From positions 1,312,001 through 1,376,000 of the forward strand of contig CBDATS010000004.1 in assembly GCA_965200245.1 (NCBI GenBank): 64,000 bases of DNA, given 5' to 3'. The position numbers were made by a program, and so were the translations under genes. Every line of letters starts with the position of its first letter. The stretch's first letter is position 1. The notes under the pieces are model-generated. The model was not told where the DNA came from, did no database searches, and saw only the letters and a list, made by a program, of their open reading frames with translations. The stretch is from a bacterium. Its GTDB lineage: Bacteria > UBA8248. Of the stretch, positions 1 to 64,000 are shown in pieces.

Positions 1-44
1 TCATCGCGTGAGCCTCGATTCATTCTCATGAGCACGAAGGCGGC

Positions 45-1076
45 ATGAGAATGGAGACGAAAGAAGGCCAGAGCCGCTTTCAGCCTCTAAGAGATTTTCT
101 CGCAAGGCACGAGCACTTCCTGCTTCTCACCCACATCGGACCGGACGGCGACGGCCTGCTCGCATGCGTCGCGCTCAGCCGCTATCTCCGTGAGATCGGA
201 AAAAACGCCACCGTCGTCACCGAGGGCAGTGTTCCCGCCTTTGTCGCGTCCTTCGACCCGGAAGGACTCGTGCGCTCGCAGGAAGATCTTCTCGCACAGA
301 AAGACTGGGCGGAGCGCTTCGACGCGAGCCTCATTCTCGATACGGGCAAGGCAAGCCGCCTAGGCAGGCTGGAGGAGCCGCTCAGGGCCGCTGGGCTGCC
401 TCTGGCCGTGGTGGATCACCACATCCGCGAGGAAGACAATATCGATTGCCCCTCCGTCATCGACGCAGAAGCTGCCGCGGTGGGCGAGATGATTGCCGAT
501 TTCATGGAAGAAGAAGGATATCCATTCGACAATCCCCTCATCACGCGCGCGCTCATGGCGTGCCTGGTCTACGACACGGGCCAGTTCCGCTTCACAAATA
601 CCACCAGGCGCACCCTGAACTGGGCGTCTCGTTTCGTGGAGCTCGGCGCGAACCCCGGGGAAGCCTACTCTATCTTCTGGGAGTCGAACGGCGCGGGTTC
701 GGTAAAGCTGCTCGGCGAGTTGATGAACCGCATGACGCTCGACTGCGGGGGGCGCCTCGTATGGTTCACGATGAGTGCCGGGGATCTGAGGCGCTACGGG
801 GTCTCGCGCGATGAGACGGAGGAATACATATCGGTTCCCCGCTCCATAGAGTCCGTAGAGGTCGTCGCCTTTTTGTCCGAACTCGAGAACGGGCGAATCC
901 GCGTAAGCCTGCGCTCGAAGGGCCGGGTGGAGATTCACGACGTGGCACGCATGTTCGGCGGCGGCGGCCACGCCTTCGCCGCGGGCGCGCGCATGCGGCC
1001 CCCTCTCGATGAGGCGGCGAGGCTCGTCACTGCCGCGCTCGCCGAGAAGATACGGGACGTTCTCGGTCCCGACTAG
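45..1076 (+). CDS. nrnA: DHH/DHHA1 bifunctional oligoribonuclease/PAP phosphatase
   Basis: HxxPDGD, DHH, DTGxF, SLRS and GGGH motifs. Confidence 0.9.
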   Translation: MRMETKEGQSRFQPLRDFLARHEHFLLLTHIGPDGDGLLACVALSRYLREIGKNATVVTEGSVPAFVASFDPEGLVRSQEDLLAQKDWAERFDASLILDTGKASRLGRLEEPLRAAGLPLAVVDHHIREEDNIDCPSVIDAEAAAVGEMIADFMEEEGYPFDNPLITRALMACLVYDTGQFRFTNTTRRTLNWASRFVELGANPGEAYSIFWESNGAGSVKLLGELMNRMTLDCGGRLVWFTMSAGDLRRYGVSRDETEEYISVPRSIESVEVVAFLSELENGRIRVSLRSKGRVEIHDVARMFGGGGHAFAAGARMRPPLDEAARLVTAALAEKIRDVLGPD

Positions 1077-1084
1077 AACTGCGC

Positions 1085-1462
1085 CTAGACGCCGAACTCC
1101 TTGAACACACGCAGAGACTCATCCGTCGCGCCCACGGCGTTGGGAGCGCCTGCGTATATTGCGCACACCATGATGATCTCCTGAATCTCTTCTTTCGTCA
1201 TGCCGATGCGAAGCGCCGCCTTTGCGTGATAGCCGAACTCCCTGTCCCGTCCCAGGGCACACAGGACGGAGAGAATGACGGTTTCACGCATCTTGTCGTC
1301 AATGCCGTCACGCGCGTAGAGATCGCCGTACACGGTTTCGGTCACGAACTGGGCGAACGCGGGGCTCGCCTCCGCGAAAGCCTGGCGCCTCTCCTCTCCT
1401 TCTTCGCCAAAGATTCTCGCGCGGGTTCTGAGTCCTCTTTCGAGGCGTGATTCTTCGTTCAT
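1085..1462 (-). CDS. carboxymuconolactone decarboxylase/AhpD-family protein
   Basis: YGDLYARDGIDDKMRE...EEIQEII...YAGAP pattern; AGGAGG RBS before ATG 1462. Confidence 0.85.
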   Translation of the reverse strand: MNEESRLERGLRTRARIFGEEGEERRQAFAEASPAFAQFVTETVYGDLYARDGIDDKMRETVILSVLCALGRDREFGYHAKAALRIGMTKEEIQEIIMVCAIYAGAPNAVGATDESLRVFKEFGV

Positions 1463-1620
1463 CAAAACGACCTCCTGTCTGGGGACGGGCGACACACCCG
1501 TCCGGAAAATGCGGGCGGCCCCATACGGGCGCACACGGTGGTTTTGCCGGGACGCTTCTTGGAGCTTATATTGAATAACGTATACAGGAGCGCATTTCCA
1601 CGCCGTCAGGGAGATTCGAC

Positions 1621-1872
1621 GTGAAACTGGACGCCGTGAAATTCGGTCTGGCCGCAGGCATCATCTACGGGGCCCTGTTTTTCCTGTACGCTCTGTTGGG
1701 CGCGCTGTTCGGCGTCGGCGGGGAAATGCTGAAAGTGATAGGCGATTTTCATCCAGGCGTTTCCCCCACCTATCCGGGAGCGATCATCGGCGCGGCCTGG
1801 GGATTCGCGATAGGTTTTCTTTTCTTCGCAGTACTGGCGTGGATATACAACCGCCTGCTGGGCAGGGAGTAG
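1621..1872 (+). CDS. small membrane protein (holin-like family, function uncertain)
   Basis: 83 aa, hydrophobic helices, ends WIYNRL. Confidence 0.65.
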   Translation: MKLDAVKFGLAAGIIYGALFFLYALLGALFGVGGEMLKVIGDFHPGVSPTYPGAIIGAAWGFAIGFLFFAVLAWIYNRLLGRE

Positions 1873-1903
1873 CGACTTCCTGGCGGGGCCGTCGAAAAAA
1901 TCC

Positions 1904-1940
1904 GGGAATTGTATACTTGAATCCACAAGCCTGAACACCT
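1904..1940 (+). mobile_element. IS1595-like terminal repeat at the left edge of the RiPP locus
   Basis: GGGAATTGTATACTTGAATCCACAAGCCTGAACACCT resembles both ends of the 59916-60637 element; partner end not found. Confidence 0.7.
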
Positions 1941-2132
1941 GAATTCAAGAAAACGGACCCTTCGGCCACCGTTTTCCCGGGAGAAAGCCCGTTCCTCACC
2001 GCAAAAACGAGAAAAACGTCAAAAAACTTCTTGCTTTCCCACCGGAATATCCCATACCTAGTTCATGATAACGATGCAAAAAGGCGTAGTGGATATGAAC
2101 CCATCCTCATTTCTCCAGGAAAGGAACCCAGA

Positions 2133-2399
2133 ATGAAATCTGCTGCCGAGATGCGCGAGCACCTGATCGAGAAGGCTAGCGACAGTGAGGAGTTCCGTGC
2201 CCGTCTTATCTCCGATCCGAAGGCCGTGATATCGGAGGAGTTAGGAGTAGCGATGCCGGAGAATTTCAACCTGCATGTGATGGAGGACGACGCCGAGAAC
2301 AGCTATCTCGTCCTTCCGCCTGCGTCCCAGCTCACCGAGGAAGATCTGGAAGCCGCTCAAGGCGCATTTTATCATGAAGATGGAACTCCGTGGGTCTGA
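2133..2399 (+). CDS. NHLP-leader (proteusin-type) RiPP precursor A, predicted core FYHEDGTPWV
   Basis: FRARLISDPKAVI...LVLPP...LTEEDLEAAQGA leader; RBS AGGAAAGGA. Confidence 0.9.
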   Translation: MKSAAEMREHLIEKASDSEEFRARLISDPKAVISEELGVAMPENFNLHVMEDDAENSYLVLPPASQLTEEDLEAAQGAFYHEDGTPWV

Positions 2400-2600
2400 T
2401 CTGTGTGATGAGGAACAGCCGGAAACCGTTCCCGGCGGATATTTGCAGAATTGAGGTCGTGATCCCTGTACGAAAAAAGCTGACACGAACATACGCGAAC
2501 CTACAATGGAAACAGATTCAACCTTCAGGTCTCGGTGGCCTGCAGGGTTTCTCAGGGTGTTGTTGCCCTGAATGCCGGTTGTCAAAAAGGAGACGGGAAA

Positions 2601-2882
2601 ATGGCTGGCGAGTTCCAGGCCGTGGACGAATTTCATGATTATCTGCGCAACAGGGCGGTAGAGGACGAGGCGTTCAGGGCCCGCCTGCTGTCCGATCCCA
2701 GGATGGTGATAGAAGAAGAGCTGGACATGACCATTCCGGAAGGCTTCAGCATCGAGGTGCACGAGGACACGGCCGCGACCGCTCACCTGGTGCTTCCGCC
2801 TTCGGCAGTGCTCGCCGAAGAGGACCTGCAAGCCGTCAGCGGGGGCGATATGGACTGGTGCACGTCATCGGGGGCGGTATGA
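2601..2882 (+). CDS. NHLP-leader RiPP precursor B, predicted core DMDWCTSSGAV
   Basis: DEAFRARLLSDPR...HLVLPP...LAEEDLQAVSGG double-glycine leader; AAGGAG RBS. Confidence 0.9.
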   Translation: MAGEFQAVDEFHDYLRNRAVEDEAFRARLLSDPRMVIEEELDMTIPEGFSIEVHEDTAATAHLVLPPSAVLAEEDLQAVSGGDMDWCTSSGAV

Positions 2883-2946
2883 GCTGGCGCAGTCCCATCT
2901 AAATGACCAGCGGTCACGACTGAATCGAAAGCAGGGACACACGCAC

Positions 2947-4128
2947 TTGTCTGACGGATTTCAGTTTCGCCAGCAACAGCGCGATAGCCTGTCCTTCGGG
3001 AGTTTTCTCGCAGGAATGAGGCAAATGTTTCCGTCGGCCCTGTTGAGCGGCGGAGGGTGGGAACGTATTCAGGTCATGGCGGAACGGCTGCCTGTTGATG
3101 TGATCGACCAGCCGTTCGGTTTCGAGTTTGATCTTGACCGAGAATCGGCCAAGGCTGACTTCTGTGTATGCCCGGCGAGCGGCTTCGCCCTTGCCGGGCA
3201 CTACATTCGTGAGGGGGCCGAGGCACCAGAAGGTTCTGCCGCGGCTGCCCTTGGTGCTTGTCTTGCCCGAGATGAGGACGACCCCGTTTCGTTTCTGTCA
3301 CGCAGAGACGGTGGTATTATTCTTGAGTACGACGTGCCGGATGTGCTCCCGGAGGAGCCGGCAGTTCCGGGTGTCTTCTTCGTGCCCCGTGCCAAGACTG
3401 CAAGTGCTGCCCGGAAGCTCCACGACGATCCATCGGAAACCGTGGCCGCACTTTGGGATGTGGCCGCCTGGCGCGCTGACGCCGAGGAACTGCGCTAGGT
3501 CCAACGGGTATACGAGGCTCTCTCCGGTGCCAGTTACTTTGTTCAGGCGGGCGTGTTACCGGGGCGGCAGCAGCGCGCGGTGCGTCTGGCAGTGCATCGT
3601 ATAGACACCGCCGAACTTCCCGGTCTGCTCGAACAACTGCGCTGGCCGGGCTCTCCTGACGCGGTTATGTCAGTAATCGCGGATACGGAAGACCTTACCC
3701 AACCCGGTAGCGTGCTCAGTCTTGATGCCGCCGCGAGCGGCATTTCGCCGCGCGTGGGGCTGGAATTGTTTCGTTCCGTGGAGAGGGCTCGCGTCGACCA
3801 TGCAGGTTGGCAGCCGATGATCAATCGGTTGGCGGACAGGTCGTGTTGTGTGCCTGCGAAGGCCGAGGGCCTGCGCGCGTGGCCGCGTGCCGAGCGGTTG
3901 CTCGGCCCCGGTGGCGTCTATCGGCTTCATTTGACCATCAGCCACATCAAGGTGAGCTTTCCGGGTTTCGCGCCGCGCTTGTCGGCATCTCATGTGCCGA
4001 TCAGACGTCCGCCTCGCCTGGGTGAGCACACCAGTGAACTGTTGGGCACCGAACTCGCGTTGGACGATGCGCAGATCGATGCACTGCGAGACGCCGGGGT
4101 GATCGGCGGCCCGCCGCCATCCGATTGA
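2947..4128 (+). pseudogene. putative RiPP-tailoring protein (possibly prenyltransferase-like), interrupted by TAG and fused at its 3' end to a CoA-transferase tail
   Basis: ORFs 2947-3498 and 3553-4128 share a frame across TAG 3496-3498; last ~55 aa resemble the CaiB/BaiF C-terminus (PPRLGEHT). Confidence 0.55.
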
Positions 4129-4153
4129 CTTCCCAGACGCCTGGAGGAGGGAT

Positions 4154-5369
4154 ATGCCGGCACTGGATGGAATGAAAGTCCTCGACATGACCCAGTACGA
4201 GGCGGGCCCAGCGTGCACGCAACTCCTGGCGTGGTTCGGGGCGGAGGTAGTCAAGGTCGAGTCTCCCGAACGAGGCGATGGAGCCCGCGTTTTCTCCCGG
4301 GGGGGGCGGCTCCAAAGGTTACGCAGCTTTCTTCTGCGCCTGGAACGCGAACAAGCGCAGCCTGGCGGTGGACCTCCGCAGCCGGCAGGGTCGGGATCTG
4401 TTTCTGCGTTTGGTACCGCTGTTCGATGTCCTGGTGGAAAACTACGGACCCGGCGTAGTCGAACGATTCGACATCGGCTACGAAAGGCTCAGCGCCATCA
4501 ACCCGGGCCTGATCTGCGCCCGGATCAAGGGCTTCGGTGTCAGTGGCCCCTATTCAGGTTTCCCCAGCGTCGATCCGACGGCGCAAGCGGCCGCGGGGGC
4601 GTTCTCTGTCAACGGCGAGGCGGCCGGGCCGCCGATGATGCCGGGTCCGCTGATGGCTGATTCGGGCACCGGTCTACAGGCGGCGATGGCAGTGCTGGCG
4701 GCTTGGGCGCAGAAGCAGCGGACAGGTGAAGGGCAACTGGTCGAGTTGTCGATGCAGGAGTCGGTAACATACTACCTGCGCTCCCACTTCTTCCGCGCAA
4801 GGGACAGAACGCGGGCGGCGCCGCGCACTGGCAACGTATACGGCCTGCCGCCGGCTGGTCTATATCCGTGCAAACCGTTCGGCGCCAATGACTACATCTA
4901 CCTTCAACCTCTCACCGATGCCCACTGGGACGCTCTGTGCAAGGCCATGGATCGTGACGACATGCGCACCGATCCGCGCTTCTACAGCCAGCGCTGGCGC
5001 CTGCAGAACGCTGACGCGCTGCGCGAAGAGATCGGCGCCTGGGCTGCCGAACGTACCAAATACGAGGCCATGGAGACCATCGCCGGCGCCGGCGTGCCCT
5101 GTTCCGCATGTCTGGATACGATCGATCTGCACCGGGACCGCCACCTGACCGCGCGCGGTTTCATCCACGAACTGGATCTACCGGTGCATGGAAAGGTGCG
5201 AATGCTGGGATTCGCTCCGGGGCCTTCGACATCGTGCGTCACAATGAAGCGCCCGCCCCGCCTCGGCGAGCATACCGACGAAGTACTCAACGAGGAGCTG
5301 GACCTGAGCGACGCGGAACTCAAGGCGCTGCACGACGCTGGTGTCATCCGGAACGCCGCTCGTCAGTAA
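4154..5369 (+). pseudogene. CaiB/BaiF family III CoA-transferase (formyl-CoA transferase-like), frameshifted
   Basis: [12 protein letters not shown]-terminus in one frame; NANKRS, VENYGPG, PPRLGEHT in the +1 frame; shift near G8 run 4299-4306. Confidence 0.85.
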
Positions 5370-5400
5370 CGGACGGGTTGCCCCCCCGCCAGGTGCACCG

Positions 5401-5637
5401 TTAAGTTATCTGGCGACGCGTCAGGTCGCGAAAGACGCCCGGCATATCGATCAGTTCCGCAAAGGTCCCTTTCCTGCGCCACCCGCCCCTCGTCGAGCAG
5501 GTAGATTCGGTCCACCTTGTGGATAGTGGACAGCCGATGGGCAATGACGATGCGGATGACGGCAAGTTGCTCGATCTGCGCATGATCTCTGCCTGGATGT
5601 TGTTGTCGAGGGAACTGGTGGTCTCGTAGAGCAGCAC
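5401..5637 (-). pseudogene. 3' remnant of an ABC exporter ATPase (NHLM bacteriocin-exporter-like)
   Basis: TSSLDNNIQ, IVIAHRLSTI, DRIYLLDEGRV and GTFAELI...RRQI spread over shifted frames. Confidence 0.7.
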
Positions 5638-5846
5638 AGCGCGGCTGTGCTCCAGGCTGGCCAGCGGTGGGCAGGATCGAGGCCATCTGGCGTCGTTGGG
5701 GTATTGCAGTGGAATGCGAAACCGCCAGCATAAACCCGTGGGCTTCGTGGGGCAAAATCCGCACTGCTTCTGAGCGGGCCGGACTATGAAGTATGCAATT
5801 TTCGGTTGCGATTGGCGATATTGACACCTTTGATCTATGATCCAGA

Positions 5847-7223
5847 TTGGGTTCGACCTTGATTGGGCGGCCCTGTCCTGTCAACCTGCGACAGGTGGAA
5901 AAAGTGACTAAATTCGACCGTATTCCTGGCGTGAGCACAAATCGGAAAGACCTTGAGGCGCGATCGTGGGACTTCGGGCGAATGACCCGCAGGATTCCAG
6001 AAGCTGTGACCACGCCGACAACCACCGAGGAAGTGGCCGGGTTCGTGCGCCGGGCGGCCAGAGACGATTTTCAGTTGACTGTTCGAGGGGGAGGTCACTC
6101 CCAGGGTGGACAGAGCCTCACGAACCGGGACCTGATGCTGGACATGAAGGATCTCAATCGCGTCGAACTCCAAGGGACGGAATTCGTACGCGCGCAAGGC
6201 GGTGCACAGTGGGGCAAAGTAGTAGACACGCTGCGCAGTACGCGGCGGCTACCACCGGTACTCAATGACATCGGCGAAGTGACCGTGGGCGGAACGCTGT
6301 CCGCCGGAGGGTTGGGTACCACGTCGCACCGCTACGGGGCGCAGGTCGGACAGGTCGAACAACTCGAGGTGGTGACTGGAACTGGCGAGCGGACACTGTG
6401 CTCGGCGACCCAAAACAAAGAACTCTTCGACGCGGTGAGAGGCGGCCAGGGACAGTTCGGCATTATCACTGAGGCGTGGATCCGGCTGAGACCAGTCGGA
6501 AGCCGGGTTCGCCTGTACGAGCTCCGCTACCTCGACCTCGATCGGTTCGCCAGTGACCTTGAGCAGTTCGCCGCCGGCGACCGCTTCGATCATTTGCGGG
6601 GAGAGGCTAGGGTCCACGAGGGTGAGTTCTTCCTCCACGCCGGTATCGAGTACGACGAGAACCTCGAAGACGCGAAAGCACTGGAAGGATTGCGATTCGA
6701 CGAGGTTGCATCGACAATAGATACGGCGGAAGTCGGACGTGGACTGATATTTCCAACATCAATGTTTTATTGGAAACATCGCCATCCGTGGCGGGACTGG
6801 TTCATGCCATGGGAAACCCTGCGGACGCTGCTCGCCCAACCGTGGCTGGATCACGACTTGTTGCCTCCCGGGCACGGGACCTGGATCGGTGTGTACCCGG
6901 TCAGGACGACGGCAATCAACGCTCCACACTTCATGCATCCGCCGGGGAAACGCATGATTTCTTACTCAATCCTTACTGTAGTAGATGAGAGGGATTTAAT
7001 GCGTGCGTATCGGCTGGTGAGCAAACTGGACGAGATCGATAAGACTCTCGTCGGACTCGGTGGCAAGAGCTATCTTTCAGGTGGTGTGCGTTACGGGCCC
7101 ACGCAGTGGGCGCAGCACTATGAAGACATGCTAACGAGGGCCATTGGATGGAAGCGGGAATTCGATCCCTTGCAGGTATTTCATAGCAACGGTATGCCGT
7201 TCGGCAATGACAGGTCGTCTTGA
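5847..7223 (+). CDS. FAD-binding oxidoreductase, VAO/cytokinin-dehydrogenase-like (start uncertain)
   Basis: VRGGGHSQGGQS, TVGGTLSAGG, GGQGQFGII, HPW, KREFDP motifs. Confidence 0.85.
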   Translation: MGSTLIGRPCPVNLRQVEKVTKFDRIPGVSTNRKDLEARSWDFGRMTRRIPEAVTTPTTTEEVAGFVRRAARDDFQLTVRGGGHSQGGQSLTNRDLMLDMKDLNRVELQGTEFVRAQGGAQWGKVVDTLRSTRRLPPVLNDIGEVTVGGTLSAGGLGTTSHRYGAQVGQVEQLEVVTGTGERTLCSATQNKELFDAVRGGQGQFGIITEAWIRLRPVGSRVRLYELRYLDLDRFASDLEQFAAGDRFDHLRGEARVHEGEFFLHAGIEYDENLEDAKALEGLRFDEVASTIDTAEVGRGLIFPTSMFYWKHRHPWRDWFMPWETLRTLLAQPWLDHDLLPPGHGTWIGVYPVRTTAINAPHFMHPPGKRMISYSILTVVDERDLMRAYRLVSKLDEIDKTLVGLGGKSYLSGGVRYGPTQWAQHYEDMLTRAIGWKREFDPLQVFHSNGMPFGNDRSS

Positions 7224-7665
7224 GAGTCTGTTTCATACCAAACCAACAAACCAATCATCCACCAGTGTTTGTGGCTGGGTTCACTGTTGCCTGGTGTCGT
7301 CTCCGGGGGATGCCGTGCGGTTGATTGGTGAAGTCCTTCCAGACCTCGCCGCCAGTGACCTAGACCTCATGTGTTGTTCCTTGGCTTTATAGGTTTTGTG
7401 GTGGTCGGCCTGGGTTTTGTGATTTTTCAACTCGTCATACGAAGTGAGATCGGAGAAGTGCGATGTAATGCCCCCACGGTTTGTTTTATTGGAATGGCCG
7501 CGACGCGCCCTACCCTCCCCCATATGTCCACAGACAGAAAACTTGATCGCGATCACGACCGAACCTTGGCCTAAATCGTCTGGCCCGTCCGTTACGGTAA
7601 CCAAGTCAGACAAGGGGTTGTCCACATTGTCTGCATCGACAAAACGACACCGGCGGCTGCCACGT

Positions 7666-8757
7666 TCAGGCTGTATGGGCTTCCTGTGCCATTGATCGGC
7701 TCAACCGGCGATATTCACCGAACGAAATGAGCTTGCCTCGCTGTTCGTCCCAGAGCGCGAGATTCAGCGACTTGAACCCTTCCCGCAACGTGATTCGATG
7801 GGCGGACCACAACTCCGGATTCTCGTCGTGACAGCGTTGCAACCGGTAGTTTGGGATGCGAGGACTCAGATGGTGCACGTGATGCAAGCCGAAGCTGGCG
7901 GTCAGCCACTGCAACGGTTTCGGGAGTGCGAGCCATGACGAGCCCTGCAATCCTGCGTCGAAGAAATCCCACTCGCCGGCCCTGCACCAGTAGGCGTCTT
8001 CGAACTGATGCTGCGTGTGGTTCATCCAGCCAGCGATCGCGCATCCGTAAAGCATGATCATGCCCTGGATGATCAGGACATGCAGGAGAGTTTCGACACC
8101 GGCGGCCAGCCAGATGCCCGCCAGCAATACCGCTAGGGCGGCGTTGGTTCGCCATACCGAGCGTCGTTCCCGCGTCTAGGAACGCGGTATGCCGAATGTA
8201 AAACGGTGCACGACCACGAACTTCAAAGTAATAAGGATACCGATCATCACGATGGGATTGCGAAGCAAGCGGTACGCGAGCCGGCCCCTCCACTCCCGCG
8301 CACTGTATTGGGCTGTCGTGAGGGTGAGGATATCACCGCCCCTGTGACTGTCCAGTTTGCCCGAGTCCGCATGATGAAATGCGTGAGTCGTATTCCAGTA
8401 GTCGTAGGGGTTGAGGACCAGCACCGCGAGCGCGTTACCGACAGCGTCGCATGCCCGTCGCGACGTGAAATAGGAGCCGTGGCCGCAGTCATGCTGAATG
8501 ACGATCAGCCGCACCATCAAACCCGCCGCAGGCAAGGCGATGATCGCGGTCGCCCAATAGCCGATCTCCACACTCTGGAGCAATACGACCCACGCGAGGC
8601 CGTACAGGATCAGGGTGACTGCCAGTTGCGACAGACTGCGGCGATTGTCCGCCCCTTCGTAGGGAGCCAATATCTGTCTCCACCGTTCCTTCTACATCGC
8701 CTGGCGGATCAACAGGTCAAGGGTACCTAGGGTTGCGTTAGCGGGTTTGGAGGCCAC
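7666..8757 (-). pseudogene. membrane fatty acid desaturase with two in-frame TAG codons
   Basis: His boxes HDCGH, HAFHH, HHVHH; GTG 8757 with AGGAG RBS; TAG at 8692-8694 and 8176-8178 in frame. Confidence 0.8.
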
Positions 8758-9636
8758 TGTATTTCTCCTGGATTTCCTTGAACGGGTTTGGCCTGAAAGG
8801 TCGTGTCCCCTTTCGGGCGCGCTCAGTCAACCATGGGCGAAGCACCTAGCCCTCGTGTCTCCTCAGTTTGAGGCGGAACCTCGCCCGAAATTATGAGCCG
8901 GATATTTCATTTTCTGTCCACGCATCATCAAACGTACGCCGAAAAGCGAGCATCCTTGAATAATTCTCATAATACAATATTTATATTGGATTTCAAGAAA
9001 AAACAGTGTTTCAGTTGGGACGGGGACCTACCGGATTCATTGACCAGAAAATTCAGACTGAGACGCTGTCGATATCGATTTGTACGTATTGCATCGACAA
9101 GGATAATGCATTCTAGGCTGGAGATTGCCTGAAAACGAGGGATATGTCCCAAGGGGTGTGGGATTTGTCGGTGACGAGTTCCTGTGTGGAATATTCCAAA
9201 CGGCCCGCTGGAGATGTTTGACAGGTTCGGACAATTTACCCGATGGCGTTGGTCGATCACATGGGTTCGTTGCAGGACGCTGGTCAGTCCCGGCCTCGTG
9301 TGTGATTCTTGCGCAATGCGGGTCGGCGCTGCCTGCGGGCAGTGCGGTCATCAGTTGATTTCGAGATGCGTTTGCATGAAGAGATGCCGCTATTCAACAT
9401 GTCAATCGATGTGCCGCGCAATGCACCGATCACTGACTATGTGACAGAATGCGGTCAGTTCAGCGATGCATGCGAAAGTGATCGGAATCTTCCCTCTCGA
9501 AACGATGAGTTTCGATCCGTTCCCCTGCCTTGTTTTGCGTCCGTTTTCTTGACGAATTTCACATTCCGCAAAAACGCCTTTGCCAGGTTCTCCATTAAAA
9601 CAGGGAATGGCAACTATGTAGTCTGACTTATCGAGC

Positions 9637-9729
9637 TGGCGGAGAGGGAGGGATTCGAACCCTCGAGGCACCTTGTGGGCACCTATACGATTTCCAGTCG
9701 TACTCCTTCGGCCTCTCGGACACCTCTCC
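9637..9729 (-). tRNA. tRNA-Ser(GGA)
   Basis: GGAGAGG acceptor stem, CTGGAAA anticodon loop, long variable arm, GGTTCGAATCC, 3' GCCA. Confidence 0.97.
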
Positions 9730-9860
9730 GCAAGGTGGGGCCGCCACATGAATCATCAGGCGGCCGTGCGGGGGTTTGTATATCACGGAAAATGAGGGGC
9801 TGTCAGTCCGCCGTCTCTGTCGCGTCTTGACTTTTTGCCATTCTTCGCTGATTATTCGAA

Positions 9861-10031
9861 GCACGTCAGAAAGGAGGTGATCCTAATATGAAAATACACT
9901 GTAGGGACGAGGTGACCGGAGCCTAGGGGAGATGCCCTCGGGAGATTCCCACGGGTTCATCTTCGCCCAGGCGAATCCCCACCAGGTCACCGAACGATGG
10001 GAAACCCCGGTCCATGAGGGCCGGGGTTTTT
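9861..10031 (+). ncRNA. candidate structured small RNA or uORF transcript
   Basis: AAGGAGGTGATCC, 12-codon ORF 9888-9926, GGTGACC/GGTCACC closing stem with inner hairpins, terminator. Confidence 0.45.
10001..10031 (+). terminator. intrinsic terminator
   Basis: AAACCCCGGTCC-loop-GGGCCGGGGTTT followed by T tail. Confidence 0.8.
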
Positions 10032-10099
10032 CACGTCACGTCATTTATAAAGCTTTCATCTTTCACTCCAATTTTTTCAATGCATAAGGAGCATGTTTC

Positions 10100-10558
10100 A
10101 TGTCTCAGGCGAGTTGGACAGTCTACCTCTCGGGAGAAGTGCACACGGACTGGCGCGAGCGGATCACCGAGGGTACCGAGAAAGCGGGCCTGCCGGTTAC
10201 CTTTCTTGCCCCCGTCACAGATCACGGTGCGAGCGATGATTGCGGCGTGTCCATCTTGGGGGATGAGGAAAAATCCTTCTGGAAAGACCGTAAGGGCGCG
10301 GGCGTGAACGCCATCAGAACGCGCACGTTGATTGAAAAGGCGGACGTGGTGGTCGTGCGCTTTGGCGATAAATACAAACAGTGGAACGCTGCATTCGATG
10401 CGGGTTACGCAGCGGCCCTGGGGAAGGCCATCATTACACTGCACGACCCGGGTCACACCCATGCACTCAAGGAAGTCGATGCCGCCGCCATGGCCGTGGC
10501 TGAGGAACCCGATCAGGTGGTGCGGATTCTCAACTACGCCATCAATGGAACTTTATAG
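10100..10558 (+). CDS. YtoQ family protein
   Basis: VYLSGEVHTDWRE, RFGDKYKQWNAAFDAG, HALKEVD. Confidence 0.9.
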   Translation: MSQASWTVYLSGEVHTDWRERITEGTEKAGLPVTFLAPVTDHGASDDCGVSILGDEEKSFWKDRKGAGVNAIRTRTLIEKADVVVVRFGDKYKQWNAAFDAGYAAALGKAIITLHDPGHTHALKEVDAAAMAVAEEPDQVVRILNYAINGTL

Positions 10559-10762
10559 AAGGGTCATTTGCAGCAACATATGATTTTCCCTGTTCCCCGG
10601 CGTACCTGTATTTCCATGCAGGAATTTGTTTTGGTGATTGATCGCCTAGCAATGCATGCCGACCATATTGCCGGGGAAACAAAAGAAGAATCCATGCAGG
10701 AATATCCATTTCGGGTATTCCTGCAAAAGGTGACTCTTCGATATGATTCCCCTCGAATTCCC

Positions 10763-11770
10763 TCACCTCCCTCGCGAGAGAACCTCGTAGACTTCCGGGT
10801 TCACAAGAGTGGACGGCCGCTCGCCCCGAAAATAGGCGAGGACGCATTCGGTCGAATGGCGGAGCGTATTGCGGATCGCGTCCTCCCCCCGGCCGCCGAG
10901 ATGGGGAGCGAGTACGGCGTTATCGAGCGTGAAGATGGGATGATCGTAATCGGGTGGTTCTTCAGGGAACACGTCGATGCCCGCACCCCGTATGACGCCG
11001 TTTTGCAAGGCCTCGGCCACGGCGTCAAGGTCGAATACGGGCCCGCGCGAGGTGTTGAAGACGTAGGCGTCAGGCTTCATGAGGCGTAAGGTCTCGCGGT
11101 TGATGATGTGCGTCGTCTCTGGTGTTAAGGGTACGTGACATGTCAGGTAGTCCGATTCCCTCGCCAACTCTTCCAGGCTTACGAAACGCACGCCGAGTCC
11201 GGCGGCCGTTTCCTCATCACGCACGATATCGTGGGCGATCACGTTCATGTCGAAGGCGACGGCCCTTTTTGCCACCTGTCTGCCGATGTTGCCGAAACCC
11301 AGTATTCCCATCGTCATTCCGTTCAAAGGGCGCATGGGCGGCTGAATCTCCCGCCAAAGGCCTTTTCTGATGTTCATGTCCAGCCAGCCGATGCGCCGGA
11401 CGGCACAGAGCAGGAGGCCGAACAGGTGCTCGGCCACGGACTGTGAGTTCTGTCCCGCCGCGTTCGTGACGAGTATGCCCCGCTCGGTGGCCGCAGCGAC
11501 GTCCACGTTGTTCACGCCCACGCCGGCTCGCGCGATGATTTTCACATCGGGTGTATTGTCCATGACGTTGGCTGTATAGGGCTCCGCTCCTGCGATGACG
11601 GCGGTGACGCCCGGCAGCGCTGCGATCACGTCTTCTTCGGGCATGTAGCCCTGGCATTCGTCGAGGCGGACCTTGAGCCCTTCCTCCACCAGTGACTGGA
11701 ACATCTCCATGGGGTCATCGAAGTTTAGTATGAATGGGGTTCCCACCCAGACCACGGGTTTATCGCTCAT
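10763..11770 (-). CDS. D-isomer 2-hydroxyacid (phosphoglycerate-type) dehydrogenase
   Basis: RAGVG, GFGNIG, NTSRG, DVFPEEP, PHLGG. Confidence 0.9.
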   Translation of the reverse strand: MSDKPVVWVGTPFILNFDDPMEMFQSLVEEGLKVRLDECQGYMPEEDVIAALPGVTAVIAGAEPYTANVMDNTPDVKIIARAGVGVNNVDVAAATERGILVTNAAGQNSQSVAEHLFGLLLCAVRRIGWLDMNIRKGLWREIQPPMRPLNGMTMGILGFGNIGRQVAKRAVAFDMNVIAHDIVRDEETAAGLGVRFVSLEELARESDYLTCHVPLTPETTHIINRETLRLMKPDAYVFNTSRGPVFDLDAVAEALQNGVIRGAGIDVFPEEPPDYDHPIFTLDNAVLAPHLGGRGEDAIRNTLRHSTECVLAYFRGERPSTLVNPEVYEVLSRGR

Positions 11771-11828
11771 TCGTATTGGTCTCCATTTCATTCCCGTTTT
11801 TTCTCGGCGATGTACGAAACTCAGCGCC

Positions 11829-12596
11829 TTATCTGCCCCGCCAAACGGGTTTTCTCTTCTCGCGGAAGGCAAGGATGCCTTCCCTGGAATCCTCCGTGTG
11901 CAGGATGCGGTTCGCCACGTCGCGTGACATGTAGACCCTGTCGCGATAGCCCAGGTCCTCGCCCCGGCGCGCCGCTTCCTTGATGGCGCACACCGCCATC
12001 GGAGCGGCTTCGAGAATCTCTTGCGCGTAGCGTTCCGCCGTCGGGAGAAGTTCCTCGTGTGATACCACCTCGGTGGCAATGCCAAGACGGAGGCACTCCT
12101 CGGCAGGGATGAACTTGCCGCGCATGAGGTAGCTCATCGCCTGCGTCCAGGGAATCGAATGCGCGCACATGGACGGGCCGCTCACCGAAGATATTCCCCT
12201 TAGCGCCTGCGGCCAGCCCATGGAAGCGCGCTCGGAAAAAATGAGAATGTCCGAGTTCAGTGCAAAGCCCGCTCCCTGGGCGAGGCAGGGACCGTTGATG
12301 GCGCAGATGACCGGCTTGTAGAGATAGCGCAGGTAGAGGTAGAGTCCGTCGTTCGACATCACCTCTGCGTCGCCTTCCGGCATCTTTTCCACGATGTCCT
12401 TGCCCGAGCAGAACACGTCACCCGCCGCCGTTATGATGGCTACCCAGATGTCGGGATTGTGCTTGATGTCCACATAGGCGTCCTGCACCTCCTTGCGCAT
12501 GGCATAGTTGATGGCGTTTTTCTTTTCCGGCCGGTTCAGGGTGAGATACGCGACGTGGTTTTTCACTTCATACGTGGTTGCTTCGCGGTTCGCCAT
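11829..12596 (-). CDS. enoyl-CoA hydratase/isomerase family protein
   Basis: LNRPEKKNA, KPVICAING, EGILAFREKRKPVW. Confidence 0.9.
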   Translation of the reverse strand: MANREATTYEVKNHVAYLTLNRPEKKNAINYAMRKEVQDAYVDIKHNPDIWVAIITAAGDVFCSGKDIVEKMPEGDAEVMSNDGLYLYLRYLYKPVICAINGPCLAQGAGFALNSDILIFSERASMGWPQALRGISSVSGPSMCAHSIPWTQAMSYLMRGKFIPAEECLRLGIATEVVSHEELLPTAERYAQEILEAAPMAVCAIKEAARRGEDLGYRDRVYMSRDVANRILHTEDSREGILAFREKRKPVWRGR

Positions 12597-12790
12597 GGAC
12601 GGGATTCCTTTTTCTGGTGGATACGGGAGCGACGCTTTCCGCTCCTGGAATTCTAATGAGATAGGGGGACATTGTACCCAAAACCACCCGTATGCGCGCT
12701 CCTCGCACGGAAATTTCCTTCACCGGAGACTTGTGAGAAACTCAACTCCATCGCTCAAAGCAAATCTACCGAACCGATAGGAGAAGCCAC

Positions 12791-14440
12791 ATGCGCGTCG
12801 TCGACGTCATCGCAGAAATCCTCAAGTGCGAAGGGGTGAACCACCTGAACTGCTATCCCACGACTGTCCTGATCGAGGCGGCCGCCCGGACAGGGATACG
12901 ACCCATCGTTTGCCGCCAGGAACGCGTGGGTATCGGCATCGCCGATGGTTTCGCCCGCGTCACAAACGGGGCGTCGCCTTCGGTTTTCGCCATGCAGTAC
13001 GGACCGGGGGCGGAAAACGCCTTTCCGGGCATCTCGACCGCATATTCGGATTCCACGCCCATGTTGCTGATTCCCCTGGGGCATGTCAGGTTGCGCGACC
13101 GCGTGTTCCCCATGTTCAGTTCGGTCGACTCCTACGCCTCGGTGACAAAATCGGCCGAGCAGATAAACACGCCCGAGCGAACACTTGACGCCATGCGCCG
13201 CGCATTTCACGCACTCAGGAACGGGCGCCCCGGTCCCGTTCTCGTGGAGTTGCCCGCTGACGTGGCGGGAATGGAGGTCAGCGAAGAAATGCTCGAACGC
13301 TATACGCCCGTGAAGCGCGCACGCTCCCAGGCGGATCCACAGGATATAGAGAGCGCTGCAGATGCGCTGCTGGCGGCAGAGCGCCCGGCGATCATAGCGG
13401 GCGCGGGTGTGCTCTACGCCGAGGCGACGGATGAGTTGGATGAACTTGTGGAACTTCTCCAGATTCCCGTCATGACCACCATGGAGGGCAAGAGCGCGAT
13501 CTCCGAACTCAATCATCCCCTGGCGCTCGGCGTCGCCTCGAGCGTCATGAGCGGTCCCGCCTATCATTTCCTGAAAGATTCAGACCTCGTGTTCGCCGTC
13601 GGATCGAGTCTCACCGACCATGGGCTCGCCACGCCCGTTCCCGGCGGAAAAACCATAATCCACGCGACGAACGACCCCGTTGACCTGAACAAGAGTCATC
13701 ACGCTGCCCACCCCGTGCTCGGGGACGCGAAACTCGTACTGCGGCAGTTCATCGACTGCTGCGCCGAGCGGGTGAAGGGAATGGAAAGGGGAAAGGGAGT
13801 GAAGGCGCAGGTGGCGCAGATGCGGAAGGTCTGGCTCGATGAGTGGGGGCCAAAGCTCACATCTGAAGAGGCGCCTATCAACCCCTACCGCGTCATTTGG
13901 GAATTGATGCAGAATGTGCCGCCCGCGGAGGCCATCGTGACCCACGATTCGGGGAACCCACGATACGAGACGCTGCCCCTGTACCAATGCGACGGACCGA
14001 GGTCTTATCTCGGCTGGGGGAAATCCCACCAACTCGGCACGGGGCTCGGTCTCGCCATGGGCGCCAGGCTCGCCGCGCCCGATAAATTCTGCGTAAACTT
14101 CATGGGTGATGCGGCCTTCGGCATGACGGGTCTCGATTTCGAGACCGCCGTTCGCGAGAACCTGCCCATCTGCACGGTGGTGCTCAAGAACTCCACCATG
14201 GCGGTGGAGACCAGACACATGACGATTTCGCATGAAAAATACGGTACGCGCGACGTGGGCGGCGAGTATGCCGACATCGCGAGGGCGCTGGGTGGCTGGG
14301 CGAAGCGTGTGGAAGACCCGGCGGAAGTCGGCACGGCGTTCTTGGAAGCGAGGCGAAAGACCGAAGAAGGAACGCCTGCTCTGCTCGAGTTCATCACGAG
14401 CGAAGAATTGGCCTACTCCCACGCCCATCCGTTCAACTGA
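12791..14440 (+). CDS. ThDP-dependent enzyme (acetolactate synthase-like)
   Basis: RQERVG...ADGFAR, GRPGPV, GDAAFGM...N motif. Confidence 0.9.
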   Translation: MRVVDVIAEILKCEGVNHLNCYPTTVLIEAAARTGIRPIVCRQERVGIGIADGFARVTNGASPSVFAMQYGPGAENAFPGISTAYSDSTPMLLIPLGHVRLRDRVFPMFSSVDSYASVTKSAEQINTPERTLDAMRRAFHALRNGRPGPVLVELPADVAGMEVSEEMLERYTPVKRARSQADPQDIESAADALLAAERPAIIAGAGVLYAEATDELDELVELLQIPVMTTMEGKSAISELNHPLALGVASSVMSGPAYHFLKDSDLVFAVGSSLTDHGLATPVPGGKTIIHATNDPVDLNKSHHAAHPVLGDAKLVLRQFIDCCAERVKGMERGKGVKAQVAQMRKVWLDEWGPKLTSEEAPINPYRVIWELMQNVPPAEAIVTHDSGNPRYETLPLYQCDGPRSYLGWGKSHQLGTGLGLAMGARLAAPDKFCVNFMGDAAFGMTGLDFETAVRENLPICTVVLKNSTMAVETRHMTISHEKYGTRDVGGEYADIARALGGWAKRVEDPAEVGTAFLEARRKTEEGTPALLEFITSEELAYSHAHPFN

Positions 14441-14452
14441 TGGCGACGCGGA

Positions 14453-15442
14453 CTAGACCTCGACGACGATCTTGCCCATCTGCGCGTTCGACTCCATGAA
14501 TTTGTGCGCTTCCACCATGTCGTCGAGCGGAAATGTCCTGGCGATGAGGGGCTTCAGCGCGCCCGATTCTAGGCCGTCATAGATAAACTTCTTCCCTTTC
14601 TCCCTTTTTTCCGGGAACTTCGTGATCTCCATGATCGTATAGCACCGGAAGGTCAGTCCTTTCCTGAGAGACGGAAACAGGGGGATTACCGCAGGCTCGG
14701 GCGAGAGACGGCCGTACAGGAAGATCGAACCCTGATAGGCGGCCGCATCGGCGAGTTTTTCCAGAGAGGAGCCGACGACGGGGTCGAAGATGACATCGGC
14801 GCCCGCGCCTCCCGTGATTTCCTTGACCGACTGCGCCAGGTCCTCCTCTTCGGTGACGACAACGTGGTCGGCGCCCGCGTTCAGGATGAAATCCTTCTTG
14901 CCCGATCCGCGCGTCGTGGCGATCACCCGTGCACCCACTGATTTCGCAATCTGGGTTGCCGCGACCCCGACGCTGCTGCTTGCCGCTGTGAGCAGTACGG
15001 TGTCCCCTTCCTTCACCCGCCCGAATTCAATGAGCGCGCCGTATGCAGTGAAATACTGCATCCATATGGCCGCACCCTCGGCGGGCGTCAGGTTGTCGGG
15101 ATAGCGGGCGGCTGCGAACGCAGGCACGACCGCCTGCTCGCCGTCCACTCCGTGTTCCACCATCGAGAAACAGGGAATCGTGCTCACCCGATCCCCTATG
15201 GACAGACCCTCCACGCCAGGGCCCAGGGCGTCTATCGCTCCGCAGGCCTCGTAGCCTATTCGGCAGGGGAACACGGGTTTGTCGTGGTAGTGTCCCTCTC
15301 GGAAGAGAACCTCCGCCCGGTTGAGTCCCATAGCCTCTACGGCGATGCGCACCTCACCCTCGCCCGGTTCCAGATCCGGAACCTCGGCCACGTGCAGCAC
15401 GTCCACGCCACCTAATTCGTCGAACAAAACGGCTTTCGGCAT
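14453..15442 (-). CDS. MDR-family NADPH:quinone oxidoreductase
   Basis: GLNRAE, AASSSVG, GKIVV. Confidence 0.9.
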   Translation of the reverse strand: MPKAVLFDELGGVDVLHVAEVPDLEPGEGEVRIAVEAMGLNRAEVLFREGHYHDKPVFPCRIGYEACGAIDALGPGVEGLSIGDRVSTIPCFSMVEHGVDGEQAVVPAFAAARYPDNLTPAEGAAIWMQYFTAYGALIEFGRVKEGDTVLLTAASSSVGVAATQIAKSVGARVIATTRGSGKKDFILNAGADHVVVTEEEDLAQSVKEITGGAGADVIFDPVVGSSLEKLADAAAYQGSIFLYGRLSPEPAVIPLFPSLRKGLTFRCYTIMEITKFPEKREKGKKFIYDGLESGALKPLIARTFPLDDMVEAHKFMESNAQMGKIVVEV

Positions 15443-15522
15443 GTCTTCTATCTCCTCTGGTCTCGTTTGCAGGTGCGATCCCGATGGCCCGTTCCCGTGC
15501 CCGCCCGTTCGGGTAGACCCGC

Positions 15523-16512
15523 TTACACCTCGACGACGATCTTGCCCATCTGCTCGTTCGATTCCATGTATTTGTACGCCCCCACGATGTCGTCTAGCGG
15601 GAACGTCCTGGCGATGATGGGCCTGAACGCGCCCGATTCGAGGCCGTCAAAAATGAATTTTCTCGCCTGTTCTCTCAGGTTTTCGTCTCTGGATATTTCC
15701 ATGATTGTATAACCCCTGAAGGTAAGTCCTTTCCTGATAGCCGGGTACAGGGGCAAAACCGGAGGATCGGGCGATAGGTGGCCGTAGGAGAAAATCGTGC
15801 CGTGGTAGGCGGCCGCTTCTGCGAGAACCGGAAGATATGACCCGACGACGGGATCGAAAATGACATCGGCACCCGTGCCTCCCGTGATGTCCATCACAGA
15901 TGCCGCCAAATCCTCCTCATCCGTCACGACGACGCGCTCTGCCCCGATGTTCAGGAGAAAATCCTTCTTCCCCGCTCCGCGCGTCGTGGCAATGGGCCGC
16001 GCGCCCAGGGATTTCACAATCTAGATCGCCGCGATCCCGACGCTGCTGCTCGCTGCGGTGATGAGGACGTTGTCTCCCTTCTTCACCCGCCCGTATTCGA
16101 CGATTGCGCCATATGCCGTCATGTACGCCATCCAGATGGCGGCGCCCTTTACGGACGTGAGGTTGTCGGGATAGCGGGCGGCTGCGAACGCAGGCACGAC
16201 AGCCTGCTCGCCGCACACCCCGTGTTCTATCATCGAAAAACACGGAATCGTGCTCACGCGATCCCCTACGGACAGACCCTCCACGCCAGGCCCGACTGCG
16301 TCTATCACTCCGCAGGTCTCGTAACCGATTCGGGACGGGAACACGGGCATTACGTGGTAGACGCCCTCGCGGAACATGATCTCCGCCCGGTTGAGCCCGA
16401 GCGCCTCCACCTTGATGCGAACCTCGCCCTTGCCCTCCTCGAGATCGGGAACCTCGGCGACGCGGAGCACATCCGCACCGCCTGATTCATCAAACAAAAC
16501 GGCCTTCGGCAT
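15523..16512 (-). pseudogene. tandem paralog of the MDR quinone oxidoreductase with an in-frame TAG
   Basis: two same-frame ORFs joined at TAG 16021-16023, where the neighbouring paralog has CAG (Gln). Confidence 0.85.
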
Positions 16513-16536
16513 ACCTTCATCCTCCCAGGGTTTCGT

Positions 16537-17364
16537 TTACAGGGCCGGGCCGATGGGCCATTCGAGGACCGTCACCCCCAGAAACCACAGGGGCTCGATC
16601 CGGTAGGTCCACAGATTTGCCCCGGTGTCTCCGGCAAGGGCCGCGGCGGATATCCATGTCGTGATCTCGTTGCCGCCGTTTCCGCCCGCATCTATTTTGG
16701 CCTGCGGCCACGCGGCGAGATCCTTCGCGGCCGCACCACACAGCAAATCGATCACCTCGCGATCCCACATCTCGTCGATATCGCCCTGCTCGGGAGTTCC
16801 AATCCAGTGCGAGGGCGCGCCCGTCGCCAATATGGCCATACGCTCGAGGCCTGCATAATCCTCGAGTAATCGCCTGAGCGAGAGGCCAAGATCGTATGCC
16901 CTCGCGGCAGGCGGCAGGGGCGGAGCCACGGTGTTTTGAAGAACAGGAACGATGGGAAGCCCCGTATCGCCCATAAGCGCCATAGGCGATACGAAGGAAT
17001 GATCCAGCGCCAGTTCGCGGCACAGAAGAGGATCGAAGCCAGCCGCCAGAAGCCCCCGTGCGAGATGGGAGGCCAGCGCTTCCGCACCCTCGTATACGTC
17101 GCTCGGCAAGAAGGGTTCCGTCTCGACAGGGCCGAACCTGGCCCCCACGCCTATCGCCAGGGCAGGGTATCTGTCCATGGAGAAGGCGTGCAGATGGTCG
17201 TTCCCCAGCAGGACCATTGCCTGGGCGCCCCGCGCTACGATCTCCCGGGCCATTCTGCGGTAGGAGGAGAAGACCTCTTCTCGCACGTCTTCGGCGGGCG
17301 CGTCATGTCTCAGCAGGAAAAGAGGCGTATGGCTCGCCGCGAAGGCTCCGGTGATCTTCGCCAT
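16537..17364 (-). CDS. LigB-type extradiol ring-cleavage dioxygenase, catalytic subunit
   Basis: SHTP, NDH, LDHSF, SHW, GGNEI motifs. Confidence 0.85.
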   Translation of the reverse strand: MAKITGAFAASHTPLFLLRHDAPAEDVREEVFSSYRRMAREIVARGAQAMVLLGNDHLHAFSMDRYPALAIGVGARFGPVETEPFLPSDVYEGAEALASHLARGLLAAGFDPLLCRELALDHSFVSPMALMGDTGLPIVPVLQNTVAPPLPPAARAYDLGLSLRRLLEDYAGLERMAILATGAPSHWIGTPEQGDIDEMWDREVIDLLCGAAAKDLAAWPQAKIDAGGNGGNEITTWISAAALAGDTGANLWTYRIEPLWFLGVTVLEWPIGPAL

Positions 17365-17365
17365 C

Positions 17366-17644
17366 CTAAATCTCCCCCTCGTCTGGACGCGGATAGGAAA
17401 AACCCGCCAGCGCCGCCCTGAAATCCTCGTCCGTTATCCCCGCGCGCATCTGCAGCACGCGCAGCAGGTAGGGGTTCGCGCCAAACGACCAGAGTGCCCG
17501 CACGTCGGAATCGCGGACCGCCGATAACTCCGCGTCGGTGACGTCATACCCGCGCGCGAATTCGTGCGGATCGCGCAGGAACGCCTCACGCCTGGCGAGC
17601 GGTTGAATATCGTGGATCAATCGATTCAATGATAATTTCGACAT
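17366..17644 (-). CDS. LigA-type dioxygenase small subunit
   Basis: 92 aa, F..DP...Y...D..L...GANPYLL; abuts the LigB-like gene. Confidence 0.75.
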   Translation of the reverse strand: MSKLSLNRLIHDIQPLARREAFLRDPHEFARGYDVTDAELSAVRDSDVRALWSFGANPYLLRVLQMRAGITDEDFRAALAGFSYPRPDEGEI

Positions 17645-17855
17645 GGAGGAAGCCTACAGGAGAAACCCGTGAAAATAAATCATCCAAACGGTCTGAGACG
17701 TCACTTGCAGATGAGGGTCAGCCGGGGCAACTACGTACTGATCGATTCGTCTCCGGCGTGGTTATGGTCCTACCGTCTTGTCGGACAGGGAGCGCATCAT
17801 GGGATGCATGCCAGACCCGACTCTTCCGCCGGGGCGCGGAAAACCGGGCAAGGAA

Positions 17856-18641
17856 ATGATGCCCGAAAAAGCGAGGGGCTTCAAACTTTTGGGACACTGC
17901 GATTTCGGCGGCCGCAACAAGGGCGACGTCATTCAGCTTCCCGTGAAGGATGGTTTCATTCCCTGCGGCCACATGGGCATGTCGGGCACGGGCGTCATCG
18001 ACGCATCGAACCCCAGAAAACCTAGGGTCATGAACCAGATTCCCGCCCCTCGGAACACGCACAACAACAAGCTCCAGATTGTCGGCGGCATCATGGTCGT
18101 CAACAACGAGCAGTTCGGCGGACGAGGCCCTGAGCCATTAAGGCGGGAATCGACATGTACGACGCTTCGAACCCGCCCGAACTTTGTCCGCTGGGGTATT
18201 TCCACACAGGCGGGCGCGGTGTTCACCGATTATGGTTCGGCGACGGCCGCTACACCTTCCTGACGACCGGGGACGATGAATTTATCGATCAGTTCCTGAA
18301 GATCATCGATTTGAAAGACCCCATACAGCCTAGGGAGGCGGGCTGTTGGGCGATACCGGGGATGCATAACGACGAGGAGCGTGATCGGTACCGGATGGGA
18401 CAGTTCCGCTTTAAGAGAAACCATGAAGATGAATACATCCCGCCTGGCGGAGAAGTGCCCGAAGAGATTGGGAAAAAACGCGTCTGCGTGTACATGTATA
18501 TGGATGTGGACGACATGTCTGCGGCACGTGGTGGGATCCTCGCTTCATCATCCTCGACATCTCGGTCATCATGAACCCCATCCTCATCAGGGGAATTGCT
18601 TTTCAGGAATGACGGACGACCTGTCCATCAATGAAATATGA
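17856..18641 (+). pseudogene. LVIVD-repeat protein remnant
   Basis: GTGVIDASNPRKP, YDASNP, HTGGRGVHRLW across shifted frames; truncated. Confidence 0.65.
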
Positions 18642-19127
18642 GCGAAAGCAAAAGGGACCGAGCGTGACCCTGTGTTTTTCCTGCTGCATTGCCCGCAGAA
18701 GTGATCTCAATCCCTGCGTCTTTGTGCCGGTATCCCGTCGAATACAACACGGGAACATGCCCGCCGGCACCATCGGGCAAACCGCGGGATTCCGGCCTGA
18801 AGCGCATATGACCGAACCCGGGAGAGACGATTGCAGGGCCGCTTCCATGGAATCCTTCGGGGAGATCCAGCTGATTCCGGCCCTTGCCCTTGAGGAGATA
18901 CCGCGGAAAACAGTGGTCCGGGCGCATCTGCGATACAGTTGCATTTTGCATCCGTTCGGATGCCCCCATCCATGGTCCTGTTCAAGAGGTCGTGTCCTTT
19001 GTCGCCGCATGCAGGTTTCCCTCCATTCCCTGTCCGATCCGCTCTTGCCCTTGCCCTGCAGCGGGAAACGCAGTAACATTATTCATCATCAGTTATCAAG
19101 GTTTGACCTGCGGCGTCCTCGGAGAAC

Positions 19128-21715
19128 GTGGCTGCCGCCTGCCCAAAGGGAGGAAAGTTGCAACATGAACGGAATTTGGAATTTCTTCGGCATTTTGAAC
19201 TTGACAAGCCGGGCGGGTGCCAGCAACATCGACGCAGGCCAGTCTTTCCGCCTGAATCCTGTTCTTCCCTTCCCGCCGACGGGCGCTCCGCTTCCCGCGG
19301 TCGCGCACCATCCTTCAGAAGTTACGGCCTCTGCACCCTTGGCATCCTGCTGCTGACCTTCCTGCTCGCCGGCCCGGCCGCCGCGGACAACTAATGCGGC
19401 GACCCGCCCACCACCGGCAACCCCAGAGTCATCACCTGCAGCGATTCCACCTACGACCCGGGTCCCAACGACGACCCCGGCATCGAGTATGAATTCGATG
19501 CCTCCGACGAAAACAACTACACCATCAACGTCTCCGGCACCATTGCTGTCAACACGACAGCCGAGGATGACTACGGCCTTTATGGAATACACAAGGGCGG
19601 CGGCGACCTCACGATCAGGATGACCGGCGGCAGCATTGGGACCACTGGGAACTATGCCTCCGGCATCTTCGGATACATTTTCAGTTCTGGCTCAACCGGC
19701 GATGTCTGGATCGAACTGAAGGACAACGGCTCCATCGAGACGGCAGGACAGCAGGCCCACGGGATCTACGGAAACCACACCGGAGGCTCCGGCGATCTCG
19801 TCATCAGCCTTGCGGACACGAACAGCAACGCCGAGACCACCAGCATCACGACGGAAGGAAATAGCGCCAACGGCATATACGGGCGGTTGACCGGAGCGGG
19901 CTCCATCACCATTGACGTGACCGGCGGCCAGATCAGCACGGGCAAGGAGAACGACGACGGGACCGTAACCGTAATGGCCAGTCACGGCATCTTCGGAGAC
20001 CACGAAGGCGCCAGCGGCCTCACCATCAACCTGACCGGCGGCGACATCGCAACGATAGGGGGGAACTCCTACGGCATCTACGGCAGCCACGCCGGCGAGG
20101 GCGCCCTCTCCATCACCATGTCGGGCGGCAGCATCGACACGGACGGGATCTCCGCCCACGGCCTTCATGGCTACCATGAACACAACACGGCCCTCGCCAT
20201 CACCATGTCCGGGGGCACCATCCAGACCGGCAAGGTGAACACTGACGGAAGCGTTACCGGAAATTCCGCCTACGGCATCCACGGGCGGCACGCCGGGGAA
20301 GACCTCGCCACTTCCAGCCTCACCATAGGCATGACCGGCGGCAGCATCATGACCGGTGGCGGTCACGGCATCGCCGGGGTACACCGCAGCGGCACCATCG
20401 ACGTCACCGTGTCGGGCGGCCGCATCGTGACCACCGGCAGCGGCGCGAACCATATCCATTTCGCCGCTACGGACGCGGCCAGGACCCTGACGCTTCGCAG
20501 GGCCCGGCTGATACGCCCGGCCGACGCCGGCGGCAGTTACGGAAGTCGATCCTCTTCGGGGGCGACGCCGACGACAGACTGACCATTGAAGGGCACATCG
20601 AGCAGACCACGATCCGGGGCGATGTGGCGTTCGGCGGCGGCAGCGACACGCTTGTCTTCAGTACCTGCCGGGAGGCCGATATCAGCGAGAACACTGCCTG
20701 CGAGGAGCAGACAGCCAGCGCGGGCGATCTCACCCTGAGCCATACCACCGGGATGTTTACCGGGCTGGAGAGCATCCGCAAGATCGGCTCGGGCACAGCT
20801 CGGCTGACCGATCTGGGCGCGGCGGGTGCGATGATGTCGCTGGAGGACGGCGACCTGCGCCTGACGGAGGCCGTCCTGGAGGGGTATCCGGTGCGCAGGG
20901 GAAGCGGTCCGGACGGGCGTTCGGTGAGGTTCGGGCTCCGCGGGGGTTCCGGAACCCGCGCCGTCTCCCTCGACATGGACCTGCGTCTCGGGGCGTCGGT
21001 GGCCCCCCTCGCCGAGGCGTTCTCGGATTCCCGGGACGAATCGGCCGAGGTCGAGCTCACGGGCGAGGTCTACGCGGCCGGTCTGGGCTGGCGGGGAGAC
21101 GCGTTTTTCTCCGACGTGGCGCTCGCCCACGGCCGCTCGCGCGTATCATCACGGACGCTGGAGGCCACTGGCCTGTTCAGGGGCTCGTTCGACGTGAAGC
21201 AGACCCATGCCGAAGCGAGGGCAGGTCGGCTGTTCCCCGCCGGAGGCATGCGCATCACCCCGTCGGTGTCGGTGTTCGCCGGTTCCCTGGACCACGGGGG
21301 CCACACGGCGGAGGGCGCGGTGATGAGGGCCGAGATCCCGGGCTACTCGCAGGACTACCGGGGATGTCGGGCCGGGGTGGAGGTCGCGACGGCGGAGTGG
21401 CTGGAACTCTCCCCCGCGCTGCGCTGGCGGCCCGACCTGCAACTGGATCTGGCACACACCACGACGGACGGACCGGAGACGCTGACGGTGCGCAAGGCGG
21501 ACCATGCCGGGGTCATAAGCTTCCCCGAGAAAAAACGGGTGATCGGCGTGCCCCGGGAGGCGTTCCGCCTCGGTCTGGGCGTCACGCTGAAAGGCAGTTC
21601 GGATGCCTGGAGCCTGCGCCTCGGTTACCGGGGAGAATGGACCGGCGGCGAGGACGAATGGGCCGGCCGTGAGGACGAACATTCCGTGCAGGCGGGCTTC
21701 TCGATACGGTTCTAG
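19128..21715 (+). pseudogene. autotransporter/adhesin-like protein, copy 1
   Basis: signal-like LLLTFLLAGPAAA; TAA 19392-19394 (GAA in paralog); MTGGSIxTxG..HGIYG repeats; frameshift ~20545; barrel-like end GFSIRF. Confidence 0.75.
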
Positions 21716-21860
21716 AACCACTTCCCGACAGCCCGGCAGTCCCCGTGACTGCCGGGCTGTCGGGCGGGGCAGTGGATCCCGGTCGGGCCCGAGGCGAAGC
21801 ACCGACCGGGAAACGTCTTTCGGGCAGCACGCAACCCCTCCCCGTAACAGGTTAACCTGG
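20605..21860 (+). repeat. 1,256-bp direct repeat, copy 1 (copy 2 at 49703-50958)
   Basis: constant offset 29,098; identical ORF translations in several frames. Confidence 0.95.
21724..21764 (+). terminator. 18-bp perfect stem-loop after the autotransporter stop (also at 50822-50862)
   Basis: CCCGACAGCCCGGCAGTC-CCCGT-GACTGCCGGGCTGTCGGG; no U tail. Confidence 0.55.
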
Positions 21861-22774
21861 ATATATGTCTCCCCTTATCAACCACACCCAGTGGCCGCCC
21901 AGGGAGAACTCGGCCATGCGTTCTGTGTTGCCCTTGCCTGAATGAAACATCTGTATTGTTTCCGATGAATGCATGGTAGAGGACATGGAGGGTATCCAGA
22001 AGCAAGCCCGCGTGATGGCTATATCGGATGAGAACCCCCCCAAAGGCGCTCTCCACCTTCCTGCAGCCCGAAGGTGATTACGACGAGCGCTGCGGACGGC
22101 AAGGCCTATATCAGCCAACACCTCGGCGCTGGCGTTTGGATTCCTGAGTCCGACTTTTGGGGGCGAGAATCGTTCAACGCCAGAGAAATGAATGAGATAA
22201 TTTATTGAACGACCTTACACATATTTTCCTGGATATTGAACATGATCTTGACAATTGGGACGATGCCTGTCAGCGTTCGCTCGGCTCCCGAGAAAAACGG
22301 ACTCGCGTTCAACGATTCGCACGAGGCCGCTACCGCGCTTGATGTGCTGGCCCGATGATTCCTGCCCCGGGGTCAGCCTGATTTTCATAACTTCATGGAA
22401 ACGTTCGGCTTCTCGCCACAGGCCTGTTTCTTCGATCTCGGCCTGCTGTTCTATACGGGCGCTCGTTTCACCGGCGACAGATTCGGTGTCACTGATACTT
22501 TCGATGGTTTTGATCGTCCCTTCCGCTGTACTTTCGATGTCTCGGGTTATCAGCACTGCGGAAATGACGCGACGAACCCCGCCACCGCTGAGCCGTCGGT
22601 CTTCCGCCGCGATCCGATCGACAGGTTTGACCCCCATGCGGTGGAGGTAGCTCGCCGGAATGGCGTTCCCCTCGGATATATCCATTATCCACGGCTGTTC
22701 GTAATCGCCGATATCGATCTTGCCATGCAAAAGGTTCGCGCAGTTTCAGTATCCCCGCGTCTCGGTTGCCTTGG

Positions 22775-23500
22775 TTATTCCAGCCCCAGTTTCTCACCGA
22801 AAAACGCGAGCGTCTTCTCCCAGGAGTCCTCGCTTTGCGCGGCGCGGAAGCGCTCGGGGTGGTCCTCCCACTGAAATGCGTGGCCCGCGCCGTCGTAGCG
22901 GTGAAAGACGTATTCCACGCCCGCGTTCCTGAGCGCCGCCTCATAGTCGTCCACATCCTCGGGCGAGGGGTTCTGATCCTCGTTTCCGAAGATGCCGATG
23001 ACGGGGCGCACGATGTTCGCTGTCAGTTCGATGGCGGGCGGATTGCCCGCGCCGCGTACTTCCTTCACGCCGCCGCCGTAGAAGACCGCGCATGCGGCGT
23101 AGCGCGAATCCGTGCATGCGCCCAGCCAGCTCACGCGCCCGCCCCAGCAATGCCCGACGATGCCGATCCTTGCCGCGTCCACGCTATCGAGCGCCGCCAG
23201 GGCGTCGAAGCCCGCTTTCAGGTCGAGTGTCGTCTGCGCGTCGTTGAACTCGTCACGTTTTATCTGCATGTCGTCTTCTTTCGACCACCAGTGGTAGAGA
23301 AACGGAACGGACACCGCGTAGCCGTTCGCCCGGTAGCGCTCCGCAGTCTTGAGGGTGAAGGGGTCGCCCTCGATTCCCTGATGACCCGGTATGTGCTGGC
23401 AGAGCACCAGTCCCGGATGCGGACCGTCGCCTTCGGGTTCATACAGGAAAATCTCCATCTCGCTGCCCTGGACCTGCGTCGTCTCGATTCGATACGTCAT
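22775..23500 (-). CDS. dienelactone hydrolase family protein
   Basis: GHCWGG nucleophile motif, FYGG, YDGAGHAF. Confidence 0.9.
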   Translation of the reverse strand: MTYRIETTQVQGSEMEIFLYEPEGDGPHPGLVLCQHIPGHQGIEGDPFTLKTAERYRANGYAVSVPFLYHWWSKEDDMQIKRDEFNDAQTTLDLKAGFDALAALDSVDAARIGIVGHCWGGRVSWLGACTDSRYAACAVFYGGGVKEVRGAGNPPAIELTANIVRPVIGIFGNEDQNPSPEDVDDYEAALRNAGVEYVFHRYDGAGHAFQWEDHPERFRAAQSEDSWEKTLAFFGEKLGLE

Positions 23501-23611
23501 TTTTTCTTTTCTCCCTGTTGAAATATGAAGCCGCTTTGTTTTGCCCAAAGACTATTACAGGAAACTTCTTCTTCGTGCATGACCGCCAGTGCTCGCGCCG
23601 ACGCTCGCGCT

Positions 23612-24580
23612 TCAGGCGTCCTCGAACACCAGGTTCTGTGGCTTTCCCCGGACAAAAGCCTCCACGTTGTCCACTGCCATGCGTGCCTCTCGCTCCACCG
23701 CCCCTTCGGTATGCGCAGCGACGTGCGGAGTCAGGATCACGTTATCCAGCGAACGGAAAGGAGAGTGTTCCGGCAAGGGTTCTTCCGGTTCGAACACGTC
23801 GAGGCCCGCGCCGGCGATTCTCTTTTCCCGCAGTGCTTCGAGCAGGGCGTCCATGTCCACGAGCGCCGCGCGGGAGGTGTTGATCAAAAACGCCTCGGGT
23901 TTCATCTGCGCGATTCGCTCGCGGGAGATGATGCCCCTGGTCTCCGACGTCGCGTGAAGCTGGACCGTCACGAAATCGGCAAGCATGCATTCATCGAGAG
24001 TGGCCGCGTGCGCACCGGCCCCGGCAGCGCGCGCGGGCGTCATGTGTTTCGACCACGCGAGCACTTCCATCCCGAAGCCACGCGCCATGGGGACGACCTT
24101 GCTCCCGATGTGCCCGAAGCCGATCACAGAGAGCGTCTTGCCCAGAAGCTCCACGCCCCGGATGCGTCGCCACTCCCCCGCACGCATGGCTGGTCCCTGG
24201 CAGGGAAGCCGCTTCGCGAGGGCGAGCACCATCATCATCGTGTGCTCGGCCACCGATGGACTTCCCGCCCCGGGCGTCACGGAGACCGAAACGCCGTGCT
24301 CACGCGCGCCCTTCATGTTCACCGCACGGGGGCGCGTTCCCCATATGGAGATGAAGCGAAGCGCACGCGCGGCGTCGAGCAGTGTCGTGTTCCTGAAGTC
24401 CGTCTGAAAGCGCACGGTCAAGATGACCTCTGCGTCGGTGATGCGCTCGATCATCTCTTCCTCATTTTCCGGACGCTCGGTGAAATGTGCCACCTCGCCC
24501 AGTTTCTCGAGACGCGCGAGATGGGGCGAGTTCCTGAACTCTTCTCCATAGTCATCGGGAATCACGATTTTCATGCACAT
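23612..24580 (-). CDS. D-isomer 2-hydroxyacid dehydrogenase
   Basis: GFGHIG, NTSRA, DVFEPEEP, TPHVA. Confidence 0.9.
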   Translation of the reverse strand: MCMKIVIPDDYGEEFRNSPHLARLEKLGEVAHFTERPENEEEMIERITDAEVILTVRFQTDFRNTTLLDAARALRFISIWGTRPRAVNMKGAREHGVSVSVTPGAGSPSVAEHTMMMVLALAKRLPCQGPAMRAGEWRRIRGVELLGKTLSVIGFGHIGSKVVPMARGFGMEVLAWSKHMTPARAAGAGAHAATLDECMLADFVTVQLHATSETRGIISRERIAQMKPEAFLINTSRAALVDMDALLEALREKRIAGAGLDVFEPEEPLPEHSPFRSLDNVILTPHVAAHTEGAVEREARMAVDNVEAFVRGKPQNLVFEDA

Positions 24581-24687
24581 ACGCTCCGGTCAGCACCTTC
24601 GTGGGCAGCGAGGCGCCTCATCCATTCACGGGTTTACGCATCCATGGTATACCCCAATATGATTGACAGAAAATATCGACTCAAGTA

Positions 24688-25929
24688 GTGCTATGGAATC
24701 GGACGAAACATCGTCTCCCTCCCCGCATTCGGAGGATGTATCCGAACGCCATGATGCCGGATCTGAGCCCCGAAGAATCCGAGATGGTACGCCGTGCGCG
24801 TGCAATCGCCCGCGAGGACATCCTTCCCATCGCCGCCGAGAGGGACAGAAACTACGCGCCGGGCGAGGCCTATCCCTGGCATATCGCTGATAAGCTTGAT
24901 GCCGCGGGCTTGAGGACACTCACCGTGCCCGAGAAATTCGGTGGCTTCGGCGCGCGCCATCTGGTACAGGCGATGGTGGCCGAGGAGATCGCCTACGGTG
25001 ATCTGGGTGTCGCCGTTTCGATGGATCAGACCTACAAGTTCACACAACTTCTCACGAACGAGACCACGCAGGCGCAGCGCGATTTGTACCTCGAGGACTT
25101 CATGAGCGATCCCCGGGCGCTCCTCGCCCTTGCCACGACGGAACCCCAAAGCGGAACCGACACTTTCCTAATGTACGACGCGCCTCACGCAGGACCGCGC
25201 ATGACAGCGAAGCGGGAGGGCGATTTCCATGTCCTGAACGGGACCAAGCACTACATCTCAAACGGCGGCTTGGCGAAGTATTATTTCATCTTTGCACGCA
25301 CCGCGCCCGAGAGGAAAATGAGCGAGGGACTTACCTGTTTTCTCGTGCCGCGCGACACCGAGGGTTTCGAGATCGGGGAGGCGCACTCGAAGCTTGGCAG
25401 GCGCCTTCTGCAGAACGGCGAACTCGTGCTCAGAAACTGCCGCGTACCCGCGCACAATCTCTTCGGCGAGTGGAACGGGGGACTCTCCATTCTGAAACGC
25501 ATGGTGAGCGGCGCGCTCATTCCGGTGATGGGTCCCTCGCGCCTCGCGTATGACCTCGCGCGGAGCGCGGCGCAGGAGAACGGCGCTGCGAGTGAACAGT
25601 GGGCGCAGATGGCGTTCACGGAAATGTATATGCTGATTGAGGCGGCGCGAACCTACCTGTATTCTGCGGCCTGGCATGCGGAAAAACCGACGGACGATTC
25701 AAAGCGCCGCCTGATGTCCAAGGTGTTCGCCTCGGAGGCGGGCATCAGGGTATGCCGCATGGCGATGGAACTTTGGGGAAGGACGGGCGCGACACGGCGC
25801 GATGACGGGCCGACGCCAGAGAAATGCTGGCGCGACGTCCTGAGCTATTTGCATGGCTTCGGCACGAACGAGGCCGTCAAGCTGAAGGCCGCGCCGCTTT
25901 TGGCCCCCGCCGGAGTGGATGAGTGGTAA
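24688..25929 (+). CDS. acyl-CoA dehydrogenase family protein (start possibly 24736)
   Basis: TEPQSGTD, LNGTKHYISNG, SKVFASE. Confidence 0.88.
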   Translation: MLWNRTKHRLPPRIRRMYPNAMMPDLSPEESEMVRRARAIAREDILPIAAERDRNYAPGEAYPWHIADKLDAAGLRTLTVPEKFGGFGARHLVQAMVAEEIAYGDLGVAVSMDQTYKFTQLLTNETTQAQRDLYLEDFMSDPRALLALATTEPQSGTDTFLMYDAPHAGPRMTAKREGDFHVLNGTKHYISNGGLAKYYFIFARTAPERKMSEGLTCFLVPRDTEGFEIGEAHSKLGRRLLQNGELVLRNCRVPAHNLFGEWNGGLSILKRMVSGALIPVMGPSRLAYDLARSAAQENGAASEQWAQMAFTEMYMLIEAARTYLYSAAWHAEKPTDDSKRRLMSKVFASEAGIRVCRMAMELWGRTGATRRDDGPTPEKCWRDVLSYLHGFGTNEAVKLKAAPLLAPAGVDEW

Positions 25930-25976
25930 AGCGGAATTGACGAGGTTTTCGTCACACACCTGAAAAGGAGATTGAA

Positions 25977-26945
25977 ATGCCTTCGTACAGGAAATCGGAC
26001 TCACGCGCCTACTGCAGGGAAAACATGAAGGGAATCTGGGCCGCCATCCCCTATCCGTTCGATGAGAACGACAACATCGACGAGGCGGGCCTGCGTGTCG
26101 ACATCCGCCACTATATCGACAATCTCGACATCAAGGGATTTTTCGTCGGCGGCATGATCGGTGAATTCTGGTGCCTCACCAAGGAAGAGCGCCTGAGGGG
26201 CCAGGCGATCGCCTGCGACGAGGCGGGAGACGTGCCCATCATCGCGCATACTGGCCACACCTCGGCCAAAGAGGCCATCGAACTCACCAACGCGGCGATC
26301 GAGGCGGGCGCGACCTACGCGATTCTGGCGAACCCCTATCTCGGGGCGCAGGGCATCCCCGAGCGCGTTCGCGCGTATTTCAGGGAGTTCTGCAGCAACG
26401 TGGACATCGGGGTGTCCCTGTTCAACACGGCGGCGGCCGGCTATTCCCTCTCGCCGACGCTGGTACGTCAGATCGTCGACGACAACGAGAACCTGTGCTG
26501 CATCAAGAACGCGCAGCCCAAATACCACTGCGACGAGGTGCGTGAAGCCGTCGGCGAGGACATCGTCGTGAGCGATCCGATGGAGACCCAGTGGTTCTTC
26601 AACCGCGCTTATCACAGGCAGCAAACCTACATGAGCGGACCCGACCCGTTCCTCATCCAGCGCACGGGCAATCTCGGGATGCAGAAATATACCGATCTGA
26701 TCGACGAGGGGAACCTGGAAGAAGCCTGGACCGCGCGCGAATCCATGAACCCGATTCGCCGTGTGGCCGACAAATGGCTGTGGGAACCCTGGGCGAGAGG
26801 AGCGTTCCCCATCGCCGCGCTCAAGGACTGGATGGACCTCATGGGAATGCACGGCGGCCCCTCGCGCGCGCCGATGATCCCCCTGAGCACGGACGAGAAG
26901 GCGGAACTGACCTCGGACCTGAAGAGCGTGGGTCTCATCGACTAG
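25977..26945 (+). CDS. DapA/DHDPS-family aldolase or hydratase-aldolase
   Basis: GxxGEF..LTKEER, Schiff-base lysine in CIKNA. Confidence 0.85.
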   Translation: MPSYRKSDSRAYCRENMKGIWAAIPYPFDENDNIDEAGLRVDIRHYIDNLDIKGFFVGGMIGEFWCLTKEERLRGQAIACDEAGDVPIIAHTGHTSAKEAIELTNAAIEAGATYAILANPYLGAQGIPERVRAYFREFCSNVDIGVSLFNTAAAGYSLSPTLVRQIVDDNENLCCIKNAQPKYHCDEVREAVGEDIVVSDPMETQWFFNRAYHRQQTYMSGPDPFLIQRTGNLGMQKYTDLIDEGNLEEAWTARESMNPIRRVADKWLWEPWARGAFPIAALKDWMDLMGMHGGPSRAPMIPLSTDEKAELTSDLKSVGLID

Positions 26946-26979
26946 TCGGTCCGTTTCCTGCGTTCACAAGGATTCACGC

Positions 26980-28125
26980 ATGGACTTTTCTCCCGCAGAA
27001 GCCACGGTTGCGCTTCTGGGCCTGGCGCGCGATTTCGCGCGACAGGCGATAGCCCCGTTCACGGAAGTGCTCGACAGGGAAAAAGACCCGGCAAACCGAT
27101 TCCCCGGAGAAATTCTGGAAAAGGGCGATGCCTTGGGTCTCCGCACCCTCTCCGTCCCCGAGAGCCTGGGAGGTGGGGGTGCCGACTCGTTGAGCCTTTG
27201 TTTCGTGGCGGAGGAGATCGGCTGGGGGGATTTGGGCATCGGCGTCATCCATGCGCAGAGCTGGGCGCTCGCAAAAGCCGTATCCCGCCTGTGGGGCGAG
27301 GCGGGCCATGAGGCGTTCGCAGGTAATTTCGTGCAGAATCACGCACTCCATCTGGCCCACGTTAAAATCTCCGATGCGCCCGCGCCCGAGGATAAAAGCC
27401 CTTATCCTCTGGATATGCGGCAAGGTGCATCTGTTGAGGGAGATGGCGACGGCCTGCGTCTCGCAGGCGGTGCGCGGCACGTGATGAACGGTTCCGGGGC
27501 CGGTCTTTTCCTCCTGGAATCAGATTTGAGCGAAAACGCGCGGCGCATTTTTCTACTCGAGAACCGGGAGGAAGCGGGTATCGGGATCGCCGGTTACCAC
27601 GATTCAATGGGCATGCGATCCTGTCCGGATGTAGACCTGCGTTTCGAGGATGTGGCTCTCGGCGACCCGTATGATTGCGCGGAGGAGGATTGGCGAGACG
27701 CCACTCACGCTCTCCGCATCCTCCCTGCGGCGGCGGGAGTCGGTACAGCGAGAAAATCCCACGAGCACGCGCTCGACCACGCCCGCGAGCGTGTGCAGGG
27801 AGGGAAACCCATCATCGAGCACCAGACGGTGGGTTTCATGCTTTGCGATAATCTCATGGAACTCGATGCCGCCAGAAGGAGTCTCCAGGCGGCGGCCTGG
27901 GCAGCGGATCGAAACGAGGAGGCAGACCCCTGGCGCAGCTTTCTGGCGAAGGCCTTCACCACGGAGTCGTGCGAGCGCGTCGCGCGCCGATCGATGGAGG
28001 TGTGGGGAGGCGCGGGCTATATGACTGAAGCGCCCATGGAAAGGCTCGTGCGCGACATTGTGTCCTTCTCCCACGCCTTCGGCATGGGCCACATCGCGCG
28101 ATGCGCCGCGATGGAGTTGCTGTAA
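26980..28125 (+). CDS. acyl-CoA dehydrogenase family protein (divergent)
   Basis: EEIGWGD, RVQGGKPIIEHQ, VWGGAGYM. Confidence 0.85.
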   Translation: MDFSPAEATVALLGLARDFARQAIAPFTEVLDREKDPANRFPGEILEKGDALGLRTLSVPESLGGGGADSLSLCFVAEEIGWGDLGIGVIHAQSWALAKAVSRLWGEAGHEAFAGNFVQNHALHLAHVKISDAPAPEDKSPYPLDMRQGASVEGDGDGLRLAGGARHVMNGSGAGLFLLESDLSENARRIFLLENREEAGIGIAGYHDSMGMRSCPDVDLRFEDVALGDPYDCAEEDWRDATHALRILPAAAGVGTARKSHEHALDHARERVQGGKPIIEHQTVGFMLCDNLMELDAARRSLQAAAWAADRNEEADPWRSFLAKAFTTESCERVARRSMEVWGGAGYMTEAPMERLVRDIVSFSHAFGMGHIARCAAMELL

Positions 28126-28174
28126 GATGCGCAGTGAACGTCTCGATGACGCGGTACGATGGAGGATGAAGAAA

Positions 28175-29086
28175 ATGAGTGAGAGAATCGCCTACATCAA
28201 TGGCCGGTTCGTCCCGGAATCGGAAGCGAACGTGTCCATCCTGGACAGGGGTTTCCTTTACGGCGACAGCGTGTACGACGCATCACGCACTTTCAACGGC
28301 CAGCCCTGGCATCTGAGAGCGCACATCGACAGGCTCTACCTGTCATGCCGCTATGCGCGGCTCGACCCCGGAATGAGTGCGGACGAGATGGAATCTCTCA
28401 CCATGGAACTGATCGGGCGCAACCGGGGCGTATACGCCGGGGGAGAGGAGTTCCGTATCAACCACTGGGTCACGCGGGGAGGCGGCATCAGTTCCGCCGC
28501 CACCCACACGCATGGGGCGCATACGGTGGTCATCTTCACACTGCCGATGGACTATACACGCTACGCCCACGGCTACAGGGAAGGCGTGCCCTCGGTCGTC
28601 ACCGGCGTGCGCCGCATACCGCCGGAGTGTATCGAGCCGCGTGCGAAGGTGGGCAACAAGATGAACCACGTCCAGGCCGACTTCCAGGCTCAGGAGGCGG
28701 GTGCGTGGCCCATCATGCTCGACATGAACGGCTTCGTGGCCGAGGGGTCGAGTTACAACTGCTTTTTCGTGAGAGACGGTGAAATCCTCACCCCTGCGGA
28801 TCACAACTGCCTGGTCGGCGTCACGCGCACCCATGTCATCGACATGGCGAAGGAACTCGGTATCCCTGTCCGCGAGATGAACCTCACGCGCTACGACCTG
28901 CTGATCGCGGACGAGGCCTTCCACACCGGGAACAGTATCTGCATTCTCCCGGTTTCCTCGGTTGACGGAACTAGGATGACCCACGGCGCGCCCGGCCCTG
29001 TTACCAAACGCCTCATGGATCTGTGGGCGAGCCAGGTAGGCTGCGACTGGGCGGCGAAATCACTGGCCGCTGTCGAGGAAGAATAA
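28175..29086 (+). CDS. class IV PLP aminotransferase (IlvE/Dat-like)
   Basis: DRGFLYGDSVY, EGSSYNCF, LVGVTR, ADEAF. Confidence 0.9.
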   Translation: MSERIAYINGRFVPESEANVSILDRGFLYGDSVYDASRTFNGQPWHLRAHIDRLYLSCRYARLDPGMSADEMESLTMELIGRNRGVYAGGEEFRINHWVTRGGGISSAATHTHGAHTVVIFTLPMDYTRYAHGYREGVPSVVTGVRRIPPECIEPRAKVGNKMNHVQADFQAQEAGAWPIMLDMNGFVAEGSSYNCFFVRDGEILTPADHNCLVGVTRTHVIDMAKELGIPVREMNLTRYDLLIADEAFHTGNSICILPVSSVDGTRMTHGAPGPVTKRLMDLWASQVGCDWAAKSLAAVEEE

Positions 29087-29398
29087 AAGACCCGGGCGAC
29101 ATGGCCGGAAAAAACCCAGGGCGTGCAGCAGTTCGTGTACGATGACACAGACGGTTCTTTCTTCAGGGAAACCACGGACCCTCTCGCTGTCTATCAACAT
29201 GTGAGAAGAATCGGCCTCCGGCACTTCGCCCCGCCGCGTTCGAGAATTGTACCAGGAAAATGTCTGCGATTGCGTATTGCCGACCACGTTCTCGCCGGGC
29301 GGCGACATCCCGGCTCCGTTCCATCGCACCGCCGTTACCGCTCCATCGCTATAGTCATTTGCCGACAATCCCGATATATTGTCCGCTGTCAAACGCAC
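29087..29398 (-). pseudogene. zinc metalloprotease fragment
   Basis: VIVHELLHALGF, continuing to SGH if one T is removed from a T run. Confidence 0.45.
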
Positions 29399-29446
29399 AT
29401 GTTCCTGTTTTCACTTCGCGCGGAGATTTTCGGGGAGGAAGCTCTC

Positions 29447-30481
29447 ATGAAGGCCATGGCGTTGCGGGAAAAAGGTGCGCCATTTTCCTTGGAGGACGTG
29501 CCCGACCCCAGGCCCGGGGATGGAGAGGCCGTGGCACGCGTCATCGCCTGCGGCTCGGGCCTCACGATCCACCACGCGCGTGCAGGCCGCGTGGAGATCG
29601 ACTACCCGATGATCATCGGCCACGAAGTGGTGGGCGAGATCGTCGAGACGGGTAGCGGGGTCTCGAACCTGGAGGTGGGCGACATCGTGACCTTCCACTG
29701 CTATCTCACGTGCGGGCATTGTCGCTGGTGCCGGGTGAACAGGGAACCCATATGCGACAACATGGCCGGTTTCATCGGCAGACACCGCGACGGTGGCTAC
29801 GCAGAATACATCAACCTTCCCGCGCGGAATTACGTCCATATACCGGAGACCCTGGATTACAGGGCGCACCCCGCCGAGGTGGCCGTCATCTGCGACGCCA
29901 TCGTCACTCCCTACAAGGTATTGCGTCGCGCGAGGATTGAGCCGATGGAGACCGTCGCCGTCATCGGTGCGGGCGGCGGCGTGGGGATCCACATGGTAAT
30001 GCTCGCCCGCTGGGCGAACGCGCGCGTCATCGCCGTGGACGTTTCCGGGGAAAAACTCGCCAAGTGCATGGAAATCGGGGCAGAGGCAGTCGTCGACGTC
30101 TCGAAGGACGACCTGACCGAAGCCCTCCTCGAACTCACGGGCGGCGTGGGCGTGAACGTGGCGATCGATTTCGTATCGCAGGACACCACACTTGAAGCGG
30201 CAGCTGCAGCCCTCGACAGGGGTGGCCGCCTGGTGACGCTCGGCGGTTTCACGCCCCGGCCGTTTCGTCTCTCCGCAGGCAGTCTCCTGAACGGGGAACT
30301 CGAGATCATGGGCAGCCGATCGTTCACCAGGCAGGAGATCATCGAATCACTCGAACTATGCGCGCGCGGAGAAGTCTGGCCGCTGGTGACGGAGACCTAC
30401 CGGCTCGAAGAGGCCGAAAAAGTGCATGAACGCCTGGAGGCGGGCGTGATTACGGGCCGCGCGGCCATTGTGATGGACTAG
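29447..30481 (+). CDS. zinc-dependent alcohol dehydrogenase
   Basis: GHE, CGHCRWC...C, GAGGGVG. Confidence 0.9.
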   Translation: MKAMALREKGAPFSLEDVPDPRPGDGEAVARVIACGSGLTIHHARAGRVEIDYPMIIGHEVVGEIVETGSGVSNLEVGDIVTFHCYLTCGHCRWCRVNREPICDNMAGFIGRHRDGGYAEYINLPARNYVHIPETLDYRAHPAEVAVICDAIVTPYKVLRRARIEPMETVAVIGAGGGVGIHMVMLARWANARVIAVDVSGEKLAKCMEIGAEAVVDVSKDDLTEALLELTGGVGVNVAIDFVSQDTTLEAAAAALDRGGRLVTLGGFTPRPFRLSAGSLLNGELEIMGSRSFTRQEIIESLELCARGEVWPLVTETYRLEEAEKVHERLEAGVITGRAAIVMD

Positions 30482-30511
30482 GCGTATTTCACTGGACACC
30501 AAAGGCGGACG

Positions 30512-31687
30512 ATGGATTTCACCCTCACAGAAAGACAGCTTGAACTACAGAAACTCGCGCACGATTACGCAGAAAACGAACTGCGACCCCACGTACGCGA
30601 GCGCGAACGAATCACTGACCCGGGCGAACGGTTCCCCTGGGATATCCTCGAAACCGGGAGCAGGCTCGGCCTGCGGACACTGTCCATTCCCGAGGAGAAA
30701 GGCGGCGGCGGGGCCGACATTCTCACGCTTTGCATCGTGGGCGAGGAGATCGGCTGGGGGGATTTGGGCGTGGCCGTCACCTTCGATCAGACCTGGAAGG
30801 TCATTCATTTTCTCGACATTGTCTGGAACGAGACGCAGCGCGAAAAATTCCTGCCCGCATTCCTCGAGGATCACCGCTTCCACCTCGCCGTGGGGATGAC
30901 GGAGCCCGAGGTAGGCTCCGAGAACTTCATCCCCGAAGAAGGCCCGGGACTCGGCGTCCGCACGAGCGCGGTGCGGGACGGGGAGGACTGGATAATCAAC
31001 GGCAGGAAACATTATATCAGCAACGGCGGCATCGCCAGGCTCTACGTTCTCGTATGCCGCACGGATCCCACCGTCGGCGTATCGCAGGGCGTCACCTACT
31101 TCATGGTGACGCCGGGGATGGCGGGATTTTCCATCGGCAGGATTCACGAGAAGATGGGCCAGCAACTCTCCCAGAATGCGGAACTCATCTTCGAGAACTG
31201 CCGCGTTTCGGACGATTACCGCGTCACGGCGGTAGGCGGGGGCGTGGCGGCCCGTTCGGGTCCATTCTCGCGCGGTTCGGTAATCGAATCCGCTGCCACG
31301 GCACTGGGTCCCGCCCGCGCGTCCTATGAGGACGCCCTCGAATTCGCAAAGACGAGAATTCAGGGCGGGAAACCCATCATCGAACACCAGGGTGTGGGCT
31401 TCATGCTTGCGGACTGCTTCGTCGAGTACGAGGCATCGCGCCGAATGCTGCACTACGCCGCCTGGCGGGCGATGCGCGAGGGCTACGACCCGAAGCTCGG
31501 CTACATGGCGAAGGCCTACGCATCGGAAGCCGGTTTCCGCATCGCAACGCGCGCGCTCGAGATTTGGGGCGGAACGGGCTACATGACGGACGCGCCGATG
31601 GAGAAATACCTGCGCGACGTCATCAGTTTCCTCCACTCCGCGGGCACCAACCAGGCGCAGCGGATCCGCACCATGAAGTATTTCTGA
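30512..31687 (+). CDS. acyl-CoA dehydrogenase family protein
   Basis: MTEPEVGS, INGRKHYISNG, RIQGGKPIIEHQ, EKYLRD. Confidence 0.9.
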   Translation: MDFTLTERQLELQKLAHDYAENELRPHVRERERITDPGERFPWDILETGSRLGLRTLSIPEEKGGGGADILTLCIVGEEIGWGDLGVAVTFDQTWKVIHFLDIVWNETQREKFLPAFLEDHRFHLAVGMTEPEVGSENFIPEEGPGLGVRTSAVRDGEDWIINGRKHYISNGGIARLYVLVCRTDPTVGVSQGVTYFMVTPGMAGFSIGRIHEKMGQQLSQNAELIFENCRVSDDYRVTAVGGGVAARSGPFSRGSVIESAATALGPARASYEDALEFAKTRIQGGKPIIEHQGVGFMLADCFVEYEASRRMLHYAAWRAMREGYDPKLGYMAKAYASEAGFRIATRALEIWGGTGYMTDAPMEKYLRDVISFLHSAGTNQAQRIRTMKYF

Positions 31688-31757
31688 TCACGAAACGCAT
31701 GTTTCTGTCTCGGTTCTCATTCTCTGGGGGCGCAGGCCCCGAAAGGCAGGGTGCAAC

Positions 31758-32795
31758 ATGAACGAGAAGATAGCGGTACTGGGTGCAGGCGCCATTGGCG
31801 GCAGCGTGGCCGCCGATTTGACCGACGCGGGTCTGGACGTCACCGTCATCGACCAATGGCCCGGGCACGTGGAGGTGATGCGGGAGAAGGGTCTGCATGT
31901 CGAGATGCCGGATCTGGACCTGAAAACGCCGCCCCTGCACGCCCACCATCTGTGCGAACTGGCCTCGCTCAGGACGACCTTCGACATTGTTTTGCTCATC
32001 GTGAAATCTTACGACACCCGCTGGATGTGCGAACTCATCAAGCCCTACATCAAGAGCGACGGCATTTTCGTCGGTGCCCAGAACAGCATGAACAACGACA
32101 TGATCGCATCCGTCATCGGGCGCGAACGCGTGGTGGGTTGCTGCGTGGAACTGTCGGCGGAGATATTCACGCCCGGCTTCATCCAACGGAACACCCCGCG
32201 CAAGGGCACCTGGTTCGCCGTGGGTGAACTGGACGGCCCTGTCACCCCGCGCGCAGAGAAGGTCCGCGACATCTTCGCCAAAGTCGGCGTTACCGAGCTG
32301 AGCACGAACATCGAGGGCACCAAGTGGACGAAGCTCATCGCCAACTGCATGACGATGGGACCCTTCGGACTGCTGGGCCTCAGGAACGCAGAGACCCGCG
32401 AGCTTCCGGGCGTCATCGAGCTCTCGGTCGGGCTCGGGAAAGAGGCAATGTCGGTGGGCGAGGCGCTGGGCTACGGAGTGGAACCGGTGTTCGGCCTCTC
32501 TTCGGATGATTTCGCGGGGTCGGACGATCAGGTGCTCATAACGGCCATGAAGACGCTGCTCGGCCACGTGGGGCCCCGCTCGCGCACCGCGCCGATTCAG
32601 GACCACATCAAGGGGCGGAAGAGCGAGATGGAATACATCAACGGTCTCGTCTCGCACCGGGCGAGAGAACTCGGCATCCCCACCCCCTACAACGACGCAG
32701 TGACCGAGATCGCACGGATGATCGACGACGGCGAAATCGAGATGGGCCGATCGAACTACGAACTTCTTCAGGCAAAAGTCGCTGAATTCGTCTAG
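31758..32795 (+). CDS. ketopantoate reductase (ApbA/PanE) family protein
   Basis: GAGAIG, VKSYD, QNS, WTKL, SEMEYING. Confidence 0.85.
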   Translation: MNEKIAVLGAGAIGGSVAADLTDAGLDVTVIDQWPGHVEVMREKGLHVEMPDLDLKTPPLHAHHLCELASLRTTFDIVLLIVKSYDTRWMCELIKPYIKSDGIFVGAQNSMNNDMIASVIGRERVVGCCVELSAEIFTPGFIQRNTPRKGTWFAVGELDGPVTPRAEKVRDIFAKVGVTELSTNIEGTKWTKLIANCMTMGPFGLLGLRNAETRELPGVIELSVGLGKEAMSVGEALGYGVEPVFGLSSDDFAGSDDQVLITAMKTLLGHVGPRSRTAPIQDHIKGRKSEMEYINGLVSHRARELGIPTPYNDAVTEIARMIDDGEIEMGRSNYELLQAKVAEFV

Positions 32796-32805
32796 GGTGC
32801 CCGCC

Positions 32806-33213
32806 ATGCCCTTTTTTCGCTGGGACGACATGAAAAAGCGCAACATCGTCTCGACCACGGATTCGCGTGGCAGCATGATTCCGGGTACATTCACTACCCT
32901 GACACGCTAGGAGCAGCCGCCCGGAATGGCGACCCGTCCGCATAGCCACGGCTGCGAGCAGATGATCCACGTTCTGGAAGGCGTCGGCTGGTTCCGCGTC
33001 GGAGAGGAGGAGAAAACCCTGGGTGCTGGCGAGGTGGTCCACATACCCGTGGGAGTGGAGCATGAACTCAGAAATCCGGGGCCGGACGTTTTCGTCTATC
33101 TTTCCTTCAAAAACCGATCGGAAGACTGGCCGCCGAAAGAAGCGCTCACCGACGGAGAATATGCCGCGCAACCGGACCGAATGAAAAATTCCATTGGGAG
33201 ACAACAGCGATGA
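32806..33213 (+). pseudogene. cupin domain protein with an in-frame TAG
   Basis: ATG 32806, TAG 32908-32910, then PHSHGCEQ...G.VVHIP.GVEH in the same frame. Confidence 0.75.
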
Positions 33214-34364
33214 TTGATCCTTTCCGCATGTGTGCCGTGCCGCGCGTGCGCTTCGGCAGAGGCGAGGCTGCCTTCATCGGCGCCGAAGCGAAGGGACTGG
33301 ACATGACGCGTCCCATGCTGCTCGCGGATCCCGGTCTTTCGGGCGCAGGTGTGCTCGATCCCGTGACGGAAGGCCTCGATGCGGCGGGTGTCCCATACCG
33401 TCCCTATGAAGATGTGGAATCCAACCCATCGGATCCGAGTATCACGCGCGCCCAGGCGTTTTATGAAGCGAACGAATGTTCCGGCATCATCGCCGTGGGC
33501 GGGGGAAGCGCCATCGATACCGCCAAGGCGATAGGGGCACTTCTCACAAACGGCGGAAAGATAAGCGACTATTACGGGGCGGGCACGGTGGAAAAATCCA
33601 TTCCACCATTCATCACTGTCCCGACCACGGCGGGCACGGGCAGCGAGGTGACGCGCGCCTCCATCATCACCGACATCGAACGCGGAACCAAGTCGAGCAT
33701 CCACAGCGACGCGCTCTACGCCGATGTGGCGGTGGTGGATTCCTCCCTTCTTGCGACGCTTCCGAAATTCTTCGCCGCCGGCGCGTTGATGGACGCACTC
33801 ACCCACGCGGTGGAATCTCTCGGTTCCCCGCGCGCGAACCCCTGGTCGCAGGCGCTCTGTTTTCAGGCCATCGGCCTGATCGGCCGGAACGCGCGTCGTT
33901 TCGTCGCCGATCCCGCAGACCCCGACGCCTCCGACCCTCTGGCACTGGCGGCGTGTCTTGCCGGCGCTTCCTTTACGAATACGGGGCTCGGCATCGTGCA
34001 CGGCCTCACGCACCCGGTCTTCAACTTCTTCGGCGGCCACCACGGAACCACGAACGGAATACTCCTGGCCCCCGTGATGCGCTTTAACCTGCCCGCCATG
34101 CGCGATTCCTACGCCCGGCTGGCCCCGTTGCTGGTGAATCCTGACGAGGGAGCAGACGATACACAGGATGCGGAACTCGCCATCGAGCGCGTCCGTGCCC
34201 TGGCGAACGACATCGATATCCCCGATTCGCTCGCGGCCATCGGCGCCAGGGAGGAATATCTCGACCGCATGGCACATGAGGCGGCCGCCAGTTCCACGGT
34301 AGTGACGAACCCCGCGCCCGCCGATGCGGAAGACATGAAGCGGATTTATCTGGAACTGCTGTAG
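33210..34364 (+). CDS. iron-containing alcohol dehydrogenase
   Basis: GGGSAIDTAK, PTTAGTGSE, DALTHAVE, HG. Confidence 0.92.
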   Translation: MIDPFRMCAVPRVRFGRGEAAFIGAEAKGLDMTRPMLLADPGLSGAGVLDPVTEGLDAAGVPYRPYEDVESNPSDPSITRAQAFYEANECSGIIAVGGGSAIDTAKAIGALLTNGGKISDYYGAGTVEKSIPPFITVPTTAGTGSEVTRASIITDIERGTKSSIHSDALYADVAVVDSSLLATLPKFFAAGALMDALTHAVESLGSPRANPWSQALCFQAIGLIGRNARRFVADPADPDASDPLALAACLAGASFTNTGLGIVHGLTHPVFNFFGGHHGTTNGILLAPVMRFNLPAMRDSYARLAPLLVNPDEGADDTQDAELAIERVRALANDIDIPDSLAAIGAREEYLDRMAHEAAASSTVVTNPAPADAEDMKRIYLELL

Positions 34365-34377
34365 GCTTTTTTGCGGT

Positions 34378-34998
34378 TCATGGAACCCAGCGACGCGCTT
34401 CTTCCCGGATCGCCTGCGCTTTTTCGGTTCCTTCCATCACCAGGTTCCCGGACGGCGGGCTGCCGCTGAATTTCTCGTTGCGCCAACAGTGATAGCGAAG
34501 TGCCCTGGGGTATGGTGTCAGGTCCATCGCCTCGAAGTAGGAAGCTGGTACCTCACCCGGCTTGTGGGGGTCCATGCGGTCTTTCTCGTAAATCATCGTG
34601 CGCTTGATGACGCGCCAGCGCCCGTCCCTGCGCTCGAACAGATCCACCACACTGCTCCACGTCGAGAAATCGAAATCGTAGCCGTCCATCGTCCTGCGCT
34701 GGTGCAGGGTGAGGTAATACTCGCAGACGCCCCGCTCGCCGTTCACGCGGACGCGCACGTTGCCCGCAATGTGTTTCTGGGAGTCGTCGGGGTGATGGCC
34801 GTGCATCATATCCCTCGATTCGGTGATGAACGCATGCGCGTTGCCCATGAACCATGACGTGGTGATGTCTGCATCCGGGTGGAAGCAATCCAGCAGTCCA
34901 TCCCAATCGCCCGTATCCCGGCAGATGTGGGAGAACATGGATGTCTCCATCATTTCAAGCTTGTCCGCCGCCGCGCGCAGCCTTGCATCATCGTTCAT
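34378..34998 (-). CDS. SnoaL/NTF2-like protein
   Basis: RDTGDWD...FHPDA...ERRDGRWRV. Confidence 0.75.
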   Translation of the reverse strand: MNDDARLRAAADKLEMMETSMFSHICRDTGDWDGLLDCFHPDADITTSWFMGNAHAFITESRDMMHGHHPDDSQKHIAGNVRVRVNGERGVCEYYLTLHQRRTMDGYDFDFSTWSSVVDLFERRDGRWRVIKRTMIYEKDRMDPHKPGEVPASYFEAMDLTPYPRALRYHCWRNEKFSGSPPSGNLVMEGTEKAQAIREEARRWVP

Positions 34999-35059
34999 CC
35001 AATCCTCTCCTCTCGCGGGTATCGCTCGACGTTCGTTGTTTTTCTTCCCTGTATCGCGC

Positions 35060-36847
35060 CTATAGAACAGTTCGCGCGCCGATGGCCGGCTCTCCGTGCC
35101 CGAGGCCGGGCAGTTCCCATACGCCGGAGCCTGCCGGGTTCTGTTCTCCCTGGATGTTCGCGTCGATCACGTAGGGACGCCCGGCCTTCACCGCCTCATC
35201 CACCGCCTCACTCAAATCGGCTGCCTTGTCCACCCGCACGCCCGGTATGCCCGCAGATTCGGCCATGGCGGCGAAATCGGGGTTGTAGGGCCTGGCGGAA
35301 GCGTGTTCCTGGAAATCTGTGGCCAGTTCCCGGCCATCCAGATAGCCCCGCTGAAGTCCCCGGATGGAGGCAAAGGCGTAGTTGTTCCAGACGACCCAGA
35401 CGGCGGGGATGTCGTATTCCACCGCCGTCATGATTGCACTCGGGTGCATGGCGAAAGCACCGTCTCCACACACTGCGACGCAGGGTCTCTGCGGGGCGGC
35501 CAGCCTGGCCCCAAGCACGCCCGCCACGCCGAAGCCCATCGCGCCGTATCCCATGGAACCGATGAGCGATTGCGGCCCCCTGGGGCGGCAATACTGAATC
35601 AGCCAGTTGTGGTGAATGCCGACATCGCTGATGAGGATGGCGTCATCGGGCAAAGCCCTGTCGATTTCATGTGCCGCCCGCTGGGGATGGATGGGTTCGG
35701 TGTCATCGCGGTAGCCGGGAGCCGTGAACTCCTCCCATTCGTTTCGCCAGTTGTCGATATTGCGAAGCCAGTCTGTCCGCGTCGCAGGGATTTCAGCACC
35801 CTGATCGCTGCCGAGCGCTTCGTTCAGCTGATCGAGAAACACGTCCACATCCGCCATGAGGCCCAGTGTCACCGGGTAGTTCCGCGCGATCTCCTCGGGA
35901 TCGATATCCACATGGATCAGCCTGGTGGGCGGGATGTTGAATGAATAGCCGGGCAGCCAACTGCTCGAAGTGCGATCATCGAATCGGACGCCGAGCGCAA
36001 GCAAAACGTCCGCCTGGCGCGCGGCGTGGTTCGCCGGATAGGTACCGTTTCTGGCGATGAGCCCCAGGGCCAGGGGATGATTCGCGTCGATGGCCCCCAT
36101 CCCGCTCGATGAACACGCCACCGGGATCTGAAGCCTTTCGGCGAGCGCGACCATCTTCGCGGCGGCACCTGCGTATTTCACGCCCTGACCCACCAGAATC
36201 ACGGGTCGCCCGGCGGAGGAGAGCATCTGCGCTGCCTTTTTCACTCCTTCGGGATCGGCCCCGCAACGGCAGGATATGTTCGCGTTCCACTCCGAGGCCT
36301 GCGGCATGTCGACCTCGGCCTCTTCCTTGAAAATGTCGAAAGGCACGTCGAGTACGACGGGGCCGCGCCTGCCTGTCATCATCGTCTTCCACGCCTGGCG
36401 CGTGAACTGGGGTACCATCTCCGCCCGGGTGGGCTGGTACACCCGCTTGCAATAAGCCTGAACGGTCGAGGGGAAATCCGCCTGGTAGTGGCGGTAGGTT
36501 TCCTGGAAAGCACCCCGGTTGAACTGGTTGGTGGGAATGTTGCCCGTTACGGCGAGAAAGGGCACGGAATCAAAAAAGGCGTTGGCCAGGGAAATCGGCA
36601 TGTTGGCTGAACCCGGCCCGCAGGAGGTGAACGTCGCTACCGGCTTGCCCGACACCCGGTAATACACGTCGGCCATGAAACCGGAGAGCGACTCGTGGCG
36701 CACCGAGAGTGTCTTGATCTCGTCTGCGCGTTCGTAAAGCGCGTCCAGAAAGCTGATGTTCCCGTGGCCGCACAGGCCGAAGATATAGGGAACATTTTCC
36801 TGAATCAGATAGTCGACGATGATTTGGCCACCATTCATGCGTGTCAA
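35060..36847 (-). CDS. ThDP-dependent enzyme (acetolactate synthase-like)
   Basis: GLCGHGN, RHE, SCGPG, GDGAF...NN. Confidence 0.9.
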   Translation of the reverse strand: MTRMNGGQIIVDYLIQENVPYIFGLCGHGNISFLDALYERADEIKTLSVRHESLSGFMADVYYRVSGKPVATFTSCGPGSANMPISLANAFFDSVPFLAVTGNIPTNQFNRGAFQETYRHYQADFPSTVQAYCKRVYQPTRAEMVPQFTRQAWKTMMTGRRGPVVLDVPFDIFKEEAEVDMPQASEWNANISCRCGADPEGVKKAAQMLSSAGRPVILVGQGVKYAGAAAKMVALAERLQIPVACSSSGMGAIDANHPLALGLIARNGTYPANHAARQADVLLALGVRFDDRTSSSWLPGYSFNIPPTRLIHVDIDPEEIARNYPVTLGLMADVDVFLDQLNEALGSDQGAEIPATRTDWLRNIDNWRNEWEEFTAPGYRDDTEPIHPQRAAHEIDRALPDDAILISDVGIHHNWLIQYCRPRGPQSLIGSMGYGAMGFGVAGVLGARLAAPQRPCVAVCGDGAFAMHPSAIMTAVEYDIPAVWVVWNNYAFASIRGLQRGYLDGRELATDFQEHASARPYNPDFAAMAESAGIPGVRVDKAADLSEAVDEAVKAGRPYVIDANIQGEQNPAGSGVWELPGLGHGEPAIGARTVL

Positions 36848-37062
36848 AATACGGCTCCTTGTAAGATATATTCGGGAGTTATACGATAAGACTTTAGGAA
36901 TTCACATGAACCCTGTCAATTTGGCGCGAACGTATGTCTCGGGCGCAGGGATTTCTGCAGTTCGAATTCTCGGTTACCACCGTATTTCGATATTGATGAT
37001 CGAAGCGTCGTTTTCCCTGACGGGAGTTTTCATCCCTTTCATTCTTCGAGGAGAGCAAAATC

Positions 37063-38052
37063 ATGACTGGAATCAGATGGACATCACTTCTGGGCGCGGT
37101 GGCATTTCTGTTTGCCGCGCAGTTCGGCGCAGTGTTGCCGGAAGCATCGGCCCAGCAACGCATCACCATGAAGGGTGGCCAGATTCGCGGCGCCTACAAC
37201 AGATGGGCCAGCGCATACGCCGTATACCTGACGAAAGAGCTCAAGGGTGTGCAGGTTTCTTCCGAATCCTCCACCGGCTCTTCCGAGAACGTGCGCGCGG
37301 TCAACTCAGGCTCCGTGGAAATCGCCCTGACGTTTTCGAGCGACGCCTTCCTGGGCTATCGGGGCAAGATGCATTTCAGGAAACCCCAGACGAACATGCG
37401 AACCATGACGTATCTTTTCGGTTCAGTCGGCCACCTGCTCGTGCCTGCGAACAGCGACGTCAGGAAAATTGAGGATTTGAAGGGAAAGACCATCTCGATG
37501 GGCGGCCCGGGATCGGGCTCTGCGAAGAACCTCACCGCACTCCTCAAGCATCTGGGAATCTGGGGCACGTTCAAGCCCGTTTACCTGGGCCGCAAAAGCC
37601 CCGAGGCCTTGCGAAACGGAAAGATCGCCGGATACAACTGGCACCCGGGTATCGGCAACGCGATGATTCGCGATACCGCCACCATGATGAAGCTCCGCTT
37701 CATCAACATGGACGCCCCGGCCCGAAAGTCCGGGTTCTATAAAAAATTCCCGTTCTTCGGCCCCACGGTAATTCCGGCGGGCGTCTACCCGAACGTGAAC
37801 GTGGACACTCCCACCTTCGGTACCGGCACCGTCATGATCGCGGGAAGTCAGGTTTCTGCCGATCTGGTTTACAACATCATGAAAGCCATGTAATCCGAAA
37901 AAGGACGCAAATACATTCTCTCCGCTGCTGGGAAGGTGGCGAAGGAACTTTCGCTCAAAAACGGTCTCAAGCTCATCAACGCGCCGCTTCACAAAGGGGC
38001 GATCCGGTTCTGGAAAGAAGCGGGCAAGAAGATTCCGAAAGAATTGATGTAG
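37063..38052 (+). pseudogene. TAXI-family TRAP solute receptor with a premature TAA
   Basis: STGSSEN, GGPGSGS; frame continues after TAA 37891-37893 to PLHKGAIRFWKE and TAG 38052. Confidence 0.8.
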
Positions 38053-38073
38053 CCTCTTTGAAGTGAAGAGAAT

Positions 38074-38113
38074 GAAACCTTTCACGCGGGGTTTTCCCCG
38101 CGTGAAAGGTTTC
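38074..38113. promoter_or_regulatory. 18-bp perfect intergenic hairpin between TRAP receptor and permease
   Basis: GAAACCTTTCACGCGGGG-TTTT-CCCCGCGTGAAAGGTTTC. Confidence 0.6.
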
Positions 38114-38124
38114 CGGAGGTCGCC

Positions 38125-40266
38125 ATGGGCGCAAGCGACGATGTCCAGGTCGCGACCGAGCTGAGCGGAAGCCGCGCCTCGGAACTGCGGGGCGCATGGA
38201 AGCATTTCCACCAAGCCGTCTGCGTCGCCTTCGCACTGTTCGCCCTTTGGGCGGCGGGGCCTGGAATTCCCGAAGACAATCTGCACCTGGGCATTTTCAC
38301 TCTTGTCATGTGGGTCATGAGTTTCCTCGTCTATCCAGGGGGCAGGGAAACAGCCTGGAAACCGCCCGATATACCCGATTGGGGAGTAGCGCTCGGATTG
38401 GTGGCGCTGCTCGCCACAGCGATATATCGAGCGGAAGGCGTTTCGGAAGAAGGCGCGCTGGCGACGGACTGGGCTGTGTGGGCTGGTTGCATCGTCCTCG
38501 GCGGACTCTCGCTCGTGCGTCCTGGAGCACTGAATCTCGCACTGATGGGGCTGACCTGTCTTTGTCTTGGCTATTTCGTATCCAACTACCTGGAGCTTCA
38601 GGACAGAACGGGAGCCTGGCATCAGACGGACTTCTGGATGGCGTTCGTGGCCATCGTACTCGCCCTCGAGGCGGCGAGGCGCGGGCTGGGGCTATGGATT
38701 CCGGCCATTGCTGTCATCGCGTTGCTGTTCGCCCATTTCGGCGCATATGCGCCCGGTCAACTTGCCCATCGAGGTTCCACGGTTCATCAAATCGTAAACT
38801 ACACTTTCTGCTCCCAGGAAGGGATCTTCGGGGTCATGACTTCCGTCATGGCCAGTTACGTCTTGATATTCATCTATCTGGGCGCGTTCATGAATCAGTC
38901 GGGAATGGGCAGATTCTTCATCGAAATGCCTATGGCGCTCGCCGGTCGAACGGTGGGCGGACCCGCCAAGGTGGCGGTCATCGCATCCTCCATATTCGGC
39001 TCGATATCGGGGAGCAGCATCGCGAACATCGTCTCGACGGGCACCTTCACCATACCCCTGATGAAAAAGGTGGGCTTCCGCCCCCACGTGGCGGGAGCGG
39101 TGGAAAACAGCGCTTCTCTGGGCGGTCAGCTGCTGCCCCCCGTGATGGGTTCCGGCGCGTTCGTGATGGCGGAGATAACGGGCGTGCCCTACGTCCGGAT
39201 CATGGCCATCGCCGTGGTACCCGCGTTGCTCTATCTCCTGTCGATCAGCGCTATCGTTCACTTCGAAGCGAAACGACGGGGGATCCAGGGAATCGCCGGG
39301 GATGAACTTCCCGAACCGAAAGAGGTTTTCGCATCCGGCTGGTTCCATCTTTTGCCGCTGGCAATTCTTCTGGCTTTCCTGATCGCCGGTTATTCTCCGG
39401 ACTGGTGCGCTGTCATGGCCATCTTTTCCATCCTGGTGATCAATTGGATTCGCATGGGGTTGGCGCGGTTTTTTCCGAAACGGTTTCCGGGGTCCATAGA
39501 GCGGCTGAACATGCAAGGCGTATTCAACGCCATGGTGGAGGGTACCCGGAATTCTCTCGTCGTAGGCTCGGCAGCCGCCGCAGTGGGAATCATCGTCGGA
39601 ATGGTGGCGCTCACAGGTCTCGGACTGAAGATGAGCTACCTGCTCGTGGCGCTATCGGGCGGCAGCCTCCTGTTCGCCCTGTTTCTGGTGGCGGTGGCAT
39701 CCCTTGTCCTGGGCATGGCGCTGCCGATTACCGCCTCTTACCTCGTATTGGCCGTTCTCGCAGGACCCGCCCTTGAAAATCTGGGCGTTCCCCTCATCGC
39801 CGCGCACATGATCGTCTTCTGGCTGAGCTAGGACTCGAACATCACGCCGCCGGTATGTCTTGGGGCATACGTCGCTGCTTCCATCGCCTCGGCGGACCCC
39901 TGGAAGACGGGCTGGGCCAGTTTTCGGTTCGCCAAAATGCTCTACGTGATGCCTCTTCTGTTTGCCTACACACCCATACTATTGACCGGATCGGTGCCGC
40001 TCACGATCTGGACGATGGGGGCGGCCCTGTTCGGCGTCATTGCGTTTTCCGCATGGACGGTGGGCTTTTTGGGGAGGAAGACCTCTCCGATCGAATGGCT
40101 GCTTTTGGGTTCTGCCGCCCTGTTTTGCTTTCTGCCGGCAAAATTTCAACTGCCAGGGGGTTTCTCCGCATACTTCGCAAACGTGGCGGGAGTTGTTCTT
40201 CTGTTCTCAATCCATGCCTGGCAAAAATGGTGTGCACCGGGGAAAGCCCCCGAACTACCAGCCTAG
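38125..40266 (+). pseudogene. TRAP 4TM/12TM fused permease with an in-frame TAG
   Basis: GGPAKVAV, GGQLLPPVMG; WLS*DSNITPPVC across TAG 39829-39831. Confidence 0.85.
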
Positions 40267-41157
40267 CGGTTCGTCCTCGAAAATCCCGAGCGATTCGAGC
40301 GTCTTTTGCGTGCAGGCCCTGGCGTCGTCGTCCAGAGGGAGAATGGGTTTTCGCGTCTCGCCCACGGGCCTGCACATGAGATCCATCGCGTATTTCACCG
40401 TCGCGGGGTAGTTCGTCTGCAACAGGTGCAAAAGGATGTCCATTCTATATTGCAAGGTCCGCGCTTTTTCATGATCTCCCGAGACGCAGGCATCATAAAG
40501 GGAGAGAACCATCCTGGGGGCGACTTCCCCGCAGTTGGAAAACGACCCCGAACCGCCGACGGGAATCGACGTGAGAAGCCATTCGATTCCGGTGAACACG
40601 GAAAAATCCATCCTTGCGGCCGAGGCGATGCGGCACGCGCCCGTAAAGAAATTCATGTCGAAGCTCGCGTCTTTCAGGGCGTGGAAGTTCGGGAGTTTTT
40701 CGAGCATCTCTTCCAGCATCCTGTGGGATATCGACACCTGAAGTCTCGGGTTGTTATAGGCGATCAACATGCTATCCACGCACCTTCCCATCGTGAGGAA
40801 ATAATCCAGATGGGCTTCTTCCTCGGGCGCCCAGTGGTAGGGTGAGAGCACGACGATTCCCGTCGCTCCCGCCGCCTCTGCATGTCTCGCCAGGCCGATG
40901 GAATTATCCGGTCCTGAAGCGGTCACGTTCACGAACACGGGTACGCGACCTGCCGCAGCGTCCACCAGAAGACGCGCCAGTTCCTTTCGTTCACTTTCAT
41001 TCAGGTTCAGGGACTCGCCGATGTGCATGGGATGGGCGATGAAAGGAAATCCCTGTTCGATCAGAAAATCGACTTGTTTCGCGAAGGTATCGTAATCAAC
41101 GCCGCCGGCGGGATGGAACGCCGTCGTGGGTGCTCCCATGATGCCCTTGAGCTTCAT
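40255..41157 (-). CDS. DapA/DHDPS-family aldolase
   Basis: GES..L...ER, YNNP, LKDAS. Confidence 0.85.
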   Translation of the reverse strand: MKLKGIMGAPTTAFHPAGGVDYDTFAKQVDFLIEQGFPFIAHPMHIGESLNLNESERKELARLLVDAAAGRVPVFVNVTASGPDNSIGLARHAEAAGATGIVVLSPYHWAPEEEAHLDYFLTMGRCVDSMLIAYNNPRLQVSISHRMLEEMLEKLPNFHALKDASFDMNFFTGACRIASAARMDFSVFTGIEWLLTSIPVGGSGSFSNCGEVAPRMVLSLYDACVSGDHEKARTLQYRMDILLHLLQTNYPATVKYAMDLMCRPVGETRKPILPLDDDARACTQKTLESLGIFEDEPLGW

Positions 41158-41226
41158 CCGGCCTCCCTCCCTCTGGGTAGTGGATTCCGAATTTCATGCG
41201 CCATAGGCGCCTTCCTGTTTTCAGGT

Positions 41227-42987
41227 CTAGACCGAGAGTTTTTCCATGCTTCCGAGTTTTCTGAAAATAATCGTTCCCAGCAGGAGCAGCGCGGTCTGCA
41301 CGAGAGCGAATGCCGCCACGACGCCCAAAGCCTCGTTTTCCTGCAGGATGTACAGTGCCACCGCCATGGGAGCACTGTCTTCCGTCGCCAGGAGCACGGA
41401 TACCGGCAATTCCCTGATGAACATGATAAACAGCATCAGATAGGCCGCAAAGATGCCCGGCCTCAACAATGGGACCGTGATCTTCCTGATCGTCGCTAGG
41501 AACGAGGAACCGCATATTCTGGCGCTTTCCTCGAGTTCGGAACTCAACGATTGCAGCACCGAAGATATTGTTCTGAGGCCATAGGGCAGATAGCGAGTCA
41601 TATACGCCATCATGAGCAATAGCATGGGCAATGCATAGAGTGGTGTCTTGATCCATGTGATGAGAAAGGCCATGCCCATGATTAGACCCGGCACGCCAAT
41701 GGGCAGGGTGCTCAGGTAATCGACCGCGCCACTGAGCTTCTTGTTCCTGCCCCTGAGAATCACCATGGAGAGGAACGTACACAGGACCACCGTGATGAGT
41801 CCTCCCACAAGCCCGAGGATGAGACTGTTCTTGGTGGCGCGGATGGCGTATTCGTATTCAAACAGAACATACGCCCAGTTGTAGATGGAAAGCTGGCTCC
41901 AGCGGAAGCCGCCCAGCCAGGCGCGGTTGAACGACGCCAGCAGGAGCGCGCCCAGCGGGAGGATGACTGCCAGCAGTATGTACATGAAATTGATGGCCAA
42001 TGCGACGTACTTCCATTTGCCGAGGGAAACCCGGCTTGGACGATAGCCTTTTCCTGTCACGGTCACGTAACTTCTTGGCGCGATAATCTTTCGCTGGATG
42101 TAGAGGCCCAAGGCGGTGAATATCATCAAGACGCTTCCCAGGGCGGCCGCTCCGCCGATGTCCAGGGGATATTCTTCCATTTTCGTATAGATGATTGTCG
42201 AGAGCGTCGATATTCTCGCGATCGGACCCAATAGACTGGGTACACCGAAGACACCCATGCTCACCACGAAAACAATGACTGCCCCTGAGAGCATGGCGGG
42301 CGTGGAAAGCGGAATCGTTATCCTCAGGGCCGTGCGCAAAACGCCGGTCCCGCAAACCCGCGCGGATTCCTCGAGAGCGGGATCCATCCGATTCAGGGAA
42401 CCTATGGTGAAGAGGTACATGTAAGGCGTATAAAACAGCGCCATCACCATGATGATCCCGCCCATTGAATAGATGTTGAAAGGCGGGGCCGACAATCCGA
42501 AGAGATCGATCATCCAGCGATTCAATATGCCCGTCCTCGGGGCGGCCAGTGCCCACCAGGCCACAGCCCCCAGAAACGAGGACAGGAAGAAGGGAGTCAG
42601 GGTCAACGCTTCCAGAGGTCCCCGGAAAGGCATATCGGTGCGGGCATGGAACCAGGCAAGCGAAACGCCTGTCAGGCAAGAAAAAATTGACGTTCCGAGC
42701 GCAATGATCAAGGTGTTCAGCGAAGCGTCGAACACCTCGGAGGTAGAGAAAGTCTTCGTGAAGTTCGTGAGCGTAAATATGGATTTCCCGGCTTCGGGGT
42801 GGGTCACGAACGCGCTGTATATAAACACCGATACGGGCAGGATCGCCAGAACGGTAAGCAGGCCCAGCGAACCGAGTTTCAGTGAATTTTCAGAGTTGAA
42901 GAACCACCCTGCAAGGGAGGAGGCCGCAGCGGGGGAGCCTGCTCCGGCGCCACGGACCTCCATCCCCGATTTCGGTGCGTTGCTCAA
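41227..42987 (-). CDS. ABC transporter permease (FbpB-like, duplicated domains)
   Basis: two LEESAR..G EAA loops. Confidence 0.9.
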   Translation of the reverse strand: MSNAPKSGMEVRGAGAGSPAAASSLAGWFFNSENSLKLGSLGLLTVLAILPVSVFIYSAFVTHPEAGKSIFTLTNFTKTFSTSEVFDASLNTLIIALGTSIFSCLTGVSLAWFHARTDMPFRGPLEALTLTPFFLSSFLGAVAWWALAAPRTGILNRWMIDLFGLSAPPFNIYSMGGIIMVMALFYTPYMYLFTIGSLNRMDPALEESARVCGTGVLRTALRITIPLSTPAMLSGAVIVFVVSMGVFGVPSLLGPIARISTLSTIIYTKMEEYPLDIGGAAALGSVLMIFTALGLYIQRKIIAPRSYVTVTGKGYRPSRVSLGKWKYVALAINFMYILLAVILPLGALLLASFNRAWLGGFRWSQLSIYNWAYVLFEYEYAIRATKNSLILGLVGGLITVVLCTFLSMVILRGRNKKLSGAVDYLSTLPIGVPGLIMGMAFLITWIKTPLYALPMLLLMMAYMTRYLPYGLRTISSVLQSLSSELEESARICGSSFLATIRKITVPLLRPGIFAAYLMLFIMFIRELPVSVLLATEDSAPMAVALYILQENEALGVVAAFALVQTALLLLGTIIFRKLGSMEKLSV

Positions 42988-43015
42988 TTTCTGATTCTCC
43001 GGGAATTACGTACCA

Positions 43016-44158
43016 TTACTTTTTGGTTCCCGAACCGAACACCTCGATGAATTCAGCCTTCCATTTCTTCACGTCCGCGGGCGTGACTTTGCTCCAGTCG
43101 GTCGGGATGACGTTAATCTTGTCGATGGGAGGTGCAAGGCCGTCTTTCGCCAGGATGATCTTGTTGATTTTCGGATCCTTGTGCGGCGGGAGCGGCCTGC
43201 CGGAATTCAGCGGATTATAGTTGAGGAGCATGTGGTGGCCTCTCACGCTCCGCCAGTAATCGACGAACAGCTTCGCCATGTTGGGGTTTTTCGCCTTCGC
43301 CATAATCACGGAACCGATGGGAAGTGCCACTACGCCTTCTTTGGGGTAGATGGGGTCCATCTTGACGCCGGCTTTCTTGGCGATCCAGTTGTGCCGGGCC
43401 ATGATAGTCGTTCCGAGCCAATACTCACCAGCCATGATGGAACGTCTCTGCGCCGACCCTCTCGCCATCACGCCGGCTCCGGCAGCGCTCAATTTCTGGA
43501 AGTAGCTCTTCGGCAACCGTTCACGGAGTCCCTTGTACCAAAGCGTGTACGTCTCGGATGGCCTCGCGTCGCCGACCAGCACCTTGCCCTTGAACTCGGG
43601 TCTGAGCAGGTCATACCAACTCGTCAGTTTTACGTCGCCCGCTAGGTCACGATTGACGGCCATGGTGTTGATCTGGGCATCGGACACCCAATACCCGTCG
43701 CCGTTCATGTTCGCCTTTTCGGCCAGGCTGTAATGCTTGTCTTCCGGCGAGACGTATTTCATCAAATGACCGCGCCGCTTCATCGAGTGCAGCCAGGAAG
43801 CCGCGGCGAGCACGACCACGTCGACGGAGAGCTTGTTCGCCTTGATTTCCTGCTCGAAACGCTTGATGAGCGTACCGGAACGTCTGTTGGCGAAACGGAA
43901 TTTCACGTTTGGCAGTCCATAGAGTTTCTTGAAGGCCTTTTCCATCGCCTTGGCCGCTTTCACGGGAGCGAGGTTCGTGGCCCAGGAGAAAGCTCCCTCC
44001 TTTCTGGCGCCTTCGATCAATTTCGCGACGCGGGCTTTTTCCGCGCCTTTCAACTCTTTCAGAATAGGTGCCTCTGCCGCGTGCGAAATCCCGCCGAGCG
44101 CAAACAACCCTGCCAAGAATATCGCCGTCAACAACGCGCAACTCCATCTCGTTTTCAT
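43016..44158 (-). CDS. ABC transporter substrate-binding protein
   Basis: signal peptide, SWYDLL.PEFKG, YPKEG, AKLFVD. Confidence 0.85.
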   Translation of the reverse strand: MKTRWSCALLTAIFLAGLFALGGISHAAEAPILKELKGAEKARVAKLIEGARKEGAFSWATNLAPVKAAKAMEKAFKKLYGLPNVKFRFANRRSGTLIKRFEQEIKANKLSVDVVVLAAASWLHSMKRRGHLMKYVSPEDKHYSLAEKANMNGDGYWVSDAQINTMAVNRDLAGDVKLTSWYDLLRPEFKGKVLVGDARPSETYTLWYKGLRERLPKSYFQKLSAAGAGVMARGSAQRRSIMAGEYWLGTTIMARHNWIAKKAGVKMDPIYPKEGVVALPIGSVIMAKAKNPNMAKLFVDYWRSVRGHHMLLNYNPLNSGRPLPPHKDPKINKIILAKDGLAPPIDKINVIPTDWSKVTPADVKKWKAEFIEVFGSGTKK

Positions 44159-44224
44159 CAACTTCTCTCCCAAATGATGAGTAAAAACAGGTATCGACGG
44201 GAGGCGTTCTGCCAGCGTCTCCCG

Positions 44225-45319
44225 CTAATCACGCAACACCACGCATCTTGAAGGTGAAATGTTCAAGGTGACGGGTTGACTGACTCGTATCTCTGTATCG
44301 CCACGAACGTGCACCCTCAATTCCAGACTGCCCGATTGAATCAGGCAATCCCAGGATTGTCCGAGATAGACAGCATCGCTCACCTGGCCCTCTAGAACGT
44401 TATTTTCATTCGCCCCGTTTTCTCCAAGCTCGATGTATTCGGGCCTTACGGTGACAAGCAGATCCGAACCGACTGGAATTTCACGCTCGATTCCTTTCGC
44501 GCAAAGGATTTTCGACTGAAGGGAGGGTACATCGACCCAAAGGCCTTTGCCGGCCTCCATTTCAGCGGCCTTTCCCTTGAGAATGTTCGTCACGCCGATG
44601 AAATCGGCGACAAAACTGTTGGCCGGCTCGTTGTATGTGGCGTGCGGGTCTCCTTCCTGTTGTATCCTGCCGTCTTTCATCACGATGATCCGATCGCTCA
44701 TGACCATGGCTTCGGCCTGATCGTGGGTGACGTAAATGGCCGTCAATCTGAGTTCCTTGATCAGGTTGGCCAACTCGATCCGCATCCGTTCGCGCAGCTT
44801 CGCATCAAGGTTGCTGAGGGGCTCATCGAAAAGGAGAACGCGGGGATTGTAGGCCAATGCGCGTGCGAGGGAGACTCGCTGTTGCTGGCCGCCGGAGAGC
44901 TTCGTGGCGTTTCTCTCTCCCAGGCGACTGAGGCCGACGAGATCGAGCGCTTTGGCAACTTTTTCGTTCACCTCCGCGCGGCTGGCCCCCTGGGCCTGAA
45001 TGCCATAGGCAACATTCTCGGCAACCGACATGTGAGGCCAGATGGCATAAGACTGAAAAACCATGCCGAGCCGCCGCTTTTCGGGCGGCAGGCAAACCCC
45101 GGTCCGGCTCGATGTAAACACCTCGTTCGCGATCAGGATATCACCCTCATCGGGTGTCTCGAGTCCCGCGATGCAGCGAAGCGTCGTCGTCTTTCCGCAT
45201 CCGCTCGGACCCAGCAAGGTCACGAATTCCCCTTCCCCCACAGTGAAGCTGACGTGATCCACCGCCAGTGTTTCCAAACCGAAGCGTTTCACCAAATCAT
45301 TTACGACCACTTCCGCCAT
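44225..45319 (-). CDS. ABC transporter ATP-binding protein (PotA/FbpC-like)
   Basis: GPSGCGKT, LSGGQQQR, DEPLSNLD, TOBE-like tail. Confidence 0.95.
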   Translation of the reverse strand: MAEVVVNDLVKRFGLETLAVDHVSFTVGEGEFVTLLGPSGCGKTTTLRCIAGLETPDEGDILIANEVFTSSRTGVCLPPEKRRLGMVFQSYAIWPHMSVAENVAYGIQAQGASRAEVNEKVAKALDLVGLSRLGERNATKLSGGQQQRVSLARALAYNPRVLLFDEPLSNLDAKLRERMRIELANLIKELRLTAIYVTHDQAEAMVMSDRIIVMKDGRIQQEGDPHATYNEPANSFVADFIGVTNILKGKAAEMEAGKGLWVDVPSLQSKILCAKGIEREIPVGSDLLVTVRPEYIELGENGANENNVLEGQVSDAVYLGQSWDCLIQSGSLELRVHVRGDTEIRVSQPVTLNISPSRCVVLRD

Positions 45320-45405
45320 GGAAAAACCCTATTCATGAATTTCGTTTATAAGTATTGCGTTCCAGCCTATTTCATTTCCGTCAATAATGTAAGTCGCGCG
45401 CGTAT

Positions 45406-47061
45406 TTAATTTGCAGAGTGGCCGATGGACACGTTCGTTTGTCCTGTTTTGTGCGGAATCAACCGGAACCCCTCGTATCCCGCTTCCACGATTCTGGCGC
45501 ATTTTTCTGAATAGGCGGCGAACCCGGCGATGTAGGGCATGAAGACGCGCGGCTTGCCCGGTATGTTCGCACCCAGATACCAGGAAGTGCACTTGTAACG
45601 AATCGTCTTGGCGGTTTCCTCGTTGTTGTGCGCCACCCAGGCGTCTTCCGCCTCTACGGAAGCCTCGATGGATTTCATCCCGTTTTCTCGCAAATGCACG
45701 AGACACGCGCCTATCCACTCGACGTGATGGTCAATGGAAGTCTGCATGTTCGTCAGCACCGAAGGGCTTCCTGGACCGGTGATGGTGAACAGGTTCGGAA
45801 AGCCCGCCGTCATCAGGCCAAGGTACGTGCGGGGGCCTTCTTTCCATTTGTCCTGCAGGGTGCGTCCGCCGCGCCCTCTGATATCGATTCTGAGCAAGGT
45901 CCCCGTCATGGCGTCGAACCCCGTGGCCAGGATGAGCATGTCGATGTCATAGACCCGCCCGGCTGTCATCACCCCCTCGGGCGTAATCCTCTCGATAGGC
46001 GATCCACTGACATCGATCAGGTGCACGTTCGAACGGTTGTAGGTCTCGTAATACTCCGTCACCACGCAAAGACGCTTGCATCCGATGACCGTCGTGGGGC
46101 AAAGCAATTCCGCTGTTTCGGGGTCTTTCACGACCGAGCGAATCTTGTTGCGCACGAAATCGCCCGCCGTCTGGTTCGCCTCCTCGCTGTAGCGCAAATC
46201 CGTGAAGGCGGAGAGGAAGGGCAGCCCCCCGTGTGCCCAGCGTTTCTCGAATTCGCGCTCGCGTTCTTCTTCGCTGACCTCCAGGGTCTCCTGCTCGCCA
46301 AAAGTCTGATCGAATCCCGTCGCTGAACGCTTGGCTCTCGCCCTGATTTGCGGGTAGTTCGCCTTCACCTCGCGCTCGCGTTCCTCACTGAGGGGGCCGT
46401 TGTGCGCCGGCACGGCATAGTGCGCCGTTCTTTGAAAAACGAACACTTCGTCCGCCTCGCGCGCGATGATGGGAATCGACTGCATGGCGGATGAACCCGT
46501 GCCGATGACGCCCACGCGCTTGCCCGAGAAATCCACCTTTTCATGTGGCCAGAGACCCGTGTGGTAAACGGGGCCGTCGAAATCACCCAGGCCCTCGAAA
46601 GCCGGTAAGTTGGGAGAGGAGAGACATCCGGTGGCCATCACGCAGAAGCTGGCCGTAATTCGCTCACCGGTGCCCGTCTCGACAATCCAGTGGCTGGCCT
46701 CCTCGTCGAATACGGCGGAGGCGATTCGCGTGTTGAATACAATGTCCCTTCTCAAATCGAAGCGCTCGGCCACGTGGTTGATATAGCGCAGAATCTCGGG
46801 CTGGCTCGCGTAGCGTTCGCTCCAGGCCCATTCCTGCTGGAGTCCTTCGGAGAACTGATAGGAATACTGGACACTCTCCGTGTCGCATCGCGCGCCCGGG
46901 TAGCGATTCCAGTACCAGGTGCCGCCCACGTCGCCGCCTGCCTCGTAGACGCGCGCCCTGAAACCGCGCGTGCGCATCCTGTAGAGCATGAAAAGCCCGG
47001 CGACGCCTGCGCCGACAATAAGAACGTCCAGGTCCGCTTTCGACTCGTTACTCAACCCCAA
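45406..47061 (-). CDS. Baeyer-Villiger monooxygenase (cyclohexanone/phenylacetone monooxygenase-like)
   Basis: GGTWYWNRYPGARCD, FxGxxxHxxxW fingerprint, GTGSS, ATGFD. Confidence 0.93.
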   Translation of the reverse strand: MGLSNESKADLDVLIVGAGVAGLFMLYRMRTRGFRARVYEAGGDVGGTWYWNRYPGARCDTESVQYSYQFSEGLQQEWAWSERYASQPEILRYINHVAERFDLRRDIVFNTRIASAVFDEEASHWIVETGTGERITASFCVMATGCLSSPNLPAFEGLGDFDGPVYHTGLWPHEKVDFSGKRVGVIGTGSSAMQSIPIIAREADEVFVFQRTAHYAVPAHNGPLSEEREREVKANYPQIRARAKRSATGFDQTFGEQETLEVSEEEREREFEKRWAHGGLPFLSAFTDLRYSEEANQTAGDFVRNKIRSVVKDPETAELLCPTTVIGCKRLCVVTEYYETYNRSNVHLIDVSGSPIERITPEGVMTAGRVYDIDMLILATGFDAMTGTLLRIDIRGRGGRTLQDKWKEGPRTYLGLMTAGFPNLFTITGPGSPSVLTNMQTSIDHHVEWIGACLVHLRENGMKSIEASVEAEDAWVAHNNEETAKTIRYKCTSWYLGANIPGKPRVFMPYIAGFAAYSEKCARIVEAGYEGFRLIPHKTGQTNVSIGHSAN

Positions 47062-47171
47062 GACCTCTTTGTTTTCGCCCGTTTTTCCGGTAATCGGAAG
47101 CAGCGCATGTTTTCATTGGTTTATCGATATCTTCAGGAATTCATTGGGTGAGAAGCGCCGGATTTCGCGCC

Positions 47172-47525
47172 CTAGTGTTCATAGGCCCTGGTGGCGCTCA
47201 CGGGAATCATGCAGACGAACTCCATGGTCTCGCCTGAATCGTTGTGGAAGGTGTGATTCTCACCCGGAGCGACGAAAACAGCCGAACCCGGCGCGATGGT
47301 CCGCGTCTCGCCCTCGACGATCACTCGACCCTCGCCTTTCAGCATGAACACCTGGTGCTCCCAGGGGTGGGAATGGTCGGGCGTCTGACCGCCCGCTTCA
47401 ATCTCTATGACCCGCATCGCCATTTCGGTCTCGCCGTCGCGTTCGCTGAGCAGCCAGCGGATTCCGGTACCCTTGGCTGCCTTCTCGGCCTTTAGTTCCG
47501 CGTCCTTGTAGTTCATCACTTTCAT
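47172..47525 (-). CDS. cupin domain protein
   Basis: PDHSHPWEHQVF...PGENHTF. Confidence 0.85.
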   Translation of the reverse strand: MKVMNYKDAELKAEKAAKGTGIRWLLSERDGETEMAMRVIEIEAGGQTPDHSHPWEHQVFMLKGEGRVIVEGETRTIAPGSAVFVAPGENHTFHNDSGETMEFVCMIPVSATRAYEH

Positions 47526-47821
47526 AGCGTCACGCCTCGCGTAGTTTGGTTCTGCACTCGACCTTACAACTGGAATATGCCGAATCATACCACATCCGGT
47601 CCTGCGAGTGTCAAAACCCCCTCTCCCTGCACCGCGCGCGCGTTTTTTCCACAATACGCTGCAACCCCGTCTCCGGTGCTTCGAGTTTCTTGATCAAAGT
47701 GTTCCGGAAGCGCTCAATCTCCTTCCGATTGTCAGCGTCCTGTGAGTCATGTCACTTCAATTTCGCGCAGCGTTCAATCGTTTCAATAACGCCGTCGGAG
47801 GTCGTCTATGGCAATCCGAAC

Positions 47822-48196
47822 ATGCAGGAAGTCAGCATTATTGTCATATCCATGTGTCTCGATGACCACGGGCCGCCTCACTGCCATGCGTTATATAGTG
47901 GAGATGAAATTCGAGTGGGGCTCGACACCCTCTCGATACCGCAGGGCAGGTTTCTCCTGCGTGCCCGAGGTCCCCTGACCGAATGGACATCCATTCATCA
48001 GGTCATCAGGCAGAACTCCGCGAAGCATGGGACCGGGCACAAAAGCTGGAGGCTCCCCGAAAGATTGCTCTCCTGGAATAATCCAGGGTGGAAGACAGTT
48101 CGAATTCGAAGAGACTCGGAAGTGTACTGTCTAATTTGGGAGCTTGCATCAGGGGAATTCCATGTCAGGGATGACAGGCGACTTGCCCATCGGTGA
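47822..48196 (+). pseudogene. DUF4160-like toxin-antitoxin remnant
   Basis: DHGPPHCHALYSG...EWTSIHQ resembles DUF4160; degenerate. Confidence 0.5.
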
Positions 48197-48552
48197 AGCA
48201 TGAGCGACAAGAATCTCTCGCTCCGATCCGGGCCCCATCGGGAAAGCCACGGAAATCCGGTTCGTTCCGGTCGGATGCCCCGTCCATGGCCCTGTTCAGG
48301 GGAGCCTGTCCTTTTTCCCGTACAGAGTCCCCCATCATTCCCTGCCCGATCCGCTCTTGCCCTTGCCCTGCAGCGGGTAACGAATTAGTATTATTCATCA
48401 TCAGTTATCAGGGTTTGACCTGCGGCGTCCTCGGGAAACGTGGTCGCCGCCCGCCAACGGGGAGAGATGCAACATGCTCGGAATCAGGGATTTCTTCCGT
48501 ATTTTGAACTTGACAAGCCCGGCAGGATCGACGTACCGACGCGGAGTGTGTC

Positions 48553-50813
48553 ATGAGGGGGCCGGCCGGATGGCGGCACGGGACAAGCCGCCGGGTCTCC
48601 CCGCCTGAATCCTGTTCTTCCCCTCCCGCCGGTGGACGTTCCGCTTCCCGCAGTCGCGCGTCTTCCATCAGGGCTTTCGGTTCCTGTGTCCTGGCCGTTC
48701 TCCTGCTGACCTTCCTGCTCGCCGGCCCGGCCGCCGCAAACAACGAATGCGGCGACCCGCCCAACACTGGCGACCCCAGAGTCATCACCTGCGACGGAGA
48801 CGACCAGACCAACGCCGCTGGCGGCATCGAATGCCAGTTCGGCGACAACAACCAGGCCGACGCCAACGACTACACCATCATGGTCAAGGCAAAGTCAGGC
48901 GGCACCGGCCTCGACATCGACACGACGGCCGACGATACCAGCGGCGTTCTTGGAGAACACGGATCGACCGGCAACCTCACCATCGAGATGTCCGCGGCGA
49001 CATCGAGACTACAGGGAAGAACGCCCACGGCGTCCACGGGAGACACGACGGCACCGGTGAGCGCAAAATCTCCATCAGCATGTCCGGCGGGAACATCAAG
49101 ACCGGGACCGGGAGTGGCCAGGATACCGGGCGATTTGCTTTGGGTCTCTATGGAGAAACCGCAAGCAACAACTCCGGCAACCTGTCCATCACCATGTCCG
49201 GCGGCACTATCGAGACCGGGTTCGGGGACGGCACGGGAGCAGGCCATGGCGCCGCCGGCATCTATGCCAAGAAAATCGGCACGGGCATGTCCACCGTCAC
49301 CCTGTCGGGCGGCGACATCCATACCAAAAATAGCAAGGCCCACGGAATTTTTGGCACGGCCAATTACACAAAGCAGGGCCGTTTTACCGTCCACGTTCCC
49401 ACGGGCACCGTGGATATCGGTATGACCGGCGGCAGCATCACGACTTCCGGAAGCGGCGCCCGCGGCATCTACGCGCAGCACGAGGGTACCGGTGCTTTCG
49501 ACCCCGTCGTGGTCGAGGACAGCACGATCTCCGCAGCCCAGGCGGAAGCGATCTATCTCGAGGCCGACCCCGCCAAGACCCTGAGGCTCAGGAACAGTTC
49601 GATCTCAACTGGCGCCACCTCCGGCAACGCGATCGGGTTCAGCGGCAACACCGACGACACCCTGACGGTCCTGGGACATGAGGACGCTGGCATGACGGCC
49701 ACGACCACGATCCGGGGCGATGTGGCGTTCGGCGGCGGCAGCGACACGCTTGTCTTCAGTACCTGCCGGGAGGCCGATATCAGCGAGAACACTGCCTGCG
49801 AGGAGCAGACAGCCAGCGCGGGCGATCTCACCCTGAGCCATACCACCGGGATGTTTACCGGGCTGGAGAGCATCCGCAAGATCGGCTCGGGCACAGCTCG
49901 GCTGACCGATCTGGGCGCGGCGGGTGCGATGATGTCGCTGGAGGACGGCGACCTGCGCCTGACGGAGGCCGTCCTGGAGGGGTATCCGGTGCGCAGGGGA
50001 AGCGGTCCGGACGGGCGTTCGGTGAGGTTCGGGCTCCGCGGGGGTTCCGGAACCCGCGCCGTCTCCCTCGACATGGACCTGCGTCTCGGGGCGTCGGTGG
50101 CCCCCCTCGCCGAGGCGTTCTCGGATTCCCGGGACGAATCGGCCGAGGTCGAGCTCACGGGCGAGGTCTACGCGGCCGGTCTGGGCTGGCGGGGAGACGC
50201 GTTTTTCTCCGACGTGGCGCTCGCCCACGGCCGCTCGCGCGTATCATCACGGACGCTGGAGGCCACTGGCCTGTTCAGGGGCTCGTTCGACGTGAAGCAG
50301 ACCCATGCCGAAGCGAGGGCAGGTCGGCTGTTCCCCGCCGGAGGCATGCGCATCACCCCGTCGGTGTCGGTGTTCGCCGGTTCCCTGGACCACGGGGGCC
50401 ACACGGCGGAGGGCGCGGTGATGAGGGCCGAGATCCCGGGCTACTCGCAGGACTACCGGGGATGTCGGGCCGGGGTGGAGGTCGCGACGGCGGAGTGGCT
50501 GGAACTCTCCCCCGCGCTGCGCTGGCGGCCCGACCTGCAACTGGATCTGGCACACACCACGACGGACGGACCGGAGACGCTGACGGTGCGCAAGGCGGAC
50601 CATGCCGGGGTCATAAGCTTCCCCGAGAAAAAACGGGTGATCGGCGTGCCCCGGGAGGCGTTCCGCCTCGGTCTGGGCGTCACGCTGAAAGGCAGTTCGG
50701 ATGCCTGGAGCCTGCGCCTCGGTTACCGGGGAGAATGGACCGGCGGCGAGGACGAATGGGCCGGCCGTGAGGACGAACATTCCGTGCAGGCGGGCTTCTC
50801 GATACGGTTCTAG
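48553..50813 (+). pseudogene. autotransporter/adhesin-like protein, copy 2
   Basis: signal LLLTFLLAGPAAA; 1-nt deletion ~48994 (ATGTCCGCGGC vs repeat consensus ATGTCCGGCGGC); MSGGxIxTG repeats; GFSIRF end. Confidence 0.78.
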
Positions 50814-50958
50814 AACCACTTCCCGACAGCCCGGCAGTCCCCGTGACTGCCGGGCTGTCGGGCGGGGCAGTGGATCCCGGTCGGGCCCGAGGCGAAGCAC
50901 CGACCGGGAAACGTCTTTCGGGCAGCACGCAACCCCTCCCCGTAACAGGTTAACCTGG
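49703..50958 (+). repeat. 1,256-bp direct repeat, copy 2
   Basis: matches 20605-21860. Confidence 0.95.
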
Positions 50959-51261
50959 GTGTTCCCGGCGGAGAGCAGATGCCGCTACCCGGACCCAGGT
51001 CCGTCGCCGACTCGGTACACAACCTCTAGGTGCGCGCGATACGAAAGGCTTGGCCGTATGATAACTGCATGGACGAGGGGAAGCGCCGCGTGGACGTCAC
51101 TTCTTGTTTCGGAATGTGTTTGTTCATCGACGCGAATGTGGACGCGGTGTTGGGTGCGATAGAGGCAATGGGGCTTTCGGGTCACACCCGCATCAAGGGG
51201 GAAGGGAATTTTCCACGGCCCGCAATTCGCGGATTGGCGGTGACGAAATGCGCAGAAGCCT

Positions 51262-51864
51262 TTAGTCCGACTTCTCCCAATAAAGCCAGAGGCCGTGTTC
51301 GGACGCGATACGGAAAGAGCCGAGTGCCGTATTTTCAGCGATTTGGCGAACATCGGCGCGCGAGAGTCGCTTCTTGCCGGGGTGGTCGTTCAGCGCGCGC
51401 GCCTCGGGCAGGAGCGATTCGATGAGTGCATTCGACGCCCCTGCCCCGAACCCGCCACCATGCGCGCCCATCCCACCGGGCCTCAAGACGCGGTTCATTT
51501 CGGCGACGATTCTCTCCTGGTCGTCCCAGAAGAATAGTCCGCCCCGGAATATGACGAGATCGAAAGAGGCCGCATCGAACGGAAGGTTGTATTTGTCAAC
51601 AGGTTCCACGCGAAACCGCGCGGACATGTCTGCCTCTGCTATGGTCTCGGTGATATAGTCGCTCAGGGCCTGTGTGTCGTCTCCGCAGACGAAGAGCATC
51701 CCGGGGCAGCGCTCTGCCAAGGCAATCGCCACGCCCGGGCCGTAAGGGCCGATTTCCAGGACGTCGCCCGTGTCACGCCCGTATTCGGCGTGAATCTCCA
51801 TCGCCGCGTAGGGATAAAAAGGCTGAAAATGAGCGTTTACGGCGCGAATCAACTCGAAATCCAT
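51262..51864 (-). CDS. class I SAM-dependent methyltransferase
   Basis: VLEIGP, LPFDAASFDLV, RVLRPGG. Confidence 0.85.
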   Translation of the reverse strand: MDFELIRAVNAHFQPFYPYAAMEIHAEYGRDTGDVLEIGPYGPGVAIALAERCPGMLFVCGDDTQALSDYITETIAEADMSARFRVEPVDKYNLPFDAASFDLVIFRGGLFFWDDQERIVAEMNRVLRPGGMGAHGGGFGAGASNALIESLLPEARALNDHPGKKRLSRADVRQIAENTALGSFRIASEHGLWLYWEKSD

Positions 51865-52062
51865 GCGTGCTGTTCTCTCTTCGTTTGGATGCGCCGCTCC
51901 TGAAAGCAACGGCTGGATAAAAGTCTTCGCAGGGATGATATACCAATCGCGAAGCGTTTACGAAACCCGGTGCATCGGGCGCAAAACCTCATTTTCAAAA
52001 CGCCCCGTCTGCGATATTCTGCGGCCCAATCAGGGAAAAGCCCGACTGGTTCAGGAGACCCC

Positions 52063-53103
52063 ATGGAAGCGGCAAGCGAAGCAGCGGATGTCTATGAAGC
52101 AATAGAGACGTATCACGAAAAAGGCTGGACAGACGGTCTGCCCGTGATTCCCCCGACGCCCGAACTCGTAGAATGCTTTCTGGAGGCTTCGGGTCTGGAT
52201 GCCGATGACGTCGTTTTTCATCTGGCGGAGCGAAAAAGAACCGTCCGGAACGGGAAAGTAGTCTTGAACGCCATCATGGCGGGGTGTTTGCCCTCCTACA
52301 TGCCCGTCATTCTGGCTGCGCTCGAAGCTATGGCCGATCCGGCCTACAACCTTCACTCAAGTGCCACGAGCACGGGCGGGGCGGCCCCCTTCATGGTCGT
52401 AAACGGCCCGATTCGCCACGAGATAGGCCTCAACATGCATGGGAACATATACGGGCCGGGCAACCGCGCCGGTGCGACGATAGGACGCGTGCTCAGGCTC
52501 ATCATCATTAACTGCCTGGGATCGAAGCCGGGTCTTCTGGATCGCTCCACCCAGGGAAACCCGGGCAAGTACAGCTTCACATTTGCGGAATGGGAGGAAA
52601 CGAGTCCCTGGGAACCCTTGAACCTCGAACTCGGATATCCTGCCGAAACGAGCACGGTGACGCTTCTCGCGGCCGAAGGTCCGCACAACATACAGAACCA
52701 TTACGGCAAGGGGAGAGGAATCGCCGAAACCGCCGCCGCCACCATGGCGAGTCTGGGAAGTATGAGCGAGGGGCAATCCTTTTTTGTTTTCGCGCCCGAG
52801 CATGCGCATCTTCTGGGAGAGGAATTCCCCGTGAAAAGAGAATTGAAGGACTATTTGTTCGAGAACGCGATTCTCCCCCTGGATCAGCTCCTTCGCACGG
52901 GAAAGCTCGACAGGCCCATCGACGCCGATGAGAACGGTAACGTACGCCACGCGCTCAAGCCCGAAGACATATACATCGTTGTCGCAGGAGGCGAGGCTGG
53001 CGGACATTCCTCCTGGGTTCCCTCCTGGAGCAGGAGGCGGAACGGAGAAGCCGTCACCCGCCCGGTACTGAACGCGGTCGAGCGGCGCGAATCTCGCGGT
53101 TGA
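52063..53103 (+). CDS. conserved protein of unknown function upstream of the UGSC-type selenoprotein
   Basis: GWTDGLPVIPPT, MAGC, GPGNRA..TIGR, GNPGKY; AGGAG RBS. Confidence 0.75.
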   Translation: MEAASEAADVYEAIETYHEKGWTDGLPVIPPTPELVECFLEASGLDADDVVFHLAERKRTVRNGKVVLNAIMAGCLPSYMPVILAALEAMADPAYNLHSSATSTGGAAPFMVVNGPIRHEIGLNMHGNIYGPGNRAGATIGRVLRLIIINCLGSKPGLLDRSTQGNPGKYSFTFAEWEETSPWEPLNLELGYPAETSTVTLLAAEGPHNIQNHYGKGRGIAETAAATMASLGSMSEGQSFFVFAPEHAHLLGEEFPVKRELKDYLFENAILPLDQLLRTGKLDRPIDADENGNVRHALKPEDIYIVVAGGEAGGHSSWVPSWSRRRNGEAVTRPVLNAVERRESRG

Positions 53104-53189
53104 AAAAAGTACAGGAGCGGGGATTGACCCATGGGAAACGAGACTGGAAATTGTCTGTGCACTGATTCATACCCGGAAGGAGGTTTTCG

Positions 53190-53735
53190 ATGAACCCCGT
53201 AGTGGAGACGGCGATACCGATTTACGATCCGACAGTGGAACCAGTGATCGAAACCGAAGAACGCACAAATCGCGACGGCGCGCTCGCGGGAAAACGCATC
53301 GGCCTGCTCTGGAACTCTAAGGTGGGTGCGGACAAACTCATGCGTTACATTCTGGATGAGTTGCGGACGGACGGCGCGGATCCCGACCTCGCCGTAGAAC
53401 TGTCGAAAGAATACGACACCCGTCCGGCGAAGCCCGAGGTGTATGCGGAAATGGCCGAGAAATGCGACCTTGCCATCACCGCGGTGGGTGACTGAGGGTC
53501 CTGTTCTTCGTGCAGTGTGCACGATGGAATCGAGCTTGAAAAAAAAGGCGTTCCCACGGCCGTCATCTGTACCGAGCCCTTCCGCCCCACGGTCGAAATG
53601 GTCTCCAGGGTGCGCGGTATGCCGGATTATCCTGTGGCTTATATCCCCCATCCGGTTGGCAGTCTCACGGACGAGCAACTCCGGGGCCGCGCGAGAGACA
53701 TCGCTCCCACGATCAGGACGCTTCTTACGGGCTGA
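53190..53735 (+). CDS. UGSC-family selenoprotein (Sec at TGA 53493-53495)
   Basis: in-frame GD-U-GSCSSCSVHDG joins two same-frame ORFs; downstream hairpin. Confidence 0.85.
53504..53529 (+). promoter_or_regulatory. SECIS-like stem-loop
   Basis: TCGTGCA-GTG-TGCACGA separated from the TGA by 12 nt, extended by TTC/GAA. Confidence 0.7.
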
Positions 53736-53756
53736 GCCACGCCTGAAACCGGCTCG

Positions 53757-54638
53757 CTACATCGCTTTCAGGGCAATTATCGCTCCTCCAGCGACCACAC
53801 AGACTGTACCAAACAGGATGGGGAGCGTGATTCGTTCCATATCGCGCAAGAATATCCAGGTGTACAAAAGAGCGAAAAGCGGCGCGGTGGATGAAAGCGG
53901 CGATACAACCGAAATGTCGCCATACTTCAAAGCGGCGAAATGACTCAAGAACGCCAGCGTGTTAATGAGTCCGCAGGGGCCATAGAAGTGCCAGGCCTTT
54001 CCCCATTTGAGTGAGGGACGCAGGGGTTTTGGCAGGAACCATAATACCGCGAACAGCGCGACGAACCCGAAAACACTGGTGAGCGTGATGCCGAGCAGTG
54101 CAGATGGAACGATCTCGATGCCGATTTTTCTGAAAATGTTCGACGTGGAAAATCCCAAAACAGACAGTAACGGCAACCAGATGGCGCGCCTGTCCCAGCG
54201 AACGTCGCTCTTGCGCTGATAGGTAATCCCCCCACACCCCAGCACGACAAGGAAAATCCCGGCCCAGACGTATGTCCCCGGCCGTTCACCAAGGAAAATA
54301 TAGGCGAAACAGGCTGAAAAAAGCGGATTGGCGGCCAGGAGGGGAACTGCACGCGATACGCCCAGGCGATGTATGGCCTGGAACATGAATACGCGGCCGA
54401 GCGAAGGCCCCGTGATGCCTGACAGGAAAAACCAGAACCAGGCTTCCGAACTCCAGTAGGAAGGCTCCCAGGTGAGGATCGTGAGCGCTATCAGCCATGG
54501 GATGTTTACTATCAAGCCAATGACGACGCCTGTCATGGCCGTACCGTGTTGCTGCCCCCGTCTGGCAATGAGGCTGAAGGCTGAGGACATGGACGCGGTG
54601 CCCAGGGCGAACCCCGCCGCCAGCAACGTATCGTTCAT
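53757..54638 (-). CDS. DMT/EamA family transporter
   Basis: about 10 TM helices, two EamA repeats, FLGER. Confidence 0.88.
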   Translation of the reverse strand: MNDTLLAAGFALGTASMSSAFSLIARRGQQHGTAMTGVVIGLIVNIPWLIALTILTWEPSYWSSEAWFWFFLSGITGPSLGRVFMFQAIHRLGVSRAVPLLAANPLFSACFAYIFLGERPGTYVWAGIFLVVLGCGGITYQRKSDVRWDRRAIWLPLLSVLGFSTSNIFRKIGIEIVPSALLGITLTSVFGFVALFAVLWFLPKPLRPSLKWGKAWHFYGPCGLINTLAFLSHFAALKYGDISVVSPLSSTAPLFALLYTWIFLRDMERITLPILFGTVCVVAGGAIIALKAM

Positions 54639-54793
54639 GAAGCATCTCCCGGCCGAAACACAAAAAAAGACAAGCGCTGTTTCTTGTCAAACGAGTGGAC
54701 ACAGAGCCATGCTGAGATCGGAATTTGAGGGCACGGAATGAGACTCACCTTGAAGAATTATTAAGGGGTTTTGGGCATATCACATCCTGGTTA

Positions 54794-56244
54794 TCAACCA
54801 TCGGTAATCGGCTGGGCGATGATCCGCAGGCTCACCATGGTGTAGCCCACCATGAGAAGGAGCATCGGGTATTGGCTGCGCACGGCGGCGAAACGGTTCT
54901 CCAGCGCACGCAGTGCCGTCACGTGCGCCAGGTAGACTGCGCTGATATGACCGATAACGATCGCCGCGATCGAAGCGTACCAGGTCGTCTTGGCGCCGAT
55001 GATTCCGATGTCGACTTTATAGGCGGCGGTTCCCCACAGGTTCCACCCTGTCCCGAAGGGATCCGAAAGCAGCGGGATGATACGTTGCCCCTGGATGAAG
55101 AGAAAGGAAAAATAATGCGCCACGTGGTACCCAATCGCGATGGGGACCAGCGAAAAAACGAACAGGCGCGCGAATTCCCCTGTTGTGAGTACGTTTCCGC
55201 TCATGGTGCGCATCAGCATGCAGAATACGTAATAGACGCCCAGAAACAGGGCTGGAGCCGCGATAAGCGCGATCGTATCTGCCACGAGCAAGGCATCGCG
55301 CCCTGCCCAGGTGACCGCTTCGTATGTCCCTGCGCGCAGCAAGTGCCATAGTGGTGTTTCGGTAAAACCGTCGAAACTCACCGTCGCCAACATCAGGATC
55401 ACTAACACCACCATGGAGTTGCTCATGCCTTTCGTGTCCAGAAGACCCACAGCCGGCGGTCTTATGTGCCACTCTCTTCTCCCTTCCCCGTTCAGGCGCG
55501 CCTCTGTGATCGAGAACCGTCCCATTACGCCGAATATGATGGAAAATGCCTCTCCGCGCTCAAGCCACGCATCCTTGCCGCAGAGGAACATGCCCGTCCA
55601 GGTGATGATGGAATACCCGATTGCGGCGAGCGCGAGGTTGTGGGGCAGGTCGTTGTGCGGCCAGACGATCTCGGCCCACGCGAACCACAGGAACAGGCCC
55701 ACGGCCGGCCACACGCCCGGGTTTCCCGAAAACGGCTGCCTGGGTGACAGGGAACCGCCGGGCCTGATTTTTCGGTACAGCGTCTCCGCCCAGGAAAAGA
55801 TGATGCTCCACGGATTCACCAGCGACCAGAGGTTGCCTGCCAGCGCGCAGACATAGGCCAGCCCCACCCACCAGACAATCCAGACCATGGTGGGCGCGAA
55901 GTTCTTGTCCGGGTTTTCCGTTCCACAGAGACCCGCCACAAGCGTCACAAAAAACAAGGTGACCGAAATCGCCCTGATGAACGAGAGGAAAACCGCCCCG
56001 CCCATCCACGCGAAAACGGGAGATGCGAGAAGGTCATGGCTCGGATAATCCATGTGCTCTGGTTTTTTCGCACGAAAAGTCCCATGCACAGGAAAGAAAA
56101 CACCACGGATGCGCCCGCACCCAGCATGAACAAACCCAGTGGCACCGGCAGATCGTACCTCTGACCGAACCCGTGTGCCGATGCGACGGATGGAAGCAGG
56201 CAGACGGTGGCAGCGAGGAAAAACCCTTGGGCGTTGAGGCTCAT
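54794..56244 (-). pseudogene. integral membrane protein, frameshifted near 56050
   Basis: N-terminus AHGFGQRYDLPVP in one frame; body with WWVG and SLVPIAIGYHVAHY in another. Confidence 0.65.
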
Positions 56245-56257
56245 AAAGTTGTCCTCT

Positions 56258-56698
56258 TCACGGATGCACCTCGAGGTAGAACAATACTTTCTCGCTGTGG
56301 CCGCCGCTTTTTTTCTTCCCGTGAGAGTGAGAGCCGTGTTCCGTTACGGGGAATCGGCCCGCAACTTTGGCGCGAAACGCCATCACGGCTGTTTTGCCCG
56401 GCGAAACAGTTTTTTCGATGTCATAACCATGGAGGTGGACTTCGGTTTTCCGATCGGCCATGAGGTTGAGTCTGACCTTGTCTCCCTGCTTCACGCGAAC
56501 CACTTTCTTGCTGCCCTGGATTTTCCCGCCAGCGATTTTGAGCGTAATGCCTCCGAGTGCCTCGCCTTTCACGGGAGTTTCCTTCATTGCCGGTTTCTTC
56601 CCCTGGTGGCCATGCCCCCTGTCTGCGCTTTGGGCGGGGATTGTCTGAAAAAGTGCGACCAGCACAAGAATAGAAAAAACCCTGCAAATGAATTTCAT
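56258..56698 (-). CDS. secreted His-rich cupredoxin-like protein
   Basis: signal peptide, VKQGDKV, EVHLHGYD, GRFPVTEH. Confidence 0.7.
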   Translation of the reverse strand: MKFICRVFSILVLVALFQTIPAQSADRGHGHQGKKPAMKETPVKGEALGGITLKIAGGKIQGSKKVVRVKQGDKVRLNLMADRKTEVHLHGYDIEKTVSPGKTAVMAFRAKVAGRFPVTEHGSHSHGKKKSGGHSEKVLFYLEVHP

Positions 56699-56831
56699 GT
56701 CCACTCCTCCCCGAAGCAGTCTTGGCAAGGACGAATCCTCTTCGCTTGCCATGGGAAACAATTGATTGGCGGCGTATCAGGAAACCCTGCAAGCGGGGTC
56801 ACTATATCAGAACAGATAAAAGCACGCTTCG

Positions 56832-57713
56832 TCAGAGGGCACGGCCGGCCACCAGCGCGCCGCCCACGACGACTGCCACCGTTCCCAGGAGAATCGGCCA
56901 GGTAATGCGCTCGACCTGACGCAGGAATATGGCCGTGAGCAGCAGTGCCCACAAGGGCGCGGTGGCGGCGAGCGGAATCACGATGGTCAGATCGCCGTAC
57001 CGGAGACCGTATAGATGCAGGAGAACCGACAGGGCGTTCAGGGAACCTCCTATGCTGTAGGCCACCCACGCTTTCTTCCCTGTCAGTGAAGGCCTCAGGT
57101 CTGGCGGCAGATACTGTCCGAAAACATAGAGAAACGTCCCGCCTGCGACGCTCATGATCGATATTCCCAAAAACGGGTTGGGCGATGTGCCAACGCCGAG
57201 TTTTCGCAGCATGTGTGAGATCGAGAAAAAGACCACACTGCCGAGCGCTACGAGCAAATCGCTGCTCCGGATAGGCTGGGCCTCCCCTCTTCTCGAGGTA
57301 ATTCCCATACACCCAAGGACGATTAGCACCGTGCCCGCCAGAATGTACGGCCCTGGTCTTTCGCTCAGGATGAAGATACCGATTATCGCCGAGAAAAGCG
57401 GCATGGTGGAATTGAGTGGCACGGCGCGCGCCACACCCATCAAGTGAATCGAATGGAAAAAACATACCCTCCCCACGGCGGGACCCATGATTCCCGCCAG
57501 CGCGAAAAACAGCCAACCCAGAGGCTGGTAGTGAGCGGGTTCCCATGTCCAAATCGCCCCGAGGAACAACGGCGGCAGAGAGGCGATGATCCCGATAAGA
57601 ACGCCTGATACCGCGTTCGCGTGCTGCTGCCCGCTTCTCACAAACAGTGTGAAGGAGCCGACCACGAGCGCCGTGGAGAGCGAGAAGAGAACCGAGAGGG
57701 AAGTTGTGGTCAT
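56832..57713 (-). CDS. DMT/EamA family transporter
   Basis: paralog of 53757-54638. Confidence 0.88.
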   Translation of the reverse strand: MTTTSLSVLFSLSTALVVGSFTLFVRSGQQHANAVSGVLIGIIASLPPLFLGAIWTWEPAHYQPLGWLFFALAGIMGPAVGRVCFFHSIHLMGVARAVPLNSTMPLFSAIIGIFILSERPGPYILAGTVLIVLGCMGITSRRGEAQPIRSSDLLVALGSVVFFSISHMLRKLGVGTSPNPFLGISIMSVAGGTFLYVFGQYLPPDLRPSLTGKKAWVAYSIGGSLNALSVLLHLYGLRYGDLTIVIPLAATAPLWALLLTAIFLRQVERITWPILLGTVAVVVGGALVAGRAL

Positions 57714-57758
57714 TCAGGATGTGTCTTTTGGCCAAAAATCAAAACCGGGAGAAATAAT

Positions 57759-59798
57759 CTAGATCCCGGCCATTTCGCAGGGAGCGTAGTGGGAGAAGCG
57801 CATGCTGTAGGTGGCACGGCCCTGGGTAGCGGAGCGCAGGGAAGTGGCGTAGCCGAACATCCTGATGAGAGGCACCGAGGCGCGCACGATACTCACGGGC
57901 GATGCGCCGCCGCGTTCTTCGACACCGGTCATTTTTCCGTCCCGTGCGTTGATGTCACCGATGATCGCACCAAGAAATTCACCGGGCGCCACGACTTCCA
58001 CCGACATGACCGGTTCCAGAAGCTGGCCGCCCGCCGCTCGGCAGGCTTCCGTGAACGCGTTCGCCGCCGCGATGGAAAAGGCGGCCTCGGTAGCACGTTC
58101 TCTGTCGTAATCCACCTCGATCAAATTGACGCTTACGTCTGTCATTTCATAGCCTGCCATGGCGCCGCTCGAAGTGGATGCTTTGAGCGATTCCAGTGCG
58201 GCGGCAATCAGATTTCCCGGGATTCCGGGATCGTCCACCGCGCTGGCACAAGAGACGCCACCGCCGGGTCTGGGCGCTACGCCCACGCGCACCCGCGCGA
58301 ACTGGGGTTCGCCCGCAAGTTCCCTGTCGAAGGTAAATTCGGCGTCGGCTTCTTTCGCAAGCGTCTCCCGGTACACTACACGAGGTGCACCGACCCGCAC
58401 GTTCACGCCGAAGTCCTCGTTAATCCGGCGCGTGAGCACCTCCAGATGGAGTTCGCCCATGCCGCTCATTATCGTCTGGCCGGATTCGGAATCCACTTGC
58501 ACCTGGAACGTCGGATCTTCCGCCTGCAGTTTCGACAGAGTCTCGTTCAGTTTTTTGGTTTCCGTGGCGTTCCCGGGTTCGATCGCGACCGAAAGAACAG
58601 GCTGGGGCGCGAGAATCGACTCGAAGGCTATCGATTCAGCCTGCGCACAGAGGGTGTCACCCGTAACCGATTCTTTCAGGCCAGCTGCAGCGACGATGTC
58701 GCCTGGCCCCACGGCATCGATGCGCTCTCGCTTGTGGGAATACATTCTGAAAAGCCGGGCGAAGCGTTCGCTGTTTTCTCTCGCGGGGTTCCACAGGTTC
58801 TCTCCCACCTTGGCCGAGCCGCTGTACACCCGCAGGTAGGTGAGTCGCCTGCCTTCATCGATTTGCACCTTGAACACCAAAGCGGAAAAAGGCGCATCCT
58901 CATCAGGTGGGCGCGTGAGAGGTTCATCTCCGCCCGGATCGAAACCGACCGCAGGCGGCACATCTACCGGAGAGGGCAGATAATCCACCACGGCGTCCAG
59001 CAGGGGCTGTATTCCTTTGTCCTTCAGTGATGAACCGCAAAAAACGGGCAAGAGCTCGCCAGCGAGCACGGCACGCCGCAAACCCGCCTTGAGCGTTTCG
59101 GCATGTATGGTGCTTCCCTCCAGATACGCTTCCATCACGGAATCGTCGTGATCCGCTACCGCTTCGACGAGAGATTCCCTCAATTCGGTCGCTTTTTCCT
59201 TGAGCGTATCCGGGAGTGTGCGCCGATGGGATTCTCCCCCCTCCCAGGTGAGAAAATCACCGCCCAGTACCTCCACTTGGCCCGTATATTCTTCACCCTC
59301 TCCGTCGGGCCAGTGCATGAGTACGGGTTTGACACTCAGTTTTTCCACTATCATTTCGATGGTGCGCTCGAAATCCGCGCCCAGGCGATCCAGTTTGTTG
59401 ATAAAGGCGAGTCGGGGCAGGCTGAACTTATCCGCCTGCCGCCATACGGCCTCGGTCTGCGGCTCGACGCCTTCCACGGCGCTGAAGATTGCGACGGCGC
59501 CATCAAGCACGCGCAGGCTCCTCTCCACCTCGATAGTAAAATCCACATGGCCGGGGGTGTCGATGATGGTAATTTCATGATCCGCCCACGTGGTGGTTAT
59601 AGCCGCCGAAGTGATGGTGATGCCGCGCTCGCGTTCCTGACTCATCCAGTCCATGGTGGCCGAACCATCGTCTACTTCGCCGATTCGGTGTACTGCGCCC
59701 GAGTAGAAGAGCATCCGTTCCGTGGTTGTCGTTTTTCCGGCATCGATATGAGAGATGATACCGATGTTTCTTCTCTTATCGAGCGCGGGGCGCTTCAT
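57759..59798 (-). CDS. fusA: elongation factor G (stand-alone paralog)
   Basis: HIDAGKTT, ERGITI, DTPGHVDF, NKLD, GMGELHL, MFGYAT.LRS.TQGR. Confidence 0.92.
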   Translation of the reverse strand: MKRPALDKRRNIGIISHIDAGKTTTTERMLFYSGAVHRIGEVDDGSATMDWMSQERERGITITSAAITTTWADHEITIIDTPGHVDFTIEVERSLRVLDGAVAIFSAVEGVEPQTEAVWRQADKFSLPRLAFINKLDRLGADFERTIEMIVEKLSVKPVLMHWPDGEGEEYTGQVEVLGGDFLTWEGGESHRRTLPDTLKEKATELRESLVEAVADHDDSVMEAYLEGSTIHAETLKAGLRRAVLAGELLPVFCGSSLKDKGIQPLLDAVVDYLPSPVDVPPAVGFDPGGDEPLTRPPDEDAPFSALVFKVQIDEGRRLTYLRVYSGSAKVGENLWNPARENSERFARLFRMYSHKRERIDAVGPGDIVAAAGLKESVTGDTLCAQAESIAFESILAPQPVLSVAIEPGNATETKKLNETLSKLQAEDPTFQVQVDSESGQTIMSGMGELHLEVLTRRINEDFGVNVRVGAPRVVYRETLAKEADAEFTFDRELAGEPQFARVRVGVAPRPGGGVSCASAVDDPGIPGNLIAAALESLKASTSSGAMAGYEMTDVSVNLIEVDYDRERATEAAFSIAAANAFTEACRAAGGQLLEPVMSVEVVAPGEFLGAIIGDINARDGKMTGVEERGGASPVSIVRASVPLIRMFGYATSLRSATQGRATYSMRFSHYAPCEMAGI

Positions 59799-60114
59799 GG
59801 AAATACCCTCTTTTTAGAAAACAGATGCGCAGATTACATTGGGAAGGAGAAGATAGGAAAGCCTGAATCGAAATAAGTGGCGGACGGTGGCCATCCGCCT
59901 CATTTCCTTTACGAGGGGAATTATCTACTTAAATCCGCAGGTCTGGATATCTTGATTTTTGCGTTTCCAGGTGTACCGTTTGCGTCACGGGCGGAATTAC
60001 TGCCAGAATCAGTTTATGCGCCGCCTTCTTCCATTCAGCCCATACACCGGATCTGACAGTAACTCAGTGGGCCCTTTCGTATATGACTTCCCTTATTGAT
60101 ACCAGCCGTGATCG

Positions 60115-60381
60115 TCAAGGTATTCGACCGCCAAACGGATCGTATTGGCCGCCACTGGCGTCTTCCAGCTGTTCCTCGGTGAGCCGTGCCGCAGGCGGGA
60201 GGACGAGATAGCTGTTCTCGGCGTCGTCTTCCATCACATGCAGGTTGAAATTCTCCGGCATCGTCACCCCGAACTCCTCCGATATCACGGCCTTCGGCTC
60301 GGAGATAAGGCGGGCACGGAATTCCTCGTTATCGCCTGCCTTCTCGATCAGGTGCTTGCGCATCTCGGTAACGGATTTCAT
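60115..60381 (-). CDS. NHLP-leader RiPP precursor C, predicted core QYDPFGGRIP
   Basis: leader 64/78 aa identical to precursor A and ends LEDASGG. Confidence 0.9.
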   Translation of the reverse strand: MKSVTEMRKHLIEKAGDNEEFRARLISEPKAVISEEFGVTMPENFNLHVMEDDAENSYLVLPPAARLTEEQLEDASGGQYDPFGGRIP

Positions 60382-60459
60382 TCTGGGCTCCTTTCCTGGA
60401 GAAATGAGTATGGGTGGATCCCCTCGATGTTTTCGTTTTTTTGCATCGTCATCATGGGC

Positions 60460-60488
60460 AGGATATGGATGTTCCGACGGGAAAGCAA
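60460..60488 (-). promoter_or_regulatory. sigma70-like promoter inside the cassette
   Basis: TTGCTT-N17-TATCCT; TTGCTT is conserved at 2031-2036 in the other copy. Confidence 0.55.
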
Positions 60489-61415
60489 GAAATTTTCTGA
60501 CGTTTTACTGGTGAGGAACGAGTTTCCTCCCGGAGGCCCGTCCGTATGCCACCGTTCTCCCGGGAAACCGGCGGCCGAAGGATCCGTTTTTCCAGAATTC
60601 AGCTATTCAGACTTGTGGATTTAAGGATGTAATTCCCTTTGCGAGAGATAAAAAAGATCTACATCCGTTTTCTCCATGCCGCCCGCTGGATGACAGGGCG
60701 GCTTCCCTTTATGGTTTCAGGAATCCATGGAAAGAAACGGAACGAGAGGTCGATTTCCATCTCTCCCCATCCCCCATGCTGCCTACGGGCGATGCCCTGT
60801 TGCAGGGCAGGACCGAGCGGAGAAAGCGGCGTAAGCGCGTCAGGGAGAAACGGCGCGCTTGCCTGGACCTTTGTGGCCAGGCGAGGGATAAATCATACGG
60901 CCTATGGGTTTTGGAGTCGCACGCGAAAAAGGGAGCTCAGGCTCAGGCGTCAGTCTCGATTCAAGTTCCTTTTGTTGGGCCTGCCAATCCTCGAAAGAGA
61001 TATGACCTTGCAAATAAAGGGCGAGATTCCGCATGCAAGCTTCGTGAATGCGTTTCGATATTTGGCTCGTCTTATGTGCCTTGTCCCCGGGTATTCGAGT
61101 TTTCATCACCATGAAGGGCCTCCTTTTTCGCTTTCCCTCCACCTGAACGGGATCAGCTTGATAATCTATATATAGTGCTTTCTGTGCAATAATGCACTAT
61201 ATTTTGTGTTAAAATTGGAATAAAAATTGTTGCTATATGGAAAATTCTTGTATTTGCCGGTCATGCGAAAATTCATGAAACACAGTCCTTTGTTTTCTGG
61301 AGATGTCTGGCGCCATAATATCAGCATGTTAAGATGATATTGTTTATGCCTTACATTTCGTCCCGCATGAAAAAATCTTCGCGGGGGAAATCCGCCAAGG
61401 TGAAAAGGATCTGCC

Positions 61416-62282
61416 GTGAGCTTGAAAAAAATCCCGAAAAATATCCTCTCCTGCGGTTTCTCTCTTTTGATTTCGACGTTTTTGCTTTCTGGATGCATCC
61501 TGAACCAGGAGACAAGGACCGCTCATGGCGATGTAATTCGGAAATGGTTTTTGGAATTTCCTTGGGGCCGCGTGGAAGCTTATGCCATCCAACCACTCGA
61601 AAGAGGTATTTCTCCCCAAAGGCGCTACCCGGCGATTCTCCTCCTCCACGGAGCAGATGCCCGTGCCCAAAGATTCCGGCGTGCCATGCTGGCTCATGTT
61701 CGTGACGGTTTCATCCTGATGAGCATTTCGCTGCCCGGTTTCGGCGCATCCACGGGGTCCGAGGATTTCGCAGGACCCAAAAGCGTGAATGCCGCACTGG
61801 GTGCACTTCGTTATCTTGGTGCCAGAGAGAACGTCGTAAAAGGCGGCATATTCGTCTACGGAATCGGACAGGGGGCCTCAGTCGCTGCTCTCGCGGCGAC
61901 CAGGAGCGCGAACATTTCGGGTCTCGTTCTCGAAAACGGATTCTACGACCTGGAGAAAATCCATGCGCTCTTGTCCCGAAAACAGAGGAACAGGATACGC
62001 GCGCTGCTCGGCGGCACGCCTGTTCAAAACGTCGAGACCTACCGGGAGCGTTCTCCCTCCCTCATGGTCGACAAAATGAAGGTTCCGATTCTGCTTCTGC
62101 ACAGCCGGGAGAGTGCTTACCCGCTCAGCGGCGCAGAAGCTTTTCAGAAAGCCATCAACGGCAAAGGCGGGAGGGCAAATCTGCAAAGAATCAAAAATCA
62201 GGGGCCGTTCGAATCGCTCACGCATCCCAATATCGCGAAGTGGGTCATCCCTTTCATCCGCGAAATACGCAAAACGCGCTAG
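61416..62282 (+). CDS. alpha/beta hydrolase (S9-like), possible lipoprotein
   Basis: LLSGC lipobox-like, LLLHG, LPGFG.S, PILLLH; nucleophile elbow reads GIGQG (no Ser). Confidence 0.7.
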   Translation: MSLKKIPKNILSCGFSLLISTFLLSGCILNQETRTAHGDVIRKWFLEFPWGRVEAYAIQPLERGISPQRRYPAILLLHGADARAQRFRRAMLAHVRDGFILMSISLPGFGASTGSEDFAGPKSVNAALGALRYLGARENVVKGGIFVYGIGQGASVAALAATRSANISGLVLENGFYDLEKIHALLSRKQRNRIRALLGGTPVQNVETYRERSPSLMVDKMKVPILLLHSRESAYPLSGAEAFQKAINGKGGRANLQRIKNQGPFESLTHPNIAKWVIPFIREIRKTR

Positions 62283-63412
62283 AAACCCGTCTGAACCTTC
62301 TCCCAGGAATCTATTTGGGCCAACCGGTCGCAAACCGAGGGGTGCGAATGAAAGAGCACCACGACCCAGCCTGGCGGTTCGGGGTCCGCCAAGTTTTGCC
62401 TGCACAGCTTGACGAGGGCAGAAGACAGACCACCCTGTGCCTGCGCGTATTCGGTGGAATAGCGATCGCAGCGGTACTCCAGGTTACGGGAAACCGCCAG
62501 AACCAACGGAGACAGCACCACTCCCAATAGACTCCACGCAATCCACAGGACCAGGATGCAGGCAGGCTCTCCGGGCTGTACGAGAGCGGGGCCCAGCCAT
62601 ATCAGCGCATGGTGGGAGAGATATACCCCCAATACCATTATCGTGCTCTTTATCGTTATCAGGGCCGGTATGTGGCCACCCACGTGATGCGCGATTTCAT
62701 GGGCGAGGATTGCCTCGATCTCATCGGGCGCGAAATCGAGCAGCGTATCCGAGAGGACGACTCTCCGTGACGGCCCCCAGCCGACCAGGGCGGCGTTCGC
62801 CGCTTTGCTCTTGGAACTCATATCCATTTCCCACACGCCGCCGTATACTCTCGCCTTCGTTCGCTCCAGCAAGGCGAGGAGACGCTCCTTGAGTCCCTCG
62901 TTTGCCAGGGGTTTGAAGCGGAAAAATACAGGTGCGAGCAAGACGGGAGCGATAAGGGAAATAAAAACCATGAGCAAGACCGAAGCCAGCGCGGCAATCC
63001 ACCACCAGTGTACTGACCACCGAACCATGATCATCAAAAAAATTCCGCTGGCTGAGCCACCGAGAAGGAGGAGAAGAGCCAATCCCTTGCATCTGTCCCA
63101 CAGCCAGCCTGCCAGTGACTGGTTCGATAAATTTTCCCGGTGAGCGAGTACGTAGCCGCTGTAGATGTCAAGGGGTAAAGAAACCAGCGTTTTTGTGAGG
63201 GTGACAAGAGAAAAAGTGGTGAATCCTCCCCAGAAAGCACCACGCGCCGGGACCTCGGCCCCTGCGTCCAGATACCAGAACAGGAAGGCGACCAGGACGC
63301 CGAATTCCAGCAGCGAGGACACCAATCCCGTATACAGACGCCGCATTTGATATGCTCTAGCGCGCTTTATGAATTCTTCCTCGAATACGGGCAATCCATC
63401 GCTGTCCGGCAT
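62279..63412 (-). CDS. M48 (Ste24-like) zinc metalloprotease
   Basis: ANAALVG, LSDTLL, AHEIAH, HSHP. Confidence 0.9.
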   Translation of the reverse strand: MPDSDGLPVFEEEFIKRARAYQMRRLYTGLVSSLLEFGVLVAFLFWYLDAGAEVPARGAFWGGFTTFSLVTLTKTLVSLPLDIYSGYVLAHRENLSNQSLAGWLWDRCKGLALLLLLGGSASGIFLMIMVRWSVHWWWIAALASVLLMVFISLIAPVLLAPVFFRFKPLANEGLKERLLALLERTKARVYGGVWEMDMSSKSKAANAALVGWGPSRRVVLSDTLLDFAPDEIEAILAHEIAHHVGGHIPALITIKSTIMVLGVYLSHHALIWLGPALVQPGEPACILVLWIAWSLLGVVLSPLVLAVSRNLEYRCDRYSTEYAQAQGGLSSALVKLCRQNLADPEPPGWVVVLFHSHPSVCDRLAQIDSWEKVQTGF

Positions 63413-63588
63413 GTCGTTTTGAGCCCTGGGCGCATATACAGGGAATCGGAAGACGAAAATCTCAGGGCGTTAATCTGGCAAATCACATTTGATTATGCAA
63501 ATATATTCTCCACCAGATGGATCATAACAAATCGAGTACCTGAAACCCGACTCCCGGAAACGGGGGCGGTAGCCGGGGAGCCAGTCCT

Positions 63589-64000
63589 TTGTCCCGTCAT
63601 TTCATCGATATGAGAAGCGACACCGCAACGCGCCCCACGCAGGCAATGCGAGAGGCCATCACCGCCGCTCCGGTGGGAGATGATACGCTCAGGGAGGATC
63701 CGAGCGTCAACAGACTCATCGAAAAGGCTGCCGCCTTGTTCGGGAAAGAGGACGGCCTTTTCGTCTCGTCAGGCACGCTGGCCAATCAGTTGGCCATCAA
63801 GGTGCACACGAACCCGGGCGATGAGATCATCGCCGATTCGCATTGCCATCCCTTTCGAAGCGAACTGGGAGCAGGCCCTTTTCTGTCAGGGGTTCAATTC
63901 GCATTGATCTCGGCGAAACGCGGAGTTTACGCCCGCGAAGACGCCGAAAAATGGCTTCGCCCCAGGGGGGGATACCCAAAGAGCGCCATGCTTTGGGTGG
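63589..64000 (+). CDS. ltaE: low-specificity L-threonine aldolase, runs off the window
   Basis: IDMRSDTATRPT.AMR, VGDD...EDP, SGTLANQLA. Confidence 0.85.
   Translation, partial: MSRHFIDMRSDTATRPTQAMREAITAAPVGDDTLREDPSVNRLIEKAAALFGKEDGLFVSSGTLANQLAIKVHTNPGDEIIADSHCHPFRSELGAGPFLSGVQFALISAKRGVYAREDAEKWLRPRGGYPKSAMLWV

Follow-up and report, generated by a model that had tools for sequence, protein, structure and literature searches.

Within the window, the term used here for the entire 64,000-nucleotide stretch of DNA analysed, lie three genes for ribosomal-peptide precursors with NHLP-type leaders, A and B near one end and C, on the opposite strand, near the other (Table 1). Precursor B adjoins a decayed copy of an enzyme gene, here called X, and A is accompanied by one arm and C by both arms of a terminal inverted repeat (TIR), those of C being framed by a target-site duplication (TSD). 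The core peptides are as first given in an earlier note on this DNA, and the comparison of A with C is exactly as first made there, i.e. 64 of 78 leader residues are identical as against 2 of 10 core residues. What is added here beyond that first observation is a candidate maturase family, as judged from a predicted fold, and a mobile cassette that carries the precursor genes.

Table 1. Features of the window, with the unlinked exporter in the last row; positions are those of the window unless a contig (C) is named
Feature	Position	Strand	Details
5' TIR arm, cassette A	1904..1937	+	GGGAATTGTATACTTGAATCCACAAGCCTGAACA; -241 from leader-model start; 5 errors vs C's arm; listed as C4:1313904
Conserved 5' region, cassette A	1938..2132	+	untranslated; identity 0.43-0.83 from -257 to -4 (19 loci)
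Precursor A	2133-2399	+	leader 2133-2366 (78 aa, end QGA); core FYHEDGTPWV 2367-2396; stop 2397-2399; 68.6 bits with TIGR03793
Sigma-70-like promoter match upstream of B	2480..2507	+	CTGACA-16-TACAAT, 10/12; consensus match only
Precursor B	2601-2882	+	divergent leader 2601-2846 (end SGG); core DMDWCTSSGAV 2847-2879; 58.2 bits with TIGR03793
Decayed X copy	2947..4128	+	in-frame TAG 3496-3498; 235 bits to family profile, 1 TAG inside
Target-site duplication, left copy	59908..59915	.	TTTACGAG; 7/8 identical to right copy
3' TIR arm, cassette C	59916..59957	-	42 nt, 79% complementary to 60596-60637
55-nt fragment, probable insertion-sequence end	60016..60069	-	91% over 55 nt to C4:705182-706424; in cassette C's 3' part
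Precursor C	60115-60381	-	leader 60148-60381 (78 aa, end SGG); core QYDPFGGRIP 60118-60147; stop 60115-60117; 71.7 bits with TIGR03793
Conserved 5' region, cassette C	60382..60595	-	subfamily identity and consensus
5' TIR arm, cassette C	60596..60637	-	GGGAATTACATCCTTAAATCCACAAGTCTGAATAGCTGAATT
Target-site duplication, right copy	60638..60645	.	TTTGCGAG
NHLP-type exporter (C39 ABC, second ABC, HlyD)	C8:219.6-225.6 kb		unlinked to window

A family of NHLP-leader precursors

All three precursors score above the curated cut-off (50.9 bits) of the NCBIfam leader model TIGR03793 (leader_NHLP), and a search with this model of the whole 3.7-Mb Nitrospinota MAG, a bacterial genome of the sponge type, in six frames, gives 34 matches over the cut-off, compared with 0-7 per genome in 22 congeners. 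The view that the window samples a set of dispersed paralogues, with a conserved NHLP leader and hypervariable short cores, is thereby confirmed, and the family proves far larger than A, B and C. Judged by sequence, A and C are members of a lineage-specific family of approximately 30 NHLP-leader precursor genes. After removal from the counts of redundant copies at the duplicated starts of contigs C2 and C15 (4.8 kb), 5 of 32 precursor matches are frameshifted or have no start codon and one more reads through its stop. Of the 30 gene models that begin with a start codon, 27 have a double-glycine-type cleavage motif (L-x4-G[GAS] or AG) at the leader end, and the three others are frameshifted. 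Among 13 distinct leader DNAs, pN/pS is 0.42, which indicates moderate purifying selection on the leader; the leaders of many copies are 98-100% identical, and low divergence says little either way because these copies are so recent.

Precursor B has a leader of another lineage than that of A and C, with approximately 41% identity to other leaders, and lacks TIR arms; it is a resident, non-mobile precursor beside a now-broken enzyme gene. Resident enzyme-linked precursors in the genome include NLYY, TQAYANFINAWNSLS and AYRLDIF. According to the earlier note, cores conserved among orthologues without extra paralogues would speak against a peptide library. Paralogues in fact abound, and the A/C-type genes are without orthologues among the congener precursors read (26 of 30), whereas the cores of enzyme-linked lineages are conserved among orthologues.

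Composition and divergence of the cores

The statistics on cores refer to 22 distinct cores of at most 20 aa. Core lengths run from 3 to 15 aa, and W or Y is found in 22 of 22. Together W and Y account for 45 of 197 core residues (22.8%, vs a genome background of 3.5%); an aromatic residue stands at position 1-2 in 14 of the 22, and Cys is confined to one core, that of B. Although otherwise unalignable, all 22 keep both the G-G/G-A/G-S site and W or Y, and this universal retention suggests a side-chain-directed step. To call the cores unrelated, as the earlier note did, is therefore wrong for their composition, and some are also visibly homologous, namely C's QYDPFGGRIP with VYDPFGGQMP (C2:305163) and AYWM with AYWGDVPNHV.

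The divergence of leader and core was compared at 19 loci of the A/C subfamily, where nucleotide identity is 0.65-0.91 from approximately -260 to +236 of the start codon and falls to ≤0.3 exactly at the core. For core swapping at the GG/GA junction, the mechanism first suggested, there is one clear mosaic (C2:305163 vs C4:2269); however, its breakpoint lies six codons before GG, within the conserved GAGGAACAGCTGG (EEQL), and other cores change by indels. On the alignments, indels and frameshifts account better than swapping for the change of the cores, which diverge through such events together with shifts of the stop and, occasionally, recombination in the conserved leader end. A diversity-generating retroelement was rejected as the source of the variation because the genome contains no RVT_1 match.

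A mobile cassette around the precursor genes

The cassettes measure 599-1005 nt, are bounded by TIRs of approximately 35-42 nt and have a precursor as their sole content, with no transposase. At the 33 loci examined, the 5' arm is present in 21 rows and the 3' arm in 15, and both are present in 11 distinct cassettes. One arm search returned 32 matches, 29 of them at precursor loci; the scan that also took in the 22 congeners gave 27 arm matches in this genome, with 0 for the reversed control. Across the 11 complete cassettes, the target duplications agree at 8, 8, 8, 7, 7, 7, 6, 6, 4, 4 and 2 of 8 positions, i.e. the 8-bp duplication is perfect in three, stands at 7/8 in three and at 6/8 or fewer in five, and in 3 of the 11 no target duplication is seen; for random pairs of 8-mers, the chance of a match of at least 7/8 is P = 7.8e-4. 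Near-identical cassettes occur at different sites with different duplications (C4:571249 vs C8:198971; C4:72578 vs C4:84732), and a congener has a 729-nt cassette with the same arms, other cargo and a 7/8 duplication as read from its flanks. At the site of cassette C, two more distant congeners have flanks approximately 54 nt apart, vs 983 nt here, which represents an empty site.

In the window, A's cassette is incomplete at its 3' end, since no matching 3' arm was found within 1850-5600; a stretch near 2441-2470, approximately 65% similar by eye, was not counted as one. A repeat of 1.24 kb that contains an ORF of 402 aa resembles, at one of its ends, the 55-nt fragment in cassette C, and this motif is seen again following the cores in the C-type subfamily. 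No autonomous element sharing the cassette's ends was found, either in this assembly (95.8% complete, 8.1% contamination) or, at ≤3 mismatches, in the 22 congeners; wider scans of genome collections gave short or solo copies only, no transposase lies beside the solo arms, and the 1.1-1.4-kb repeats of the genome have ends that differ from the cassette arms.

Because the A/C-type genes are carried in TIR/TSD-bounded cassettes, their dispersal is better explained by transposition of that cassette. On this explanation a small, non-autonomous transposable element multiplied and scattered the A/C family; besides the leader of 78 aa and the core, the cassette carries the conserved 5' region, and it makes 8-bp target duplications. 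The multiplicity of copies might instead come from collapsed or mixed strains in the MAG, whose contamination is 8.11%, whose C2 and C15 contig starts duplicate each other, and for which short-read contigs from other runs are broken within the leader. Such an assembly or binning artefact is hardly credible, given that flanks are unique to the copies, which have target duplications of their own, that several copies share one 1.54-Mb contig, and that the A-B-X stretch is without differences in contigs of runs from two studies.

Candidate maturase family X

Besides the window copy, the genome contains eight X-paralogous stretches, one of which is a contig-end duplicate; family members are approximately 340 aa long. 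Four copies are fully intact (C15:99063-100196, C2:5726-6745, C2:7332-8396 and C8:325398-326492). Where the window copy has its stop, the aligned paralogues have ordinary residues, and contigs of runs X1, X3 and X6, from two studies, show the same TAG; from approximately 3886, moreover, the frame no longer encodes the family's last strand but the C-terminal end of a CoA-transferase-like gene, residues 314-386 matching the C-terminus of a CaiB-like gene at window 5133-5348. Whether this copy is compared with the genus-wide type of 375 aa or with one paralogue here, identity is 32-35%, and no clear orthologue emerged in that comparison. Among the other damaged copies, one adjacent to the exporter has a Trp codon replaced by TAG, one on C5 is without its last ~15 residues, including K328 and Y330, and another is a 44-aa fragment. 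Programmed TAG read-through or pyrrolysine was rejected, as the two TAG copies have the codon at different alignment positions and one TAG replaces a TGG Trp of the closest paralogue; both in-frame TAGs are read as nonsense mutations. An X-cyclase fusion was also rejected, the 679-aa representative P0142 being a tandem X.

By sequence, X belongs to none of the DMATS, Orf2/CloQ and cyanobactin PatF/TruF families. Against Pfam and NCBIfam, the window copy has no hit, and three intact copies and six family representatives have none at E ≤ 1; the family profile likewise has none at E ≤ 1 against PDB chains. The AlphaFold model, made with five intact paralogues aligned (pLDDT 80, pTM 0.81), has five alpha-alpha-beta-beta repeats, i.e. 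the predicted structure is the ten-stranded barrel of five repeats that characterizes the ABBA fold. A Foldseek search with this model gives 79 PDB matches at E ≤ 0.001, and the matches listed (EpzP, AmbP1, NphB, DMATS, PagF and KgpF) are all aromatic prenyltransferases, with probability 1.00, although with TM of only 0.42-0.54. ABBA aromatic prenyltransferases have a catalytic Glu and, for the diphosphate, a ring of basic or Tyr residues. Over 84 members of the X family, E47 and K306 are invariant, and D58, E111, D113, R183, K275, H304, K328 and Y330 are conserved in at least 90%. The family comprises 3,504 cluster representatives at E ≤ 0.001.

X stands beside precursors in this genome and at the congener loci read (11/11 and 14/14), and the operon of congener G025 has the order precursor, X, HlyD, C39 ABC, ABC. 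A complex prediction for an intact X and its neighbouring precursor scored 0.13 (mark 0.32), which counts neither for nor against binding. With its modelled prenyltransferase fold, X appears to be the likely maturase for NHLP peptides whose cores are very short and aromatic, and this unannotated, prenyltransferase-like family probably attaches lipid tags to the peptides. The earlier proposal of modification on aromatic residues is, with genes of predicted ABBA prenyltransferase fold beside the precursors and one P450 in the NLYY cluster, still the best available.

Export and other tailoring functions

The only C39 peptidase of the genome resides in a TIGR03796 protein (902 bits, cut-off 853), whose neighbours match TIGR03797 just under the cut-off (684 bits vs 709) and TIGR03794 in part (82 bits vs 156); a cognate NHLP export system is present in the genome. 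Lanthipeptide, azole and SPASM routes were rejected, as the genome has 0 LanC-like matches and neither a YcaO nor a SPASM match over cut-off, and of the radical-SAM genes, the two that lie near precursors encode MoaA and QueE. The prediction that A and C are poor lanthipeptide or thiazole substrates thus agrees with the missing machinery. By contrast, the assignment to proteusins from the NHLP leader alone is not borne out, a proteusin being an NHLP precursor that is processed by a radical-SAM epimerase or other proteusin tailoring enzymes of its cluster: no SPASM match is over cut-off, and the radical-SAM genes that were assigned, MoaA and QueE, are the two near precursors, in a genome with 17 further radical-SAM matches. 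Known proteusin cores are, to our knowledge, far longer than the 3-15 aa seen here.

At the start of C2, a 430-aa P450 has a frameshifted precursor on one side and, on the other, the NLYY precursor with two X genes. With Tyr/Trp-rich cores and a weak match of this P450 to the model of the RiPP P450 ApyO (46 bits vs a cut-off of 525), oxidative aromatic cross-linking of the biarylitide, cittilin or aminopyruvatide-like kind, instead of prenylation, might be the defining modification. Yet only one of the two distinct P450 genes in the genome is near precursors, the ORFs scanned in the G025 operon include precursor, X and exporter but no P450, and it is X that recurs as the partner across the genus; cross-linking by P450 as the defining step is thus very unlikely.

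A 318-aa protein encoded on C8, outside the window and beside two X copies, has a family profile that matches class II terpene cyclases (SHC 8.7e-18, drimenol synthase 4.8e-17, 8paj and AstC also within 1e-12 to 1e-18, MstE only 0.015); its single-sequence model (pLDDT 38) was unusable, and the profile search was used instead. The acid motif of such cyclases is DxDD(T)A; the family consensus is LPPDLDDTA, and this genome's copy reads YADDSA for DLDDTA; a second copy is a 137-aa truncation. From these sequences, both cyclase-like copies look impaired. Neither is near A, B or C.

Expression and proposed pathway

The consensus of the 5' region contains a palindromic CGGCCGCCGG/TCCCGGGA segment and a AGGAGACC ribosome-binding site; a known RNA family was rejected, with nothing relevant in Rfam at E ≤ 1. 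A sigma-70 consensus was found upstream of neither A nor C, and upstream of B there is one sigma-70-like match vs 0.3 expected. In two RNA libraries of one study, contigs extend over 2292-2805 and 2777-3730, show 0-1 differences and have a depth of 5-6, and so span A's 3' end, B and the X pseudogene; this depth is no higher than in DNA runs and may reflect DNA carry-over. Stretches without cover in these libraries were not counted as evidence.

A joint explanation, to which we give a rather better than even chance, is that of a cassette-spread family with diverging cores, ABBA-fold prenylation in trans and C39 export. Leaders would recruit soluble ABBA (PT-barrel) fold enzymes of the unannotated family, and these would prenylate the Trp or Tyr kept in every core. 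A and C would depend on intact X copies at other places in the genome, acting in trans. The cut after G-G/G-A/G-S and the secretion of short lipidated peptides would then fall to the one ABC exporter of NHLP type, with its C39 peptidase. The system looks, from its damaged genes, partly decayed in this genome.

That decay invites the reading that A, C and the other dispersed copies are carried along by a selfish cassette in a symbiont genome under relaxed selection and yield no products, and that only resident enzyme-linked precursors function. Consistent with it are the confinement of the expansion to this genome, the 5 broken copies among 32 and the one that reads through its stop, the damage to 4 of 9 enzyme stretches, the degenerate or truncated state of both cyclase-like genes, the lack of a recognized promoter for A or C and the RNA-library depth. 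Against it stand a leader pN/pS well short of ~1, an argument limited by the near identity of many leaders, the retention of W or Y and of the cleavage site in 22/22 short cores, the conserved ribosome-binding site and 5' region, and an intact exporter with four fully intact enzymes. Overall, we regard this reading as unlikely, though less so than the other alternatives.

Alternatively, the C39 exporter might release linear Trp/Tyr/Asp-rich peptides that are cut from their leaders but otherwise unmodified and serve as signals or bacteriocin-like factors, while X would modify the resident precursors alone. A double-glycine leader is sufficient for the export of class II bacteriocins and of competence peptides, the exporter here is complete, and most cassette-borne precursors have no adjacent enzyme, A's neighbour being broken and C having none within 56 kb. 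However, cassette-type leaders do occur beside X copies (C5:368709, C15:101357 and C2:78245), and the universal W/Y retention again suggests a step directed at side chains. The 78-aa structured NHLP leader is also far longer than export needs and, in the studied cases as these sources describe them, binds maturases (PMC12715784, PMC10853753). Unmodified products are accordingly judged quite improbable.

Under the favoured pathway of prenylation in trans, a wider proposal can be made, namely that a non-autonomous transposon captured a complete RiPP precursor module (5' region, leader and core) and became a library generator. Each transposition would seed a locus, the core would drift by indels or recombination, and the leader would keep it addressable by a few trans-acting prenyltransferases and one exporter. 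This is offered tentatively, being on balance rather doubtful.

Significance

How bacteria build large ribosomal-peptide libraries from one leader is a question that the cassette marks make testable; the marks of transposition on these precursor genes are inverted repeats, 8-bp duplications, identical copies elsewhere and an empty site in relatives. If products are made, the system would show a way in which a symbiont can enlarge its combinatorial peptide libraries, and would serve as a tractable model for library expansion of the prochlorosin type, so far unexplained. The ~20 natural core variants on one leader are a ready substrate panel for enzyme tolerance, and genome mining based on Pfam will miss the X family.

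Comparison with known systems

MITEs and mobile insertion cassettes, which are non-autonomous elements of bacteria, have TIRs and target duplications and in some cases also carry passenger genes. The present cassette resembles them in being short, in its TIRs at the unit borders, in target duplications of a fixed 8-bp length, in its many copies without transposase and in the variable passenger seen in a relative; it differs in that the passenger is a RiPP precursor gene and in that no autonomous partner was found in the genomes scanned. A full-text literature search found no report of a RiPP precursor gene as the passenger of a MITE or mobile cassette.

With the prochlorosins of marine picocyanobacteria (Nif11/NHLP-type leaders, ProcM), the family shares a long conserved leader, hypervariable cores, tens of scattered precursor genes, few maturases that act, or here would act, in trans and a double-glycine C39 exporter. 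Unlike in that system, there is no LanM/LanC-like synthetase here, and the cores, of 3-15 aa with Cys in 1/22, are not of the type rich in Cys and Ser/Thr; the candidate maturase has a predicted ABBA prenyltransferase fold, and the precursor genes lie inside TIR/TSD-bounded cassettes. The prochlorosin expansion has been associated with TnpA_REP transposases, although that preprint's own post-submission note reports no causal evidence, and the preprint closes by calling the driver unknown (10.1101/2020.03.09.984088).

Prenylated RiPPs offer the closest parallels to the modification proposed here. In Paenibacillus alvei, as PMC10853753 describes it, PalQ prenylates the C-terminal Trp of PalX, an NHLP-type precursor whose core has 8 aa, the leader enhancing the reaction; PalQ, however, has a ComQ/isoprenyl-synthase fold, not ABBA, and PalX, which goes with a histidine kinase, is one conserved precursor instead of a library (PMC10853753). 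For NctPC-type RiPPs, which have polycyclic isoprenoid moieties (Hubrich et al., Chem 2024), available here through the description in the review PMC13290415, an ABBA prenyltransferase of low similarity to the cyanobactin enzymes geranylgeranylates Trp, and an MstE-like class II cyclase then follows. Going by that description, the likeness lies in the X copies and the 318-aa class II terpene cyclase-like protein, and the difference in that the two functions are here in separate genes and the cyclase-like copies look impaired. According to the account in PMC12715784, MppC/MppE of Moorena producens involve a leader-dependent ABBA prenyltransferase acting on a Nif11-leader lanthipeptide. MppC, compared with X by description, prefers a lanthionine-cyclised core, whereas no cyclisation machinery is present here; in both cases, if the predicted fold of X holds, a soluble alpha-beta-beta-alpha enzyme would be concerned, which in MppC needs a long structured leader with an L-x4-L motif and alkylates the Trp of a very short core (PMC12715784).

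A dispersed family of precursors with variable cores

The window, which spans G000:C4:1312001-1376000, holds three NHLP-leader peptide precursors, A, B and C, each scoring above the curated cut-off of 50.9 bits for the leader model TIGR03793. Taken from the genome by position, A and C have 64 of 78 leader residues in common and agree at 2 of 10 positions in the core; these counts equal those of the earlier note, whose observation is thus confirmed. That note had also proposed a dispersed library, and a six-frame search of the whole assembly (3.68 Mb in 15 contigs; completeness 95.8%, contamination 8.1%) bears it out, with 34 matches over the cut-off that represent dispersed paralogues. Two of them, C15:296 and C15:2287, repeat the beginning of contig C2 at a contig end (100% identity over 4.8 kb) and were left out, so that 32 precursor matches remain. 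A start codon and the cleavage motif L-x4-G[GAS]/AG are present in 27 of them, including one that has lost its stop codon and reads through for 46 residues (C4:1517847), while three are frameshifted (C4:571249, C8:198971 and C2:3364) and two have no start (C4:2269 and C2:305163). At E <= 1e-8, 22 congener species have 0-7 leader matches per genome versus 35 in the source genome, whose relatives are Nitrospinota or Nitrospinaceae MAGs judging by EF-G, and an A/C-type leader was found in none of the 26 congener precursors examined (30 lie over the cut-off in total).

Nucleotide identity drops sharply at the core in both subfamilies compared. Pairs of the 19 loci in the A/C subfamily have a mean identity of 0.43-0.91 between roughly -257 and +236, counted from the start codon, with 0.67-0.91 in the leader proper and <=0.3 in the core; for the seven loci of the second subfamily the values are 0.79-1.00 over -112 to +244 and about 0.4 thereafter. 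Leader pN/pS is 0.42 (13 distinct leader DNAs). Core composition is non-random. Of 23 distinct cores, 22 are <=20 aa, and Trp plus Tyr account for 45 of 197 core residues (22.8%), a share that is 3.5% in the genome's long ORFs and 1.0% in leader sequence; the binomial P of 1.4e-23 is exaggerated by the common descent of the cores. All 22 short cores contain Trp or Tyr, the first or second residue is aromatic in 14, and only that of B contains Cys.

Two side observations concern leader-like sequence. Immediately 3' of some precursors (downstream of C15:101324, and at C2:305123-305360 and C4:2229-2466) are partial second leaders, which consist of a leader end or lack a start and which look like footprints of tandem rearrangement. 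A 265-aa His-rich protein with two sub-cut-off matches to the leader model (G000:C4:787172-787567, minus strand) seems to be a true nitrile-hydratase/thiocyanate-hydrolase alpha-type subunit and not a precursor.

Coordinates of precursors, candidate maturase (X) copies and associated features; bare numbers are window positions, and C2, C4, C5, C8 and C15 are contigs of the source genome (G000)
Feature	Position	Strand	Remarks
Precursor A	2133-2399	+	Open frame, good ribosome-binding site; TIGR03793 68.6 bits
Precursor B	2601-2882	+	Open frame, good ribosome-binding site; TIGR03793 58.2 bits
Precursor C	60115-60381	-	TIGR03793 71.7 bits
Inverted repeat around C	59916-59957 and 60596-60637		42 nt, 79% complementary
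X after B	2947-4128		In-frame TAG at 3496-3498; CoA-transferase-like C-terminal tail from about 3886
X	C2:5726-6745		Intact; 183 nt after NLYY precursor
X	C2:7332-8396		Intact
X	C8:325398-326492		Intact; 254 nt after TQAYANFINAWNSLS
X	C15:99063-100196		Intact; 1.2 kb from AYRLDIF precursor
X	C5:367030-368013		C-terminal ~15 residues missing; 696 nt ahead of EWVWH precursor
X	C8:216386-217411		TAG replaces Trp codon; adjoins exporter
X	C2:78013-78144		44-aa fragment; 101 nt from SYGDGYWGA
X			Contig-end copy, duplicate
Cytochrome P450 (locus L035)	G000:C2:3839-5128	-	430 aa; in NLYY cluster

Routes of core change

Nucleotide comparison reveals several ways in which cores have been altered, among them an in-core deletion (AYWM versus AYWGDVPNHV), a 1-nt deletion that masks the core LYDNPYYGS, a frameshift in a twin of SYWDDVDTIHMG and shifts of the stop codon. 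The precursors C2:305163 and C4:2269 form a mosaic pair, identical as far as GAGGAACAGCTGG (EEQL), past which the former continues with a C-like EDASGG, the core VYDPFGGQMP and about 230 nt of C-like 3' flank, and the latter with a YYNRIFD-type sequence. Thus 3' modules do get exchanged by recombination through the conserved leader end. The earlier idea of core swapping at the GG/GA junction is only partly borne out, the breakpoint in this single case lying six codons before GG. No reverse transcriptase was found in the genome.

Precursors as passengers of a probably mobile cassette

The borders of homology among precursor copies fall at fixed places, and C is enclosed by an inverted repeat. 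Scanning of 33 loci found the 5' arm of this repeat in 21 rows and the 3' arm in 15, giving 11 distinct cassettes of 599-1005 nt with both arms. The 8-base flanks outside the arms match at 8, 8, 8, 7, 7, 7, 6, 6, 4, 4 and 2 of 8 positions (for random 8-mers at the same spacing, 7/8 or better has P = 7.8e-4), those of C's cassette being TTTACGAG and TTTGCGAG. The cassette structure includes target-site duplications. Transposition is further supported by near-identical copies at separate sites, each with its own duplication: C4:571249 matches C8:198971 at 99.8% over 957 nt, and C4:72578 matches C4:84732 at 100% over 695 nt. The flanks of C's insertion are about 54 nt apart in two more distant congeners versus 983 nt in the source genome. 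A retains a 5' arm (1904-1937) and has no recognisable 3' arm, and B has neither.

At <=3 mismatches the arm occurs 27 times in the source genome, with none for a reversed control and none in 22 congeners; relaxing the criteria raises the count in the genome to 32, of which 29 lie at precursor loci. Searches with a degenerate pattern found one 729-nt cassette in congener OZ253442.1 (L148:5057-5785) that these arms also bound; its flanks show a 7/8 duplication, and its AT-rich cargo differs, consisting of small ORFs of 84 and 141 aa. The searches also found solo or short copies in a Ca. Oxydemutatoraceae MAG, including a 262-nt empty pair (L150:3269-3530). This suggests a cassette family common to bacteria of different lineages. 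Transposase genes are absent from every cassette, and a search of the assembly, the 22 congeners and a wider collection for an autonomous partner element found none.

Other repeats were also seen. A 55-nt stretch in the 3' part of C's cassette (60016-60069, minus strand) is 91% identical to one end of a 1.24-kb two-copy repeat (G000:C4:705182-706424 and C5:732589-733832) that carries a 402-aa ORF and is probably an insertion sequence. Within the window, 20605-21873 and 49703-50958 (~1.26 kb each) are >90% identical, and the second overlaps a 688-aa repetitive Gly/Thr-rich ORF.

A candidate maturase and exporter

The X family, with 3,504 cluster representatives at E <= 0.001, has no sequence match in Pfam, NCBIfam or PDB. 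An AlphaFold model based on five paralogues (pLDDT 80, pTM 0.81) predicts five alpha-alpha-beta-beta repeats and, by Foldseek, has 79 PDB matches at E <= 0.001 with TM-scores of 0.42-0.54; among the matches listed, all are ABBA aromatic prenyltransferases (EpzP, AmbP1, NphB/Orf2, DMATS, PagF and KgpF). E47 and K306 do not vary among the 84 members compared, and D58, E111, D113, R183, K275, H304, K328 and Y330 are nearly invariant. The family is present in 15 of 22 congeners and in none of 28 further genomes from the same phylum.

Precursor, X and exporter are recurrently linked, which speaks for X acting together with the precursors. At 11 of 11 loci examined X lies after a precursor whose core is the conserved TQTWQDFANAWNSLNQNS or a variant of it, a 375-aa paralogue faces an LCCCW- or LSCCW-core precursor at 14 of 14 (L132-L145, 11 congeners), and congener G025 has, in a row on one strand, a precursor ending IYY, X, HlyD, a C39 ABC gene and then another ABC gene. 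The five-residue LCCCW (once LSCCW) core after an NHLP leader is kept across the genus, a Cys3-Trp pentapeptide being an unusual RiPP core. The only C39 peptidase of the source genome lies inside an NHLP export set (C8:219.6-225.6 kb; TIGR03796 902 bits, over cut-off; TIGR03797 684 bits, just under; TIGR03794 partial). LanC is absent from the genome, and YcaO and SPASM have no match over cut-off there.

The window copy of X has eight paralogous stretches elsewhere in the genome, and contigs from sequencing runs of two studies show the TAG without change. Its tail (3886-4128) duplicates the C-terminal ~70 residues of the following CaiB/CoA-transferase-like gene (4154-5369), which itself seems split over two frames (4154-4660 and 4278-5369). 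Outside the window, the broken X on C8 adjoins a 318-aa cyclase-like protein. The profile of its family gives matches of 1e-12 to 1e-18 to class II terpene cyclases (MstE only at 0.015); in this copy YADDSA replaces the family's DLDDTA, and another copy is truncated at 137 aa. Protein P0164 (435 aa) has a nitrile-hydratase-alpha/NHLP-like domain fused to the N-terminus of a class II cyclase-like protein, and similar open frames of 435-533 aa occur in congeners (e.g. G027:C4:1526420-1526608); here the leader-like domain sits on an enzyme, not on a substrate. The P450 is flanked by a frameshifted precursor and by the NLYY precursor with two X genes, and a Tyr-Tyr cross-link is conceivable.

From these parts we propose that A and C would be expressed, that intact X copies, acting in trans on cassette-borne precursors, would transfer a prenyl group onto Trp or Tyr in a leader-dependent manner, and that the C39 exporter would cut after G-G, G-A or G-S. 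RNA-library contigs cover the 3' end of A, B and the X copy after it at DNA-like depth, and the runs that contain this locus are labelled sponge metagenomes. The opposing reading, in which the precursors are selfish passengers, is rather unlikely yet keeps a real share beside the functional one, because damage affects 5 of 32 precursors and several copies of X and the cyclase, the precursor family is expanded in this genome alone and no promoter was recognised.

Comparison with known systems

NHLP/Nif11 libraries were reportedly already known from Haft 2010. A full-text search, in which few subscription journals were covered, found no published precedent for precursor genes as passengers of cassettes bounded by terminal inverted repeats and target-site duplications; the one listed paper that combined all these topics concerns, judging by its title, polinton-like viruses. 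The abstract of a preprint on prochlorosins and TnpA_REP leaves the driver of library expansion open (10.1101/2020.03.09.984088). The functional reading has three precedents: the ABBA enzyme MppC requires a Nif11 leader and geranylates Trp (PMC12715784), PalQ acts on an NHLP precursor (PMC10853753), and NctPC, as described in a review, is a further case (PMC13290415). Publications on leader-dependent ABBA prenylation date from 2024-2025 onwards.
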